Shown piece by piece: positions 1 through 40,667 of a stretch of DNA of 40,667 nucleotides (within the stretch, counting starts at the first letter, position 1; every line of letters starts with the position of its first letter). The position numbers and the translations under genes were made by a program. The notes under the pieces were generated by a model. The model was not told where the DNA came from. It saw only the letters and a list, made by a program, of their open reading frames with translations, and ran no database searches. Source of the DNA: a virus; the IMG/VR virus record IMGVR_UViG_3300045988_150405, positions 1 through 40,667 of that record, one strand, 5' to 3'.

Positions 1-85
1 ATTTTTTTTTACATTTTGAAAGTATTGAATTTACTGCTTTTCGTAAAATTCATAATACAATTACTTTTATGTCTTTTAAAATTAA
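1..85. repeat. Terminal direct repeat, left copy (identical to 40583-40667)
   Basis: Direct comparison of the window ends. ATTTTTTTTTACATTTTGAAAGTATTG...GTCTTTTAAAATTAA is present at both ends, 85/85 nt identical. Confidence 0.95.
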
Positions 86-112
86 CCGTATATTTATATT
101 TATTTTTTATTA

Positions 113-149
113 ATGATAAAATACAAGGGGACTAATTTCAAAGCCCCTT
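113..149 (-). terminator. Intrinsic terminator-like hairpin (inside 51-nt repeat R1, 115-165)
   Basis: Minus strand has AAGGGG, a 13-nt loop and CCCCTT, followed by GTATTTTATC. It lies about 100 nt downstream of the stop of 250..447. Confidence 0.45.
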
Positions 150-249
150 AGAATTGATTTCAATACTTTCAGAAATCACCATTTTTTACTTGATATTTAT
201 TTAACACCAAAATTTATAATTCTTCTTGGAAAATAAAGGTGTTAATTTT

Positions 250-447
250 TTAACCCAAATAGTAACCAACTTTGGTAATAGAGTTCCATTCTTGAACTGT
301 AAATATTCTTTCTTCTGTTCTTATGTCCCCATGGCAATTTGTAGTTATTTTTACTTTTACAAAGTCAATCCCTTTCGCCCAAGTTTCATCAATTTTAAAT
401 TCTTCAATGCTTATAACTTTCTCGATATAATGTTTTAATAGATTCAT
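250..447 (-). CDS. Hypothetical protein (65 aa)
   Basis: ATG preceded by a GGAGGG Shine-Dalgarno, on the same strand as all neighbours. The overlapping plus ORF 226..438 starts with TTG and looks like a Phe/Ile-rich antisense shadow. Confidence 0.6.
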   Translation of the reverse strand: MNLLKHYIEKVISIEEFKIDETWAKGIDFVKVKITTNCHGDIRTEERIFTVQEWNSITKVGYYLG

Positions 448-469
448 AACTACCCTCCATTATTTCATT

Positions 470-504
470 GATAAAATACAAGGGGACTAATTTTAAAACC
501 CCTT
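470..504 (-). terminator. Intrinsic terminator-like hairpin (inside repeat R2, 470-520; 48/51 identical to R1)
   Basis: Same AAGGGG-loop-CCCCTT hairpin followed by GTATTTTATC on the minus strand, directly after the small ORF 532..657. Confidence 0.45.
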
Positions 505-531
505 AGAATTGATTTAAATAGCTTCCATATA

Positions 532-657
532 TTACCAAATCAATGCTACTGCAACTAATAAAGTTACATACTCATATAATGACATATTTTTTTTAGTTAC
601 AGTAAATAATAATACAAACCCTATTATATTTGAAATCATTTTTATAATTAATATCAT
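532..657 (-). CDS. Small hydrophobic protein (41 aa, two apparent TM segments)
   Basis: Not in the ORF track (<60 aa). Its ATG overlaps the TGA of the upstream gene (ATGA). Translation: MILIIKMISNIIGFVLLFTVTKKNMSLYEYVTLLVAVALIW. Confidence 0.4.
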   Translation of the reverse strand: MILIIKMISNIIGFVLLFTVTKKNMSLYEYVTLLVAVALIW

Positions 658-1001
658 ATAAATTTATGTCCTCTATTTAATAACTTCTCATTATGTTCCT
701 TTATATGTTCTTCTAAATTTATTCCCTTAGTAAAAGCTATACCGTAGCAACATTGAATGACATCAAGTAATTCTTCTGTTAGATTTTCTTTGTCATTCAT
801 CAATATAGCCCCTGCAACTTCTTCTACTTCTTCATCTAACTTATTATACATATCAACTGCACTAAGTTTTTTATATATTTCTAGATTATGTAATTTATTT
901 TTCTTTAAATCAATGTTTTCAAGTAATAACATTTCATTTCTATATTCTAAATCTAATATCTTATCGTACATCAAGATATTACTCATTAATAATTTTTGCA
1001 T
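654..1001 (-). CDS. mazG: MazG-like nucleoside triphosphate pyrophosphohydrolase
   Basis: The acidic motifs EEVEEVAGAI and EELLDVIQCCYGIA match the all-alpha NTP-PPase (MazG) EExxE...D signature. The size of 115 aa is typical of phage MazG. Confidence 0.7.
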   Translation of the reverse strand: MQKLLMSNILMYDKILDLEYRNEMLLLENIDLKKNKLHNLEIYKKLSAVDMYNKLDEEVEEVAGAILMNDKENLTEELLDVIQCCYGIAFTKGINLEEHIKEHNEKLLNRGHKFI

Positions 1002-1009
1002 AGTCCCTC

Positions 1010-1663
1010 CTACTTACAAACCATATCAAACATAGGTAATGTTTTAAAATAATCGCATAATAATCTCCACTCTTGCATTTTATGGTTATTTCTCTGTCCT
1101 ACTATAGATTTAAGTTGTAAATAATTAGTTGTCATTCTAGCAGTTAGCATTATGCCACTCGGAGTATTTGCTATTATCATATTAAATACATCTTCCTTGT
1201 TTGTAACAACTTCACCATTTCTAAGTTTTACTTTAAAATCAGTATCATTATTTATTTTATTGTATTCTTCTATTAAATAATTTAATAAATTTATACTTGT
1301 TTCTGTTACATACTTATTACAAGCTTTATCTATATCCATTTTAAGTATTCTGTGCATCTTACTTTGACTACTTACACAGTCTATAAAATGGTATCTATCT
1401 AATTGACGCCATATGTACTCGGATACTTGTAAATCAAATTGAACTGTTATCCCTTTAGCAAAACAATCATGCCCACTTCCTGCAACTGCATTTCCTAACT
1501 GCATAGCCCTTTTTAAATCTTTATCTTTTAGATTTATTTCATTCATATTAAAAGTTTCAGTTTGCATAGGATAACCACTAGCTATTATACTTTCTTCTAT
1601 TCCATATATCCTAACATTATCAACTTTTATTACTCCTTCAACTTCAAAACCTTTAAATTCCAT
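1010..1663 (-). CDS. ThyX-like (flavin-dependent thymidylate synthase fold) protein with a divergent catalytic motif
   Basis: GHDCF..ITVQFDLQVSEYIWRQLDRYHFIDCVSSQSKMH aligns by eye with ThyX GHxS..H..FTF.I.G.SR....QL.RHR..S.S..S.RY. The RHR motif is RYH here. Confidence 0.55.
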   Translation of the reverse strand: MEFKGFEVEGVIKVDNVRIYGIEESIIASGYPMQTETFNMNEINLKDKDLKRAMQLGNAVAGSGHDCFAKGITVQFDLQVSEYIWRQLDRYHFIDCVSSQSKMHRILKMDIDKACNKYVTETSINLLNYLIEEYNKINNDTDFKVKLRNGEVVTNKEDVFNMIIANTPSGIMLTARMTTNYLQLKSIVGQRNNHKMQEWRLLCDYFKTLPMFDMVCK

Positions 1664-1665
1664 AA

Positions 1666-2103
1666 TTATTCCCCTTTTATAAACTCAATTCTTCTCTTTA
1701 AATATTCCATAGCTTTATTTAAATCTTGTAACTCGCTATTATTTTCTTTTTTCCCTGCTCTAGTTACATATTTTATAACATTTCCTAAGTCAAAATTTAT
1801 GTTGTGCAACTGACAAAACGCTATAACATCAAATTCTCCTGCCTTGTAATGACTTGGTTTTATTGCATTTTCTTCTTTTTGTTTATAGTAATAGTCATCA
1901 TATTCTTTTTTACAATAACTATATTCACATCCATCACCCATATTATAATAAATGCAATCTTCACAGTTTACTTCTTTTGAGCTATCTACGCTTTTGTAAT
2001 CAAGGCAATCTACTGTTACCCCACATGAAACAACTGTTGATACAGGATTATCACTTTTTGAACATTCGCTATGTATACAACTATCGCATAATCTTTTTTT
2101 CAT
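1666..2103 (-). CDS. DUF3310-family protein with Cys-rich N-terminal half
   Basis: C-terminal PSHYKAGEFDVIAFCQLHNINFDLGNVIKYVTRAGKK...DLNKAMEYL matches the DUF3310 signature (P.HY...E.I..I....F..GN..KY..R...K....DL.KA..YL). Confidence 0.6.
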   Translation of the reverse strand: MKKRLCDSCIHSECSKSDNPVSTVVSCGVTVDCLDYKSVDSSKEVNCEDCIYYNMGDGCEYSYCKKEYDDYYYKQKEENAIKPSHYKAGEFDVIAFCQLHNINFDLGNVIKYVTRAGKKENNSELQDLNKAMEYLKRRIEFIKGE

Positions 2104-2119
2104 AATATCCCCCTATTTA

Positions 2120-2503
2120 TTAAAATGGTATATCTTCGTCTACATCAACTTCTTGGAAATTAAGTTCTTCTGTTTTCTTTTCAGTAGTTGCACCACCTAA
2201 AAACTCTAATCTATCAACTTTTACTTTAGTAAATGAACGTTTTTCTCCGTCTTTTTCATAATTATCAATATTTAACTCGCCCTCTACTAATATTTGTTTT
2301 CCCTTAGTTACATACTGACATAAATTTTCTGTATGTTTCCCTATCATTTCACAGTTTATAAAATCAACTTTTTTATTATTTTTATCCTTTTGATAATTTC
2401 TCTCTACTGCCATTGAAAAACTCATTTTAGGTGTCGCAGTAGAAGCTATATAGCTAAGCTCTGCATCTCTAACTAAACGACCACTAATTATTATTTTATT
2501 CAT
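2120..2503 (-). CDS. ssb: Single-stranded DNA-binding protein
   Basis: The OB-fold N-terminus MNKIIISGRLVRDAELSY and the acidic C-terminal tip DVDEDIPF are hallmarks of bacterial/phage SSB. Confidence 0.85.
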   Translation of the reverse strand: MNKIIISGRLVRDAELSYIASTATPKMSFSMAVERNYQKDKNNKKVDFINCEMIGKHTENLCQYVTKGKQILVEGELNIDNYEKDGEKRSFTKVKVDRLEFLGGATTEKKTEELNFQEVDVDEDIPF

Positions 2504-2837
2504 ATTTATTTACCTTCCTTTTCTCAATATCTCTTGATATTTCTTCAAATAGTTCTACTATATCTTTCATGCTCATATGATTTGTTATTGTTTCTTTTAC
2601 CCAATCTTGAGTTTCGCCTTCTTCTAAACATTTTTCTAAGTTGTTAATTATATAATTATGCCCTTCGATTGCTTCTTCCCTCGTATTATAATGTTTGAAA
2701 AATTTTTCCCTCCAATTAGTTACATATTTATCTTTACTCTCAAATACCATTGTCTCAAATCCTACATCTGGAGTATTGTTCGTACTTATATAATATTCTT
2801 GATCATTTGCAACTACATAGCTTTTTAAATGTTCCAT
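2496..2837 (-). CDS. Hypothetical protein (113 aa)
   Basis: Long ORF on the coding strand with an 8-nt overlap with ssb. No recognisable motif. Confidence 0.6.
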   Translation of the reverse strand: MEHLKSYVVANDQEYYISTNNTPDVGFETMVFESKDKYVTNWREKFFKHYNTREEAIEGHNYIINNLEKCLEEGETQDWVKETITNHMSMKDIVELFEEISRDIEKRKVNKYE

Positions 2838-2914
2838 TTACTCTTCCCTTTCTGCTAAAAATAGTGCTAATTTAACCATTAAATAGCTTATAATTATTAG
2901 TTTCGCTAACACTA

Positions 2915-3250
2915 TCATTTAATCATATCACCATACTTTTTCATAAAGTAGGCTTTAAACTTGATATGTTCAGCTTCTGACCAAAATTTTAAAGGTATTC
3001 CTATTTTGTTTTCCCATTTCTTACTTTCTTTCAAGAAGTGTGGCATAAGTATAACACTATTAAATTTAGCTTTCTTTTCTGCTTCTTCTTTTTCTATTAA
3101 GCTTTTAAAAGTTTTGTTAGCACTTTTATACATATATTGAGTGAGTATATGCAGTAAGTTTTTATTAAAATCAACTTCTACAGATACAACTTCATCACCT
3201 TTGCTACAAACTATATGATTATATATAACGTCGGCTACACTTGTTCCCAT
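2915..3250 (-). CDS. Hypothetical protein (111 aa), downstream partner of the RHH gene
   Basis: ATG preceded by AGGAGGGGGAAA. It lies 23 nt downstream of the RHH ORF. No recognisable motif. Confidence 0.6.
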   Translation of the reverse strand: MGTSVADVIYNHIVCSKGDEVVSVEVDFNKNLLHILTQYMYKSANKTFKSLIEKEEAEKKAKFNSVILMPHFLKESKKWENKIGIPLKFWSEAEHIKFKAYFMKKYGDMIK

Positions 3251-3273
3251 TTTCCCCCTCCTTATTCAATATT

Positions 3274-3516
3274 TTATCTATAAGTTTTTTTATATACTTT
3301 CCAAATTGTTTTCATTAAATCTGCTTTACTCATTCTCGATTTAATTGCATATTCTTCTATTTCTTTTTCAATTTCACTCCCTAGATCAATGCAATTTAAA
3401 CCTTTATCAATTAATTTACACATCATATAATTAATACTTCTTTCTTCAACTTCTGAAATATCTTTCACCTTGTCAAATACTTCTTCGTCTATTCTTAATA
3501 AAAAGTTTTTCTTCAA
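3274..3516 (-). CDS. Ribbon-helix-helix (Arc/CopG-like) DNA-binding protein
   Basis: TTG start 6 nt after AGGAGGTG. The N-terminus KKNFLLRIDEEVFDKVKDISEVEERSINYMMCKLIDKGL fits the RHH beta-strand/helix/helix pattern. Confidence 0.55.
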   Translation of the reverse strand: MKKNFLLRIDEEVFDKVKDISEVEERSINYMMCKLIDKGLNCIDLGSEIEKEIEEYAIKSRMSKADLMKTIWKVYKKTYR

Positions 3517-3551
3517 TTAAACACCTCCTATGATGTCAGTAATATCGTATT

Positions 3552-3604
3552 GATATTATATTAATATTATATCATAAATCTACAATTATATGTAATTTAT
3601 ACAT
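3552..3604 (-). promoter_or_regulatory. Promoter/operator region of the RHH operon
   Basis: The minus strand has an extended -10 TGATATAAT (3566-3574) inside a 22-bp near-palindrome GATATTATATTAATATTATATC (10/11 pairs). A palindrome ATGTA-N5-TACAT (3590-3604) abuts a second TATAAT. Confidence 0.4.
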
Positions 3605-3639
3605 AATTTATTACAATTTTCGTTCGCCTTATTTTGACA

Positions 3640-3666
3640 ATAAAAAAGACTAGATAAAATCTAGCC
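3640..3666 (-). terminator. Intrinsic terminator
   Basis: Minus strand GGCTAGAT-TTT-ATCTAGTC (8 bp, one G.U) followed by TTTTTTATTG, 12 nt after the stop of 3678..4370. Confidence 0.65.
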
Positions 3667-3677
3667 TTTTTATCAAT

Positions 3678-4370
3678 TTAAACGCCAAAATATTTTTCAA
3701 GATATGGATTTGCTATAGATATGTACTCATTTTTTAATTCTCTTACAGATGAATGTATTTCTTTTTTAACATCATCTAGTTTTTTATTTATTCTTTTATT
3801 CTCTAGTTTATATTCTTCTAGTTCGTCTTTAAGCTTAACATTATCCTCAATACATTTAAGTAAATCCTTATATAACTCTTTAACAATTTCTAAGTCATGG
3901 TTTTTGTAGTAATCTTCAAATAAATGTGGACTATGTTCTTTTAATTTCATAAGTTCAGAGCTGATAACTTCCTCTAAAATAGCCCCTGTTTCTAAATTCA
4001 TTTCAAACACTATATTCTTGTCATCACTAATTCTTTTCCAAATCTTATCAAATAAATTTTTCGCCTGGGATTTTCTATCATTACGTTTTATTCCATAATC
4101 CTTTACTGCAACTTTAATTATCTGCTCTACAGATGTCTTAAATTCTTGTTTTTTAGTTCTTAGAGTATCTTCATCGTTTCCACTTAATTTTTTAGCTATA
4201 TTATAAATATTATCTATTGTAACTTTAGTATTTTGTAGCCCATATTCTGGATGTTGTAATGTATTATGAACTGCATTTATATTATTTCTACTAGCTTCAA
4301 CTGTTTCTAAAATACTGCCAATTGTTATTTGTTGTGATGTTTCCCTCTGTTGTCTATTACCTAAATCCAT
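3678..4370 (-). CDS. Coiled-coil protein (230 aa), function unknown
   Basis: Long ORF with a heptad-rich K/E/L C-terminus (KDELEEYKLENKRINKKLDDVKKE). It is the last gene before the terminator. Confidence 0.65.
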   Translation of the reverse strand: MDLGNRQQRETSQQITIGSILETVEASRNNINAVHNTLQHPEYGLQNTKVTIDNIYNIAKKLSGNDEDTLRTKKQEFKTSVEQIIKVAVKDYGIKRNDRKSQAKNLFDKIWKRISDDKNIVFEMNLETGAILEEVISSELMKLKEHSPHLFEDYYKNHDLEIVKELYKDLLKCIEDNVKLKDELEEYKLENKRINKKLDDVKKEIHSSVRELKNEYISIANPYLEKYFGV

Positions 4371-4380
4371 ATCATTTCTC

Positions 4381-5679
4381 CTATTGCTCTATTATATTGC
4401 TATTATTAAAACTTATTATTCTTTCACTTTCTCCTAGTTTCTCATAAACATTTGATATGCTTTCAACTAAGGTATCTAGTGTAGTTAAATATATATCCTT
4501 AACATCTTCATATTTTAAATACTCTGTATAGTCTTGTGATAATATTTCATCTAATCTTCCTTTTATGTCTATTATTAAATTTATATTATTATATAAGTAT
4601 CTCATTTTATCTCTAAAAGGAGCTAAATCTTTTAAATCATCTTCTAACTTTTCAATAGTTTTAGTTGTTTCTAATTTTCTATTATTAAGCATAGTTATCT
4701 CATTTGATAAATTTGCTATCTCATTTGATAATTTAGTTTTTTCACTTAATAGTTCATTTCTTTCCTTTTTAACATCTTCTGTTTTAGGTAAACTCCTAAG
4801 TTTTTCTAAGTAATCATTCTCCATAGCATACAACTCTTCTTCTTTAGCTTCAAGCTTTCTTTTAGCTTCTTCTATGTTTCCATATTGTGCCTTTAACCTG
4901 TCAGTTTCTTGTGCTAAAGATTGCTCTCTTTGTTCGTAACGTTCTACTGCTTTACTTATTTCTTCGTTTAATATCTCTTCTTTTTCAACTTCAAATTTTT
5001 CTTTAAAATTTCTTAAACTTCTCAACTCATTATATAATTTATTACTTAAGGCTTTTTGCTCTTTTTCCATTACATCTTTAATACTTATACCTTCTTTATC
5101 AGCTTCTTTTTCTAATTCGTTATATTCTTTCTTTAATTTATTGTAATTTACTATTGCCTTATCTAATTCCCTATAATTTAAGTCCTTATTCTTTTTGCAT
5201 GGGTTCAATGCATTTTCCTTGTGGTTTAAGTTTAAAAAGTCCTCTATTTTAAAGTACTCATCCTCTGTACTAAGCAATCTATTTAATATACCATAACCCC
5301 TGGCACTTTTTGGCATAGTTTCAATTCTTTCTTTAGTATAATTTGTACATACATTTATCAACCCATATATAGCTGTAGTTGATAATCCATAAGTATTTCT
5401 ACTGTAGGCATCAAAATCTCTGTTAGTTTCTCTTGTATATTGTGCCATACGTTCAACTTCTTCGTACTTTATATTAGTACCTTTCAATTTATTATAAATG
5501 TCTATTGTATCTCTAAAATAAATTTCCTTAGATATTTTTAGATAACCACCTAATTCAAGGTATCCATACTTAATATCTTCTATTTTATTAATAATTCTAT
5601 TATCAATTTCCTCTTGTGTTAGCATCTTAGCTTCTTCTATTTTCCCTAAAGAAACTAATTCTTTATTCATCTCACTCAT
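4381..5679 (-). CDS. Large coiled-coil protein (432 aa from the corrected start), function unknown
   Basis: The track ORF runs to 5718. However, GGAGGT followed 7 nt later by ATG supports a start at MSEMNKEL (5679), overlapping the stop of the upstream gene by 8 nt. About 200 aa of the central/C-terminal part is E/K/L-rich coiled coil. No P-loop seen. Confidence 0.65.
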   Translation of the reverse strand: MSEMNKELVSLGKIEEAKMLTQEEIDNRIINKIEDIKYGYLELGGYLKISKEIYFRDTIDIYNKLKGTNIKYEEVERMAQYTRETNRDFDAYSRNTYGLSTTAIYGLINVCTNYTKERIETMPKSARGYGILNRLLSTEDEYFKIEDFLNLNHKENALNPCKKNKDLNYRELDKAIVNYNKLKKEYNELEKEADKEGISIKDVMEKEQKALSNKLYNELRSLRNFKEKFEVEKEEILNEEISKAVERYEQREQSLAQETDRLKAQYGNIEEAKRKLEAKEEELYAMENDYLEKLRSLPKTEDVKKERNELLSEKTKLSNEIANLSNEITMLNNRKLETTKTIEKLEDDLKDLAPFRDKMRYLYNNINLIIDIKGRLDEILSQDYTEYLKYEDVKDIYLTTLDTLVESISNVYEKLGESERIISFNNSNIIEQ

Positions 5680-5965
5680 TGTCTGTACCTCCAAATAATG
5701 TCCATTCTTCATCTTCAAGTTCCCTAGTAATTACAGCTTTCTTTCCACCTATTTTGTTATATTTAGGTTTATATTTATGTATCATCCATTTTTCAAGCCT
5801 TTGTATATAATATTTATCATAATGGTATGAATAATAAATATATCTAGCATCATTAATTCTTTTTAAATCTGCTTTTATATGTTGGCTAACCCTCTTGTTT
5901 TTATTTTTAGTTATGCCTACATATATTAAAATTCCGTATTCATCTATAAATTTATAAATATACAT
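5672..5965 (-). CDS. Minimal GIY-YIG nuclease-domain protein (97 aa)
   Basis: MYIYKFIDEYGILIYVGITKNKNKRVSQH...YIQRLEKWMIHKYKPKYN matches the GIY-(10)-YVG...R..QH...E...KP.YN layout. There is no appended DNA-binding domain. Confidence 0.7.
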   Translation of the reverse strand: MYIYKFIDEYGILIYVGITKNKNKRVSQHIKADLKRINDARYIYYSYHYDKYYIQRLEKWMIHKYKPKYNKIGGKKAVITRELEDEEWTLFGGTDNE

Positions 5966-5974
5966 CTACTTTTA

Positions 5975-6157
5975 CTAAAAATTATTACCTATATTATTTT
6001 CTAACCATTCTTCAATTTTATCTTTTATTATTAATATCTTTGTGCCAAATTTTATCATTGGAAAATCTTTAGCATGAACTATTTCATAAGCTTTATTCAT
6101 ACCTAAACTATACTCACTAGCAAATTCTTTTACTGTTATAAGCTTTTTATTTTGCAT
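5975..6157 (-). CDS. Excisionase-family (MerR-like HTH_17) DNA-binding protein
   Basis: LITVKEFASEYSLGMNKAYEIVHAKDFPMIKFGTKILIIKDKIEEWL matches the excisionase-family HTH pattern (lt..E.a.yl.vs...vy.l......p..k.G.....i....l.eWl). Confidence 0.7.
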   Translation of the reverse strand: MQNKKLITVKEFASEYSLGMNKAYEIVHAKDFPMIKFGTKILIIKDKIEEWLENNIGNNF

Positions 6158-6178
6158 TAAATCACCTCTTATTGAATT

Positions 6179-6207
6179 ATAATATTTTAAGCAAAATACA
6201 TAGTCAA
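6179..6207 (-). promoter_or_regulatory. SigmaA-type promoter of the HTH/GIY-YIG/coiled-coil cassette
   Basis: Minus strand TTGACT, a 17-nt spacer and TATTAT, about 20 nt upstream of the AAGAGGTG RBS of 5975..6157. Confidence 0.5.
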
Positions 6208-6225
6208 TAATTATTTATAAATTAA

Positions 6226-6257
6226 CAAAATAAAAAAGACTACCTAATTCGGCAGTC
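6226..6257 (-). terminator. Intrinsic terminator
   Basis: Minus strand GACTGCC-GAATTA-GGTAGTC (one G.U) followed by TTTTTTATTTTG. The hairpin overlaps the last codons of 6244..6450. Confidence 0.6.
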
Positions 6258-6450
6258 CTAATAATTCCCTCACAAACTCTATTTCTTTTATTATGTTATC
6301 TCTCTCGTGCCATATTTTGTACTTGTGAGCCTTTACAAACTCCCAACAATAGTTATTATCACTAGCCCATTTTTCAGCTTTCTCAAGTCTTTCTATTAGC
6401 TTTTCATATTCAAGTAAAAGTTTATTTTTCTCAATAACACTACTTGTCAT
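6244..6450 (-). CDS. Hypothetical protein (68 aa)
   Basis: ATG preceded by AAAAAGGAGTAG. It is the last gene of the replication operon. Confidence 0.6.
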   Translation of the reverse strand: MTSSVIEKNKLLLEYEKLIERLEKAEKWASDNNYCWEFVKAHKYKIWHERDNIIKEIEFVRELLGLPN

Positions 6451-6458
6451 TTGTGTAT

Positions 6459-6620
6459 CTACTCCTTTTTTTCATCGTTACCCCTTGTAATAGCTTGATA
6501 GTTAGGATGTTGTGGGTTTTTAACGCTCAATTTCCCTGTACATTTTTTCTCACGCTTATAATTATCTATCAAACAAGTTTTATGATATATGCAATTTATA
6601 TTATTACATTTTTTATTCAT
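6459..6620 (-). CDS. Small Cys-containing protein (53 aa)
   Basis: Not in the track (<60 aa). Its ATG overlaps the TAA of the upstream gene (TAATG). Translation: MNKKCNNINCIYHKTCLIDNYKREKKCTGKLSVKNPQHPNYQAITRGNDEKKE. Frame verified against the plus ORF 6444..6650. Confidence 0.5.
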   Translation of the reverse strand: MNKKCNNINCIYHKTCLIDNYKREKKCTGKLSVKNPQHPNYQAITRGNDEKKE

Positions 6621-6820
6621 TATTTAATCACCCATTTTTTATTTATATAGTCATTCTTATTAAATTTAACTATATCCCCATTTCCATATTCACCTTTACA
6701 TATATTTCTGTAAGCATCATTAAATACATGAATATCTCTATTTTCTTCTAATAAAAAAGTTATATCAAAATCTATTTTACTTAATACTATAATCATTTCA
6801 TCAGTTGTATAAGTTTTCAT
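6620..6820 (-). CDS. Hypothetical protein (66 aa)
   Basis: ORF on the coding strand, translationally coupled on both sides (4-nt and 1-nt overlaps). Confidence 0.6.
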   Translation of the reverse strand: MKTYTTDEMIIVLSKIDFDITFLLEENRDIHVFNDAYRNICKGEYGNGDIVKFNKNDYINKKWVIK

Positions 6821-7002
6821 CTTATCCCCCTACTTTTCCATTTATTCTTCATTTCCAACTCTTTTATATATTTGTCAAATTCTTCTTTGCTCATACTTAT
6901 ATTTTTAACTTCAGCTTCTTTATATGCTTTTTCATATGTATATTTCAATTCATTATTTATATTGTGTCCCCATTGACTTACTTCTAATCTTCCCATATCC
7001 AT
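6817..7002 (-). CDS. Hypothetical protein (61 aa)
   Basis: ORF on the coding strand overlapping the 3' end of the primase-helicase gene. Confidence 0.5.
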   Translation of the reverse strand: MDMGRLEVSQWGHNINNELKYTYEKAYKEAEVKNISMSKEEFDKYIKELEMKNKWKSRGIR

Positions 7003-8822
7003 TCCCCTTCTATTTGTTCAAATTCTTCAAGTAAATAATTTACCTCTAACTCTTCTCCATTACCATTTTTTTTATAAAACCTTCTTCTGTCTTTATCGAA
7101 TAATAAAGCAGTATCTAATCTAGTACCCATATATCTATCTTTGTCTATTGAAAATAAAGTATGTTTATCTATTTTATTACCTTCTTCATCTTCTTCTTTT
7201 ATTCTTTGAACTAGCATTACATAATCTGCTAAGTTAGTTATATTAGCTGATCCACTTATATCAGATTTATCAAGTCCAGTTTGACCGTTCTGTGCTTTTC
7301 TTGGATGTGCTACAAGATGAACTATTGCATTATATTTTTTAGCGAAGCTTTTTAATTTTTTCACTATTTCAGTTTGATTTCTTAATTCTTCTTTCTCATC
7401 ATTTTCAACTACCATTAAATTATCAATGCAAAATACTTTTACGCCGTATCTTTTAGCCATTATCTCCATTTTGCACATAATAGCATTTAAGCTATAATCT
7501 TCTTCTGTATATAAATAGAATTTATCTTCCAAATAATCATCTATTCTACTAATTGCCTTTGATGAAATCTTTTTATACTTATACCCTTTTTTATTCGTAA
7601 ACTCTAATAAATCACCTTCATTTGCAAGTGTATCTAAAAGCCAACCCTTAGCATTACTTTCCGTAAGTTCTCCACTAAATAAAAACACCTTATATCCTTG
7701 TCTTATGCTTTCTCCTATAAAGAATTGATTTAATATAGTTGACTTACCTTCCCCAGTTCTTCCAGTTATAACATTTAAGCTTCCTAAAGGCATACCTATA
7801 ATTTCATCATCTATTGCACCTATACCCAATTGAATTGTTTCGGCTTCATATATATTAAAAGTTGATATTTGTTTAGTGCTTTTAACTCCATCTATTAAAG
7901 GTGTAGAAGCTTTTTCAAATTGCTTTAATACTGCTAATTTACCATACTTGAATAATATTTCATTTATATCGTTGCATATATCTGAATAAACTATTTTTAC
8001 AGTTTTGTTAGGCAATCTGTTAAATACTTCTTTTACTCCTTCTTTTCCTGCTTCGTCATTATCATACCAAAGAATAATTTCTTCAAATTGCTCTAACCAA
8101 GTCCAGTTAGTTGTGATCCATTCGGTAGACTTACAACCAGTTGGAACTGATACTGCATTTTTAATCCCACTTTCAATAAGACTTAAACAGTCAAATTCAC
8201 CTTCGCATATTACCAATGGTTTAGTTATATCTGCTTTATCCATTAAGTATAAAGTATTTATATTAGTTTCAGCTTCAAACCAAGTCTTTAATTGTTTTTT
8301 ATTTTTATCTATCTTGTAGCTAGGTCTATATTTATTTGTTATATGTTCTCCTAGTTCATTTTTATAAACAAATACTATATTACCTTTATTGTCTTCTTTA
8401 ACATCTGCATATTTTATTGTATTTTCGCTTATACACCTTTTATTTATATATGAAATAGATTTAGAAATGTTATTCTGATGTACTGTAGGAGGTTTTATAG
8501 CCTTTCTTTCTGTATTAATGATTAATTTATCAGTAGATATATCAAAATCGCTTACAATTGATTTTACGGCTTCTATAAATGATTTATTATAATATTCTTG
8601 GTAATGATTAAATATATCGTAAGTATGACCACAACTAAAGCATCTAAATTTTTTAGCTTTCATATCAAAACTCATACTTGAAACTTTTTCATTATGATTA
8701 AAACACAAACACTTGTTACTCTTATCTAACTTTAATCCCAAATCAGAAGCTATTTTATTTTTAACTTCTTCTGCTCTTATTTGATTTTTTATATCATCAA
8801 TTATTTTTTTTATATTCATCAT
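6984..8822 (-). CDS. Bifunctional DNA primase-helicase (T7 gp4-like)
   Basis: Contains a CHC2 zinc finger (CLCFNHNEK...CFSCGHTYD), a TOPRIM domain (VICEGEFDCLSL...WYDNDEAGK), and a DnaB/RecA-type Walker A ITGRTGEGKST with Walker B VFCIDNL. Confidence 0.85.
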   Translation of the reverse strand: MMNIKKIIDDIKNQIRAEEVKNKIASDLGLKLDKSNKCLCFNHNEKVSSMSFDMKAKKFRCFSCGHTYDIFNHYQEYYNKSFIEAVKSIVSDFDISTDKLIINTERKAIKPPTVHQNNISKSISYINKRCISENTIKYADVKEDNKGNIVFVYKNELGEHITNKYRPSYKIDKNKKQLKTWFEAETNINTLYLMDKADITKPLVICEGEFDCLSLIESGIKNAVSVPTGCKSTEWITTNWTWLEQFEEIILWYDNDEAGKEGVKEVFNRLPNKTVKIVYSDICNDINEILFKYGKLAVLKQFEKASTPLIDGVKSTKQISTFNIYEAETIQLGIGAIDDEIIGMPLGSLNVITGRTGEGKSTILNQFFIGESIRQGYKVFLFSGELTESNAKGWLLDTLANEGDLLEFTNKKGYKYKKISSKAISRIDDYLEDKFYLYTEEDYSLNAIMCKMEIMAKRYGVKVFCIDNLMVVENDEKEELRNQTEIVKKLKSFAKKYNAIVHLVAHPRKAQNGQTGLDKSDISGSANITNLADYVMLVQRIKEEDEEGNKIDKHTLFSIDKDRYMGTRLDTALLFDKDRRRFYKKNGNGEELEVNYLLEEFEQIEGEWIWED

Positions 8823-9556
8823 ACCATTTTTCTCCCACTTGAATATTTTTGAGTATTATTACATATACTAGGATTAACTTTAATATTTTTGTTTTCAGCA
8901 CCTACTGCAATAGGTGTTTTTTTATTTGCTTCATTTAGATAATTTTCAAATTTAGTTCCAAATAAAGTTGCTGGTCTTAAATATTTTTCAAAATCTGTTC
9001 CTAACCATTCCCTACTTTTACTATCAATAACTTTCTTAAAATCTTCTACTACATATCCTTCTTTTACTCTAGCATTTATAAAACTTTGAGTATTTTTAGT
9101 AGTTGCCCTGTAATTAGTAGAAGCTTTTTTGTTTAAATAATCTATAACTAAACTATATATATTATTATTATTTTCTTTTTTCTTTGATAGTGTTGTTACA
9201 TTGTTGTTAGATTGTTGTTGCTTATCACCTTCAACCTGTTGCAATTGCTCGCTTTTATTTGTTACATTGTTGTTAAATAATTGTTGCTTAATTGTTATTT
9301 TTAAAGTGCTTTCTTTTCCCTTACTCCCACTTGTTAAAAATTCAATATATCCTTTTTTTTCAAGGTTTTTAAGTATAGTCCTAACTTTTTGAGTTGTTAA
9401 TCCTAATACTTTATCAGAACTTGCAACTAATTGACCTACTGTATATCCTGTTATATTAGTGTTAAAATTTGAATACCTATACAACAATATTAAAATTTCT
9501 CTTTCATATATATTCATGTCTTTTTGGTCTATTGGTATAAGCCCATATCTTTTCAT
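8819..9556 (-). CDS. Phage replisome organizer / DnaD-domain replication initiator
   Basis: N-terminal winged-helix (LTTQKVRTILKNLEKKGYIEF), a Q/N-rich linker, and a C-terminal DnaD/DnaB_2-like repeat (YLNKKASTNYRATTKNTQSFINARVKEGYVVEDFKKVID...YLRPATLFGTKFENYL). The ATGA overlap couples it to the primase-helicase. Confidence 0.75.
   Translation of the reverse strand: MKRYGLIPIDQKDMNIYEREILILLYRYSNFNTNITGYTVGQLVASSDKVLGLTTQKVRTILKNLEKKGYIEFLTSGSKGKESTLKITIKQQLFNNNVTNKSEQLQQVEGDKQQQSNNNVTTLSKKKENNNNIYSLVIDYLNKKASTNYRATTKNTQSFINARVKEGYVVEDFKKVIDSKSREWLGTDFEKYLRPATLFGTKFENYLNEANKKTPIAVGAENKNIKVNPSICNNTQKYSSGRKMV
9180..9290. repeat. Iteron cluster inside the organizer gene (candidate phage ori)
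   Basis: At least five units of about 11 bp, TnTAACAACAA on the minus strand (TTGTTGTTAnA on plus). Blocks 9180-9219 and 9253-9275 recur at 33971-34010 (39/40) and 34043-34065 (23/23). Confidence 0.6.
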
Positions 9557-9569
9557 ATTATCCCCCCAG

Positions 9570-9749
9570 TTAGCTTAATAGATCGTCATAAGTAACCTTA
9601 AACAATTCCTTTAATAATTTTATCTCCTCAATTGTAAAAGCCCTTTTCCCTAATTCTTTATTGCTATAACTATTTTGTTTTATATTTAAAATGTTAGCAA
9701 TTTCAGTTTGAGTATAACCATTTTTAAGCCTATATTCTTTTACTTTCAT
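9570..9749 (-). CDS. Xre/Cro-family HTH protein (59 aa)
   Basis: Not in the track (<60 aa). GGGGGAGGAA RBS. Translation: MKVKEYRLKNGYTQTEIANILNIKQNSYSNKELGKRAFTIEEIKLLKELFKVTYDDLLS, the classic Xre HTH pattern. Confidence 0.7.
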   Translation of the reverse strand: MKVKEYRLKNGYTQTEIANILNIKQNSYSNKELGKRAFTIEEIKLLKELFKVTYDDLLS

Positions 9750-9833
9750 ATTCCTCCCCCTTTTAAAGTTTATATAATATATAATATCTCTTTTTGTGAT
9801 ATTTGTTATATGTAATCGTTTTATTTCTTACGA

Positions 9834-9858
9834 CAAAAAAGACTACATTGCATAGTCT
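9834..9858 (-). terminator. Intrinsic terminator
   Basis: Minus strand AGACTA-TGCAATG-TAGTCT followed by TTTTTTGTCG, about 40 nt after the stop of 9897..10079. Confidence 0.55.
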
Positions 9859-9896
9859 TTATTGTTTTATTTTAATCTTTATTTTAATATAAATTA

Positions 9897-10079
9897 TTAT
9901 TTTACTATATATTCTTTTAAAGAATAAGAATTTACTTCAAATCCATAGATTTTCTCATCTCTTAATTCCAACTCTTTCTTAGCTTTTTCTGCATCACTTC
10001 TGTTGCTAAAAATATCTAATATATGATACCCATCACAATCATCGCAGTCATAAAATCTTAATACATACACAATATTCAT
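9897..10079 (-). CDS. Hypothetical protein (60 aa)
   Basis: ORF on the coding strand with a 4-nt overlap with the upstream nuclease gene. Confidence 0.55.
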   Translation of the reverse strand: MNIVYVLRFYDCDDCDGYHILDIFSNRSDAEKAKKELELRDEKIYGFEVNSYSLKEYIVK

Positions 10080-10708
10080 ATTTCTTTCTCCATATTCTTA
10101 AGATATTCTTTGCAGTAATAAAACAATAAATCGTGTATTATTCTTGCACTATCTTTTTTATTGCAATACCAAACATTAATATTGTATCTGTTGCATAAGC
10201 TTAAAAACATACTCATAAAACTCTTAGGATTTATTTTTGAAGCCTTGTCGTATCTAAAATGCTTACTACTTAATATTTTGCTTATAGCATCCTCTGTTTC
10301 TATTAGTAAGTGCATTTTTATACCTAATTCTTTCGCTCTTAAAAATTCTCTTTCTATCCTTGTAAGTCCGTTTTCGTCTTTGCTTTTTGAATCATATAAG
10401 TTCGATGCAAGTTCATTCAAATCTTTTTTTCTTTCTATAACTATTTTATCTTGAAAATTAACAACTTCGCCACTTGGTAGTTGTACTGCTATAGTATAAT
10501 CTCCAATTTTCAAGCCTTTTTCTTGAATATAATATTTAACTGGATCACTATATTTACTTTTAATCCCTCGGTACATATCATGGTGTGAGGGCTTAAGTTC
10601 AAATCCTTCATCAAATTTATTTAGTATATGATTTATAGATTTCTCACGGCTATCTACAACAACCTTATAAGCACATTTTTTTATATCAATTCCTTTTTTA
10701 TCCCCCAT
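10076..10708 (-). CDS. ERCC4/XPF-Mus81-type (PD-(D/E)XK) nuclease
   Basis: VVVDSREKS...KIGDYTIAV...VIERKKDLNELASNL matches the ERCC4 domain core (VD.RE...GDY...ERK...DL..S). Confidence 0.65.
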   Translation of the reverse strand: MGDKKGIDIKKCAYKVVVDSREKSINHILNKFDEGFELKPSHHDMYRGIKSKYSDPVKYYIQEKGLKIGDYTIAVQLPSGEVVNFQDKIVIERKKDLNELASNLYDSKSKDENGLTRIEREFLRAKELGIKMHLLIETEDAISKILSSKHFRYDKASKINPKSFMSMFLSLCNRYNINVWYCNKKDSARIIHDLLFYYCKEYLKNMEKEI

Positions 10709-10719
10709 ATTGAACCCCC

Positions 10720-10818
10720 CTAATTATGTCTATAAAATTTAATAGCTTCTAATACTAAATAAACTACAAATAAATCAAATCCTATTGTCATTAAAATTAA
10801 GTCATTAAATATATTCAT
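10720..10818 (-). CDS. Small membrane peptide (32 aa)
   Basis: Not in the track. GGGGGAAG RBS. Translation: MNIFNDLILMTIGFDLFVVYLVLEAIKFYRHN. Confidence 0.4.
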   Translation of the reverse strand: MNIFNDLILMTIGFDLFVVYLVLEAIKFYRHN

Positions 10819-10849
10819 ACTTCCCCCATATTACAGAAAATAAGGGCAA

Positions 10850-11476
10850 TTAAGCCCCTAAATTATTTTTTAATCCTTCTATTTCATCACATATAGCATT
10901 ATACTTGCTCATTGTTATATCCTTACTACTATCAAAACCATGCCCTGCTATAATATCTTTTACAACTGCAACATCTATTCCTTTAGCAATTACATTAAGC
11001 CTATTTCTTTGTGCTTCTGATATTAATCTATCAGCTGAATAACTTTTATTATTAAGTTTAGATTTTTTATCTTCTTCACTTGTAGATTTATTAGCATCAT
11101 CATCTTCGCCAGTATTTAAGTTAAGTATTGCTTGGTAACTATATCTTCTCATATAACTTATAATACTTCCTGCTTGTTGTGGATCATTTGCTTTAGCTGG
11201 TTTCATAAATATAGGCTCACTTTCTATAAATTCTCCACTTTCATGTATTAATAATGTTTGTATTCCAATACTCCCATCTTCTTTAGATAAAGGACTTTGC
11301 ATAACTACTAAACCATTTTCTTGTAATATAGGTCTTGTTGCTTCTATCAGCTTATCAAGTGTTACATAGTTGCTTTTGAAAAATGGATTTTTAGCATCCT
11401 TTGCTATTTTTGAAACTTCACTATTAAATTTTACTAAAGATATTGCTAATTTGCTTATACTTTCACTTCTATTCAT
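10850..11476 (-). CDS. ERF-family single-strand annealing recombinase
   Basis: SLVKFNSEVSKIAKDAKNPFFKSNYVTLDKLIEATRPILQENGL...QTLLIHESGE...MRRYSYQAILNL fits the ERF superfamily pattern. It is adjacent to the nuclease, as in phage recombination modules. Confidence 0.7.
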   Translation of the reverse strand: MNRSESISKLAISLVKFNSEVSKIAKDAKNPFFKSNYVTLDKLIEATRPILQENGLVVMQSPLSKEDGSIGIQTLLIHESGEFIESEPIFMKPAKANDPQQAGSIISYMRRYSYQAILNLNTGEDDDANKSTSEEDKKSKLNNKSYSADRLISEAQRNRLNVIAKGIDVAVVKDIIAGHGFDSSKDITMSKYNAICDEIEGLKNNLGA

Positions 11477-11497
11477 TTCAATACCACCTTTATATAT

Positions 11498-11716
11498 TTA
11501 TTTTCCCTTGTAATACTCTATATCTTTTAAAATATCTTCTATTTTAGCTTGTAAGCCTTCTAAAAAGTAATCTTTGTTTCTATATTCATTATAAACTTTC
11601 TTGTGCTTCTTATCAGCTTCTACACCTTCAAAATTAGTCCATATATTTTTACTTTGTTTTAAGTATTCTTCTTGAAGCTTTAACCTTTCACTTTTAATAA
11701 AATTTAATTCCTCCAT
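11498..11716 (-). CDS. Hypothetical protein (72 aa)
   Basis: ORF on the coding strand with a GGGAGGAC RBS. Confidence 0.55.
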   Translation of the reverse strand: MEELNFIKSERLKLQEEYLKQSKNIWTNFEGVEADKKHKKVYNEYRNKDYFLEGLQAKIEDILKDIEYYKGK

Positions 11717-11744
11717 GAAGTCCTCCCATTTAGTAAAAGTAAGG

Positions 11745-11891
11745 CTATATAAAATAGCCCATACTTTCTATTTTTCTTTCTATTTCTTCTTTTTCCTCTT
11801 TATTATCCCAATAAAATTCAAGTGCTTCATATAATTCTTTAACTTCTTTGCAATCTTCACAAGTGCAAGTTTCCCAATACCCTTCACACAT
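11745..11891 (-). CDS. Small Cys-rich protein (48 aa)
   Basis: Not in the track. AGAGGGGG RBS. Translation: MCEGYWETCTCEDCKEVKELYEALEFYWDNKEEKEEIERKIESMGYFI. Confidence 0.45.
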   Translation of the reverse strand: MCEGYWETCTCEDCKEVKELYEALEFYWDNKEEKEEIERKIESMGYFI

Positions 11892-12025
11892 ATTAAATAC
11901 CCCCTCTTAGATCTCTTTCATTCATTCTCTCATATTCCTCTTGCTCAAATTCCTCATAGTCTAGGGGAGTTTCCTCTACTCCCTCAAGACTTTCCATTTC
12001 CCTTATAAAAGCTTCGCTATCAAAC

Positions 12026-12274
12026 TTATACATAAGCTTCAACCTCTCTTTCAAGTGTTGCTATTCTACCTAAATCTGATTGTATTTCCCTTTCCAAATC
12101 TTTTATTTGTGTATCTATAACATATTTGTCATACTCCCAAGTACTTTCAAATTCTTCACCATTAAAGCTAGTAAATTGACCTCTTTGTCTATTTAAATCT
12201 CTTATCTTGCATTCACATTCTTGGATATTCCATTTTATAGCTTCTATCCTTTCTGTTTTAGTCATTCCCAACAC
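12026..12274 (-). CDS. Hypothetical coiled-coil protein (82 aa)
   Basis: First ORF downstream of operator/promoter copy 2. AAGAGGTG RBS. Confidence 0.6.
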   Translation of the reverse strand: MLGMTKTERIEAIKWNIQECECKIRDLNRQRGQFTSFNGEEFESTWEYDKYVIDTQIKDLEREIQSDLGRIATLEREVEAYV

Positions 12275-12322
12275 CTCTTATTTATTTTTTTTATTTTCTC
12301 TTTCCCTTGTTTCTATATTTAT

Positions 12323-12353
12323 ATTATATCACAAATGTATCTAAAAGATACAT
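12323..12353 (-). promoter_or_regulatory. Extended -10 promoter plus palindromic operator (copy 2)
   Basis: Minus strand ATGTATC-TTTTA-GATACAT (perfect 7-bp arms, 12335-12353), then a 6-nt gap, then TGTGATATAAT. Coordinates verified against plus ORF 12221..12649. Confidence 0.6.
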
Positions 12354-12408
12354 TTTATTTAAAAAAAATATTTGAGAAATTATCGACAAACTTCTCAAAA
12401 TCATCTTT

Positions 12409-12588
12409 TTATAAACTTTCATCTAAATCAATTCCTAAAGTTTCTTTTATTTTTTCTTTTTCTAATTTTGTAAATTTAACCTCACCTTTTATTTTTCTAT
12501 ATAAAGCTAATCTTTTTACACCTAAAATTTCCTCTGCAAAACTTTGCATTGTATATCCTTTTTTCTTTATAGCTTCTTTTATATCCAT
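12409..12588 (-). CDS. Cro-like small HTH protein (59 aa from ATG)
   Basis: The track start at 12600 is a GTG lying inside the GAGGTG RBS, so the ATG at 12588 is preferred. Translation: MDIKEAIKKKGYTMQSFAEEILGVKRLALYRKIKGEVKFTKLEKEKI. Paralogue of 12787..12957. Confidence 0.65.
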   Translation of the reverse strand: MDIKEAIKKKGYTMQSFAEEILGVKRLALYRKIKGEVKFTKLEKEKIKETLGIDLDESL

Positions 12589-12616
12589 CTCGCACCTCAC
12601 AATATTTATAATACAT

Positions 12617-12647
12617 ATTATACCACAAAGTTATCTAAAAGATACAT
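12617..12647 (-). promoter_or_regulatory. Extended -10 promoter plus operator (copy 1)
   Basis: Minus strand ATGTATC-TTTTA-GATAACT, then a 6-nt gap, then TGTGGTATAAT. Same architecture and spacing as copy 2. Confidence 0.55.
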
Positions 12648-12682
12648 AAAAAATAAAAAATATACCTCCAATTTAGGAAGTA
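12648..12682 (-). terminator. Intrinsic terminator
   Basis: Minus strand TACTTCC-TAAATT-GGAGGTA (one G.U) followed by TATTTTTTATTTTTT. Confidence 0.55.
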
Positions 12683-12786
12683 CATTTTCAAGTCAATAAA
12701 ATTTTACAAAATCTTAGAGTTTAAAGTGTTATACCCCATTTAAATTTTATTTAACACTACATATTGGTAATATAATTATAACACAT

Positions 12787-12957
12787 TTAAAGATATTTTT
12801 CTAATATAGAGTTAAGTTTTTCTAATTCCAATTTACTAAAATGGATCTCGCCCTTTAGTTTTCTTCTTAAGCTATTATAAGTTATGTCTAACTGTTCAGC
12901 TATCCATTTCTTTTTAAGTCCACTCTTTTTTATAGCTTCATTTATTTTCTCATTCAT
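12787..12957 (-). CDS. Cro-like small HTH protein (56 aa), paralogue of 12409..12588
   Basis: Not in the track. AGAGGTG RBS. Translation: MNEKINEAIKKSGLKKKWIAEQLDITYNSLRRKLKGEIHFSKLELEKLNSILEKYL. It shares EAIKK.G...A..L....L.RK.KGE..F.KLE.EK with its neighbour. Confidence 0.6.
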   Translation of the reverse strand: MNEKINEAIKKSGLKKKWIAEQLDITYNSLRRKLKGEIHFSKLELEKLNSILEKYL

Positions 12958-12967
12958 GTTTGCACCT

Positions 12968-13360
12968 CTAAGCTATCATCTGGAATATTGCATATATTAA
13001 AGCAATTATTAATATATAAGTTAAGCAACCCCAACTTGCAGAACTTTTTTCAACTTGATTTTTAAGTACTTGATAAGTTTTCCATTCCTTTTCTTCTAAC
13101 TGGATCGTTGGCTTATCTCTTGACTGACCTAATTTATTGTATTTAGGAGAATATTTTGTTATATAATAAGTTTCATAAATTAAAGCATCACTTTCGGTCT
13201 TATACTTCTGATATTCTATTTTATATACATTATGATAGCAATTATCTGATAAATGTCCTTTGCCTCCAAAATGTTGTTGCATACGCAAATTTATATTTAT
13301 CGTTTTGCCTATATATATTACATTATTATCTTTATCTAAGAATCTATAGACAAACGCCAT
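12968..13360 (-). CDS. GIY-YIG nuclease-domain protein with a C-terminal hydrophobic tail anchor
   Basis: FVYRFLDKDNNVIYIGKTININLRMQQH...ALIYETYYITKYSPKYN is a GIY-YIG core. The last 20 aa, CLTYILIIALIYAIFQMIA, are TM-like. The GGAGG RBS overlaps the TAG of the upstream ATPase gene (11-nt gap). Confidence 0.7.
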   Translation of the reverse strand: MAFVYRFLDKDNNVIYIGKTININLRMQQHFGGKGHLSDNCYHNVYKIEYQKYKTESDALIYETYYITKYSPKYNKLGQSRDKPTIQLEEKEWKTYQVLKNQVEKSSASWGCLTYILIIALIYAIFQMIA

Positions 13361-13371
13361 AAAACTGCCTC

Positions 13372-14307
13372 CTATTCTCTTAAATAAGGTTTTAATATTT
13401 CTTCCATTTCATCTTCATCTATATACATTATTTGCACTTCTCTTATTCCATTTTTATTTTTAACTTTACATCTACCAGTTACAGTTATATCTTGCAAATC
13501 TTGATTTTTCCCCATTAAAGTATTACTATCTGTTTCATCAAATGCCTTAAATCCTATCACTTGAGGACAATTCATTTTGCATTTACCTATCGTATCTTTT
13601 GTAGCATCTTGCCCTCCTAATATAAAATAAATTCCATATTTTCTGCACTTACTCATTATTCTATGAAGTTCGGTTTTGCATTTATTATCTACTGATAACT
13701 GAACTAATTCATCAACTATAACTATTATATAACTCATTTTTTTATCATATTTTTTATTATAATTAATTACATTCCTACAATTACATTCGTCTAATATTTT
13801 AGATCTTTCTTTCATCTTGTTATCTAAAAACTCAACTATATCTAAAAAACCCTTGTTGTCAGTTCTTACCTTTTTAAAATTTTTATATTTCCTAAAGTAA
13901 TATATATCACTTTCTGCACCGTCCCAACCTAAGAAGAATACTTCTCTTTCTGTATAAGTTTTCATTAAGCTTGTTATTATAACATTTAATAAATTAGATT
14001 TTCCTCCGCCAGTCATACCTCCTATTAATATATGACCATCTAATATATCTATTATTTCTTTTTCTTTATTCATATTATAGCCTATACAAACTTTTAAACC
14101 TTCTTTTTCTCCTTCTGTAAAGGTATATTTAATTTTATTTAAATCTATTTTTTCAGTTTCATATTCCTCAATTGGTAAATACTTATATTTAACTATATTT
14201 TCAATTTCTACAACTTCATCATCTGATTTGTTAGCTTCATAAACTATCTTGCAAGTATAAGCAAATATTCCACCTATTGCCCCTACTAATAAACCTTGAA
14301 TTAACAT
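13372..14307 (-). CDS. Membrane-anchored FtsK/SpoIIIE (HerA-clade) P-loop ATPase
   Basis: N-terminal TM MLIQGLLVGAIGGIFAYTC, Walker A IGGMTGGGKSN and Walker B YIIVIVDEL. The size and layout match the short FtsK-like ATPases of mobile elements. Confidence 0.7.
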   Translation of the reverse strand: MLIQGLLVGAIGGIFAYTCKIVYEANKSDDEVVEIENIVKYKYLPIEEYETEKIDLNKIKYTFTEGEKEGLKVCIGYNMNKEKEIIDILDGHILIGGMTGGGKSNLLNVIITSLMKTYTEREVFFLGWDGAESDIYYFRKYKNFKKVRTDNKGFLDIVEFLDNKMKERSKILDECNCRNVINYNKKYDKKMSYIIVIVDELVQLSVDNKCKTELHRIMSKCRKYGIYFILGGQDATKDTIGKCKMNCPQVIGFKAFDETDSNTLMGKNQDLQDITVTGRCKVKNKNGIREVQIMYIDEDEMEEILKPYLRE

Positions 14308-14401
14308 AGCTAACCCCCTTAAAATCTGCTACAATATAAGAAAAATATATTATAAAGAATTTATATAAAAATGATAAAAATATTAGCAGTAATAGTAGTA
14401 G

Positions 14402-14435
14402 GTGTGATTTCTCACACCTTTATTTTTTTTATTTA
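14402..14435 (+). terminator. Terminator-like hairpin with a U-tract on the plus strand only
   Basis: AGGTGTGA-TTTC-TCACACCT followed by TTATTTTTTTTATTT on plus. The minus-strand reading has no T-run. Confidence 0.4.
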
Positions 14436-14545
14436 TAAGTTTTAAAGAAATTACCACATCTAATACATCTGCATAAATAATAAGTTTCAGTTTCTGATAT
14501 TACTTCATACTCATAACATTCATAACAACCTTTATCCCAATTCAT
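14429..14545 (-). CDS. Zn-ribbon-like small protein (38 aa)
   Basis: Not in the track. AGGGGG RBS. Translation: MNWDKGCYECYEYEVISETETYYLCRCIRCGNFFKTYK (CxxC...CxCxxC). Confidence 0.45.
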   Translation of the reverse strand: MNWDKGCYECYEYEVISETETYYLCRCIRCGNFFKTYK

Positions 14546-14614
14546 ATTAACCCCCTATATTAAAGCTACTATAATAGCTATATACCCCAAATAAGTAACT
14601 GCAACAATCCCCAT

Positions 14615-14836
14615 TTACATACTTCCTTTCTTTTTGGCTACTTCAAAACCTCCACAAGCTTCTACAGTTTGAAAACCATAATCGCTAGTTAATATATCCT
14701 TTAATGTGTAAAAGTCATTTTGTGCTTCTTCATTAACCTCTAAGCATATATTTCTAAAATCTCTATAACTCATATTATCTTTGTGAGTTAATATAGCTAA
14801 TATTTCGTTTTTGCTTTCTAGAGTGTATATTTTCAT
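14615..14836 (-). CDS. Hypothetical protein (73 aa)
   Basis: GAGGGGGA RBS. First ORF downstream of operator/promoter copy 3. Confidence 0.6.
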   Translation of the reverse strand: MKIYTLESKNEILAILTHKDNMSYRDFRNICLEVNEEAQNDFYTLKDILTSDYGFQTVEACGGFEVAKKKGSM

Positions 14837-14877
14837 AATTAATCCCCCTCATATCTTATATAACGTTTTGTTACTTT

Positions 14878-14908
14878 ATTATATGTATAAGTTATGAAAA
14901 TGATACAT
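14878..14908 (-). promoter_or_regulatory. Promoter plus degenerate operator (copy 3)
   Basis: Minus strand ATGTATC-ATTTT-CATAACT, then a 6-nt gap, then TACATATAAT. Same spacing as copies 1 and 2. Confidence 0.45.
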
Positions 14909-14914
14909 AAGTTT

Positions 14915-14955
14915 ATTAAAAATAAAAAGCTATAGAAAATTAATCCTATAGCTTT
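14915..14955 (-). terminator. Intrinsic terminator (10-bp stem)
   Basis: AAAGCTATAG, a 10-nt loop and CTATAGCTTT. The minus strand is followed by TTATTTTTAAT. Confidence 0.6.
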
Positions 14956-14983
14956 AATAATAATCTCATCTATTTAAATTTGC

Positions 14984-15014
14984 AAAAAAACATTTAAAGG
15001 AAATGTTTTATTTT
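14984..15014. terminator. Weak AT-rich bidirectional terminator-like hairpin
   Basis: AAACATTT-AAAGG-AAATGTTT flanked by an A-run and a T-run. Confidence 0.3.
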
Positions 15015-15015
15015 A

Positions 15016-15156
15016 TTAAAAATCTTCTATAACTAAGGTTACTTTACTTATTTTCCCACAATCCATACATTCTCTTACCAAGATTTCATTATCTTTCTTA
15101 ATAGTCATATAGTTATGACCTAAGAAAAAACACTTTATTCTCATTAATATGCTCAT
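15016..15156 (-). CDS. Small Cys-containing protein (46 aa)
   Basis: Not in the track. AAGGAGA RBS. Translation: MSILMRIKCFFLGHNYMTIKKDNEILVRECMDCGKISKVTLVIEDF. Confidence 0.45.
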   Translation of the reverse strand: MSILMRIKCFFLGHNYMTIKKDNEILVRECMDCGKISKVTLVIEDF

Positions 15157-15194
15157 ACTTTTAAATCTCCTTAAAATTTTGATTTTATTTAAAT

Positions 15195-15362
15195 TTAAAA
15201 TGGCAATAATAAATCTATTAACTTTTCTTTATGCTCATTACAAAGATATACCCTATTTCCTAAATCGTTTGGCTTTGTATCTTCTGTAAAATCTATAAGT
15301 ATAATACTATCATTATCACAACATTCACAAATATGTTTATTATCATCAAATATTCTAATCAT
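15195..15362 (-). CDS. Zn-ribbon-like small protein (55 aa)
   Basis: Not in the track. Translation: MIRIFDDNKHICECCDNDSIILIDFTEDTKPNDLGNRVYLCNEHKEKLIDLLLPF. It overlaps the stop of the preceding peptide ORF. Confidence 0.45.
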   Translation of the reverse strand: MIRIFDDNKHICECCDNDSIILIDFTEDTKPNDLGNRVYLCNEHKEKLIDLLLPF

Positions 15363-15444
15363 CACTTCTTCCCCCTACTGTAAGAAGTGTATAGAAAAAT
15401 ATTGCTGCGATAATGTAAATTAATGCCCCTAATATAATCTTCAT
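15355..15444 (-). CDS. Small membrane peptide (29 aa)
   Basis: Not in the track. AAGGGGGA RBS. Translation: MKIILGALIYIIAAIFFYTLLTVGGRSDD. Confidence 0.35.
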   Translation of the reverse strand: MKIILGALIYIIAAIFFYTLLTVGGRSDD

Positions 15445-15463
15445 CTTTAGTTATCCCCCTTGT

Positions 15464-16075
15464 TTAAAAAATAAAGTTTCTTCCAAAATCAAGTTTTCTT
15501 AATTTATTGTCTATAGATTTTTTATTTCTCGATAATTCAATTGCTATTTGATCTAAAGTCCATCCTCTCCTATACCTATCAATCAAAATCTTAATTTCAG
15601 TTTCCGTATAAGTAGAATTTCTTTTTATTGATCTGTGTTTATCTCTTTCTATTTTTTCTTTATACCAATCCATATTATTACTGTATAAATTTATAGTAAC
15701 TTTTCTACTATCCCATAAGTCTTGATAATTTTTCATAAACTTTCTTATTTGATCCTCTGAACTCATACGTCTTTTATTCTTAGTTCTATCTCTCATACAT
15801 TCAAGTTTGCCTTCATCCATATACCTTTTTACAGTACATAAACTTAAGCCTAACATTTCGCCTATTTCTCTAGGGCTATACCACCTCATTTGAGTACCTA
15901 ATCCTAAATAATAAGCTTGATTTTCTACTGATCTTTTACTTCTCCCTAAAGTATTAGCAATATTTTCCACTTTGATTATTCCCCAGTTGTCTGAAAGATA
16001 TTTCCTTTCTTCTTTAGTCCATTTTTTTCTTGACCTTTCAGCTTTTGTATTCAATTGTATCCCCTCTTGTTTCAA
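15464..16075 (-). CDS. Multi-HTH DNA-binding protein (two SANT/Myb-like repeats flanking an HTH_17 motif)
   Basis: KKWTKEERKYLSDNWG and YTETEIKILIDRYRRGWTLDQIA are Myb-like. The central YSPREIGEMLGLSLCTVKRYMDEGKLEC is an excisionase/MerR-type HTH. Confidence 0.55.
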   Translation of the reverse strand: MKQEGIQLNTKAERSRKKWTKEERKYLSDNWGIIKVENIANTLGRSKRSVENQAYYLGLGTQMRWYSPREIGEMLGLSLCTVKRYMDEGKLECMRDRTKNKRRMSSEDQIRKFMKNYQDLWDSRKVTINLYSNNMDWYKEKIERDKHRSIKRNSTYTETEIKILIDRYRRGWTLDQIAIELSRNKKSIDNKLRKLDFGRNFIF

Positions 16076-16149
16076 TATTTTATCCCTTGTTATATATTTA
16101 CATTAAGAGAAGTTTAAAACCTCTCTCAATGCCTTTTAAATTTGTTTTA

Positions 16150-16605
16150 TTATATACCGTACTTATCTAATAGATTACATAAATCAATATACCATTTAGG
16201 GAAATCACTTTCTTTTAATTCAAATCTAACATCTATCCACCCTTCATTTGGGTGTATCTTCTCATACAATTCCTCATAGCAAGTTTGCATTACATCACAA
16301 AACATTTCTTTTATGTGATTCTTACTGTATTTAGGAATTAATAAATAAACATATCTAACATCGATACTATTTATATAATTAGCAGTTTCAGCTACAGACT
16401 TAAGGACTTTACTTAGTCTATTAGCTTCCTCTACAATATCTTCATTACTAGCTTTAAGCAAATCTATTTCAATATAATCATCAATAAAAGTTTCAAGGTT
16501 GAGCATATTATTAAAGTAATATTGCTTAATTATTTCAAGTCCTTCTGTATCTTCTACAGTTTCGCAATAAATTTTAAATTCTCTTATAAAATTTTCCATA
16601 TTCAT
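16150..16605 (-). CDS. Hypothetical protein (151 aa from the corrected start)
   Basis: The track ORF extends to 16683, overlapping the upstream gene by 62 nt. An AGGAGA RBS lies 8 nt before the internal ATG (MNMENFIREF), which supports a start at 16605. Confidence 0.55.
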   Translation of the reverse strand: MNMENFIREFKIYCETVEDTEGLEIIKQYYFNNMLNLETFIDDYIEIDLLKASNEDIVEEANRLSKVLKSVAETANYINSIDVRYVYLLIPKYSKNHIKEMFCDVMQTCYEELYEKIHPNEGWIDVRFELKESDFPKWYIDLCNLLDKYGI

Positions 16606-16621
16606 TTTATTATCTCCTATA

Positions 16622-17563
16622 TTAAAAATTATCTTTGAAAATTCCCTTAGCATTAGGGTTTCTACCACTCCAATTTGTTCCATTTTTTAAATCTAATTTA
16701 TATGCAATATCTTCGTTTGACATATCTTCTACACTTTTCAGTTCTCCATTTACATCAACTTTGCTATCTGCCATATATATTGAACCTTTTCTTTTGTCAT
16801 TATCAGCATTAGTATTACTACTTCTATCCCCATACTTATAAGCTAATCTTAAAGCTTTTATTCCATGAGATTTTTTACCATTTGCAATATCTATTTCGCA
16901 TATTTCTAAAGCTTCTTTTAATTTATCTATATCAGTAAATTCTTCTTCACATTTTTTCAAATCTTGCTTTCTAATATTTACACAACTATTATTTATAATT
17001 TCCACAATTTCACTTTCTTTATTTTTTTCATTTTTATCTGTATCTTTTAGGTCATTCTGTGGTATACTGTTATTAGATTTGATATTTTCTTTGTTGGCTT
17101 TTACTGGTGGCACAGTAGAAGCTTTTTTATTTTTCATATCTTCATCATCTTCTGTTATGCTTGGTAATAAAGAATATAATATATCAGTAGGTGCAAAATA
17201 AGAACGTGTGCCTTCTGCATCTTTTTTAGTATATCTTTTAAATATTCCTAAAAATTTAGCTTTCTCTCTTTTCTTTCTAGTGCTAGCACTCATTGAATTA
17301 AGTCTTTCTTCCCAATCATGTGGTTTAGTTCCTAAATCATAATGCAACATATCACTTATAGCTTGTTTTTTAATGCCTAATATATCTAAATCTGTTGCTA
17401 CTTTCTCATACTTAACCCAGTAATAAAACTCACCATTTACAAGTATTTTTTCCATTTTATTACTGTTTATAAAATTCAATAAATACCTTATTACTAAACT
17501 TTCATCATGGCTTATGCCAACCTCTTTTAATCTAGTACTTAAAAAACCATGTATATATTTCAT
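16622..17563 (-). CDS. Putative winged-helix replication-initiator-like / DNA-binding protein (313 aa)
   Basis: The N-terminal ~130 aa (SLVIRYLLNFI...YYWVKYEKVATDLDILGIKKQAISDMLHY...FLGIFKRYTKKDAEGTRSYF) looks like a winged helix, followed by an acidic/basic low-complexity linker. It is adjacent to the iteron/DnaA-box region. The family was not identified. Confidence 0.35.
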   Translation of the reverse strand: MKYIHGFLSTRLKEVGISHDESLVIRYLLNFINSNKMEKILVNGEFYYWVKYEKVATDLDILGIKKQAISDMLHYDLGTKPHDWEERLNSMSASTRKKREKAKFLGIFKRYTKKDAEGTRSYFAPTDILYSLLPSITEDDEDMKNKKASTVPPVKANKENIKSNNSIPQNDLKDTDKNEKNKESEIVEIINNSCVNIRKQDLKKCEEEFTDIDKLKEALEICEIDIANGKKSHGIKALRLAYKYGDRSSNTNADNDKRKGSIYMADSKVDVNGELKSVEDMSNEDIAYKLDLKNGTNWSGRNPNAKGIFKDNF

Positions 17564-17580
17564 TTAGTCATCTCCCTTTA

Positions 17581-17916
17581 TTATTCAACTATTCCTTTTA
17601 CATTAAGCTTCTCTATATTTGTTTTATTAAGCTTAAATAAAACAACAGTTCCAAATTCTCTACCCTTTTTTAAAATTTCCCTTGTTATAAATTTTTTCAT
17701 ACCTTCTTTATCTAACATTCTTCTAAGCTTAACGGAATTAGCTTCATAACTTTTACTATTAAATATAATAGGCAAATCATTTATTATTCTGTTATATGGC
17801 AATTCAAACTCTTCACCTAATTCTTCTTTTTCTGATATTAAAGATAAATAACTTATAAGAGTTATATCTTTTACATCAATATTATTGCTTATAGCCATTT
17901 CAAAATTGATATTCAT
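17581..17916 (-). CDS. Small winged-helix-like protein (111 aa), first early gene
   Basis: AAGGAGG RBS. DITLISYLSLISE...YNRIINDLP...SVKLRRMLDKEGMKKFITREILKKGREFGTVVLFKL resembles the N-terminal domain of the next gene. Confidence 0.4.
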   Translation of the reverse strand: MNINFEMAISNNIDVKDITLISYLSLISEKEELGEEFELPYNRIINDLPIIFNSKSYEANSVKLRRMLDKEGMKKFITREILKKGREFGTVVLFKLNKTNIEKLNVKGIVE

Positions 17917-17946
17917 TTTTAACCTCCTTATTTGTTTGTTAATATT

Positions 17947-17975
17947 ATTATATACTATTAAATAAAATATGTAAA
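17947..17975 (-). promoter_or_regulatory. Strong sigmaA-type early promoter
   Basis: Minus strand TTTACA, a 17-nt spacer and TATAAT, about 30 nt upstream of the first early gene RBS. Confidence 0.6.
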
Positions 17976-18006
17976 TGTTTTTTATTAAAAGATATTTTTT
18001 ATTATT

Positions 18007-18023
18007 TATATATATATATATAT
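18007..18023. repeat. (TA)8 dinucleotide tract in an AT-rich stretch (candidate DNA-unwinding element)
   Basis: TATATATATATATATAT read directly. The flanks are almost pure A/T. Confidence 0.8.
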
Positions 18024-18063
18024 CTATAATAACTTCCCTATAATAACTTATCTATCTTTGTTT

Positions 18064-18168
18064 AATTCCACGGAATGTACCCCGTCAATTCCACGGAATG
18101 TACCCCGTCAATTCCACGGAATGTGTGGGTATTATATTTTTACTTATACCGTCAATTCCACGGAACGT
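18064..18168. repeat. Four iterons AATTCCACGGAA(T/C)GT
   Basis: Copies start at about 18064, 18087, 18110 and 18154. The first three are spaced exactly 23 bp within the unit GTACCCCGTCAATTCCACGGAAT. The core is the inverted repeat ATTCC-N2-GGAAT. Confidence 0.85.
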
Positions 18169-18206
18169 GTGCAGTATTTTCAACGGTTTAAGCTATAAAC
18201 AATATT

Positions 18207-18233
18207 TGTGGATTATGTGGATTGTGTGGATAA
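18207..18233. promoter_or_regulatory. Three tandem DnaA-box-like 9-mers
   Basis: TGTGGATTA TGTGGATTG TGTGGATAA. The third is the exact reverse complement of TTATCCACA. The others have 1 and 2 mismatches. Confidence 0.7.
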
Positions 18234-18310
18234 ACTCATATACAATATAATTGTTAAAATTTTACAAGCACCTAGTAGAGATAAGCACACTCACCCACAA
18301 AGGAGGAAAA

Positions 18311-18442
18311 ATGAAAATAAAATTACTTGAAAATGATAAAGTAATCGAAGTACCAAACTACTGGAAATGGCATTTAGTAGATGGAAGAAAAGTTATAATA
18401 GATCAGAATAAAAAAATAATTGCTTTAGTTATAGAAAAATAA
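18311..18442 (+). CDS. Small plus-strand protein (43 aa)
   Basis: AAAGGAGGAAAA RBS directly before the ATG (internal Met 21 of track ORF 18251..18442). Translation: MKIKLLENDKVIEVPNYWKWHLVDGRKVIIDQNKKIIALVIEK. Confidence 0.6.
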   Translation: MKIKLLENDKVIEVPNYWKWHLVDGRKVIIDQNKKIIALVIEK

Positions 18443-18507
18443 TGTATAAATATATTCAGATATGTTTATAATACCTTTTAAATTAGATTTTAAAGGGCGT
18501 GAAATAG

Positions 18508-18681
18508 ATGTTTAATATATTTAATCAAGATAAGGAAGAAAAAGGCTCATACTGGGAAAGAAATCACCAAGATAATTTTTATAGTGAGAGTAGTTATAAT
18601 AACAATTTTCAATATTGTAGATGTTGTGATAGGTATCAAAGGTTTGAGTATGATAGATGTTGTGTATGTAAATCAAATTAA
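18508..18681 (+). CDS. Small Cys-rich plus-strand protein (57 aa)
   Basis: Not in the track (<60 aa). Translation: MFNIFNQDKEEKGSYWERNHQDNFYSESSYNNNFQYCRCCDRYQRFEYDRCCVCKSN. Weak AAAGGG RBS. Frame checked against antisense track ORF 18521..18709. Confidence 0.4.
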   Translation: MFNIFNQDKEEKGSYWERNHQDNFYSESSYNNNFQYCRCCDRYQRFEYDRCCVCKSN

Positions 18682-18825
18682 AATAGCCTATACGGGGAGT
18701 ATAAGCCATTAAAACATTAGAATTTAATTTTAGGGTTGTAATGATATTTAGTGAAATTTTTCAAAAATCTAGACAATAATTATAAACTTATTGTACAACT
18801 TAATTATATTTTTTATAATAAAATT

Positions 18826-18980
18826 TGTCAATATTTTGCCGAATAAAGAGGGTTTTAACTGCTTTTATAGAATTGTATATATGTACTAAAATTTGGCTGT
18901 GTTTTAGTGCCTCCTTTACTTTTCATTATTAATTATATCGTCAATAAAGAAGATTGCTTTTAGCAGTCTTTTTTTTATTT
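18826..18980 (+). ncRNA. Candidate ~150-nt plus-strand small RNA (promoter 18791-18819, terminator 18950-18980)
   Basis: TTGTAC, a 17-nt spacer and TATAAT on plus. No ORF longer than 12 codons follows. It ends in the hairpin AAGATTGC-TTTTA-GCAGTCTT (one G.U, plus-sense only) plus a TTTTTTTATTT tail. It contains the anti-SD-like GCCTCCTTT. Confidence 0.3.
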
Positions 18981-18994
18981 GCCTAAATTTAAGC

Positions 18995-19023
18995 ATAAAA
19001 AAGAAGCTAATCCCTAAAGCTTC
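18995..19023 (-). terminator. Intrinsic terminator (second one after the lysis genes)
   Basis: Minus strand GAAGCT-TTAGGGATT-AGCTTC followed by TTTTTTATGC. Confidence 0.5.
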
Positions 19024-19147
19024 CCCTTTTACTGAACTTATATGGTTGTTTGTTGATATTGAAATCTTTAGCCGATTAACTGTTGAATTTATACTCTACA
19101 ACTCGAGTGTTGCAAATTAAAGTTGGATATACTTATATTGTAGCAAG

Positions 19148-19184
19148 TAAAAAAAGCTATCGCAACAAGACAATAGCTTTTTCT
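19148..19184. terminator. Bidirectional intrinsic terminator after the endolysin gene
   Basis: AAAGCTAT, a 12-nt loop and ATAGCTTT, flanked by an A-run upstream and a T-run downstream. Confidence 0.6.
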
Positions 19185-19343
19185 AATACAAATTACAAAA
19201 CAAATACAAAACTTTAAAAATAAAGAATCATAAAAAATACAGATTAAAGATAAGATAATATATTCTTACTTTGTGTAATATTATTTTTAAAAAACTATCA
19301 TTAGTTTTTATTATATTATACCATATTTTACCAAAAAAATAAA

Positions 19344-20030
19344 CTATCTAGGAATTAAATATGTATCTTTATAGCCTTTATTTATTAATTCTTGTTGCAT
19401 TTTCTTAGCATTATCATAATTATAAGCACCAGTACAAACTGCATAAAGTTTTTTATCAGTAGATGAAGTGTTAGAAGTGTTATTTTCAGTAATAGTTTGA
19501 TTTGCTATACCCTCTGCTATTAATTTAGCTATCTTTTCTCTATTAGATGTATATTTATCAGTATCACTTTTATTAGATACAAAGCAAGTTTCTATTAATA
19601 TTGCAGGAGGGTTAGTTAATCTTAACCAACCTAAATCACGCTTTAGATCGTTTATATCATGTTTAATTTTTCTATCTTTAAATTCAGTTTTAAGCTTATC
19701 TTGAACTTTTTGAGCAAATACTTTCCCTTTAGAACTTCTGTATATTACTTCTGTCCCATTAGCAGTTGCATTATCTGAGCTATTAAAGTGTATTTGAACA
19801 ACTAAATCATAATTTTTAGAATTAGCTTTTTTAGCTTGTTGCTCTATATAATCACTTCCACTATTTACTTCATGATAATCTGTTTCACAACCTAATTTTT
19901 TAAGATACTCAACTACAAACTTAGCTAATACCCTATTTTCTTGACTTTCATTTATAAAACCAACTGCACCACATCCCTTATTAGGGTTTAAAGTATGACC
20001 GGCTGATATTAGTAACCTCATTTTATACAC
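19344..20030 (-). CDS. Endolysin: N-acetylmuramoyl-L-alanine amidase (Amidase_3) with a C-terminal SPOR-like domain
   Basis: LLISAGHT...VQIHFNS...GTEVIY...AILIETCFVSN is an Amidase_3 core. C-terminal KKLYAVCTGAYNYDNAKKMQQELINKGYKDTYLIP resembles SPOR. Confidence 0.85.
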   Translation of the reverse strand: MYKMRLLISAGHTLNPNKGCGAVGFINESQENRVLAKFVVEYLKKLGCETDYHEVNSGSDYIEQQAKKANSKNYDLVVQIHFNSSDNATANGTEVIYRSSKGKVFAQKVQDKLKTEFKDRKIKHDINDLKRDLGWLRLTNPPAILIETCFVSNKSDTDKYTSNREKIAKLIAEGIANQTITENNTSNTSSTDKKLYAVCTGAYNYDNAKKMQQELINKGYKDTYLIPR

Positions 20031-20301
20031 CTACCCTTTCTTTTATGCTTTTTACATCATCTTCAATAGCTTCTAATCTGTTATTGTTACTTTCTAAAGC
20101 TATTGCAAATTTATCTAATTTACTATCGAATTTATCAATTGTATCTCTATATAATTCTCTATCTAGTTTATTATCTTCTCGTAAATTGTCTATGATTTTA
20201 TTTATATCTTCTCTTGATGATTTATCCTTTTGCACAAAGTAATAAGCTAAGCCTACTACACAAGCAATAGGAAAGCCTAAGCTATTTATCATTTGTTCCA
20301 C
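20023..20301 (-). CDS. BhlA/UviB-family holin-like protein
   Basis: A single N-terminal TM (LGFPIACVVGLAYYFV) followed by a charged coiled coil, immediately upstream of the endolysin. This is the layout of the BhlA/UviB family. Confidence 0.65.
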   Translation of the reverse strand: MEQMINSLGFPIACVVGLAYYFVQKDKSSREDINKIIDNLREDNKLDRELYRDTIDKFDSKLDKFAIALESNNNRLEAIEDDVKSIKERVGV

Positions 20302-20319
20302 TTAATACACCACCCTTTT

Positions 20320-20352
20320 AAATAAAATAAGACTAGAGAAAAAACTCTAGCC
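20320..20352 (-). terminator. Intrinsic terminator-like hairpin between the tail and lysis genes
   Basis: Minus strand GGCTAGAG-TTTTTT-CTCTAGTC (one G.U) followed by TTATTTTATTT. Confidence 0.45.
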
Positions 20353-20368
20353 TTTACAATTAATCATA

Positions 20369-20521
20369 TTATTTTTTATCTAACAATTCTTTTAATTCTA
20401 GCCCTTGCTCTACTGTTATTAATCCATCAGCTACAAAGTTAGTTATTTTTAATTCCATAGCTTCTTTATTTGGGTATCTTCCAGCTATTATCATTTTCTT
20501 TAAATTTTCATACCAATTCAT
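20369..20521 (-). CDS. xkdX: XkdX-family small phage protein (50 aa)
   Basis: Not in the track. Translation: MNWYENLKKMIIAGRYPNKEAMELKITNFVADGLITVEQGLELKELLDKK. It resembles the XkdX pattern (MNWF....Y..G.Y.......V..G.IT.E.Y..I) and sits in the typical position after the fibre gene. Confidence 0.55.
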   Translation of the reverse strand: MNWYENLKKMIIAGRYPNKEAMELKITNFVADGLITVEQGLELKELLDKK

Positions 20522-20590
20522 ATTATACATACTCCTTTTAAATTAGATTTAGCATATTTTAAGCCATATGCCAGGGCATAAAAATAACAC

Positions 20591-23500
20591 CTATATTAAA
20601 GGTGCTTCTTCTTCTATCTTAGGGTTATGTTGTTCTTCTATAATTTCAAATAAAGTTGAATACATTTCATCTGAAATAACAAAGTCCATCCAGTAGAATA
20701 TTATTAAGTTTTCTATATATTCTCTATTATAATTATCTTTTCCTACTAGAATATTGTTTAATATTAACTCATATAAGTCATTATCATATTCAAAAGTATC
20801 ACTAAAAGAAGATACATCTACTTTGAAGCTAACTGTATCAGCATTGTATCTACTTGCTAACATTAATCTATTTTGAGTTATCATATATTTTGTTATATTG
20901 CTTTCTAATAAGCTAACTTTCTTTTGTAGTAAGCTAACTACATTACTTATGTTATTATGAACTTTTAATGTAGTTCTAGGTTCTATTGCACCACTTTCAA
21001 CTATATAATTAGTTTCATTTGCATATGTTATTAAATCTATATTAGTACATTCATATACTTTTTCTTGTGCTAGTTGATACACTACTGTTACGTTGTTAGC
21101 TTGTAGCCATTGTTTGAAACCTTGTACATCTTGTGTAGATAGTTTTGATTTTAAAATATTTATATATAAGCTAGGGTTATCCTGCTCTCCAAATATACAT
21201 TCCTTTTTAAGACTAAATACTGTATTAAATTTATCGGAAACAATACCAAGTCTACCTAATTTCCTATTAGTAAAAGTTTGTGTATATAAAGCTATATAAT
21301 TATCATCATTAGGACCAACTACCCAACTCTCACTACCATTTAGCACTACTTCTCCACTACGTTGGTGATAGTAATACTTACCGTCTGCGTGTTTCTCTAT
21401 ACTATCCCATTGACGTAATATAGGTTTTTCCCACGCTTGAGTTTCTTCGTTGTAGTATAAAAGACGTTTTTTATCTGATTGATAATTAGGATTATCTATT
21501 GTAGTTGTAATACTATTATCATCTGTAGTTTTTATTTGTTTAGGCTGATTGTTATTACTTGAAACTACTATTTCATCTACATCTTCGCCTACTGATTTAA
21601 GCATAGCCCCATCTGTTCCTGACTCTACAACTTCATTATCTGAATTAACTACTAACGTCTTACCGTCTAGCTTCACATCCTCAAAATACCCACGAGTAGT
21701 TGCTTCAACAGTTGTAAAATCACTTTCAGTAGTAACAGTTGATACTGTACTTTCTTCTAATTTCTTAACTCTATCTAATTCTTTATTTAAGTTACTGATT
21801 TGTTCAGTATGAGTATTAACAGTAGCACCAAGTGATTTTGGTACTTGTGCTTTTATCATTCCTTCTATTTCACAACCAAATGAAATGTTAGTTTTATTAG
21901 CAAAAGTTCTTAACTTAATTTGTTGGTCGTGTGGTAGTGGTATAAATTGTGGCTCTACTAGTTGATATTTAATGTAAGTATCTCCATTTTTCACTCTACT
22001 TACTAACTCATTTATAGTTGTTATATCTGGAACATCACTTTTCTGAATAGCTAATCTTATTTCTATTCGTGTATTAGAGTGTTTGAATGCCATAATTTGA
22101 GTTTGTGTAGATTCTGTACTAGCCGAAGTTGCCACCATATAATTGTTGCATAGTATAGTATCACATCTCATAGGAAAAGTGTCAGAGTAATTACCTAGCC
22201 TATAGTGCGTAGCTTCTTCTGTATTATCTCTCATTGGCATATCTTTTAAATATTTGGTTTTAATATTCTTCTCTACTCCCCAAACTCCATCTTTACATAT
22301 TATTTTATCTGCTACATCCCCTACTTTTTCAAGTTGAACAGGTGATAAAATAGTTAATTTATCTTCAACGTATGGCTCGTATGGAGTTGCTTGTGTATCT
22401 TCTTCAAGTTGGATATCTGAAATTATAACAGAAGTTGTATCTGCAGTGCTTCTATAATAAAAACCTAAACATATTTTATTAGTGTCAGAAGGTGTTGTAA
22501 ATGTACAAATACTTCCACTATGAAATAATTTATTACTATCCCATAATGTATTAAAACCTTTATATACATATATAGGCGTCCTTAATGTAGGATAAGCACC
22601 ATCGACTTTAAAAGAGAAAGTATAAGTAGTGTTAGGAGTAACTTCAACATTTAACTTTAAAGCAAAACCGTGAGCACCATTACCATCACCTGACACTTTA
22701 TAACTTCCATCTCCATTGTCAATTACTATCCAATGTTTATCATTATCATTACCTTTAGCATCAGATATATCTTTTGCTAAATTCTTCCCACAACTTACAA
22801 CAGGTATTTCATACAGTTCTTGACCTTCTACTTTATCACCTACTGAACGTATATCTGCAAAGTTTGAAGCACTTTGTATAGTATTACCAAGTATCTCAAC
22901 GTCTTTAGCATAACCAACATTACTATCAGTAGATATATGACTTCCTTCTACATTTACATAAACTTGTTTAGCTTTTTCTATATCTCTATCAAGTCTAGCT
23001 TTAAGAGAAGTTTCTCCATCTCTAGCATCTATTACTTCTGCATCTTGTTGTTGTGAGGAAGTAAGTCTATTAAAACGTGTTTCTACGTCATTTATTTTAT
23101 TAGATACAGTAGTAGTCATATCTGATTTAGATTTATCTAATTCAGATATTTTAGTATCAACTTTAGTATTCACACTAGATATAAAATTATCTTTAGTAGT
23201 ATTTAATTCAACTATCTTTTCATTAAATTCACTTACTTTATTTTCAAATACATTTTGTCTAGAAGTTTCATTTTCTTCTCTAGTTTCTTCATTAGCTTTT
23301 CTAGTATTTTCACTAGATACTCTTTCATTTTCATTAGATACTCTTCTATCTTCTTGTGATTTCCTATCTAATTCATTAGACTTTCTTTCTTCTTCTTTTA
23401 CTTTTGCATTATTAGTATAATTTTCAAAGTTACTAGCATTAGCTTCTGCATCTAATATAAAAGAATTGTATCTATTTTGCCTTTGAGTTTCAGCTTCTAC

Positions 23501-24430
23501 TCTTTGAGTTTCGTTGTTTTGTCTAGCTACTTCATTAGCTTCTCTAGTATTTTCATTACTAACTCTAGTATTTTCTGCTGATACTCTAGCTTGTTCTGTA
23601 GTTCTTCTTTTAGCCTCTTCATTAACTCTATTAGTTTCTGCTTGAACTCTTAGTGCTTCTGCTTCTTTATGAGCGTTAGCTTCTGATCTTCTTCTATCTT
23701 CATCTTCAGTCATAAAATCATAATTAGCATTTCTTTCTTCTTCTGCTAATTTTCTTTTATTCTCTTCTTCAACTCTCTTAGCTTCTTCATCTATTCTATT
23801 AGTTTCATTAGACAATCTTATACTTTCATTTTGTTTTCTTATGTTCTCATTACTTTCTCTTATTGCATCGTATTTAGCCCTATCAGCTTCTTCGTGTTGT
23901 CTAACAAGTTCAGCCTCAACTCTTTTAACTTCTTCTATTTTTCTATTTTCTTCTGATAATATTCTTTCAGCTTCGTTTATCATTCTTTGTTCTTCTGATA
24001 TTTCTATAATAGACAATCTGTTTAACATATCAGTTAATAATGTAAAATCTTCTGTAGCTTCTACAGTATCATTTAATAAAGCAAATATTTTATCTTCTTC
24101 AACTTCATAATTTATAAGATCAGTAACTACTCTTTCATCTTCTAATATAAGCATAGCTTGTGCAGTATAAGTTCCTATCTCATCTTTCATAGAGTTCTTT
24201 AAGTCTGCATATACAAGACCATTTTCAACATCTACAAATTGAGAAGATACTTTTCCGCTTGGCTTTATTGCTGCTAATACTACTATAGCTTTTTCAACAT
24301 CAACTAATTTTCCAGCATTAGTTATTCGCATAAAAAAATCAGATGTATTATTATCGAACTGATTAAATTTCATTGTTTGATTGTTACATCTAAACTGTAA
24401 ATCTAATTTTAAATTATACTTTCTATCCAT
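20591..24430 (-). CDS. Tail fibre / receptor-binding protein (BppU-like N-terminus, long coiled coil, CBM-like domain)
   Basis: 1279 aa. The N-terminal ~120 aa resemble BppU_N/DUF2479. Residues ~145-400 are NE..R-rich repeats. The central part has a beta-rich galactose-binding-like segment (TPNTTYTFSFKVDG...IISDIQLEE). Confidence 0.7.
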   Translation of the reverse strand: MDRKYNLKLDLQFRCNNQTMKFNQFDNNTSDFFMRITNAGKLVDVEKAIVVLAAIKPSGKVSSQFVDVENGLVYADLKNSMKDEIGTYTAQAMLILEDERVVTDLINYEVEEDKIFALLNDTVEATEDFTLLTDMLNRLSIIEISEEQRMINEAERILSEENRKIEEVKRVEAELVRQHEEADRAKYDAIRESNENIRKQNESIRLSNETNRIDEEAKRVEEENKRKLAEEERNANYDFMTEDEDRRRSEANAHKEAEALRVQAETNRVNEEAKRRTTEQARVSAENTRVSNENTREANEVARQNNETQRVEAETQRQNRYNSFILDAEANASNFENYTNNAKVKEEERKSNELDRKSQEDRRVSNENERVSSENTRKANEETREENETSRQNVFENKVSEFNEKIVELNTTKDNFISSVNTKVDTKISELDKSKSDMTTTVSNKINDVETRFNRLTSSQQQDAEVIDARDGETSLKARLDRDIEKAKQVYVNVEGSHISTDSNVGYAKDVEILGNTIQSASNFADIRSVGDKVEGQELYEIPVVSCGKNLAKDISDAKGNDNDKHWIVIDNGDGSYKVSGDGNGAHGFALKLNVEVTPNTTYTFSFKVDGAYPTLRTPIYVYKGFNTLWDSNKLFHSGSICTFTTPSDTNKICLGFYYRSTADTTSVIISDIQLEEDTQATPYEPYVEDKLTILSPVQLEKVGDVADKIICKDGVWGVEKNIKTKYLKDMPMRDNTEEATHYRLGNYSDTFPMRCDTILCNNYMVATSASTESTQTQIMAFKHSNTRIEIRLAIQKSDVPDITTINELVSRVKNGDTYIKYQLVEPQFIPLPHDQQIKLRTFANKTNISFGCEIEGMIKAQVPKSLGATVNTHTEQISNLNKELDRVKKLEESTVSTVTTESDFTTVEATTRGYFEDVKLDGKTLVVNSDNEVVESGTDGAMLKSVGEDVDEIVVSSNNNQPKQIKTTDDNSITTTIDNPNYQSDKKRLLYYNEETQAWEKPILRQWDSIEKHADGKYYYHQRSGEVVLNGSESWVVGPNDDNYIALYTQTFTNRKLGRLGIVSDKFNTVFSLKKECIFGEQDNPSLYINILKSKLSTQDVQGFKQWLQANNVTVVYQLAQEKVYECTNIDLITYANETNYIVESGAIEPRTTLKVHNNISNVVSLLQKKVSLLESNITKYMITQNRLMLASRYNADTVSFKVDVSSFSDTFEYDNDLYELILNNILVGKDNYNREYIENLIIFYWMDFVISDEMYSTLFEIIEEQHNPKIEEEAPLI

Positions 24431-26707
24431 TTATACACCTTCTTTCATAGTTTTAATTTCTTGCTTTAGCTTTTGAATTTCTAATAATGCTAAAGCTAAT
24501 AAACTACTTTCATTTACTACAGTTTTTCCGCCATCATCTTTACCAACGAATAAATGTGCATTTTTATTTTCTTTTAAGGCATTTACATTTATTACAAGCT
24601 TTTCATTCATTCCGTTATCATCAGACATTCTCATAACGTTTGGACTTTCTATTATCACATCATCTAATACATCACCTAAAGTATCATCACTAATAGTTGC
24701 AACTGGATTGTCTATCGCTAAAGCATATGTGTTTGTAGCATATACATCTTTACTAACAACTTGTTGCCACCTTTTAGACGACCAACCTAAATTATATTTA
24801 TCCTTTGATAAAGGGTCATGAGAACCAGACTCAAAAAAACTTGAACTAGAAGTAGGAAGATATGGATGTGGATGGTTTCCTACATTATATGCACTAACTG
24901 CTTTGTTGTATGCACTATCTGCTTTTGATAAAGCGTTATTAGCAGTTGTTGAAACTGAATCTACTTCTGTAGCTTTTGCTAATCTAGCATCAGTAGTATC
25001 TCCATTCTTGCCATAATAAACATTATTACCGTGTGTTGATATTATTCCTTGAGTAGTCCATATTTTACCCCAATGTTGATTCCCTTGAAATATCATAACT
25101 TCGTGATTTGGGTAAAGGCTACTAAATATAGCAGTATGAGCACCAAAATACTCTCCGTTAACCCCATATGCACTTTGTGTAACCTTTATATAGTTTTCGT
25201 TATCCATTTTCAATCTTATTGCATTACCTTTACCTTGTTCATTTTTTGCTGTAGCATCTATTGAGCAATTATCGAATAGCTTTATTATTGGATTAGCATT
25301 GTTTGAACTTAATGAGTTTATAGATAATGTATTAGCCTCTATATTACCACCATGTATAGTAGTTCCACCATCAGTAGATAAGTCAGAGAAACTTACCTTA
25401 CCTGTAACATCTATACCATCAACAGTTTGCTTTATTTCTGTATATTTACCATTTAAATCGGTTGCTACTGATTGGATATAACTATCAGTCTGCTCTATTA
25501 AAGTGCTATTAACTTTTATATCTCCTTCAAGCTTTGAAACTTCCGAAACAATTTTATCATCTAATATTTCAAAGTTTACATACATGTTATTCACTTGGTT
25601 TAAAACATTATCTACATTATTTTCTAAATCACCTATAATGTCATTTATGCTCCCTTTAAACCTTCCTAACTCAATACTTTCATATCTATCAGTTAAAACA
25701 TTAAATACAGTCTTTATAACATTAGCTTCTACATTCATTCCTATACGTTCATCAATAACAGTTACAGTATCACCCATACCTACCAATTCAAGGGCTTTTA
25801 AATTATTATCTTCATATTCTGCAGTTTGATGAAGATATATAAATTCAACTTTATAATTAACATTAGGAATATCTTTTTGAGTTTCACTAAAATATTTATT
25901 AGCTTGAGTTCTAAGTGAGTCTATATCTTTTATTTCTTTTTCAGAATAATCAACCGCTAAAATTTTGGGGTGAGGATAATTATTAATATACTTTGAATTA
26001 ACAAATCGCTCCGGCAATACTATAATTTCTTCAACTGTAGTTGTGTTTTCATCTTCTCCTAACTCCTTTTGAATTTTAGCAAAAGGATATATACAAGTAA
26101 CTAAATCAGTTTCATCTATCTCTCTTTTATATCCAGTAATATTTTTAGAATAAGCTATTGTAACACCGTTATTATTCCCCCTGGTTTTATTAAGATATAT
26201 ATTATAGTTATCTCTTTTAAGCTTTGCACCGTTACCGTATGTATCTAATAAACTTCCTCTAGTGCCTAAAATAGCTTCTAAGGCATTAACTCGGCTTAAA
26301 TTATAAGTTGCAGTATGTTCAATATCTGAATAACCTTTGAAATTATGAGCATATTGACATTTAGAAAGCATAGCTTGAAAAGACTGTTCACAAGTTGATT
26401 TTGTGCAAGTAACATTTTCTACAAAGTTATCCATTAAATCATAAGTTATATGTTGGGCTTTTACATATATTTTCCCATTAATTTCATTACTTACATAATA
26501 TATTCTAAATAATTGTTCCCCTAGTTCATCAGAAGCTTTAGCTTTTATGACTTTATTACTTTGTATATCATTAAAGTTATTAGAAGCTATACTATAAGTT
26601 AGCTCAAGCTCAAATACTCCGTTTTCTTCCTCTGTAACTAGACACTCCAAGCAATTATCTAAAGTACATATTTTAGTAATTGCATCACTATTATAAAGAG
26701 TTATCAT
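24431..26707 (-). CDS. Tail-associated lysin/Tal-like protein (prophage tail endopeptidase family) with an S74-like C-terminal chaperone segment
   Basis: 758 aa, in the position after Dit. The C-terminal NESSLLALALLEIQKLKQEIKTMKE resembles the end of intramolecular chaperone (Peptidase_S74) domains. Confidence 0.55.
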   Translation of the reverse strand: MITLYNSDAITKICTLDNCLECLVTEEENGVFELELTYSIASNNFNDIQSNKVIKAKASDELGEQLFRIYYVSNEINGKIYVKAQHITYDLMDNFVENVTCTKSTCEQSFQAMLSKCQYAHNFKGYSDIEHTATYNLSRVNALEAILGTRGSLLDTYGNGAKLKRDNYNIYLNKTRGNNNGVTIAYSKNITGYKREIDETDLVTCIYPFAKIQKELGEDENTTTVEEIIVLPERFVNSKYINNYPHPKILAVDYSEKEIKDIDSLRTQANKYFSETQKDIPNVNYKVEFIYLHQTAEYEDNNLKALELVGMGDTVTVIDERIGMNVEANVIKTVFNVLTDRYESIELGRFKGSINDIIGDLENNVDNVLNQVNNMYVNFEILDDKIVSEVSKLEGDIKVNSTLIEQTDSYIQSVATDLNGKYTEIKQTVDGIDVTGKVSFSDLSTDGGTTIHGGNIEANTLSINSLSSNNANPIIKLFDNCSIDATAKNEQGKGNAIRLKMDNENYIKVTQSAYGVNGEYFGAHTAIFSSLYPNHEVMIFQGNQHWGKIWTTQGIISTHGNNVYYGKNGDTTDARLAKATEVDSVSTTANNALSKADSAYNKAVSAYNVGNHPHPYLPTSSSSFFESGSHDPLSKDKYNLGWSSKRWQQVVSKDVYATNTYALAIDNPVATISDDTLGDVLDDVIIESPNVMRMSDDNGMNEKLVINVNALKENKNAHLFVGKDDGGKTVVNESSLLALALLEIQKLKQEIKTMKEGV

Positions 26708-27120
26708 TTAACCACCTCTTTACAACTAAATTTAAAAGAAATATTTAAAAGCCCTTCCATTTCTTCAACTATTTCAATAGGACCTTTTACGATAGCTTCA
26801 TATTCTATTAAATCATTAGAAAAAGTTAAAGTTTTATATGTTACTTCACCTTGTAGCCATTGTTTTATATTTTTAACTACAGTTTGAGCATCTTCTAAAC
26901 CTTCTAAATCAATATAAGCTTCTATATTTATTTCTTTATTCTTTTTTCTTTTATTATCTATTACTAAATCTCCGCTTCTTCCCGGTATTTCTATTAATTC
27001 AAAGTCATTTTCAAAACTATTTAAATGGTCATTTTCTGTTATTATAAAATTAAAAGAAGCACTAGAAGTGCCACCATATACAAAATAATCTAGTGAATTT
27101 TTATCTACATAGTATTGCAC
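26704..27120 (-). CDS. Distal tail protein (Dit)-like, short (138 aa)
   Basis: Its position directly after the tape measure gene. GTG start after GGAGGTG, overlapping the TAG of the tape measure gene. Confidence 0.45.
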   Translation of the reverse strand: MQYYVDKNSLDYFVYGGTSSASFNFIITENDHLNSFENDFELIEIPGRSGDLVIDNKRKKNKEINIEAYIDLEGLEDAQTVVKNIKQWLQGEVTYKTLTFSNDLIEYEAIVKGPIEIVEEMEGLLNISFKFSCKEVVK

Positions 27121-29636
27121 TATCTAACACCTCCAAAACCTAACCTTTGTCTTTTTATTTCAAATGTCATTTCTTGCATAAGTTCTTTTACATCTTGCTT
27201 TCTTTCATTTACAAACTTATCTATATTAAGATTAATACTTATACTATTTTCTGTGTTTATATTAGCTTGTTTATTATCAGTTTTAAGCCCTTTAGCAAAG
27301 TCTTTCAATCCTTCTATCATAGAATAATTAGTAGCCATTACATCAGATACCGTAGTTTGTTTAGCCCTAGCATAATTAAATCTAGTTTTAGAATAATCAT
27401 TATCAGCATAACTAACTAAGTATTCTTGTTCTTCTTGTCGAGGATCTTCAACCATTCTAAACATTGAAGTAACCTTTTTAATACTACTTGTAACTTTATT
27501 TATTGCACTTGTTATTCCTCCAAGTATTCCACTTATAACTTTTTGAGCAGCTTTAAATGGAGCAGTCATTATATTAGTTAATGTACTAAATACACTTGAT
27601 ATAGTAGACTTAACTAAATTAGCCCCAGTACTTACAACTGATTTAATTCCATTCCACGCAGTTTGAATAACTGTTTTTATACTATTCCAAATAGTAGTAG
27701 TAACAGATTTAATTGCATTAAATACATTTTGTATCACTGATTTAATAGAATTAACAACAGTTGTAATCAAAGATTTAATACCATTCCATACAGTAGTTGT
27801 TGTTGATTTAATACCATTCCATACAGTAGTTATAATATTTTTAATACCATTACATACAGTTTCAATAACTGATTTAATACCATTCCAAATACTTGTTGCT
27901 AATTGTTTTAATAAATTCCAACAAGTAGATAGAAATGCTTTTATACCAGTCCATGCAGCAGTTAAAAATGCTTTTATAGTATTTGTAACCACTTCTATAG
28001 TTGGCTTTATACTATTTTCCCATATTTCAGTACATTTAGCCTTTATAGTATCCCAATTTTTATAAACTAACACACCTGCTGCAACTAATGCTGCAAATGC
28101 AGCTATTACAGCCCATACTGGAACAGTTACAGCACCTATTGAAAAAGCTGTAGCAGTTAAAGCTGGAATTAATGTTCCTGTTAAAAATGCAGATACAGCA
28201 CTTATAGCACTCATTACTGCCCCACTTATCATACTTGCAAAACTGGTTAAAGCAGGAATTATTGTACTATGTAAAGTTGTATTCAATGAAATTATAGTAC
28301 CTATTAAGTTTGTTTTCATAACAGTAGATAAAGTAGTCAATGCAGTTTTTAGTAAACCAATTCCAGTAATCGCATCTTTAAATACTAAAATTAAATTACC
28401 TACAATAAGTATAGCTGGACCTAATATAGCTAAAAATCCACCAACACCAATTATTACATTTTGTATAGCAGGATTAAGATTATTAAACCAAGTAAATACA
28501 TTAGTTATTCCCTCAACTAAATTTTGAAATATGGGTATAAGTCTTTGACCTATAGTTATTAAAAGCCCTTCAAAAGCACTTTTCATGTTATCTATAGCAC
28601 CTTTTAGGTTATTTTGCATAGTATCATACATTTCACTTGCAGCACCGTCAGAATTTCTTATACCTTCTTCAAATTCTCTTATCTTAGGTACACCAGCTTC
28701 AAAAGCCATATTTACACCTTTTAAGGCTTCTGTTCCCCATATAGAAGATAAAGCCATATCTCGTTCGGCTTGAGTCATTCCTTCTGTAGCCTTTTCAACA
28801 TCTGCTAATATGTCAGTCATATCTCTATAGTTTCCATTTGCATCTACTATTGCAACGTTTGTATCACCTATAGCTATAGCACCATCTTTAGCTTTAGCTT
28901 TCATATCTCTAAACATAGCGTTTAGAGTAGTTCCTGCACTACTTCCCTTAAGCCCTTGATCTGCAAATATCCCAAGTAAAGCAGTTGTATCTGCTAGATC
29001 ATAGCCCATAGCATTAGCAGAAGCACCACAATATTTTAAAGCTTCTCCTAATTGTTGAACATCTGTATTTGAATTAGCTTGTGCATACGCTAACATATCT
29101 GTCATTTTAGTAGCTTCACTAGCTTCCATACCAAACATTGACATTGTATCTGTAACAATATCTGTTGCAAGTGCTAAGTCCATTCCAGAAGCACCTGCTA
29201 ATTTTAGCGAAGGCTCAAGTCCAGCTGCCATTTGTTCCGCATCCCATCCAGCTAAAGCCATATACGAAAGGGCTTCCGCACTTTCAGTTGCACTATATTT
29301 AGTAGTAGATCCCATTTCTCTAGCTTTATCTTCAAGCATTTTTAAATCATCACCAGTTGCACCACTTAAAGCAGATACCTTAGACATTCCAGCTTCAAAA
29401 TCAGAAGCAGTTTTTATTGCTCCTGCACCTAAAGCTAATAAAGGTAATGATACTGCAGTAGTTATTGTGCTTCCTATAGTCTTTAAAGAACTTCCTAAAG
29501 CTTCAAATCTAGTTCCTGCATTATTACTCTGATTTGTAAATTCACTTAAAGTTGATTGTGCATCTTTTAAACCAGCTTTAAATTTACTTGTATCCAAATC
29601 AAGATAACCAACCGCAGTCCCAATATTTACACTCAT
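27120..29636 (-). CDS. Tail tape measure protein (TP901-family core)
   Basis: 838 aa. KTASDFEAGMSKVSALSGATGDDLKMLEDKAREMGSTTKYSATESAEALSYMALAGW is the TP901-type TMP core. It has hydrophobic central segments and 11-residue repeats. Confidence 0.9.
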   Translation of the reverse strand: MSVNIGTAVGYLDLDTSKFKAGLKDAQSTLSEFTNQSNNAGTRFEALGSSLKTIGSTITTAVSLPLLALGAGAIKTASDFEAGMSKVSALSGATGDDLKMLEDKAREMGSTTKYSATESAEALSYMALAGWDAEQMAAGLEPSLKLAGASGMDLALATDIVTDTMSMFGMEASEATKMTDMLAYAQANSNTDVQQLGEALKYCGASANAMGYDLADTTALLGIFADQGLKGSSAGTTLNAMFRDMKAKAKDGAIAIGDTNVAIVDANGNYRDMTDILADVEKATEGMTQAERDMALSSIWGTEALKGVNMAFEAGVPKIREFEEGIRNSDGAASEMYDTMQNNLKGAIDNMKSAFEGLLITIGQRLIPIFQNLVEGITNVFTWFNNLNPAIQNVIIGVGGFLAILGPAILIVGNLILVFKDAITGIGLLKTALTTLSTVMKTNLIGTIISLNTTLHSTIIPALTSFASMISGAVMSAISAVSAFLTGTLIPALTATAFSIGAVTVPVWAVIAAFAALVAAGVLVYKNWDTIKAKCTEIWENSIKPTIEVVTNTIKAFLTAAWTGIKAFLSTCWNLLKQLATSIWNGIKSVIETVCNGIKNIITTVWNGIKSTTTTVWNGIKSLITTVVNSIKSVIQNVFNAIKSVTTTIWNSIKTVIQTAWNGIKSVVSTGANLVKSTISSVFSTLTNIMTAPFKAAQKVISGILGGITSAINKVTSSIKKVTSMFRMVEDPRQEEQEYLVSYADNDYSKTRFNYARAKQTTVSDVMATNYSMIEGLKDFAKGLKTDNKQANINTENSISINLNIDKFVNERKQDVKELMQEMTFEIKRQRLGFGGVR
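27597..28025 (-). repeat. About 13 tandem 11-residue repeats (W/F-N-G-I-K-S-x4) within the tape measure protein
   Basis: Lys recurs every 11 residues from K544 to K676, with W/F/C/V four residues before it (counted by hand from the track translation). Confidence 0.8.
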
Positions 29637-29639
29637 ATA

Positions 29640-29891
29640 CTACCTCCTTTCTTTTCTTAGCTTTTCAGCTAATTGAAGGTTAATATTTCTCTTTTCTTCC
29701 TTTGTTTTCTGTTCTTCTCTCCATTTTGGCTTTTTCTCTTGCTCTAATTGACTAATTATATAATCACAAGCTTCATCAAAGCAAAATGCAGTATATTCAT
29801 CATATATCCTAGCAATTTCAGAAGGTAGTTTTTTAAATCTTATAGATTGATTAAGTATTCTAATTATTTGTTTGCTTGTTACGAAAATTTT
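29640..29891 (-). CDS. Tail assembly chaperone frameshift extension (gpT-like); +1 frame, no start codon
   Basis: An 83-codon open frame (KIFVTSKQIIRILNQSIRFKKLPSEIARIYDEYTAFCFDEACDYIISQLEQEKKPKWREEQKTKEEKRNINLQLAEKLRKERR) overlaps the last 10 codons of 29860..30270. It contains no ATG and ends 3 nt before the tape measure ATG. Confidence 0.55.
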   Translation of the reverse strand, partial: KIFVTSKQIIRILNQSIRFKKLPSEIARIYDEYTAFCFDEACDYIISQLEQEKKPKWREEQKTKEEKRNINLQLAEKLRKERR

Positions 29892-30270
29892 CTAAAGATT
29901 TTACTCCACCTTGAGAATACATTAATATTGCCATTAATTGATTTTCCGTTAGTTCTACATTAGCTTTTTTAATATCTTTATAACTTGGTTTAACCAAAGA
30001 AGCGTCTGCTAATACTTCCATCATTCCTACTAATTCTTTTAATGTCTTTATATCCTCTGATGCTTTTCCCATTACTTGACCCGTTTTACCGTTAAACATT
30101 TCAGTAGCAACAGATAATAAAGTATTAGGTATTTTACCGCTTGTCATTAGTTGCATCATATTAGGTTTTTTAATTTCTACTACAAAAGGAGTTCCATCTT
30201 CAAAACTTGGTAACTCAACTATTTCTGTTTGTTTTATTGCTTGTAATTGTTCTAAACTTGTTATTTGCAT
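29860..30270 (-). CDS. Tail assembly chaperone (gpG-like)
   Basis: 136 aa, located between the major tail and tape measure genes and followed by an overlapping start-less ORF. Confidence 0.7.
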   Translation of the reverse strand: MQITSLEQLQAIKQTEIVELPSFEDGTPFVVEIKKPNMMQLMTSGKIPNTLLSVATEMFNGKTGQVMGKASEDIKTLKELVGMMEVLADASLVKPSYKDIKKANVELTENQLMAILMYSQGGVKSLENFRNKQTNN

Positions 30271-30338
30271 AACTACCTCCTAAAATTTCTAAAATATATA
30301 ATAAAAAGGACTAAGGATACACCTTAGCCCATTAATTC

Positions 30339-30926
30339 TTATTCTTCTATTTGTTCTTCTTCTACTTCTAAAGCAGGATGTTTAAAAGCAACAACACCTA
30401 CTGGCAACTCATTAACTAAATCAACTGTATATAGTGAAGTATTTAAAGCTGGTCTTGATTTTATTGTGTATTCATTAGCATAATATTCTCCATCTTTAAA
30501 GTTAGGAGAAATAAAAGATCCTTTACAGTTAGGGAAAGTATATTTTAAATAATCCCCTGTTGGTCCATTATCTCCTACTACTTCAACATATGCTATAAAT
30601 TCAAAAGCCTTTGTGTTAGGCATAGCACCTACATTAGGAGCAGTATATTTTGTAAATGAGCCACTGTCAGTAACAGTACCACCTTGTATATCTGCAAGTA
30701 AAGCAGGAGCAAATACATTATCTTTACAAGTTATATCATGCCCTAGTACCATGTCCGGAGTTTGCTTAGAAGCTATTAACTTATTTTTTATAGTAAGGTT
30801 TTTAGTTTCTCCTCCTTCTATTACTGGCTCACATGATATTTCATCAGCAGTAGCAAAAGAATGAGTTTTTCCACCACTTACTTTTATTTGCGTCATTACA
30901 ACATCACATAAAGCAAATTGTTCCAT
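30339..30926 (-). CDS. Major tail protein
   Basis: Its position and size. The track start at 30935 is a GTG. The ATG at 30926 (MEQFALC) has GAAGGTG 6 nt upstream. Confidence 0.7.
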   Translation of the reverse strand: MEQFALCDVVMTQIKVSGGKTHSFATADEISCEPVIEGGETKNLTIKNKLIASKQTPDMVLGHDITCKDNVFAPALLADIQGGTVTDSGSFTKYTAPNVGAMPNTKAFEFIAYVEVVGDNGPTGDYLKYTFPNCKGSFISPNFKDGEYYANEYTIKSRPALNTSLYTVDLVNELPVGVVAFKHPALEVEEEQIEE

Positions 30927-30927
30927 C

Positions 30928-31275
30928 TTATGCACCTTCTTTCGTCTTAATTTTCTTGTAAGTAAATGAAGTCATATAAGCTTTTTTATCATCATCAATT
31001 ATAGTTGGCATAGGATCTATAACCCTTCTAATGCCCTTTAAAAGCTTCATTATATATAATACTGACTGTTTATACTCATTAAGCTTTGAATAAGTTCCTA
31101 CAGGGTAATAAATCAATAATTCAACTATATCATTAGTTAATGATGTTCCAACTATCTCACTTTCTCCATTTTCTTTTACAACAATATAAGGGTTTGTGCA
31201 TATTCCTTCATGTTGACCTATAGAATACACATCAAACCCATTTTCCTTTAAATATTTGTATATTTGTGCAAACAT
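30928..31275 (-). CDS. Tail terminator / tail completion protein
   Basis: 115 aa, in the conserved position just upstream of the major tail gene. Confidence 0.45.
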   Translation of the reverse strand: MFAQIYKYLKENGFDVYSIGQHEGICTNPYIVVKENGESEIVGTSLTNDIVELLIYYPVGTYSKLNEYKQSVLYIMKLLKGIRRVIDPMPTIIDDDKKAYMTSFTYKKIKTKEGA

Positions 31276-31284
31276 AATTTACAC

Positions 31285-31626
31285 CTACTTTAATATCTTA
31301 TTTAATCCTCTGATAGCTTGAGGACTTATTATGTCTATAGTTGGTTTTATAATAGCATATTTTTTTTCATTACAAAGTTCTAAATAAATACCATAATGAA
31401 CTCCATGTGATAACTCTACTCTAGCAACATCTCCAACCCACTTCCAAGAACTATTTAAACTTTGTTTAGCCCTTCCAGTTCTATCAACCCAGGGTTTATT
31501 GCTTTTTGCATGAGTTTCCATTTTTTTAGCAACTGTATCTGCATATAATCCAAGTGCTGCTCTAGTTTTAATTTCTCTTTCTGCCAAACCTTTTATAAGG
31601 TTATTAGCATCAAATTTAAAACTCAT
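31285..31626 (-). CDS. HK97 gp10-family tail/neck component
   Basis: AKKMETHAKSNKPWVDRTGRAKQSL resembles the gp10-family motif (..P.DTG.L..S.). Confidence 0.5.
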   Translation of the reverse strand: MSFKFDANNLIKGLAEREIKTRAALGLYADTVAKKMETHAKSNKPWVDRTGRAKQSLNSSWKWVGDVARVELSHGVHYGIYLELCNEKKYAIIKPTIDIISPQAIRGLNKILK

Positions 31627-31627
31627 A

Positions 31628-31984
31628 CTAATACCTCTCGACTAACATATCAAAGTAAATATTTAACCTATTTTGGTTACCTAAGTCTTTTATAATATAC
31701 TTAACATTATCAAGTAAGAAGTAATCATTTTCTTTTATCTTAACAGTATCTTCATCATATACAACCATTAAAAACATCTGTTTACTTCTTTTTACTTGAC
31801 CTTTATCAGTAGTAATAGCACTAATTTGAGTATTACCTTCATGGTAAAAGCCTTTTACACTACATACAAGGTCTTTTCCTCCAGGTTCTCCAAACTCATT
31901 TTTAACATCCCTATAAATGTCAACATAAGTTGGGAATTTATCTATTACTTTTTTAACTTTAGGTTTGATTTTATTAGCTATCAT
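31628..31984 (-). CDS. Head closure / head-tail adaptor (SPP1 gp16-like)
   Basis: 118 aa, by gene order. The beta-rich sequence has YVDIYR near the N-terminus, as in head-tail joining proteins. Confidence 0.45.
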   Translation of the reverse strand: MIANKIKPKVKKVIDKFPTYVDIYRDVKNEFGEPGGKDLVCSVKGFYHEGNTQISAITTDKGQVKRSKQMFLMVVYDEDTVKIKENDYFLLDNVKYIIKDLGNQNRLNIYFDMLVERY

Positions 31985-32229
31985 AAAATCCTGCTCCCAC
32001 TAGGTTTATATTTCTTTGCTAGTCTTAACCAGTATGTACTATTATTAGCTAAAGTAAGTCCTCCTGGAAGTGCTATGCTATCATCTTCGGCTTTTAATAA
32101 TAAGCACTCATATGCAGCATTATTTACATTGCCATTATTTTTATTTAAATAATATGCTATTTCTTCATCAGTAAAAAAGGGAGAAGTTTCCTCCCTTAGT
32201 ATCAATTTAAGTTCTTGAATTTCTCCCAT
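31981..32229 (-). CDS. Putative head-tail connector protein
   Basis: 82 aa, by gene order only (first gene after the capsid gene). Confidence 0.35.
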   Translation of the reverse strand: MGEIQELKLILREETSPFFTDEEIAYYLNKNNGNVNNAAYECLLLKAEDDSIALPGGLTLANNSTYWLRLAKKYKPSGSRIL

Positions 32230-32312
32230 TTTATTTACTCAACTTTCTTTTTTCTTGTTCTTTTAGGTTTTTGTGGGACTTCCACTTCTTCGACTACTGA
32301 AGCACTTCGCAG

Positions 32313-33200
32313 TTACTCAGCTTTAGGTTTTAAGACAGCAAATGCTTCATCTTTTATTGGTAAGTAAGCTAATCTCATAGTAGCTTTTATAGCTATCATA
32401 TCATTTTCTGCTAATGATAATGGCTTACCATCTCCCATAGTTACAGATTGTAGAGTAGCTTCTTTTAATATTTCAAATTCTATACCTTCTCTTATACCTA
32501 CTATAGATTTAGACCAATCCGCAGCTATTAATTCAGCTTGTTCTTTATCAAAAGCACCATTTCTAACAAAAGTTAAAGGATTTTCATATAAAGAATTTTC
32601 TTTCATTCCCATAACTGCTAATTGATTTCCGTTAGCATCTCTTAAGCTTCTTAATTCTTTCTTTAGTCCGTAATGACCAGCAAATCCATTAACATCTAAG
32701 TTCTTCTCTTCTATTTCTCCCATTAAATCAGATATATCTAAATCTAATGATTGAGTATCTCTAGTAATTACATTTCCAGCACTTGTTGCTACACCTAATA
32801 TATTCTTCGCAAATGGAGATCCTTCACCAAATAAGCAAGCCTTATCAAAAGTCGTATAGAAAGCTTCTGCTATCTGTGGTTTTAATTCTTCAAATACGTC
32901 TATTGTTGTATCGTTTAATTTTTCTCTAGTTACTGGTATTATTACTGCTATTTTCTTAGCTTGCATTTCTGGGAATATCCAAGAAGCTTTAGAAGTATTT
33001 ATTCTTTCTCCTTCTCCAACCCAGTATGCACCTGGCTTATCTGCCCAAACTTGAAACTTCATTGTATCAGATTTCATAGGTTTAACATCTGATAATTGTA
33101 AAACTGCTGAACCTCTAGCTATTTCATCCATTATTCCACCAGCAACTTCTACTGGTACAAATCCCTTTAAGTTATCTTTTAAATATTTAGTATCTGCCAT
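32313..33200 (-). CDS. Major capsid protein (HK97 fold)
   Basis: 295 aa, directly after the scaffold gene. The start of the sequence (KGFVPVEVAGGIMDEIARGSAVLQL) is typical of Firmicutes siphovirus capsid proteins. Confidence 0.8.
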   Translation of the reverse strand: MADTKYLKDNLKGFVPVEVAGGIMDEIARGSAVLQLSDVKPMKSDTMKFQVWADKPGAYWVGEGERINTSKASWIFPEMQAKKIAVIIPVTREKLNDTTIDVFEELKPQIAEAFYTTFDKACLFGEGSPFAKNILGVATSAGNVITRDTQSLDLDISDLMGEIEEKNLDVNGFAGHYGLKKELRSLRDANGNQLAVMGMKENSLYENPLTFVRNGAFDKEQAELIAADWSKSIVGIREGIEFEILKEATLQSVTMGDGKPLSLAENDMIAIKATMRLAYLPIKDEAFAVLKPKAE

Positions 33201-33221
33201 ATTAGCACCTTCCTTTTATAA

Positions 33222-33809
33222 TTATTTTCTTAAACTGTTATTTCTTATAGCATCCATAAATGCACTTTGGCTGCTGCCACTATTTTCTGTTTGGTTATTT
33301 CTACCAAAATTACCTAGTCCACCAGTATTTTGTGGAGCAGTATCTAAATCGAATAAATATGAAGCATCTTTTTGTAAAGCCTCTATTTGCTCTTGTAAGC
33401 CTTCAAACTTGCCTTCTTGATACTTTATACTATCCATATCTAATAAAGCCTTTAGCGCCTTATTATTTTTAGATTTAGCATTAGTTAGTGCACCTTCTAG
33501 TGCAAAGTTGAACTGTAGCCTATCCATTTCTTGTTTATGGTTAGTTTCAAGTTCTTTATTTGAAAGTTGCAACTGTTCAACCAGCTTATTTAATGCTTCT
33601 ACATCAGCATTGTTTTTAGTTAATTCTTCTAGTTGTTTTTGATAAGTCTTTGAAGCTTCTTCTAATTGCTTCTTTTGTTCTTGTAGTTTGTTATATCTAA
33701 CATCTACATTTTCAAGATTAGTAGTGTATATTTTAGCTTCACCCATAGCTTTTACTATCTCATTAGCTTTATCTTCTTCTACACCACATTTTTTTAATAC
33801 TTCTAACAT
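33222..33809 (-). CDS. Scaffolding protein (GP20-like)
   Basis: 195 aa, a helical E/K/Q-rich protein between the minor head and capsid genes. N-terminal MLEVLKKCGVEEDKANEIVKAMGE resembles Phage_GP20. Confidence 0.7.
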   Translation of the reverse strand: MLEVLKKCGVEEDKANEIVKAMGEAKIYTTNLENVDVRYNKLQEQKKQLEEASKTYQKQLEELTKNNADVEALNKLVEQLQLSNKELETNHKQEMDRLQFNFALEGALTNAKSKNNKALKALLDMDSIKYQEGKFEGLQEQIEALQKDASYLFDLDTAPQNTGGLGNFGRNNQTENSGSSQSAFMDAIRNNSLRK

Positions 33810-33905
33810 GATTTGTCCTCCATAACTTTTTTTACAAGATTATACTTGATAGAGTTTTTTCTATTTGTTCTTTTACATCTGCAATAAGAAAGTAAAAAGA
33901 TGGTT

Positions 33906-33943
33906 AAAAATAAAAAACTTTTACCAAAATTAATCAGTAAAAG
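33906..33943 (-). terminator. Intrinsic terminator-like hairpin inside the late operon
   Basis: Minus strand CTTTTAC, a 12-nt loop and GTAAAAG, followed by TTTTTTATTTTT. Confidence 0.45.
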
Positions 33944-33970
33944 CACTATATAATATATATTTATTCTTTA

Positions 33971-34090
33971 TTCTTTGATAGTGTTGTTAGATTGTTGTTA
34001 GATTGTTGTTAGCAAATCTCTGCAACCATTGAAAACACTACGTTTTATTTGTTACATTGTTGTTAGATTGTTGTTAGTTGTTGTTAATTA
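33971..34090. repeat. Non-coding second copy of the organizer-gene iteron block
   Basis: Seven units of about 11 bp, TTGTTGTTAnA. 33971-34010 matches 9180-9219 (39/40) and 34043-34065 matches 9253-9275 (23/23). Stops occur in all frames. Confidence 0.85.
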
Positions 34091-34115
34091 ATTTTTTTAT
34101 AATTGTTAATAGTTA

Positions 34116-35051
34116 TTAAGCTATAAATTCACTTCCATACTTACCAAGCCATTTATCAAGTTTTTCATTCTCTTCTCCATCTATCCAACTTCTAAGTTCT
34201 TCACCTATTTCATCAAAACTCATATTAATAACTGGTACAGTAGTACATAAACCATTTGGATGGTCTAATGGTAAATTATTAACAGTATATATTTGCCCAT
34301 TTCTACTGTTGCACAAATCACAAGTTCTATGCGAGTTAGAGGATAACCATTGTATACCTTCAATGTATGGGTTTTTCTTGCAACTTCTCTTTTGTGCCAT
34401 TTGATAAGCATGATTTATAGATGTCCTTGCTAATCTTTGAGCATTATAATCTATTTTTTTATTAGTTTTAGGATATACTTTACACCAATCCCATTCTTTT
34501 TTAGCATTAGGATTGACATATATTTCTAAATCTTTAGCTACTTCATAGATACTTTTCTTATTAGCAATACCTTCTGCTATTATATAATCAATATCTTTAT
34601 CAAAATGTTTAGTATAAGCCCATATTCTTTCACTAAGTCCTGCTCTATCCTTGTATGCTTTACCGAAAACTATTTCATTCATAGCTTTTTTAGGAATTTT
34701 AGCAAACATATCTCTAAAAGTCGGTTCTAACCCTAAATTATATTGATTATTTATTTCCATAAAAAAATCCAGTTGAGTATTAGATCCTAAACTGGAAGCT
34801 TCTAGCATATTTTTCTTGATAACTGTATTTATTTTCTTTTGCGATGCCCTAAATTCGCTTTTAATTTCCTCTCTAAGCTCTTCTAAATATCTTTTTGATA
34901 AAGAGTTAGGGTTAGCTTTAGAAATCTTTTTAGATACCTTTAAATAGATTTCATTGTATATCTTTAAAATTTCTTTCTTTTGTTTTTTAACTAATCTTAT
35001 TTTTTTCCTTTGACTTTCTTTAACTAATTTTAAATAATCTTTACTAGCCAT
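34116..35051 (-). CDS. Minor head protein (SPP1 gp7 / Mu F-like head morphogenesis)
   Basis: C-terminal NHAYQMAQ...SNSHRTCDLCNSRNGQIY...LPLDHPNGLCTTVPV matches the gp7-family conserved core. Confidence 0.8.
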   Translation of the reverse strand: MASKDYLKLVKESQRKKIRLVKKQKKEILKIYNEIYLKVSKKISKANPNSLSKRYLEELREEIKSEFRASQKKINTVIKKNMLEASSLGSNTQLDFFMEINNQYNLGLEPTFRDMFAKIPKKAMNEIVFGKAYKDRAGLSERIWAYTKHFDKDIDYIIAEGIANKKSIYEVAKDLEIYVNPNAKKEWDWCKVYPKTNKKIDYNAQRLARTSINHAYQMAQKRSCKKNPYIEGIQWLSSNSHRTCDLCNSRNGQIYTVNNLPLDHPNGLCTTVPVINMSFDEIGEELRSWIDGEENEKLDKWLGKYGSEFIA

Positions 35052-36463
35052 TATTCTTCATCCTCAAAATTAGTTTCAAATTGAGCATAACTATCTTCTA
35101 ACATTTGTTTTTCTAGTTGTATTTGTTTTAATTCTTCATCAGCTATGTCATCAGTAACATTAGCCCATTTTTTTATAAATGATTTTCTACTCATAGTTTG
35201 AGCATTAACTTTTTGTAAGTCTAATACCATTTCTTCATCTTCATTTTCTTGTAATGGATATTGATTTTCTACAACTACATCAAAGCTTTCTAACTTAGGT
35301 AATGTAGTTATAGCATATACTTCATTCATTTCAAGTATAGCTCTTATCATCCATTCTAAAGCTGGACGCCATGACATCATTTTTTCTTCACATCTAGTAA
35401 TTAATTGCCAATATAAAGCTTTCATACTCTTACCGCTAGTCATCATGCCTTTTAAATCTGAATTATTTATCATAGGTATATTTAACACTTCGTGCATATC
35501 TGCTTTTATTCTGTTTAAGGTATTTTCCATTCTTGTGTCATAGTTAAAGTCAGTATCTATAGTTCCTATTTGTGCTTGTTTACCATCTGATGCTATATCT
35601 GTAGATACATCCCAATATGCTCCTGGTTTTAACTTAAAATGTTTACTTGCTTCTGGATCTACGTCAGTACCATAAATTATTCGGTTCATACCTTTTTTAA
35701 GTGCATCTAAATCTTCTGATGCTAATTTATTGTAAGCTATGCCATTCTCTAATATTCCTTCTACATCAGATTCACCTTTTAAATCACCACTTAGTCCGTC
35801 ATTTAAGATTACATAAGCAGGTATCCCACTTAGCTTTAAGTCTACATTAACCGCTAGTGTTTCAAGTAAATCACCATTACCATTATAGAAACCTTCGTTT
35901 AATATACATTTACCATCTACCATTTCATACTTTTGTTTCCATATAATTTGCTTAGATTTATCTTGTTCTTGGTTCATTTGATGGAAGAATATTATCTTTT
36001 TAAGTTCATCTACTCTGTCCTCAAAAGGCTCATATACAAACTCTAAACTAGGTACAAACATTACTCTTATAGTTTTAGTAATAGTATCAGCATGAAGCTT
36101 TATAGCTATCCTTTTACCTATAAAACAATCTCTAGCACCTTTTACTAACTTATCTTCAAATAAATTATCTTTAAGAAGCTTATTTATATACTTATTTATT
36201 TCTTCTACTTGTTCCTGGTACTTATCATCCTCTACTTGTACAGTAAAAATAGGAGTTTTACCAAATAAGAACCTAGCTTCTTCTTTTATTAACTTTTTAA
36301 TATAATTAGTTTTCTTTTTAGTTGGAGTATAATCTTTTTCATCAACTATCCAATCTTGACCTGTGCCTTCATAAATATCATAAAGTTTTATTATTTCATT
36401 CATTTCCTTTATAACTTCATTACCATACAATCCACCAAGTTCAGTCATTATTATATTTTGCAT
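35051..36463 (-). CDS. Portal protein (SPP1 Gp6-like)
   Basis: The track ORF runs to 36511, overlapping terL by 32 nt. AAGGAGGTG lies 4-6 nt before the ATG at 36463 (MQNIIMTELGG), which supports the shorter form. Size and position are typical. Confidence 0.85.
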   Translation of the reverse strand: MQNIIMTELGGLYGNEVIKEMNEIIKLYDIYEGTGQDWIVDEKDYTPTKKKTNYIKKLIKEEARFLFGKTPIFTVQVEDDKYQEQVEEINKYINKLLKDNLFEDKLVKGARDCFIGKRIAIKLHADTITKTIRVMFVPSLEFVYEPFEDRVDELKKIIFFHQMNQEQDKSKQIIWKQKYEMVDGKCILNEGFYNGNGDLLETLAVNVDLKLSGIPAYVILNDGLSGDLKGESDVEGILENGIAYNKLASEDLDALKKGMNRIIYGTDVDPEASKHFKLKPGAYWDVSTDIASDGKQAQIGTIDTDFNYDTRMENTLNRIKADMHEVLNIPMINNSDLKGMMTSGKSMKALYWQLITRCEEKMMSWRPALEWMIRAILEMNEVYAITTLPKLESFDVVVENQYPLQENEDEEMVLDLQKVNAQTMSRKSFIKKWANVTDDIADEELKQIQLEKQMLEDSYAQFETNFEDEE

Positions 36464-36479
36464 ATCGCACCTCCTTTTT

Positions 36480-37697
36480 TTATCTGCTATTATAAGTTCT
36501 TTCTTTGCCATATTTTAAATCTGAATAAATAGCATATCTTAAACTATCTAAAACATCATCATATTGTTTTACTGGTTCATCTTTACCATCTTTCCAAACA
36601 TAGTTATATATTTCTTCTTTGAATATATTCACATTATCTTCAATTACTTTTAATCGTCTTGTTTTAAATAAAGAAGCTATCTCACCTATACCAGCTAAAA
36701 CGTCTTTTCTAGCATTGATAGCTTTTATTTGATTTTGCCTTAATTTATTGATATAGTCTGGTCTAGCATGGTCGCAATAGAAATTAATATCTCCATATTC
36801 TTTTACTATCTTTTTAGCTTCATTAACCCACCAATCAATATGTTTATGTTTATAAGCTATTTCTTTAATAAAATAATAATTATCATTAATATCTTGAGCA
36901 ACTAAAGCTATTGATCCATAATGTTCCCAACCAAAGTCAATTCCTGCAAAATATTTTTTAATTTGAACATCTTTCATATCAGCTTCTTTTACATAATTTT
37001 CATCTTTATCAAAATCAGTATATACAACACCTTCACTTGCTACCCATACTCCTAAAATATCTCTATCATAAAACATTCCACTAGGAGTAGAAGCTTCAAT
37101 ACTTTCTACATATTCTTTATTTAAAAATGTATTATCATACAAAGTAAAATTAAAAGCTTTTATATTTAATTGACCATTTTTAAGTCTTTGACCGTCTTTA
37201 TCTATATAATCAACCTTTACAGTATGAGTAGGGTTCTCTGGGTTTGTGTCCATGAAAATTCTAGCACCATCATAAGAACATCTTGAAATAGCTTCTTTTA
37301 CAAAAGTATCATGTAATGTAGTAGCTTCATTAAGTAATGCACCTGCACTTGTAAACCCTCTCATAGCTTTGTAACTATCTGCATTAGCACCATGAAAACA
37401 ATAAATTTTATTTCCATACAACTTAAAAGAACTATCTTTACCTAGAGTTATTTCTCTACCTAAAATTAATTCCATATCATTTAAAATATTTCTTCTTATA
37501 GAGGATTGAGTAGTTCCACCAATTATAAAACTAACTCCTTCATTTCTAAACAAAGATACATGAGCCAAAAATATTTTTATCAATATAAAAGTTTTTCCTG
37601 CTCTTTTTGCCCCACTACAAATAAGAATTTTAGGATTATCTATAGCAAAACTTTCTAGTACTTCAATTTGCTTAGGAGTATAATTATCTAATTCCAT
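36480..37697 (-). CDS. terL: Terminase large subunit
   Basis: Walker A CSGAKRAGKT near the N-terminus, 405 aa, located after terS. The C-terminal nuclease-like half has conserved acidic residues. Confidence 0.9.
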   Translation of the reverse strand: MELDNYTPKQIEVLESFAIDNPKILICSGAKRAGKTFILIKIFLAHVSLFRNEGVSFIIGGTTQSSIRRNILNDMELILGREITLGKDSSFKLYGNKIYCFHGANADSYKAMRGFTSAGALLNEATTLHDTFVKEAISRCSYDGARIFMDTNPENPTHTVKVDYIDKDGQRLKNGQLNIKAFNFTLYDNTFLNKEYVESIEASTPSGMFYDRDILGVWVASEGVVYTDFDKDENYVKEADMKDVQIKKYFAGIDFGWEHYGSIALVAQDINDNYYFIKEIAYKHKHIDWWVNEAKKIVKEYGDINFYCDHARPDYINKLRQNQIKAINARKDVLAGIGEIASLFKTRRLKVIEDNVNIFKEEIYNYVWKDGKDEPVKQYDDVLDSLRYAIYSDLKYGKERTYNSR

Positions 37698-38130
37698 TTC
37701 TTTCCCTCAATTCAAGTATTGCATTAGCTATCTTTTCAGCTTCTCTATCTTCTAAACTAACATCTTCTTCTTTATTTTTCTTAGGGTATAAATCAGTAAG
37801 AGTATTTAGTTCTTTTATTGTATTTAGCATTGAATTCGAGTTGGCTTGTTTTAAGCCTCTATATTCTATATCTTCTTGTGATTTATCTAATAACCACATA
37901 AGCTTTTCTTCTGCTTTGCTTCTGTTCCACAATGCTTTTTGCTTATGCTCTTCTAATAATTCCTCATACCTTGCCCTAATATTGCTTTGTGCCATTAGCT
38001 TAGAAGCTTTTTCAATTATTGTCTTATCTTTCATATTTTCACAATTATATGCAAAACGGTAGGCTTCTGCTTGAGTATTCCCTTCAAGAAGCCTTTGTAC
38101 AAATATTTCTTGTTTTGTGGTTAAACTCAA
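37684..38130 (-). CDS. terS: Terminase small subunit
   Basis: LTTKQEIFVQRLLEGNTQAEAYRFAY matches the Terminase_2-type N-terminal HTH (LT.KQ..F...Y...GN...AY..AY). TTG start after AAGGAGGTG. Confidence 0.85.
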   Translation of the reverse strand: MSLTTKQEIFVQRLLEGNTQAEAYRFAYNCENMKDKTIIEKASKLMAQSNIRARYEELLEEHKQKALWNRSKAEEKLMWLLDKSQEDIEYRGLKQANSNSMLNTIKELNTLTDLYPKKNKEEDVSLEDREAEKIANAILELRERNGIR

Positions 38131-38145
38131 AGTTTCACCTCCTTA

Positions 38146-38179
38146 AATAAAATAAAAAGACACCTATTAACTAGATGCC
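38146..38179 (-). terminator. Terminator-like hairpin immediately upstream of the terS RBS
   Basis: Minus strand GGCATCT-AGTTAAT-AGGTGTC (two G.U pairs, minus-sense only) followed by TTTTTATTTTATTT. Confidence 0.4.
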
Positions 38180-38313
38180 TTTTCCCCCTTTGGCACTTCT
38201 TCCATGACTTCAACTAGCCATTGTACCCTCTTAGGCACTTCAATAGTAGCTTTTACAACTTCATCTACATCCTTCCATACCTTAGTTTTAACCTTAGTTT
38301 TTCTCTCCTTCAA
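38167..38313 (-). CDS. Small K/E/V-rich protein (48 aa) in a locally GC-rich leader
   Basis: Not in the track. TTG start 5 nt after AAAGGTGG. Translation: MKERKTKVKTKVWKDVDEVVKATIEVPKRVQWLVEVMEEVPKGEKASS. About 39 percent G+C by hand count, against much lower flanks. Confidence 0.4.
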   Translation of the reverse strand: MKERKTKVKTKVWKDVDEVVKATIEVPKRVQWLVEVMEEVPKGEKASS

Positions 38314-38547
38314 CTCTACCACCTTTGAGTTTTAATGCTAACATACCAATCTTAAAACTGATATGCTAGGATAAAAAATCAAAACAAAAATAAAATTAAA
38401 ATAATATAATTGAAAGGAGATTAAGAATAATTATGAAATTATCATAAAATATCTATGATAATATAATACTACATCTGATTTGTAAATAAAATGCAAATTT
38501 AAGGTAAGAATGTAGTAATTTCAATACTTCCGAGATTTTTGGGTAAT

Positions 38548-38571
38548 AAAAAAGTAGGCTTTTACACCTAC
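38548..38571 (-). terminator. Weak terminator-like hairpin after the late regulator gene
   Basis: Minus strand GTAGG-TGTAAAAG-CCTAC followed by TTTTTTATTACCC. The stem is only 5 bp. Confidence 0.3.
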
Positions 38572-38966
38572 ACCAACTCTACTAAGCTATTCATTATTCT
38601 ATCTTTGTTATTCCATACGCTTTTAGTTTCGTAATAATTCAATTTTACTGCTATCTTGTGCATCCTAATATTTTCTATGTAAAAAGCTTCTATAATATAT
38701 CTATCTTTATTATTCAAACTTTCTAAGAGTGCATCTGTTAGACTTACCTCATACTTAAGTTTATCTAATTCTTTTTCTCTTTTAACTATTGCATCAGATA
38801 GATCGCTTTTATTAGAAGTTTGTATCTTATCTTTTGAATAATCTATTGCCCCAAGTGTATAATCATCATCAGTAACTAGCCCTAACTCTAATATTTTAAT
38901 TCTTGATTTATTTTTTTTATAGTTTCTCAATAACCCCTCAACATACTTATATTTATCTTTAGTCAT
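38568..38966 (-). CDS. ArpU/RinA-like late transcriptional regulator (sigma-70 region-4-like C-terminus)
   Basis: 132 aa, located just upstream of terS. N-terminal VEGLLRNYKKNKSRIKILE and C-terminal DRYIIEAFYIENIRMHKIAVKLNYYETKSVWNNKDRIMNSL fit the ArpU-family layout. Confidence 0.6.
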   Translation of the reverse strand: MTKDKYKYVEGLLRNYKKNKSRIKILELGLVTDDDYTLGAIDYSKDKIQTSNKSDLSDAIVKREKELDKLKYEVSLTDALLESLNNKDRYIIEAFYIENIRMHKIAVKLNYYETKSVWNNKDRIMNSLVELV

Positions 38967-39013
38967 TTAATCCCCCTATAAAAGAAAATTATTGTTTTAT
39001 TTGCATTAATATT

Positions 39014-39367
39014 CTATCTCAATTCTTCAAGTCTGTATTTTTGTTTTATATTTGGATATTTAACTTTATCCACTTCACTCATAAACATATCATACGGTCT
39101 AGCATATATTTTAAAATTATCATATAAAGCCATATATATAACTAATTCATCAGAACAATATTTATTCCAATGCACATACTCCCCATTTGGTGATAAATAT
39201 ATATGTAGCAAATTATTATTTTCAGTATGATTACATACTATATAAGGGTTTCCTATGGCGTGTGAAAAGGTGTCTGCATCTACTGGAATTGACTTGCATA
39301 ATGTAAAATATTCCTTATTCTTAAAATGTTTATATTTAGTATTTATTTTTAATTCTCTCATACTCAT
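39014..39367 (-). CDS. DUF1653-family protein
   Basis: [12 protein letters not shown]...HTENNN...[24 protein letters not shown] matches DUF1653 (Y.HFKG..Y.........HSE....VVY.ALY.....W.RP..MF...V). The likely true start is the third codon (ATG at 39361), 6 nt after AGGAGA. Confidence 0.7.
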
Positions 39368-39397
39368 TCTCCTATTATCATTCAGTTATCTATCAAT

Positions 39398-39438
39398 GTA
39401 TCGACCGAGAGCGACCATTAATCTGCCTTGGTCGATAC
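39398..39438. other. GC-rich perfect 9-bp inverted repeat GTATCGACC-N23-GGTCGATAC
   Basis: Read directly, with coordinates verified against plus ORF 39255..39476. No adjacent T-run on either strand. Confidence 0.8.
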
Positions 39439-39453
39439 CAAATTATTGTTTTA

Positions 39454-39612
39454 TTACCTTATTAGTTCTTTTCTAGTTTTAATAAAAATAATGTCTTTAT
39501 CTTTTATATTATGCTTACTTACAAAGTGATTCATTTTTGGGTAATCTAAGAAAAATCTATCAATAACAGTTTTACTGTCTAATCTAACTCTAATCCAAAA
39601 TTTATGTTTCAT
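39454..39612 (-). CDS. Small basic protein (52 aa)
   Basis: Not in the track. AAGGGAGA RBS. Translation: MKHKFWIRVRLDSKTVIDRFFLDYPKMNHFVSKHNIKDKDIIFIKTRKELIR. Confidence 0.45.
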   Translation of the reverse strand: MKHKFWIRVRLDSKTVIDRFFLDYPKMNHFVSKHNIKDKDIIFIKTRKELIR

Positions 39613-39616
39613 TAAA

Positions 39617-39700
39617 CTAAATCTCCCTTTTATTATCTGATTGAAGTATCGCTAATCCGCTAGCAAAACTTACAAAGCCATGTATTAAAGTATTTTTCAT
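39617..39700 (-). CDS. Small peptide (27 aa)
   Basis: Not in the track. GAGGGTGAG RBS. Translation: MKNTLIHGFVSFASGLAILQSDNKREI. Confidence 0.3.
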   Translation of the reverse strand: MKNTLIHGFVSFASGLAILQSDNKREI

Positions 39701-39721
39701 ATCATCTCACCCTCTATTCTA

Positions 39722-39759
39722 ACTGACATATTTGAAAATAAAGCAAAATCAACTGACAT
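39722..39759 (-). promoter_or_regulatory. Two ATGTCAGT motifs (minus sense) 30 bp apart, the proximal one abutting TAGAAT
   Basis: ACTGACAT on plus at 39722-39729 and 39752-39759. Confidence 0.5.
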
Positions 39760-39805
39760 AATAAATACACTTCTATCCATTGGAATTACTTAATTATAAA
39801 GCTAT

Positions 39806-40516
39806 TTATTTTTTATTATAAAGAAGCTTTAATTCTTTTACTAAATTATTAGCTTCTTTTTCATTATCGAACGCCCCTTTATTGATTTGCTTTATTCTGC
39901 CATTACCGTCTTTGTACTCAACATATACAATATATCTATCATTTCTTTTTCTGCAAAATATTGTTCTTATATTGTAATTAACATTATCGAAGTTGAATAA
40001 TGAAATATCAGCAACATCGTTCTTTTTATTTGTAGCCATTTTATTTACTATTTCTTTACTATAATCCAACCATTTATCTTTTGAAAAGTCGGATATAATA
40101 AAAGCTTCTTCATTATATAAATGGTCTGAGTTGTATTTAGGCTTGTAAAGATTAATGTAATACATTTCTTTTATATCCATTAAAACTGTAGATGATAAAG
40201 TCATAAATTGTATTTTGTAAATTTCTTCATAGCATTTCATAGGAAGATGACTATTTTTAGATATATGCGAATTTATCTTATATTCAATCCTTTCAGTTTT
40301 GCCTACATATATAACTTCTTTGTCGAAATTTAAAAACCTATATACGCATTTTAAGTTATTAGTTTTCATTTCCATATATTTTTTTCTTGAATATTCAGCA
40401 TTACATTGTTTGCAATAACTCAATATTGAAGGCTTAACCCCTTCTTTTGTCTTTCTATTTCTATATCCAAACTCACTTAATGACTTAATCTTAAAACATC
40501 TAGTGCATTTCTTCAT
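39806..40516 (-). CDS. GIY-YIG endonuclease with an N-terminal Zn finger and a C-terminal integrase-Arm/AP2-type DNA-binding domain (homing-endonuclease-like)
   Basis: CTRCFKIK...YCKQCN; VYRFLNFDKEVIYVGKTERIEYKINSH...MYYINLYKPKYN; C-terminal RYIVYVEYKDGNGRIKQINKGAFDNEKEANNLVKELK resembles the Arm DNA-binding pattern (W...V.Y.D..GK.K...K.GF.TK.EAE). Confidence 0.7.
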   Translation of the reverse strand: MKKCTRCFKIKSLSEFGYRNRKTKEGVKPSILSYCKQCNAEYSRKKYMEMKTNNLKCVYRFLNFDKEVIYVGKTERIEYKINSHISKNSHLPMKCYEEIYKIQFMTLSSTVLMDIKEMYYINLYKPKYNSDHLYNEEAFIISDFSKDKWLDYSKEIVNKMATNKKNDVADISLFNFDNVNYNIRTIFCRKRNDRYIVYVEYKDGNGRIKQINKGAFDNEKEANNLVKELKLLYNKK

Positions 40517-40557
40517 ACAATATCACCTCTAAATATATTATTGCCTAAAAATAAGAG

Positions 40558-40581
40558 ATTATACTGACATAGAACTGACAT
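40558..40581 (-). promoter_or_regulatory. Two ATGTCAGT motifs 11 bp apart, abutting a TATAAT -10 upstream of the GIY-YIG gene
   Basis: Minus strand ATGTCAGT-TCT-ATGTCAGTATAAT. On plus, ACTGACAT lies at 40563-40570 and 40574-40581. Confidence 0.5.
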
Positions 40582-40582
40582 T

Positions 40583-40667
40583 ATTTTTTTTTACATTTTG
40601 AAAGTATTGAATTTACTGCTTTTCGTAAAATTCATAATACAATTACTTTTATGTCTTTTAAAATTAA
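40583..40667. repeat. Terminal direct repeat, right copy (identical to 1-85)
   Basis: 85/85 nt identical to the start of the window. Confidence 0.95.

Follow-up and report, generated by a model that had tools for sequence, protein, structure and literature searches.

A Conserved Phage Gene Module Pairing an FtsK/SpoIIIE-Family ATPase with a GIY-YIG Nuclease Predicted to Be Anchored at the Membrane

Membrane-Confined Nucleases and Nuclease-Coupled ATPases

The confinement of a nuclease at the membrane as a way to tell incoming from resident DNA was demonstrated in 2026 for SNIPE (PMC13190303). This bacterial GIY-YIG nuclease, anchored by a transmembrane (TM) segment, restricts its cutting of lambda DNA to the time of injection, and turns toxic for the DNA of the host once the TM segment is removed (PMC13190303). 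SNIPE is a single long, host-encoded polypeptide that holds an N-terminal TM segment, a DUF4041 domain, and a C-terminal nuclease, and no ATPase is involved. The phage locus described here resembles SNIPE in the retention of a GIY-YIG nuclease on the cytoplasmic side of the membrane through one TM helix (in this case predicted), in the combination of a conserved nuclease with an anchor whose sequence varies, and in a spatial confinement that offers a plausible basis for sparing the resident DNA. However, the anchor is found at the opposite end, the C-terminus, of a phage-encoded nuclease of 130 aa, which is always accompanied by an ATPase of the FtsK family and a 73-aa protein. The DNA- and tape-measure-binding domain DUF4041 has no Pfam match in this nuclease.

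A second group of related systems is that of the TcpA modules of pCW3, Tn916/ICEBs1, and streptococcal IMEs. In the ICEs and IMEs of Firmicutes, tcpA is located directly 5' of a non-canonical relaxase gene (PMC5357655). The phage module shares with these systems a gene for a PF01580 ATPase with a membrane anchor (in this case predicted) directly 5' of that for a DNA-nicking enzyme, and its ATPase is similar to TcpA in both sequence and structure. In contrast, the partner is a membrane-tailed GIY-YIG nuclease instead of a relaxase of the RCR, tyrosine-recombinase, or MobC type; the ATPase exhibits one predicted TM helix or none, whereas TcpA has two; an Asp occupies the position where TcpA retains the Arg of the QR motif; and no conjugation genes have been found.

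Bacillus temperate phages and plasmid-prophages (BtCS33, phiCM3, the gamma-like phages, and RBClin15) also resemble the module, as their FtsK-like ATPase falls in the same PHROG, its gene is situated between the lysis/lysogeny region and the genes for replication, and the gene after it encodes a putative partner in DNA processing. Nevertheless, these ATPases are 25-31% identical to that of the module and keep the 'QR' residues, and their partner is not a tail-anchored GIY-YIG nuclease but a PF13814 protein (Replic_Relax, from the MobC relaxase superfamily). In the case of BtCS33, the ATPase ORF, as translated here, is devoid of a hydrophobic N-terminus.

The coupling of a P-loop ring ATPase to a nuclease effector is likewise a feature of the HerA/FtsK-clade systems (HerA-NurA, HerA with Sir2 or DUF4297, and DndH/SspH). 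The module differs from them, however, in the FtsK/SpoIIIE branch of its ATPase, in its nuclease fold and membrane tether, and in being a set of early phage genes, which none of those systems represents. With regard to the nuclease, the best match in sequence and fold is the N-terminal GIY-YIG domain of UvrC, and the two share aligned catalytic residues (Tyr, Tyr, Lys, Arg, Glu, and Asn). In contrast to UvrC, the phage protein is limited to 130 aa, ends in a TM tail, has none of the UvrB-binding, RNase H-like, and HhH domains, and scores far under every NCBIfam UvrC cut-off.

Annotated phages were searched at the DNA level for near and distant matches and none was returned, and protein searches of phages and plasmids returned relatives at 25-31% identity only, mostly from Bacillus and with other partners. 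PADLOC revealed no specific defence system for either partner, with no match at all for the nuclease and weak generic ones for the ATPase (mad8, 5e-12; SspH, 1e-11; HerA, 9e-5), while the NCBIfam matches were all far under the cut-offs. The initial annotation of this DNA did not recognise the pair as a described system, and indeed the literature searched yielded no description of the pair or the module, nor did the models of PADLOC, Pfam, and NCBIfam contain the pair. The module appears to be undescribed and, as judged from its sequences, probably works on DNA at the membrane.

The Module and Its Conservation

The window (the whole stretch of 40,667 nt analysed, IMG/VR record IMGVR_UViG_3300045988_150405) can be assigned with high confidence a conserved early module formed by the 73-aa protein, an FtsK/SpoIIIE ATPase from a subfamily of its own, and a GIY-YIG nuclease of the UvrC type in minimal form (Table 1). 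With the same confidence, the carriers of this module constitute a lineage made up of siphophages or phage-plasmids whose hosts are uncultured Clostridium and Peptostreptococcaceae.

Table 1. Features of the module and its surroundings (window positions; -, reverse strand)
Feature	Position	Strand	Basis or details
Conserved downstream regulatory region	12600..12803	-	Promoter-like site, leader, terminator-like hairpin
Terminator-like hairpin	12656..12689		
TG-extended -10 promoter-like site	12775..12803		Followed by a leader of ~90 nt
56-aa helix-turn-helix (HTH) protein, last gene of the apparent unit	12787..12957	-	HTH_8, PHROG
UvrC-type GIY-YIG nuclease, predicted tail anchor, 130 aa	12968..13360	-	Pfam, fold, alignment, hydropathy
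Nuclease catalytic core	Residues 1-78		Y5, Y16, K19, R26, H30, E63, N75
Nuclease conserved strand	Residues 94-98		W93, Y96
Nuclease C-terminal TM-like helix	Residues ~111-130 (nt 12971..13030)	-	Hydropathy, model
FtsK/SpoIIIE-family P-loop ATPase, 311 aa, 'QD' subfamily	13372..14307	-	Pfam, PHROG, fold, alignment
ATPase hydrophobic N-terminal segment	Residues 1-22 (nt 14242..14307)	-	Hydropathy
ATPase motifs	Walker A, G102-K103-S104; Walker B, D199-E200		R222 at Arg-finger position; D234 replaces the DNA-gripping Arg of FtsK
Near-invariant non-coding element	14308..14430	-	A-tract, hairpin, repeats, promoter-like site, leader, Shine-Dalgarno
Promoter-like TTATCA-17-TATAAT	14349..14377		Scores 10/12; single occurrence in window
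TACTAC/TATTAC repeats of the element	~14382..14400		
Hairpin of the element	14400..14419		
73-aa protein, third module component	14615..14836	-	Conserved ORF upstream of the ATPase gene

The pair formed by the ATPase and the nuclease, which the initial annotation had described as an operon, is real and has the appearance of being co-transcribed. Both ORFs were confirmed at the positions shown in Table 1, separated by a gap of 11 nt (13361..13371), with an AGGAGG sequence that overlaps the TAG stop codon of the ATPase gene. They contain the motifs GGMTGGGKSN and IIVIVDEL, as well as the nuclease tail CLTYILIIALIYAIFQMIA.

A survey of gene neighbourhoods, proposed in the same annotation, revealed that the nuclease gene follows the ATPase gene in every testable relative, down to an ATPase identity of 41%. 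The pair is also present in the relatives recovered independently through the neighbouring ERCC4 gene (11/11), and it recurs in the distant loci L037, L038, L039, and L043, where the nuclease is only 32-39% identical. A chance pairing is far exceeded by this linkage, kept in all testable relatives. The intervening gene of L037 and L039 was considered as a Replic_Relax homologue, an assignment that received no support from BLASTP or Pfam.

The adjacency could also be coincidental, the GIY-YIG ORF being a selfish homing endonuclease beside an unrelated ATPase gene, although this is extremely improbable. Mobile GIY-YIG genes do exist in this group of phages: a SegE/NUMOD3 gene is present after ERCC4 in some relatives and absent in others, a gene of the same type has been inserted between the ATPase and nuclease genes in L016, and the window itself encodes a GIY-YIG paralogue (39806..40516) with a DNA-binding domain (Arm-DNA-bind_4) in the place where the 130-aa nuclease holds its tail. 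However, the tail-anchored gene shows no presence/absence polymorphism of the homing-endonuclease type, as it is found in all testable relatives and in distant lineages. Furthermore, its product ends in a membrane tail instead of a DNA-binding domain, and in L016 it remains in the operon despite the true homing endonuclease located between the partners. The coincidental adjacency has therefore been refuted by the co-occurrence survey.

The module is syntenic over large distances with the ERF/ERCC4/primase genes. It shows the behaviour of a set of core genes in this lineage, and not that of an accessory defence gene with a patchy distribution. These data bear on the proposal of a membrane-attached replication or recombination organiser, which would anchor the replicating phage DNA and generate nicks or ends to feed the ERF/Rad52-type annealing protein, the ERCC4 nuclease, and the primase-helicase. 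Such a function is rather unlikely, but it would be in agreement with the core-gene behaviour of the module and with its constant position directly 5' of the genes for those three proteins across distant relatives. Moreover, a chromosomal tail-anchored relative has been found directly after the repair genes sbcD-sbcC in a Paraclostridium MAG, and in phage phi29 the early membrane proteins p1 and p16.7 organise replication. On the contrary, the synteny may mirror shared early timing alone, the unit seems to possess its own promoter and terminator, and the proposal gives no account of why a recombination nuclease should be deprived of a DNA-binding domain and held within ~15 residues of the bilayer.

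The FtsK-Like ATPase

The ATPase matches the Pfam family PF01580 (FtsK_SpoIIIE) with 61.7 bits (cut-off, 24) and phrog_1358 with an E-value of 5e-55. Its structural model, which is poor outside residues 85-245, was matched by Foldseek to the FtsK motor (2ius, E 2.8e-12) and to TcpA (6o1w, E 1.4e-10). Residues 67-300 could also be aligned with TcpA 6o1x (E 9.5e-12), and the profile comparison with TcpA yielded an E-value of 1.4e-15. Other models scored below their thresholds: the NCBIfam FtsK model reached 47 bits (cut-off, 1566), the lowest NCBIfam E-value corresponded to the protein-secretion ATPase EssC, far under the cut-off of that model, and the Pfam domain DUF87 (HerA) obtained 20.5 bits (cut-off, 23.2). 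A function as packaging motor, already dismissed in the initial annotation, is ruled out by the conventional terminase encoded in the window (small subunit, 37684..38130; large subunit, 36480..37697), next to which the portal gene occupies 35051..36511.

The Walker residues are conserved in practically all of the 120 homologues compared (G102 and D199 in 120; K103, S104, and E200 in 119). Conversely, the position of Arg632 of PaFtsK (in the beta domain's loop II, 'TQRPS') is occupied by Asp234 in 120/120 homologues, while FtsK, TcpA, and EccC alike hold an Arg at this DNA-gripping position. The trans-acting Arg finger of PaFtsK (Arg620, 'RAAG') corresponds to R222 in the window ATPase, but to Ala in 105 of the 120 family members, and this Ala covaries with an Arg inside the P-loop ('ASRWGKS'). 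The 'QD' signature is common to the ATPases directly linked to the nuclease, whereas unlinked FtsK-like proteins retain 'QR'; on the basis of these sequences, the directly linked ATPases are a distinct subfamily, recognisable by the QD motif together with the linked genes for a tail-anchored GIY-YIG nuclease and a 73-aa protein.

Because the chain ends soon after the motor (the TcpA alignment extends to residue 300 of 311) and Pfam detects no winged helix in it, the ATPase is considered to lack the C-terminal gamma domain. Hence, only part of the earlier description of this protein as an FtsK-type DNA pump was sustained. The PF01580 motor and the Walker motifs agree with it, but the gamma domain is missing, and the Asp at the Arg632 position, together with the Ala that replaces the Arg finger in most members, indicates that FtsK-style pumping of dsDNA is not assured.

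At its N-terminus, the ATPase contains at most one short hydrophobic segment, with no multi-span membrane domain. Residues 1-19 have a Kyte-Doolittle mean of 1.73, and a TM helix is plausible, but not certain, from hydropathy; the region shows low pLDDT in the model. N-termini of three types (TM, amphipathic, and soluble) are found in the family, and the helix is therefore not universal. The claim that both proteins reside at the membrane is thus strictly true only for the nuclease, through its predicted tail.

The GIY-YIG Nuclease and Its Hydrophobic Tail

The nuclease matches PF01541 (GIY-YIG) with 57.2 bits (cut-off, 22.6). Its AF2 model (pLDDT, 84.8), in which the terminal helix 112-129 is confident, has as its best fold match the GIY-YIG domain of UvrC (1yd6, TM-score 0.74). 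The structural check suggested for both proteins in the initial annotation therefore returned an FtsK motor/TcpA fold and a UvrC GIY-YIG fold. Residues Y5, Y16, R26, H30, E63, and N75 are invariant across 120 homologues, and judged by its residues the nuclease is catalytically intact. Downstream of the core, only a short linker and a hydrophobic helix (Kyte-Doolittle mean of 2.33 for residues 112-130) are found, with no NUMOD, IENR1, or HTH DNA-binding domain.

A hydrophobic C-terminal tail is present in 118 of the 120 homologues. These tails belong to at least seven unrelated kinds of sequence, which suggests that the property, and not the sequence, is under selection. Hydropathy and the AF2 model support a strong C-terminal helix, and the nuclease is predicted to be tethered through it to the cytoplasmic side of the membrane. 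The tail-anchored GIY-YIG nuclease originally annotated has consequently been corroborated by its domain match, its catalytic residues, and the modelled hydrophobic helix, the anchor being a prediction.

In the wider GIY-YIG subfamily, 28 of the best 150 representatives are small and tail-anchored, and the other 121 are tail-less with a median of 230 aa. The closest annotated relatives, from Tsamsa-like Bacillus phages, are longer and tail-less, with no adjoining FtsK gene. Covariation between the tail type of the nuclease and the N-terminus type of the ATPase was sought and not found; one WGCLTY… tail type, for instance, occurs with TM-type, amphipathic, and soluble ATPase N-termini. In the same genome as the nuclease, a tail-less paralogue of 97 aa is tolerated.

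A Possible Role in the Exclusion of Incoming DNA

By analogy with SNIPE, the most likely role of the module, although this can only be suggested tentatively, would be the destruction of DNA that enters an infected or lysogenic cell, such as that of superinfecting phages or other mobile elements. According to this model, an oligomer of the ATPase would be located at the membrane, where its N-terminal helix or, in the variants without this helix, presumably its partners would retain it. There, it would engage the arriving DNA and hand it to the anchored nuclease, which would nick or cut it. The tethering of a short-linkered, otherwise unspecific nuclease would limit cutting to the inner face of the membrane and spare the replicating DNA of the phage. 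Just as tentatively, the module could be a two-component equivalent, encoded by phages, of the spatial logic with which SNIPE distinguishes self from non-self, in which case phages would be using this logic against competitors by means of an ATPase-coupled, tail-anchored core gene set.

Several lines of evidence are consistent with this role: the conservation of the Walker A and B residues and of all the GIY-YIG catalytic residues, the UvrC-like fold with its terminal helix, the near-universal hydrophobic tail in spite of its variable sequence, the linkage in all testable relatives (including those recovered through ERCC4 and the distant loci) with the 'QD' signature in directly linked ATPases, a promoter-like region and a terminator that bracket the unit, and the precedent of a TM-anchored GIY-YIG nuclease that cuts DNA during injection (PMC13190303). 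Other data argue against it. A core module syntenic with ERF/ERCC4/primase genes agrees with a role in DNA metabolism no less than with that of an accessory gene for exclusion, and no specific PADLOC defence model is matched. The substitutions at the Arg632 and Arg-finger positions, and a best NCBIfam E-value that corresponds to a secretion ATPase (EssC, under its cut-off), also point away from exclusion. In addition, the tail-less 97-aa paralogue weakens the case for toxicity of an untethered nuclease, and a ring motor that pulls DNA inward is not obviously needed. Exclusion, host DNA degradation, and transfer cannot be separated by sequence.

Accompanying Genes, Regulatory Elements, and Possible Handling of the Phage DNA

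The 73-aa protein is 42-55% identical to the ORF directly 5' of the ATPase gene in L015, L016, L038, and L043, and its profile matches 42 loci, with no family match in Pfam, PHROG, or NCBIfam. At the other end, the 56-aa HTH protein matches HTH_8 with 22 bits, at the cut-off, and is repressor-like according to PHROG. Its gene is kept 3' of the nuclease gene in close relatives and is absent in L015; the protein is paralogous to the product of the next gene (12409..12600) and weakly similar to that of the ORF after the L043 nuclease. Three conserved parts, namely the 73-aa protein, the HTH gene at the end, and the element 5' of the ATPase gene, had not been included in the initial annotation.

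About 110 nt of the upstream element are almost identical in eight loci whose ATPases are only 55-65% identical, while the DNA farther upstream is unrelated among them, and pairing in the stem of the hairpin is maintained by compensatory changes. The downstream regulatory region exhibits a mean column identity of 78% across six loci, with long invariant runs. An Rfam scan of the window gave no match. No integrase was identified among the window ORFs tested, a few small or unmatched ones having no assignment, and lysogeny by integration is consequently unsupported. The genes for the ATPase, the nuclease, and the 56-aa protein, bracketed by the near-invariant 110-nt element and the terminator, make up an apparent transcription unit.

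An element more conserved than the genes, with a hairpin plus repeats, is what would be expected of a cis-acting site. It has been considered that the module processes and moves the DNA of the element itself, with the ATPase as a TcpA/TraB-like coupling or segregation motor and the GIY-YIG protein as a site-specific nickase at the upstream element, that is, a non-covalent, nuclease-type 'relaxase'. The purpose might be mobilisation through a host conjugation pore, partition of a plasmid-prophage, or delivery to the forespore of a spore-forming host. This explanation is doubtful when taken alone, but nearly as likely as exclusion.

In its favour, the match of the ATPase to TcpA, the coupling protein of pCW3, covers almost all of its length, the gene order is the same as that of tcpA and the relaxase gene in Firmicutes ICEs/IMEs (PMC5357655), and a PF13814 Replic_Relax gene comes after the FtsK-like one in the temperate phages of Bacillus. 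Roles in segregation or sporulation have also been put forward in reviews, as proposals, for phage FtsK/SpoIIIE genes (PMC4113786). Furthermore, the module has a core character and a conserved synteny, plasmid genes of the RepA_N and ParA-like types adjoin it in relatives, and a 313-aa ORF of the window shares its C-terminal half with a RepA_N initiator.

Against this explanation, a relaxase normally departs with the DNA, whereas the nuclease of the module is predicted to be membrane-anchored in every lineage; GIY-YIG chemistry is not known to form a covalent link between protein and DNA. The TM helix of the ATPase, needed for the docking of a coupling protein, is the less conserved of the two anchors, and the DNA-gripping Arg kept by TcpA is replaced by Asp. 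Moreover, no T4SS, conjugation, or relaxase family was detected among the window ORFs examined, and a good promoter inside the conserved element can by itself explain much of its conservation. If the module did act on the phage's own DNA, the FtsK/TcpA-like motors in the phage-plasmids of gut anaerobes that form spores would have a DNA-processing partner of a new type. Whether for exclusion or for this function, the module offers a concrete way to test what the FtsK/SpoIIIE-like genes of Firmicutes phages, long unexplained, do.

A more specific version, which is unlikely, is that of a minimal DNA-transfer apparatus, where the anchored GIY-YIG nickase would be a new non-covalent 'relaxase' acting at the hairpin-and-repeat element, and the QD ATPase would move the genome of the phage-plasmid through a membrane or septum, such as into the forespore or an adjacent cell. 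A tailed phage would in this manner gain a second, capsid-independent route of inheritance or spread.

The apparently early unit, with its strong-looking promoter, and the PHROG category of the ATPase family ('moron, auxiliary metabolic gene and host takeover') are also compatible with a host-takeover device. In this device, the motor would reel the host chromosome to the membrane for the nuclease to nick it, resulting in host shut-off and nucleotide recycling. Analogous functions are those of EndoII and Ndd of phage T4 and the pre-early functions of T5, and T4 EndoII is, in fact, a small GIY-YIG nuclease. Host takeover is nonetheless improbable, since membrane tethering would make the attack on the nucleoid inefficient and no self-protection is evident, with C5-methylase genes encoded by some relatives but not in the window. 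Finally, the plasmid-type maintenance genes of the relatives argue for a long-term coexistence with the host.

The ATPase and nuclease genes

The window carries a siphovirus-type genome, with genes for both terminase subunits, small and large, and for a portal, a capsid protein, a tape measure protein and an amidase. On its minus strand, an FtsK/SpoIIIE-family ATPase gene is followed, after a gap of 11 nt, by a gene for a GIY-YIG nuclease, and an AGGAGG sequence overlaps the TAG stop codon of the ATPase. This adjoining arrangement had been described in the initial annotation, and it is confirmed by the ORF coordinates, the Pfam and PHROG matches, the hydropathy profiles and the structural models. 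The same annotation held that the ATPase is not the packaging motor, and this role is indeed excluded because the window has terminase subunits of its own.

Kyte-Doolittle scans give a mean hydropathy of 1.73 for residues 1-19 of the ATPase and of 2.33 for residues 112-130 of the nuclease. In the AlphaFold2 model of the nuclease (pLDDT 84.8), the GIY-YIG core is accompanied by an additional strand at 94-98, and the chain ends in a helix (112-129) modelled with confidence; the closest folds are UvrC N-terminal domains (1yd6, TM-score 0.74). The ATPase model is trustworthy at residues 85-245 only. The best fold match of this core is the FtsK motor (2ius, E 3e-12), followed by TcpA, the coupling protein of pCW3 (6o1w, 1e-10), and by the EccC/EssC ATPases. 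Searching solved structures by sequence gave a concordant picture. The 73-aa protein encoded upstream of the ATPase has a profile that matches 42 loci, and no known family was found for it in Pfam, PHROG or NCBIfam.

Features of the module and related genes in the window
Feature	Position	Strand	Characteristics
73-aa ORF upstream of ATPase	14615..14836	-	42-55% identity with the ORF directly upstream of the ATPase gene in loci L015, L016, L038 and L043
Conserved non-coding element	14308..14430	-	A-tract, hairpin, TACTAC/TATTAC repeats, TTATCA-17-TATAAT
FtsK/SpoIIIE-family ATPase, 311 aa	13372..14307	-	Pfam FtsK_SpoIIIE 61.7 bits (cut-off 24); phrog_1358 'FtsK/SpoIIIE-like', E 5e-55
GIY-YIG nuclease, 130 aa	12968..13360	-	Pfam GIY-YIG 57.2 bits (cut-off 22.6); phrog_35456
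Second conserved block, after 56-aa HTH gene	12600..12803	-	TG-extended -10 promoter-like site, ~90 nt, terminator-like hairpin (12656..12689), then next HTH gene
GIY-YIG paralogue, same PHROG, 236 aa	39806..40516	-	N-terminal Zn-finger/HNH-like stretch, C-terminal Arm-DNA-bind_4
Tail-less GIY-YIG paralogue, same PHROG, 97 aa	5672..5965	-	32% identical, alignment through the 'EEKEW' strand

Linkage of the two genes

In the close family, every ATPase locus whose contig continues is followed by a GIY-YIG gene of 130-139 aa with a hydrophobic tail, at a spacing of a few to ~30 nt or with the genes overlapping. The pair was also present in 11/11 relatives found independently through their ERCC4 gene (counting those whose sequence extends 3 kb or more upstream). 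A free-standing homing endonuclease that lies beside the ATPase by coincidence, the last-ranked explanation, is therefore very improbable: the presence/absence polymorphism named beforehand as the mark of such an element was not seen, and in one relative (L016) both partners are retained despite being separated by two inserted genes, one for a SegE-type homing endonuclease and one for an HTH protein. Directly downstream of ERCC4, a 266-aa SegE_GIY-YIG gene with NUMOD3 is present in relatives L005 (9392-10192), L006, L007 and L009, and absent in L002, L003 and the window (9557..10075). True homing-endonuclease polymorphism is thus visible in the same phage group, unlike for the tail-anchored nuclease.

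Predicted membrane anchors

Invariant or near-invariant positions of the nuclease comprise the catalytic Y5, Y16, K19, R26, H30, E63 and N75, together with G35, H36, C41, Y42, W93 and Y96. The tail is hydrophobic in 118/120 homologues, and its sequences fall into seven or more unrelated types, which argues for selection on hydrophobicity, as for a membrane anchor. The N-terminus of the ATPase is a TM-like helix in most members, a conserved amphipathic motif ('LEPLVDS…WGNLxYRLVEG') in some and a soluble extension of ~95 aa in others. Since one nuclease tail is found with all three types, the predicted nuclease anchor is the invariant membrane feature. Both proteins had been predicted to lie at the membrane; judged by sequence, this probably holds for the nuclease, and for the ATPase it would extend to most members, not all.

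Motifs of the ATPase

FtsK residues were numbered by anchoring on the Arg548/Asn549 pair of an FtsK simulation paper. The ATPase keeps this 'RN' motif (R178, N179), and its R222 aligns with the canonical arginine finger, Arg620 of 'RAAG', a position occupied by Ala in 105/120 family members. The P-loop (positions 98-101) covaries with positions 222-223: among the 120 homologues, 'MTGGGKS' goes with 'CRKYG' (Arg at 222; n=15) and 'ASRWGKS' with 'CASYG' (Ala at 222; n=105), which suggests that the catalytic arginine moved, to act in cis instead of in trans. An invariant Asp234 replaces the DNA-gripping Arg632 of 'TQRPS', which is Arg in FtsK, TcpA and EccC. Every ATPase with a directly linked tail-anchored GIY-YIG gene has this 'QD' signature, including those of distant loci L038 and L043, and 'QR' is retained by the unlinked FtsK-like proteins of BtCS33, L012 and L035. 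The gamma domain is absent and every NCBIfam match falls far under its cut-off; by these sequence features, the protein is evidently not an orthodox FtsK. Six cysteines are conserved in the clade (177, 210, 221, 243, 247 and 280; three checked at 119-120/120, the others invariant in a 20-sequence alignment) and could bind a metal or be peculiar to this clade. C177, C243 and C247 are missing in the linked ATPases of L038 and L043, where C221 is retained.

Conserved non-coding elements

The 110 nt before the ATPase start are near-identical in eight loci that share only 55-65% identity in their ATPases and have unrelated DNA further upstream; the conservation of 14308..14430 exceeds that of the flanking genes. 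The hairpin stem is preserved by compensatory changes, with G-U wobbles that pair only in sense-strand RNA, and the repeat number varies between loci, with extra copies in L017. This element has no match in Rfam; it might serve as an operator, as a site for loading or nicking, or as an RNA element. The second block could encode a small RNA or attenuate transcription. The region has an excess of terminator-like sites (10 observed vs 1.1 expected). Given the conserved flanking blocks with their promoter-like sites and terminator-like hairpin, the genes for the ATPase, the nuclease and the HTH protein appear to form a discrete transcription unit under tight regulation. Elsewhere, a stretch of ~1.4 kb without a long ORF (17917..19343) separates the lysis gene from the early genes and contains a perfect TTGACA-17-TATAAT (18831..18803, minus strand), another promoter-like site matching at 11 of 12 positions, and several terminator-like hairpins on both strands.

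Relatives and plasmid-type features

The sequence of the window is also present in ENA, as a metagenome contig of 40.6 kb, and in a metagenome assembly. DNA comparison with 50,697 annotated phages gave no match, near or distant. Metagenomes, and MAGs labelled uncultured Clostridium sp. or Peptostreptococcaceae, are the only sources of close relatives, which always lie on contigs of at most 49 kb. Among the window ORFs tested, none matched an integrase. RepA_N initiators are encoded by relatives, one of which has a ParA-like gene adjoining the module; a plasmid-like carrier state is plausible. The 313-aa ORF of the window (16622..17563, minus strand) shares only its C-terminal 180 aa (70% identity) with the RepA_N initiator of relative L005 (464-1432), the N-terminal DNA-binding domain having been swapped. 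Loci L003 and L004 belong to one 53,062-bp contig with the same ATPase-nuclease region near both ends, which points to a concatemer in the assembly or to a circular genome of ~46 kb.

Comparison with known systems and possible functions

Temperate phages of Bacillus carry an FtsK/SpoIIIE gene of the same PHROG with a Replic_Relax (PF13814) gene after it, whereas the partner in the window is a GIY-YIG nuclease. The Bacillus operon has been noted previously, its function untested (PMC11526630, PMC4113786). PF13814 is the MobC relaxase family, and in Firmicutes ICEs/IMEs the genes for FtsK-like TcpA coupling proteins lie directly upstream of non-canonical relaxase genes (PMC5357655). These gene orders speak for processing or transfer of the phage's own DNA, as do the core, syntenic nature of the module, the conserved cis element and the plasmid-type neighbouring genes. 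This second-ranked reading is possible but doubtful, being opposed by the precedent of SNIPE, a bacterial TM-anchored GIY-YIG nuclease that cuts phage DNA specifically during injection and is toxic once freed from the membrane (PMC13190303). A SNIPE-like role would best explain why the anchor is invariant, the linker very short and a DNA-binding domain missing. Exclusion of incoming DNA is ranked first, as a tentative preference. Membrane-associated replication or recombination comes third and seems unlikely, and degradation of host DNA, in fourth place, more unlikely still. Full-text literature searches returned no published description of a phage tail-anchored GIY-YIG nuclease or of an FtsK-GIY-YIG pair, and no curated PADLOC or NCBIfam model fits, in agreement with the initial failure to recognise a described system. 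The pair represents a new phage-encoded architecture that joins two known ideas, a ring ATPase with a nuclease and a membrane-confined nuclease.

The wider nuclease subfamily

An exhaustive profile search placed the nuclease in a large GIY-YIG subfamily of 7,327 representatives. Of the best 150, 28 are small proteins that end in a hydrophobic tail, and the other 121 lack the tail (median length 230 aa). Genomic context was determined for six divergent tail-anchored members, four of which lie in operons with FtsK_SpoIIIE genes (L037, L038, L039 and L043; nuclease 32-39% identical). L043 shows the synteny of the window (75-aa gene, ATPase, nuclease, small ORFs, ERF, ERCC4 and HTH gene), and its module adjoins divergently transcribed RepA_N and ParA-like genes. 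In L037 (1911-7370) and L039 (1704-5987), three or four FtsK-like paralogues (505/564, 232/223, 276 and 431 aa) surround the nuclease, which is separated from the first ATPase by a conserved winged-helix-looking protein of 188/194 aa; DUF1002 genes lie upstream. The fifth nuclease (L040) stands alone, and the sixth is chromosomal, directly after sbcD-sbcC in a Paraclostridium MAG. There, a 145-aa tail-anchored GIY-YIG gene lies ~260 nt downstream of sbcD-sbcC (L041, 4001-4438; L042, 138-575), no FtsK-like gene was found near it, and it is possibly a cellular counterpart of the phage nuclease. Within the window, the 97-aa tail-less copy overlaps the start of a 445-aa ORF (4381..5718), with which it may form a second nuclease-plus-partner pair.

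What the first reader, a model, noticed from the sequence alone, without database searches (positions are those of the whole stretch)
18007..18233. Plasmid-style origin module (TA tract, phased iterons, three tandem DnaA boxes) in a phage with no integrase
The only divergent intergenic region lies between the minus-strand early promoter (TTTACA-17-TATAAT, 17947-17975) and the only plus-strand genes.

It contains three elements:
- (TA)8 at 18007-18023.
- AATTCCACGGAA(T/C)GT four times, at about 18064, 18087, 18110 and 18154. The first three are exactly 23 bp apart, and each core is the inverted repeat ATTCC-N2-GGAAT.
- Three abutting 9-mers, TGTGGATTA TGTGGATTG TGTGGATAA (18207-18233). The last is the exact reverse complement of the DnaA-box consensus TTATCCACA.

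An AT-rich tract, helically phased iterons and DnaA boxes next to winged-helix protein genes (17581..17916, 16622..17563) is the classical layout of iteron-controlled theta-plasmid origins. I found no integrase, recombinase or attP-like module anywhere in the 40.6 kb.

Two hypotheses follow: an episomal (phage-plasmid) carrier state, or host-DnaA-dependent initiation. A separate phage-type replication module (8819..9556 plus 6984..8822) is also present, so two initiation systems may coexist in one small genome.
Basis: partly seen in the sequence, partly recalled or inferred. Interest (0 to 1): 0.7.

Follow-up and report, generated by a model that had tools for sequence, protein, structure and literature searches.

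The report
Swappable phage replication origin cassette
The repeats are real and most likely form a phage replication origin, read by the neighbouring 313-aa initiator-like protein and flanked by three host DnaA boxes; the phage also carries a second, separate origin system, and nothing shows that it lives as a plasmid.

Summary
Comparative evidence supports an origin.

- **The 313-aa ORF (16622-17563) looks like a modular initiator.** It has a winged-helix N-terminal domain (NTD) homologous to that of Phg_2220_C replisome organisers. Its C-terminal domain (CTD) is fused elsewhere to RepA_N, DnaD_N or HTH_36 domains.
- **The DNA cassette recurs with this NTD family.** About four 22-23-bp iterons with dyad cores, an ACAAAGAT junction and 14-15-bp AT-rich repeats lie inside the rep genes of a C. 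difficile plasmid and a temperate phage.
- **Sister phages swap the cassette.** At least six lineages keep the architecture at this site but exchange iteron type and initiator NTD. The DnaA boxes stay constant wherever that flank was assembled.
- **17936-18035 is the least stable duplex in the genome.**

A second system exists. 11-bp repeats lie inside the organiser gene (9150-9300), and the segment is duplicated at 33946-34100.

The phage-plasmid idea is unsupported: I found no partition genes, no repressor, no matching plasmid record and no integrated copy. The DnaA boxes could instead control the weak plus-strand promoter.

Verdict: a new variant of a known kind, of moderate interest.

The parts
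18207..18233 (-). Three abutting DnaA-box-like 9-mers. On the minus strand they read TTATCCACA, CAATCCACA, TAATCCACA.
   Evidence: Three boxes are kept in 11 of the 13 sister loci that cover this flank. L046 (third degenerate) and L049 keep two, although their iterons differ. The boxes overlap the -35 of the weak plus-strand promoter.
18149..18170 (-). Lone fourth iteron, CCGTCAATTCCACGGAACGTGT. It is 44 bp from the third copy.
   Evidence: A lone distal copy is also present in L046, L047 and L051-53.
18125..18148 (.). AT-rich spacer between the lone iteron and the array
   Evidence: invariant in close relatives.
18059..18124 (-). Three iterons at an exact 23-bp period. In gene orientation the unit is ACATTCCGTGGAATTGACGGGGT, with dyad core ATTCC-N2-GGAAT.
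   Evidence: TRF score 122, 100% matches. The same 22-23-bp, roughly four-copy layout with dyad cores occurs in L012, L015, L043, L046, L048 and L049.
18047..18063 (-). Junction motif AAACAAAGATAGATAAG (gene orientation), directly after the last iteron
   Evidence: ACAAAGAT, or CAAAGAT in L015, follows the last iteron in the window, L012, L015, L046 and L048.
18021..18055 (.). 14-bp AT-rich direct repeats, 2.5 copies (CTATAATAACTT at 18024 and 18038). These are candidate DUE repeats.
   Evidence: Repeats of 13-15 bp occupy the same place in every lineage, with different sequence.
17976..18035 (.). AT-rich tract that includes (TA)8 at 18007-18023. This is the predicted unwinding element.
   Evidence: By nearest-neighbour energies it is the least stable duplex of the whole window at 20, 40, 60 and 100 bp. 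The 100-bp window 17936-18035 scores -89.9 kcal/mol against a mean of -114.4 (sd 5.7).
17947..17975 (-). Sigma-70-type early promoter TTTACA-17-TATAAT, reading away from the AT tract
   Evidence: A promoter is kept at this place in sister lineages.
17581..17916 (-). 111-aa small winged-helix protein, first gene of the early operon. Its role is unknown; it may be an autoregulator or accessory protein.
   Evidence: AF2 pLDDT 81 with a generic wHTH fold (PadR/AbfR2-like, weak). No Pfam, PHROG or NCBIfam hit. Unrelated small wHTH proteins replace it in L015, L046 and L049.
16622..17563 (-). 313-aa modular initiator-like protein: wHTH NTD (1-135), disordered linker (about 140-184) and helical CTD (about 185-300)
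   Evidence: AF2. The NTD is 37% identical to that of the Phg_2220_C protein of pCd18_3 (E 6e-28). It is about 42% identical to P0149, whose gene directly precedes a DnaB helicase gene. The CTD is found fused to RepA_N, DnaD_N or HTH_36 NTDs in other proteins.
18222..18251 (+). Putative weak promoter (TTGTGT-18-TATAAT) for the plus-strand ORFs of 43 aa (18311-18442) and 57 aa (18508-18681)
   Evidence: Read from the sequence. It falls below the scan threshold. The -10 region is conserved.

Best explanation
The stretch 17976-18233 is a phage replication origin of the iteron type, and the 313-aa protein encoded just downstream is its initiator.

**Proposed mechanism**
1. The winged-helix NTD of the 313-aa protein binds the four 23-bp iterons, which have dyad cores ATTCC-N2-GGAAT (inferred by homology).
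2. The nucleoprotein complex melts the adjacent 14-bp AT-rich repeats and the (TA)8 tract. Negative supercoiling behind the two divergent promoters helps (inferred).
3. The CTD recruits replisome components. This CTD is shared among initiators with different NTDs (inferred by analogy with the pSK41 Rep CTD, which binds DnaG).
4. The three DnaA boxes on the far side of the iterons probably bind host DnaA as an accessory factor. The order DnaA boxes, iterons, DUE is that of RK2 oriV. This is the least certain step.
5. The 111-aa winged-helix protein is an accessory or autoregulator of unknown role.

**Second system**
A separate initiator and origin pair coexists. It comprises the 245-aa Phg_2220_C organiser, the primase-helicase, and 11-bp repeats at 9150-9300 and 33946-34100.

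**Shown versus inferred**
- Shown: the sequence anatomy, the homologies, the conservation and co-variation across lineages, and the duplex instability.
- Inferred: binding, melting, DnaA use and actual initiation.
For: **Initiator-like protein**
- AF2 gives a wHTH NTD, a linker and a helical CTD.
- The NTD is homologous to that of Phg_2220_C replisome organisers (E 6e-28 to pCd18_3).
- Of 66 remote NTD relatives, 9 carry Phg_2220_C and 2 carry DnaB_2.
- Relative P0149 lies directly upstream of a DnaB helicase gene.
- The best BFVD fold hits include a Phg_2220_C protein (E 1e-5).
- The CTD is fused to RepA_N (3), DnaD_N (3) or HTH_36 (4) NTDs in 19 relatives. One such fusion sits at the same genomic site in L049.
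- This matches the modular pSK41/pPR9 Rep organisation described in PMC5703833.

**Cassette homology**
- Four 22-23-bp iterons with dyad cores, then ACAAAGAT, then 15-bp AT repeats lie inside the rep genes of pCd18_3 (L012 6427-6549) and L048 (5426-5560).
- There they cannot be promoter operators.

**Co-variation across lineages**
- At least six lineages keep the same architecture at the same site but have at least five iteron types, which change with the initiator NTD.
- The window and L015 share the identical core although their small proteins are unrelated.

**DNA properties**
- 17936-18035 is the least stable duplex in the 40.7 kb.
- The intergenic DNA is at least as conserved as the flanking genes: 91% against 85-90% nucleotide identity.
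- The order DnaA boxes, iterons, DUE equals that of RK2 oriV (PMC4980987).
Against: - There is no experimental evidence of initiation or binding.
- The phage already has a complete organiser plus primase-helicase module with its own repeats. A second origin is therefore not obviously needed.
- The window protein matches no Pfam, NCBIfam or PDB family by sequence.
- Its CTD shows no detectable relation to Phg_2220_C or to any solved structure.
- In relatives the cassette is inside the gene; here it is upstream, so its function could have changed.
- DnaA boxes are absent from the in-gene cassettes of L012 and L048.
- Here the boxes belong to the conserved block that holds the plus-strand promoter, so they may not be part of the origin.
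- Iteron type does not map cleanly to NTD identity. L012 and L048 have NTDs 68% identical but different iterons.
Confidence: 0.62

Rival explanations
1. The region is only a transcriptional control region for the two divergent promoters. On this view the iterons are operator or activator sites for the 111-aa or 313-aa winged-helix proteins. The DnaA boxes would let host DnaA tune the weak plus-strand promoter. No replication would start here.
For: - The region lies between two promoters (sequence).
- The DnaA boxes overlap the -35 of the plus-strand promoter and travel with that conserved block.
- The first gene encodes a small wHTH with a PadR-like fold, typical of regulators.
- A complete replication module exists elsewhere.
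Against: - The iterons lie 90-220 bp upstream of the early -35 and do not overlap either promoter.
- The homologous cassette sits inside rep genes about 430 bp from the gene start in L012 and L048, where it cannot be an operator.
- The partner protein has initiator architecture, not repressor architecture.
- The AT-rich repeats and the genome-wide stability minimum have no explanation on this view.
Confidence: 0.15
2. The module is the plasmid-maintenance replicon of an integrase-less phage-plasmid, as P1 oriR/RepA is alongside lytic oriL. A DnaA-dependent, iteron-controlled replicon would maintain a carrier state. The organiser plus primase-helicase system would drive lytic replication.
For: - No integrase was found.
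- There are two distinct initiator and origin pairs.
- A homologous NTD and cassette serve in the C. difficile plasmid pCd18_3, whose record also annotates ParA.
- All related contigs are phage-sized, and one is binned in a Clostridium MAG.
- The window assembles as a circle with an 85-nt terminal overlap.
Against: - No ParA/ParB, ParM, TubZ or toxin-antitoxin genes and no CI-like repressor were detected.
- The initiator is driven by a near-consensus early promoter, co-directional with the other early genes downstream.
- The genome carries several GIY-YIG homing endonucleases and a fused primase-helicase. I read this as more typical of virulent phages, from my own knowledge.
- No PLSDB plasmid record matches the window.
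- A scan of 185,579 GTDB species genomes returned only one hit, a 48.9-kb contig in a MAG, with no isolate genome.
- A circular assembly is equally expected for terminally redundant phage DNA.
Confidence: 0.13
3. The repeats form a partition centromere bound by the small winged-helix protein, as in TubR/tubC or ParR/parC.
For: Iterated repeats lie directly upstream of a gene for a roughly 100-aa wHTH protein, which resembles tubC-tubR (from my own knowledge; layout).
Against: - The downstream 313-aa protein has no NTPase fold, tubulin-like or actin-like.
- No partition ATPase or GTPase was detected in the scanned ORFs.
- The iteron core is unchanged when the small protein is swapped for an unrelated one.
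Confidence: 0.04

Closest known systems
Phage and plasmid replisome organisers with a Phg_2220_C (TIGR02220) C-terminus, such as WP_070112840 of C. difficile plasmid pCd18_3 and the organiser next to DnaB in locus L048
   Same: - The NTDs are homologous (37-43% identity).
- The DNA cassette is the same: about four 22-23-bp iterons with dyad cores, ACAAAGAT, then roughly 15-bp AT-rich repeats.
   Different: - The CTD is unrelated (hhalign probability 0.1).
- Here the cassette lies upstream of the operon, not inside the linker-coding part of the gene.
- Here it is joined to three DnaA boxes and preceded by a small wHTH gene. L012 and L048 have no DnaA boxes near their iterons.
RepA_N theta-replicon initiators (pSK41 Rep, 319 aa) and the chimeric pPR9 Rep
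   Same: - The three-part build is shared: a wHTH NTD of about 120 aa that binds four Rep boxes, a dispensable linker, and a helical CTD that contacts the replisome.
- NTDs can be exchanged on a constant CTD; pPR9 carries an HTH_36 NTD (PMC5703833).
- The window's CTD occurs with RepA_N, DnaD_N and HTH_36 NTDs.
- Weak fold hits fall on 4pql and on the DnaD NTD 2v79. From memory, 4pql is a RepA_N-family NTD.
   Different: - The window NTD does not match Pfam RepA_N.
- The CTD has no detectable sequence relation to solved structures.
- The pSK41 ori lies within rep, and its copy control is by antisense RNA.
Iteron plasmid origins of Gram-negative bacteria (RK2 oriV, P1 oriR, F oriS, pSC101)
   Same: - The elements come in the same order: DnaA boxes, directly repeated iterons, AT-rich DUE with short repeats (RK2: PMC4980987).
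- A winged-helix initiator gene lies adjacent.
   Different: - Those initiators belong to the Rep_3/TrfA families with two WH domains, and there is no such match here.
- The host phylum is different.
- No inverted half-iteron operator lies at the promoter.
SPP1-type oriL/oriR (an origin inside the organiser gene plus a distant copy). This is the closest analogue for the window's second system. The comparison rests on my own knowledge.
   Same: Repeats lie in the organiser gene (9150-9300), and about 150 bp are duplicated in the late region (33946-34100).
   Different: - It concerns the other initiator, the 245-aa protein, not the finding itself.
- The protein families were not compared with SPP1 G38P here.

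Membership tests
Rep_3-type iteron theta replicon (pSC101, F, P1, RK2-like) | The initiator carries a Rep_3 or TrfA double winged-helix domain | tested here: not met
   Neither the 313-aa nor the 111-aa ORF has a Pfam or NCBIfam hit. AF2 shows one wHTH plus a helical CTD.
Rep_3-type iteron theta replicon (pSC101, F, P1, RK2-like) | Three or more direct iterons about two helical turns apart, next to an AT-rich DUE | tested here: met
   There are 3+1 iterons at 23 bp. The adjacent tract is the least stable duplex in the window.
Rep_3-type iteron theta replicon (pSC101, F, P1, RK2-like) | DnaA boxes that bind host DnaA and are needed for initiation | tested here: inconclusive
   The sequence matches (0, 2 and 1 mismatches) are conserved in sister lineages. 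Binding and requirement cannot be tested here, and the boxes overlap a promoter -35.
Rep_3-type iteron theta replicon (pSC101, F, P1, RK2-like) | The fragment replicates autonomously | not testable with these tools
   This needs cloning in the host, which is unknown and probably a Clostridium.
RepA_N / phage replisome-organiser class of initiators | An N-terminal wHTH DNA-binding domain, a linker and a C-terminal helical domain | tested here: met
   AF2 gives residues 1-135 at pLDDT above 95, a linker of about 140-184 at low pLDDT, and helices over 185-294.
RepA_N / phage replisome-organiser class of initiators | Sequence membership of the NTD in RepA_N, DnaD_N or HTH_36, or homology to organiser NTDs | tested here: inconclusive
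   The window NTD has no Pfam match. It does show clear homology to the NTDs of Phg_2220_C and DnaB_2 proteins. The same CTD is paired with RepA_N, DnaD_N or HTH_36 in relatives.
RepA_N / phage replisome-organiser class of initiators | The origin repeats lie inside the initiator gene, in the linker-coding region | tested here: not met
   Here they lie 150-250 bp upstream of the operon. The feature is met in homologues L012 and L048. It is also met by the window's other organiser, 8819-9556.
RepA_N / phage replisome-organiser class of initiators | A Phg_2220_C or DnaD-like (DDBH2) C-terminal domain | tested here: not met
   There is no Pfam hit. hhalign of the CTD profile against a Phg_2220_C profile gives probability 0.1.
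Phage-plasmid (P1-like, or like C. difficile pCd18_3) | A partition or stability system (ParA/ParB, ParM, TubZ, toxin-antitoxin) | tested here: not met
   None appears in the Pfam, PHROG or NCBIfam scans of the ORFs tested. There is only an FtsK-like ATPase at 13372-14307.
Phage-plasmid (P1-like, or like C. difficile pCd18_3) | Found as an extrachromosomal replicon in cultured hosts | tested here: not met
   PLSDB gives no DNA match. The GTDB species-genome scan gives a single hit, a 48.9-kb contig of a MAG.
Phage-plasmid (P1-like, or like C. difficile pCd18_3) | A lysogeny repressor that silences the lytic genes | tested here: inconclusive
   No CI-like protein was found. Only small XRE HTH proteins on the early strand were seen, for example 9570-9749, plus an unstudied conserved putative sRNA.
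Type III (TubZRC) or type II (ParMRC) partition locus | A tubulin-like or actin-like NTPase is encoded next to the centromere-binding protein | tested here: not met
   The 313-aa protein is a wHTH plus a helical domain with no NTPase fold or motif.

The most novel reading that the evidence does not exclude
This common group of gut Clostridium phages may carry two independent replicons. One is a host-DnaA-assisted, iteron-controlled replicon whose origin and initiator NTD are exchanged as a cassette between phages, which could set incompatibility or superinfection groups. The other is an SPP1-like organiser system with a duplicated origin. The first replicon would sustain an integrase-less plasmid-like carrier state, making this a new phage-plasmid family without recognisable partition genes.
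Probability: 0.13. Interest if true: 0.72.

Novelty: new variant of a known kind. Interest (0 to 1): 0.5.

Why it matters
Origins of Firmicute phages are usually assumed to lie inside the replisome-organiser gene. Here a homologous origin cassette has moved into the early divergent promoter region. It has gained a constant trio of DnaA boxes, and it is swapped together with the initiator's DNA-binding domain among otherwise similar phages.

If it is functional, several things follow.
- It would be a natural example of modular evolution of origin and initiator specificity.
- It would define an uncharacterised initiator C-terminal domain family.
- It would be a Firmicute phage that may enlist host DnaA.
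- It would be a phage with two distinct initiator and origin pairs, and their division of labour could be tested. The options include early theta replication versus later replication, or lytic growth versus a carrier state.

The cassette is small and well delimited, so it is directly clonable for such tests.

Tried and rejected
- **Partition locus (TubZRC/ParMRC).** Rejected, because the 313-aa protein is not an NTPase.
- **Direct database matches for the two ORFs.** Pfam, PHROGs, NCBIfam and PDB sequence searches gave nothing useful.
- **CTD profile against PDB.** Only designer PPR repeat proteins came up, through summed weak helical-hairpin matches. I judge these spurious.
- **CTD against Phg_2220_C by hhalign.** No relation.
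- **PDB fold search of both models.** Only generic winged-helix hits at E above 0.01.
- **Rfam on 17500-19500.** Nothing.
- **Megablast of the region and of 24 kb against phage and plasmid collections.** No match. The single weak blastn hit, in an Enterococcus plasmid gene, is AT-rich noise.
- **Iteron pattern scan of IMG/VR.** 19 of the 21 hits were chance matches inside coding sequence; only L030 and L038 are relatives.
- **Literature searches.** No description of this phage group or cassette was found.
- **DnaA-trio motif next to the boxes, as in bacterial oriC.** I read the flank of the boxes for it and saw none.
- **Inverted half-iteron operator at the early promoter.** Looked for and not seen.
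- **Co-variation of the 13-15-bp AT repeats with the small protein.** None was apparent.
Full report
**Context**

The window is a complete phage genome of about 40.6 kb with 27% GC. It assembled as a circle, with an 85-nt exact terminal overlap.

Almost all genes lie on the minus strand.
- The late genes run from 40.5 kb down to the Amidase_3 endolysin at 19344-20030.
- The early genes run from 17916 down to 1.

The finding lies in the only divergent intergenic region, 17917-18310. That region sits between the first early gene (111 aa, minus strand) and two tiny plus-strand ORFs of 43 aa and 57 aa.

The portal protein is 70% identical to that of the C. difficile siphophages phiCD24-1 and phiCDKH01. 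The only hit in GTDB species genomes is a 48.9-kb contig of a MAG named 'uncultured Clostridium sp.'.

**Observation**

Every element is present as described.
- (TA)8 lies at 18007-18023.
- AATTCCACGGAAT starts at 18064, 18087 and 18110, which is 23-bp spacing at 100% identity (TRF score 122). A fourth copy starts at 18154 and ends GGAAC.
- The three abutting 9-mers lie at 18207-18233. On the minus strand they read TTATCCACA, CAATCCACA and TAATCCACA.
- The iteron core and the perfect DnaA box are each unique to this region.
- The early promoter TTTACA-17-TATAAT is confirmed.

Four points should be added or corrected.
- A 14-bp AT-rich repeat, CTATAATAACTT, occurs twice, at 18024 and 18038.
- A junction motif AAACAAAGATAGATAAG (gene orientation) lies at 18047-18063.
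- DnaA-like 9-mers are not enriched genome-wide: 10 are found against 14.2 expected. Only the cluster is remarkable.
- 23 bp is about 2.2 helical turns, so the phasing is approximate.

**The neighbouring proteins**

Neither ORF matches Pfam, PHROGs, NCBIfam or PDB sequences.

AlphaFold2 models the 111-aa protein as a single winged helix (pLDDT 81). Only generic wHTH fold matches come up, to PadR, AbfR2 and RTP.

The 313-aa protein has three parts:
- a very confident winged-helix NTD (residues 1-135, pLDDT above 95);
- a disordered linker;
- a helical CTD.

The NTD is homologous to the NTD of replisome organisers.
- It is 37% identical (E 6e-28) to the 387-aa 'conserved phage C-terminal domain' protein of C. 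difficile plasmid pCd18_3.
- It is about 42% identical to P0149. That protein is a 275-aa Phg_2220_C protein encoded directly upstream of a DnaB helicase gene in a temperate phage.
- Of 66 remote NTD relatives, 9 carry Phg_2220_C and 2 carry DnaB_2.
- The best BFVD fold hits include a Phg_2220_C protein (E 1e-5).

The CTD carries the motif SCVNIRKQDLKKCEEEFTDIDKLKEAL...SHGIKALRLAYKYG. It recurs behind quite different NTDs: RepA_N in 3, DnaD_N in 3 and HTH_36 in 4 of 19 relatives.

This is the modular plan described for pSK41 Rep and the pPR9 chimera. That plan is an NTD that binds Rep boxes, a linker, and a CTD that contacts the replisome (PMC5703833).

The CTD itself matches no known family.

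**The DNA cassette is homologous to origins that lie inside rep genes**

In pCd18_3, the linker-coding part of the rep gene holds the following (L012 6427-6549):
- four 22-23-bp repeats GATTCGGTATCAATACCGGAAC;
- then ACAAAGAT;
- then two 15-bp repeats GATTATTCTATTAAT.

In L048 the organiser gene holds four AGTAAAAATACTACAGGGGGTGG repeats, then ACAAAGAT, then AT-rich repeats.

The window has the same succession in gene orientation:
- ACATTCCGTGGAATTGACGGGGT in three copies;
- AAACAAAGAT;
- AAGTTATTATAG twice;
- (TA)8.

The difference is that here the cassette lies upstream of the operon.

The in-gene copies sit about 430 bp from the gene start, so they cannot be promoter operators. This argues against a purely regulatory reading of the cassette family.

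**Sister lineages**

At the same genomic site I recovered at least six lineages. The site reads endolysin, small divergent ORFs, intergenic region, small wHTH, initiator, then ORFs of about 150 aa and 193 aa.

All lineages show this order, as far as each contig extends:
1. two or three DnaA boxes;
2. a lone iteron;
3. an AT spacer;
4. two or three phased iterons;
5. 13-15-bp AT-rich repeats, 2-3 copies;
6. an AT or (TA)n tract;
7. a promoter;
8. the small wHTH gene;
9. the initiator gene.

The L015 and L043 contigs break inside the iteron array, so their distal flank, including the DnaA boxes, is unseen.

The iteron types differ.

| Lineage | Iteron | Note |
|---|---|---|
| Window, L004, L006-L011 | core ATTCCGTGGAAT | |
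| L015 | same core | array inverted |
| L043 | CCATTCGGCTGAACGTACCCCAA | |
| L045-L047 | CATCAAATGATAAGACGGGGTA | |
| L049 | GTAAAAnTTTnTTTAC | RepA_N NTD |
| L051-L053 | units of about 31 bp | HTH_36-like NTD |

The window and L015 share the identical core, although their small proteins are unrelated (111 aa against 78 aa). Their large NTDs are 66% identical, and the putative recognition helix is nearly unchanged (KKQAISDM against KKQALSDM).

L051 has a homologue of the 111-aa protein but a different NTD and different iterons.

The NTD of the large protein is therefore the more likely iteron reader. This is an inference. L012 and L048 show that NTDs 68% identical can have different iterons.

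**Physical property**

By nearest-neighbour energies, 17936-18035 is the least stable 100-bp duplex of the whole genome. It scores -89.9 kcal/mol against a mean of -114.4 (sd 5.7). The same tract ranks first at 20, 40 and 60 bp.

Two promoters read away from it on either side. The negative supercoiling behind them would favour opening. This is an inference from the twin-domain model.

**DnaA boxes**

The trio is kept in almost every lineage whose intergenic region is complete, even where the iterons are replaced. L046 and L049 keep two boxes.

This fits recognition by a constant host factor. The order DnaA boxes, iterons, DUE is that of RK2 oriV (PMC4980987).

Three points weaken the case.
- The mosaic boundary falls right after the boxes, so they belong to the conserved block that holds the plus-strand promoter.
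- They overlap that promoter's weak -35 (TTGTGT-18-TATAAT, 18222-18251).
- They are absent from the in-gene cassettes of L012 and L048.

DnaA could therefore act here as a transcription factor, as a replication accessory, or as both.

**A second system**

The 245-aa Phg_2220_C organiser (8819-9556) is followed by a fused primase-helicase (6984-8822). It carries clusters of the 11-mer AACAACAAT[CG]T in its linker-coding region (9150-9300).

About 150 bp of that segment, including the flanking AT-rich tract, are duplicated in a late intergenic region at 33946-34100. This is the SPP1 oriL/oriR layout, as I recall it.

The two initiators have unrelated NTDs. Both modules are present in every relative whose fetched DNA reaches the organiser region.

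**Lifestyle**

No integrase or site-specific recombinase was found. The Arm-DNA-bind_4 hit at 39806-40516 lies in a GIY-YIG homing endonuclease.

Equally, the following were absent:
- any partition or addiction genes, or a CI-like repressor;
- any plasmid record that matches the window;
- any integrated copy, or any copy in an isolate genome.

All related contigs are phage-sized, 37-49 kb. The episomal carrier state therefore remains a possibility without positive evidence.

**Verdict**

The best explanation is an iteron-type replication origin served by a modular winged-helix initiator (confidence 0.62). It is homologous to origins that normally sit inside replisome-organiser genes. Here it has been relocated to the early control region and joined to DnaA boxes.

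It is a new variant of a known kind. The interesting points are:
- the cassette-like exchange of iterons plus NTD on a constant CTD and constant DnaA boxes;
- the coexistence of two initiator and origin pairs;
- the possible use of host DnaA by a Firmicute phage.

Noticed in passing
window 9150-9300 and 33946-34100: A segment of about 150 bp holds an AT-rich tract plus two clusters of the 11-mer AACAACAAT[CG]T. It lies inside the linker-coding region of the 245-aa Phg_2220_C organiser gene (residues 86-136). It is duplicated 24.7 kb away in a late intergenic region. This resembles the SPP1 oriL/oriR pair and probably marks the origin(s) of the second replication system.
   Followed up: partly
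window 18682-18831 (minus strand): A perfect consensus promoter (TTGACA-17-TATAAT, 18831->18803) is followed about 90 nt later by an intrinsic terminator (18710-18682). Promoter, body and terminator stem are conserved in L004, L006, L007, L045 and L046. This is a putative sRNA of about 115 nt, antisense to the 3' end of the plus-strand transcript. It has no Rfam match.
   Followed up: partly
window 1-85 and 40583-40667: There is an exact 85-nt terminal direct repeat. The contig is a circular assembly with a unique length of 40,582 bp.
   Followed up: yes
window 12968-13360 and 39806-40516; L006 6879-7571, L007 17968-18768, L010 14628-15728: GIY-YIG and other homing-endonuclease-like genes sit at different positions in otherwise collinear relatives. 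One of them carries an Arm-DNA-bind_4 domain that could be mistaken for an integrase fragment.
   Followed up: partly
window 13372-14307 (minus strand): An FtsK/SpoIIIE-like ATPase of 311 aa lies in the early region and is conserved in all relatives. Its function in this phage is unknown.
   Followed up: no
window 18508-18681 (plus strand): A conserved 57-aa ORF is rich in cysteine (CRCCDRY...CCVC). It is one of only two plus-strand genes. In L045-L047 the divergent block expands to about ten small ORFs with no known domains.
   Followed up: no
window 105-170 / 460-525 and 12321-12370 / 12615-12664: Two pairs of repeated 50-66-nt non-coding elements each hold a hairpin, for example AAGGGGACTAATTTCAAAGCCCCTT. 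They may be repeated terminators or regulatory sites in the early region.
   Followed up: no
L014-L017, L043, L044, L050: Many short metagenome contigs of sister lineages break exactly inside the iteron array. Perfect tandem 23-bp copies longer than the assembler's k-mer would explain this. It means the distal part of the origin, including the DnaA boxes, is unseen for the L015 and L043 lineages.
   Followed up: partly

Follow-up and report, generated by a model that had tools for sequence, protein, structure and literature searches.

The DNA analysed here (hereafter the window) spans 40,667 nt and represents a complete virus record of IMG/VR; its G+C content is 28%, and essentially all of its genes are on the minus strand. 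Identical copies of an 85-nt direct repeat occupy its two ends (1-85 and 40583-40667), indicating that the genome is complete, either circularly closed or terminally redundant, with a unique length of 40,582 nt. No cultured phage was found to be close to it: the best matches to its head genes come from Clostridium, Clostridioides and Terrisporobacter phages, with a nucleotide identity of only 66-73%, and this over parts of the sequence. A clostridial host is probable, in view of the 28% G+C and of the hosts of the nearest cultured phages, Clostridium or Terrisporobacter. The features of the replication and head regions that concern us are the following:

6984..8822, minus strand: primase-helicase fusion (zinc ribbon, Toprim, DnaB_C), overlapping the organizer stop codon
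8819..9556, minus strand: replisome organizer/initiator, 245 aa (PF09524 at 3e-29; phrog_428 at 2.8e-46)
9156..9299, minus strand: origin-like block within the organizer gene, encoding the linker QQLFNNNVTNKSEQLQQVEGDKQQQSNNNVTTLSKKKENNNN
10076..11476, minus strand: ERCC4-type nuclease and Erf-like annealing protein
33222..33809, minus strand: head scaffolding gene, downstream flank of the gap, equivalent of SPP1 gene 11 (PF06810 at 2.1e-35, phrog_194)
33810..33903, minus strand: conserved scaffold-capsid leader (TTGCAGATGTAAAAGAACAAAT..., small hairpin, ribosome-binding site)
33904..33944, minus strand: intrinsic terminator of the terminase-portal-Mu-F transcript (11-bp stem, 6-nt loop, then UUUUUUAUUUUU)
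33947..34090, minus strand: second, non-coding copy of the block, matching SPP1 oriR in position and design
34116..35051, minus strand: Mu-F-like minor head gene, upstream flank of the gap, equivalent of SPP1 gene 7 (PF04233, phrog_1657)

The original prediction had named the genes from the sequence alone, and Pfam and PHROG matches bear out all of these annotations (organizer, Phg_2220_C/phrog_428; Mu-F; PF06810 scaffold; SPP1-type portal). The organizer consists of an N-terminal winged-helix domain, a Q/N-rich linker and the Phg_2220_C domain, and is homologous to G38P of SPP1, with 30% identity over aa 22-212 (E 5e-13, tblastn against SPP1 gene 38). Upstream of its gene are those of an HTH regulator, the ERCC4-type nuclease and the Erf annealing protein; by analogy, the last two may provide recombination functions of the kind used for restart after fork arrest in the SPP1 model. 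The primase-helicase fusion is presumed to be the enzyme loaded at the origin or origins. In the head region, the Mu-F gene is preceded upstream by the portal (SPP1 gp6 type) and terminase genes. The gap that separates it from the scaffold gene (33810-34115, 306 nt) had been taken as non-coding, and this holds: five small ORFs of 20-47 aa overlap it, none of them conserved in relatives, and no Rfam match was found in 33600-34300.

A repeat block common to the organizer gene and the gap

A cluster of short repeats that encodes the organizer linker had been reported to recur in the gap in two pieces, and reading the sequence again gave the same counts, 39/40 for 33971-34010 versus 9180-9219 and 23/23 for 34043-34065 versus 9253-9275. 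Comparison of the window with itself revealed that the repeated region is wider than first described and corresponds to 9156-9299 in the gene and 33947-34090 in the gap. Identity between 9156-9219 and 33947-34010 is 88% (repeat search); over the whole block, mean identity is 83% with MAFFT, and BLAST within the record matches 9156-9299 to the gap block at 81% (E 3.6e-28, ~145 nt). The two copies are direct repeats and collinear, in the order cluster, spacer, cluster, AT-rich tail. Read on the coding (minus) strand, a block starts with cluster A, followed by a spacer of ~35 nt, then by the three units of cluster B, the last being TAACAACACTA, and ends with the tail TCAAAGAAWAAAGAA and an (A/T)n stretch. 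The parts of the two copies, all on the minus strand, are as follows:

~9256-9297, minus strand: in-gene repeat cluster A
9221-9255, minus strand: in-gene spacer
9190-9220, minus strand: in-gene repeat cluster B
9156-9189, minus strand: in-gene AT-rich tail
34047..34088, minus strand: gap cluster A, three full TAACAACAA units and the degenerate TAACAAATAAA
34026..34046, minus strand: conserved spacer box AAAACGTAGTGTTTTCAATGG between the clusters
33981..34011, minus strand: gap cluster B (TAACAACAATC, TAACAACAATC, TAACAACACTA, 11-nt spacing)
33947..33980, minus strand: gap AT-rich tail TCAAAGAATAAAGAATAAATATATATTATATAG, candidate DNA-unwinding element

The extra tandem units announced for the gap are present, with six full units there and three in the gene. 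The repeat is real and far beyond chance: the exact word TTGTTGTTA occurs seven times in the 40.7-kb window, where 1.0 is expected, all seven occurrences fall inside the two blocks (those of gap cluster A at 34057, 34068 and 34078 on the plus strand), and none of 100 shuffled sequences reaches seven. Units are spaced by 11, 54, 11 and 10 nt in the gap, and by 11 and 55 nt in the gene before the AT-rich tail, which in both blocks amounts to roughly whole helical turns. The sequence of the tail recurs in the gene copy, and the gap copies of the related records G001-G004 and G006 keep it too; in a genome of 28% G+C, a high A+T content by itself says little for an unwinding element.

An origin of the DnaA-dependent plasmid or chromosome type has DnaA boxes beside its repeats, and no TTATCCACA-like site (up to one mismatch) was found within either block. 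The sole cluster of DnaA boxes in the window, at 18207-18233, belongs to a different module. This separate origin-like module (18003-18233) comprises a (TA)n tract, 2.7 perfect copies of a 23-nt repeat and three DnaA-box-like sites, and adjoins the gene of a 313-aa protein devoid of Pfam or PHROG match. Together with the two blocks, it brings the origin-like regions of this phage to as many as three.

Transcription signals around the gap copy

Along the direction of transcription, the gap contains the Mu-F stop codon, the repeat block, a hairpin followed by a U-run, the conserved leader and the scaffold ribosome-binding site, which places the block upstream of the terminator, in the 3' untranslated part of the terminase-portal-Mu-F transcript. 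The terminator-like hairpin that had been noticed by eye is supported by folding, with an 11-bp stem (33917-33944, minus strand), a U-run, -9.7 kcal/mol and z = -2.8. It is kept in seven relatives, with G.U pairs that are workable on the minus strand only, indicating that it acts as an RNA terminator. Consensus scans of the gap returned no promoter on the minus strand and no terminator; the latter was missed because the stem is A/U-rich, with fewer than three G-C pairs, and it is folding and alignment that support it.

Relatives have the scaffold leader whether or not they carry the repeat block. The hairpin in it, immediately 5' of the ribosome-binding site, shows compensatory changes among the fragments L083-L087 (CAAG..CTTG, CGAG..CTCG, GGTGT..ACACC, GTGGT..ACCAC), and the leader may function as an RNA element or as a late promoter. 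L083 and L084 carry the block and belong to the same head-module family as the window. L085, the scaffold of which is 77% identical, has the terminator and the leader without the block in a gap of ~100 nt; thus, the block can be seen as ~190 nt inserted after the stop codon and ahead of the terminator.

This position raises the question of a site for late expression or packaging, in which the organizer, bound in the 3' untranslated region, would couple the state of replication to the transcription of head genes or to packaging. The block indeed always lies between the Mu-F stop codon and the conserved terminator and scaffold leader, with the terminase genes at most ~4.5 kb away. However, no promoter-like site of the coding strand overlaps it, and L085 and L086, which are without the block, have the same terminator and leader, so that late expression does not need it. 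Since such a role would also leave the retained AT-rich tail unexplained, we regard it as very improbable.

Conservation and co-variation in related phages

To place the block in a wider context, we searched whole records sharing the organizer at 49-73% identity. The in-gene block recurs in the Mu-F/scaffold gap in 8/8 sufficiently complete related virus records, and both copies are present in G001-G004, G006, G068 and G069. Where the distance could be measured (window, G002-G004, G006, G068, G069), the gene copy is followed by the gap copy 13-17 kb downstream, the values for G002-G004 and G006 being 13.0-13.8 kb. In G001-G004 and G006, the copy outside the gene is always found between a Phage_Mu_F gene and a scaffold gene, the latter belonging to PF14265 (DUF4355), whereas the scaffold of the window belongs to PF06810. 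When the 3.5 kb around the gap were compared between the window and G003, only a 131-nt block could be aligned, at 98.5% identity; identity between the two organizer genes is 81%. The block thus goes with the replication module and not with the head module.

Absence of the gap copy from close relatives had been named beforehand as an outcome against a second origin; the relatives with a matching initiator all keep the copy. G024 (90% complete), with a head module related to that of the window, has neither a PF09524 organizer nor the block, and the gap copy is also missing from L085, a fragment without an assigned initiator.

The repeats differ from one phage to another and agree within each phage. 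Four types, TAACAACAA, GGGCAACAA, GGTAACTAA and, with a different DNA-binding domain, GTGAAAAACCCAACT, change together at both sites. The counts of three core words in gene and gap are as follows:

Core TAACAACA: three in the gene and six in the gap of the window; also at both sites in G001 and G003, and in the gap of G002
Core GGGCAA: G004 only, four in the gene and seven in the gap
Core G[GT]TAACT: G006 only, three in the gene and four in the gap

G068 and G069, complete records of 47 and 49 kb, were found via relatives of the G003 scaffold. They encode no Phg_2220_C protein; their initiator is a 239-aa protein with an HTH_36 domain (phrog_270), and GTGAAAAACCCAACT-type repeats are present both in its gene and in the Mu-F/scaffold gap, 14.8-16.6 kb downstream. 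The initiators seen with a gap copy have at least four specificities and two different binding domains.

In addition, residues 203-239 of the window organizer (8840-8950, minus strand; NKKTPIAVGAENKNIKVNPSICNN..KY) are 68% identical to the tail of the HTH_36 initiator of G068/G069 (L382 1212-1931), and these last ~37 residues are the only part that the two proteins share. Judging from the sequences, this tail is probably the part that contacts the primase-helicase, also shared, and thus a candidate docking peptide.

Since the repeats at both copies change together, the gap block appears to be a working site rather than a leftover. Two alternatives must be weighed here. In the first, the gap array would be a copy-control locus that titrates the organizer or "handcuffs" the in-gene origin, shutting off theta initiation, and no initiation would take place in the gap. 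The incA repeats of plasmid P1 act in this way on RepA. Having the same direct repeats outside the main origin, with more full units in the gap (6) than in the gene (3), agrees with such control, and co-variation fits any function that depends on organizer binding. On the other hand, the AT-rich tail and the spacer box are kept at the sequence level, although a pure titration site has no need of them, and copy control does not predict a fixed place between two given head genes, 13-17 kb downstream. We therefore hold a copy-control locus to be rather unlikely.

In the second alternative, the block would be inert, either a partial duplication of the organizer gene (N-terminal domain and linker) in a permissive intergenic site or a recombination scar at a module boundary. 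Several relatives (G001, G002, L335, L336 and L338) still have in the gap a paralogue of the N-terminal domain, L085 is without the block, and the corresponding gap of SPP1 is a known site for extra genes (PMC6316719). However, unselected DNA would decay, and here the block is 98.5% identical between phages with unalignable flanks, is kept in two unrelated head modules and has repeats that track four initiator specificities. The paralogues thus make the remnant hypothesis an explanation of how the block arose but not of why it persists, and as an account of the present-day block we find it quite improbable.

The paralogue in question is a 92-aa ORF (G001, L090 1750-2028, minus strand; G002, L092 1135-1413, plus strand; and L335, L336 and L338, ~900-1110), which shares 36-40% identity with the N-terminal domain of the organizer (E 1e-14 to 1e-17) and ends where the repeats start. 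After this ORF come a box and a hairpin of its own, as well as private repeats absent elsewhere in the genome (TAGACAGTTGA four times in G001, TGTGATATTTA three to four times in G002), and it could encode a stand-alone origin-binding regulator. Another peculiarity concerns the neighbouring Mu-F ORF, which in some relatives (L090, L091, L122 ~6531, L339, L340) has an in-frame TGA inside a conserved PPFH-x-x-CR motif; past this codon, the frame runs for ~45 codons to the C-terminus that is encoded uninterrupted in G002 and G003. Programmed read-through or recoding may be at work there. No such TGA was seen in the Mu-F gene of the window.

The second copy is not general to the Phg_2220_C organizer family. 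Searches of 11 other records whose Phg_2220_C proteins are more distant did not reveal it, nor did a search in the late region of the cultured phage phiCD6356, which has an HK97-type head without Mu-F and gave only a weak match in its early region, and blastn retrieved no cultured relative with the block. Among phages with a more distant Phg_2220_C organizer, G012 and G013 (58 kb, 37% G+C) have a weak second copy of their in-gene repeats, of ATTACAAACAGAA type, between ORFs without Pfam or PHROG matches (L132-L137; G012 ~11240-11470 oriented, G013 ~1279-1500).

The box in the spacer is common to the gap copies with TAACAACAA, GGGCAACAA and GGTAACTAA repeats; the G068/G069 gap lacks it, and the gene copy has a degraded form, the best version being that of the gap copy. 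Its consensus is AAAAC-N-Y-AGT-R-TTTTCAATG(G), and the 20-nt box can also be written AAAACCTAGTGTTTTCAATGG. Because these three classes of gap copies share a box that the gene copies of G000-G004 lack, the gap copies would have a common origin; the repeats would then have changed in parallel at both sites, and independent recent duplications are less likely. Gene conversion between the copies, as opposed to selection, could also account for part of the co-variation.

The box is not confined to this setting. Within the window, AGTRTTTTCAAYGG occurs twice, where 0.02 is expected, in the gap (34026-34039, minus strand) and in the origin-like module at 18 kb (18173-18186, plus strand), and the 20-mer AAAACNYAGTRTTTTCAATG was found in 52 IMG/VR stretches (loci L161-L212). 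An 8-mer repeated at least three times within 110 nt accompanies 40% of 43 distinct box sites versus 3.5% of control positions, a ~11-fold difference, and the repeats that flank the box vary from lineage to lineage. It lies either beside genes for a CHC2 primase and a large helicase-like protein or between an integrase gene and a tRNA 3' fragment, the latter context suggesting the arms of attP. A reading of the box by the Phg_2220_C domain was considered and rejected, as none of the 38 other box-bearing virus records encodes this domain; a link with the 313-aa protein of the window or its neighbours was discarded as well, no homologues being found beside the box in other records. In bacterial genomes we counted at least 120 matches, many of them in coding sequence or outside Firmicutes, with flanking repeats in 4% versus 1.4% of controls; as most of these matches are without flanking repeats, the bacterial scan carries little weight. 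A literature search with the box sequence returned unrelated primer matches alone. A conserved box common to unrelated origins and attP arms suggests a host architectural factor that bends DNA. A presumed similarity links the box to the IHF consensus of enterobacteria (WATCAANNNNTTR and, upstream of it, an A-tract).

Relation to SPP1 and proposed role of the gap copy

In the Bacillus phage SPP1, the main origin, oriL, lies in the linker-coding part of gene 38, and the oriR boxes (~4876-4953) in a 336-nt gap between gene 7 (Mu-F, ending at 4728) and gene 8 (starting at 5064), after which come the extra genes 8-10 and then the scaffold gene 11. The oriR segment interrupts the conserved late gene order and is "bracketed between transcriptional signals" (PMC6316719). 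The system needs the phage proteins G38P-G40P and no DnaA, G38P has a similar affinity for oriL and oriR, and replication has been demonstrated from oriL only (PMC5737612). The role of oriR is a model, in which it stalls forks and triggers recombination-dependent concatemer synthesis (PMC3485210, PMC6316719); a role in restart has been proposed alternatively (PMC5615212).

The sequence elements of this type are found in the window: an initiator homologous to G38P, direct repeats with an AT-rich region embedded in the linker-coding part of its gene, and a non-coding copy in the late region. As in SPP1, this second copy is direct, lies beside a terminator after the Mu-F gene and before the scaffold gene, and is separated from the first across the packaging genes (~13 kb in SPP1, 15.8 kb in the window). 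Genes for an annealing protein and a nuclease are nearby in both, and DnaA boxes are absent from both arrangements, none lying near the two window blocks, which is consistent with the SPP1 system. The two phages differ in that the repeats are unrelated (AAAGACAC-type boxes in SPP1, TAACAACAA in the window), the block is downstream of the terminator in SPP1 and upstream of it in the window, and genes 8-10 occupy the SPP1 gap whereas the window gap has no extra genes. Moreover, SPP1 uses a G39P loader, a G40P helicase and a RecT-like annealing protein where the window encodes a primase-helicase fusion and Erf, and the host of the window is probably clostridial. The two-origin parallel drawn by the original prediction is thus supported at the sequence level by the G38P-homologous organizer and by a second copy in the same slot as oriR. 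Its description as an independent example should probably be changed, as homology to G38P and an identical slot point to the same design, probably of shared descent or repeatedly selected.

Other systems resemble the window in part. Lambda O/ori and the replication genes of lactococcal and streptococcal phages likewise combine repeats with an AT-rich stretch in the linker-coding part of the initiator gene, and "replication initiation O-like" is among the PHROG families matched by the G068 initiator. To our knowledge, these systems have a single origin, whereas the window has a second, non-coding copy. Plasmids provide examples of a second initiator-binding array away from the main origin (P1 incA, F incC, R6K alpha/beta/gamma), which are alike in having a distant second array and offer a possible model for control by titration or pairing. 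These arrays adjoin the rep gene, are without an unwinding element and are bound by initiators of RepA/Pi type, not of G38P type. In the literature searched, SPP1 is the only phage for which we found an oriR-type copy described.

We consider that the gap block is probably an oriR of the SPP1 type, that is, a second cis binding array for the organizer of the phage, paired with an in-gene "oriL". The constant position, the survival of a head-module swap, the near-identity between unalignable flanks and the four concordant changes of specificity form, as far as sequences can tell, the pattern expected of a cis site read by the DNA-binding domain of the initiator. The winged-helix domain of the organizer would bind the 11-nt TAACAACAA units, six full and one degenerate, in two clusters ~five helical turns apart, with the conserved box between them probably helping to bend the DNA. 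The AT-rich tail would be the place of duplex opening, and the C-terminal part of the organizer would bring in the primase-helicase encoded next door. Located ~16 kb downstream of the in-gene origin, the site would be used once early theta replication has begun, either to provide another place for loading or restart or, held in a tight complex, to halt forks that arrive from the in-gene origin; the arrested forks would then pass replication on to the Erf and nuclease recombination functions, yielding concatemers for packaging. That the gap copy keeps the AT-rich tail and the best spacer box tilts the interpretation toward a site of opening and helicase loading (origin or restart) rather than one that does no more than absorb protein. 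By analogy with the proposal for SPP1, an array so firmly occupied would act as a fork barrier too, and one role does not preclude the other. The separate module at 18 kb counts against an oriR-type site, since a phage so equipped has no obvious need of a further one.

Knowledge of the second SPP1 origin goes back ~30 years, and the role of this origin as a fork barrier that triggers concatemer synthesis is still a model from one phage. The kind of arrangement is therefore already known, and what is new is the comparative evidence: the same oriL/oriR design is now seen in distant, uncultured phages of low G+C content, where it survived the swap of a whole head module, and the co-changing repeats argue that the late-region copy is selected and read by the initiator, beyond what SPP1 alone gives. 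The TAACAACAA, GGGCAACAA, GGTAACTAA and GTGAAAAACCCAACT repeats are natural specificity variants for binding and swap experiments, and in annotation, a long gap after Mu-F that repeats part of the initiator gene may be labelled as an oriR-type site. More tentatively, and with somewhat more doubt than confidence, we propose that the Mu-F/scaffold gap is a dedicated, selected slot in which a broad group of Firmicutes siphoviruses, ranging from SPP1 to uncultured clostridial phages, would maintain a second copy of the origin proper to each replication module, swapped or co-evolving with initiator specificity and built round a 20-nt box that is also found in other phage origins and at attP arms and is perhaps read by a host bending factor. 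If this were true, a second origin or barrier in the head region would be a general feature, mechanistically required in the switch from theta replication to concatemers, and not a peculiarity of SPP1.
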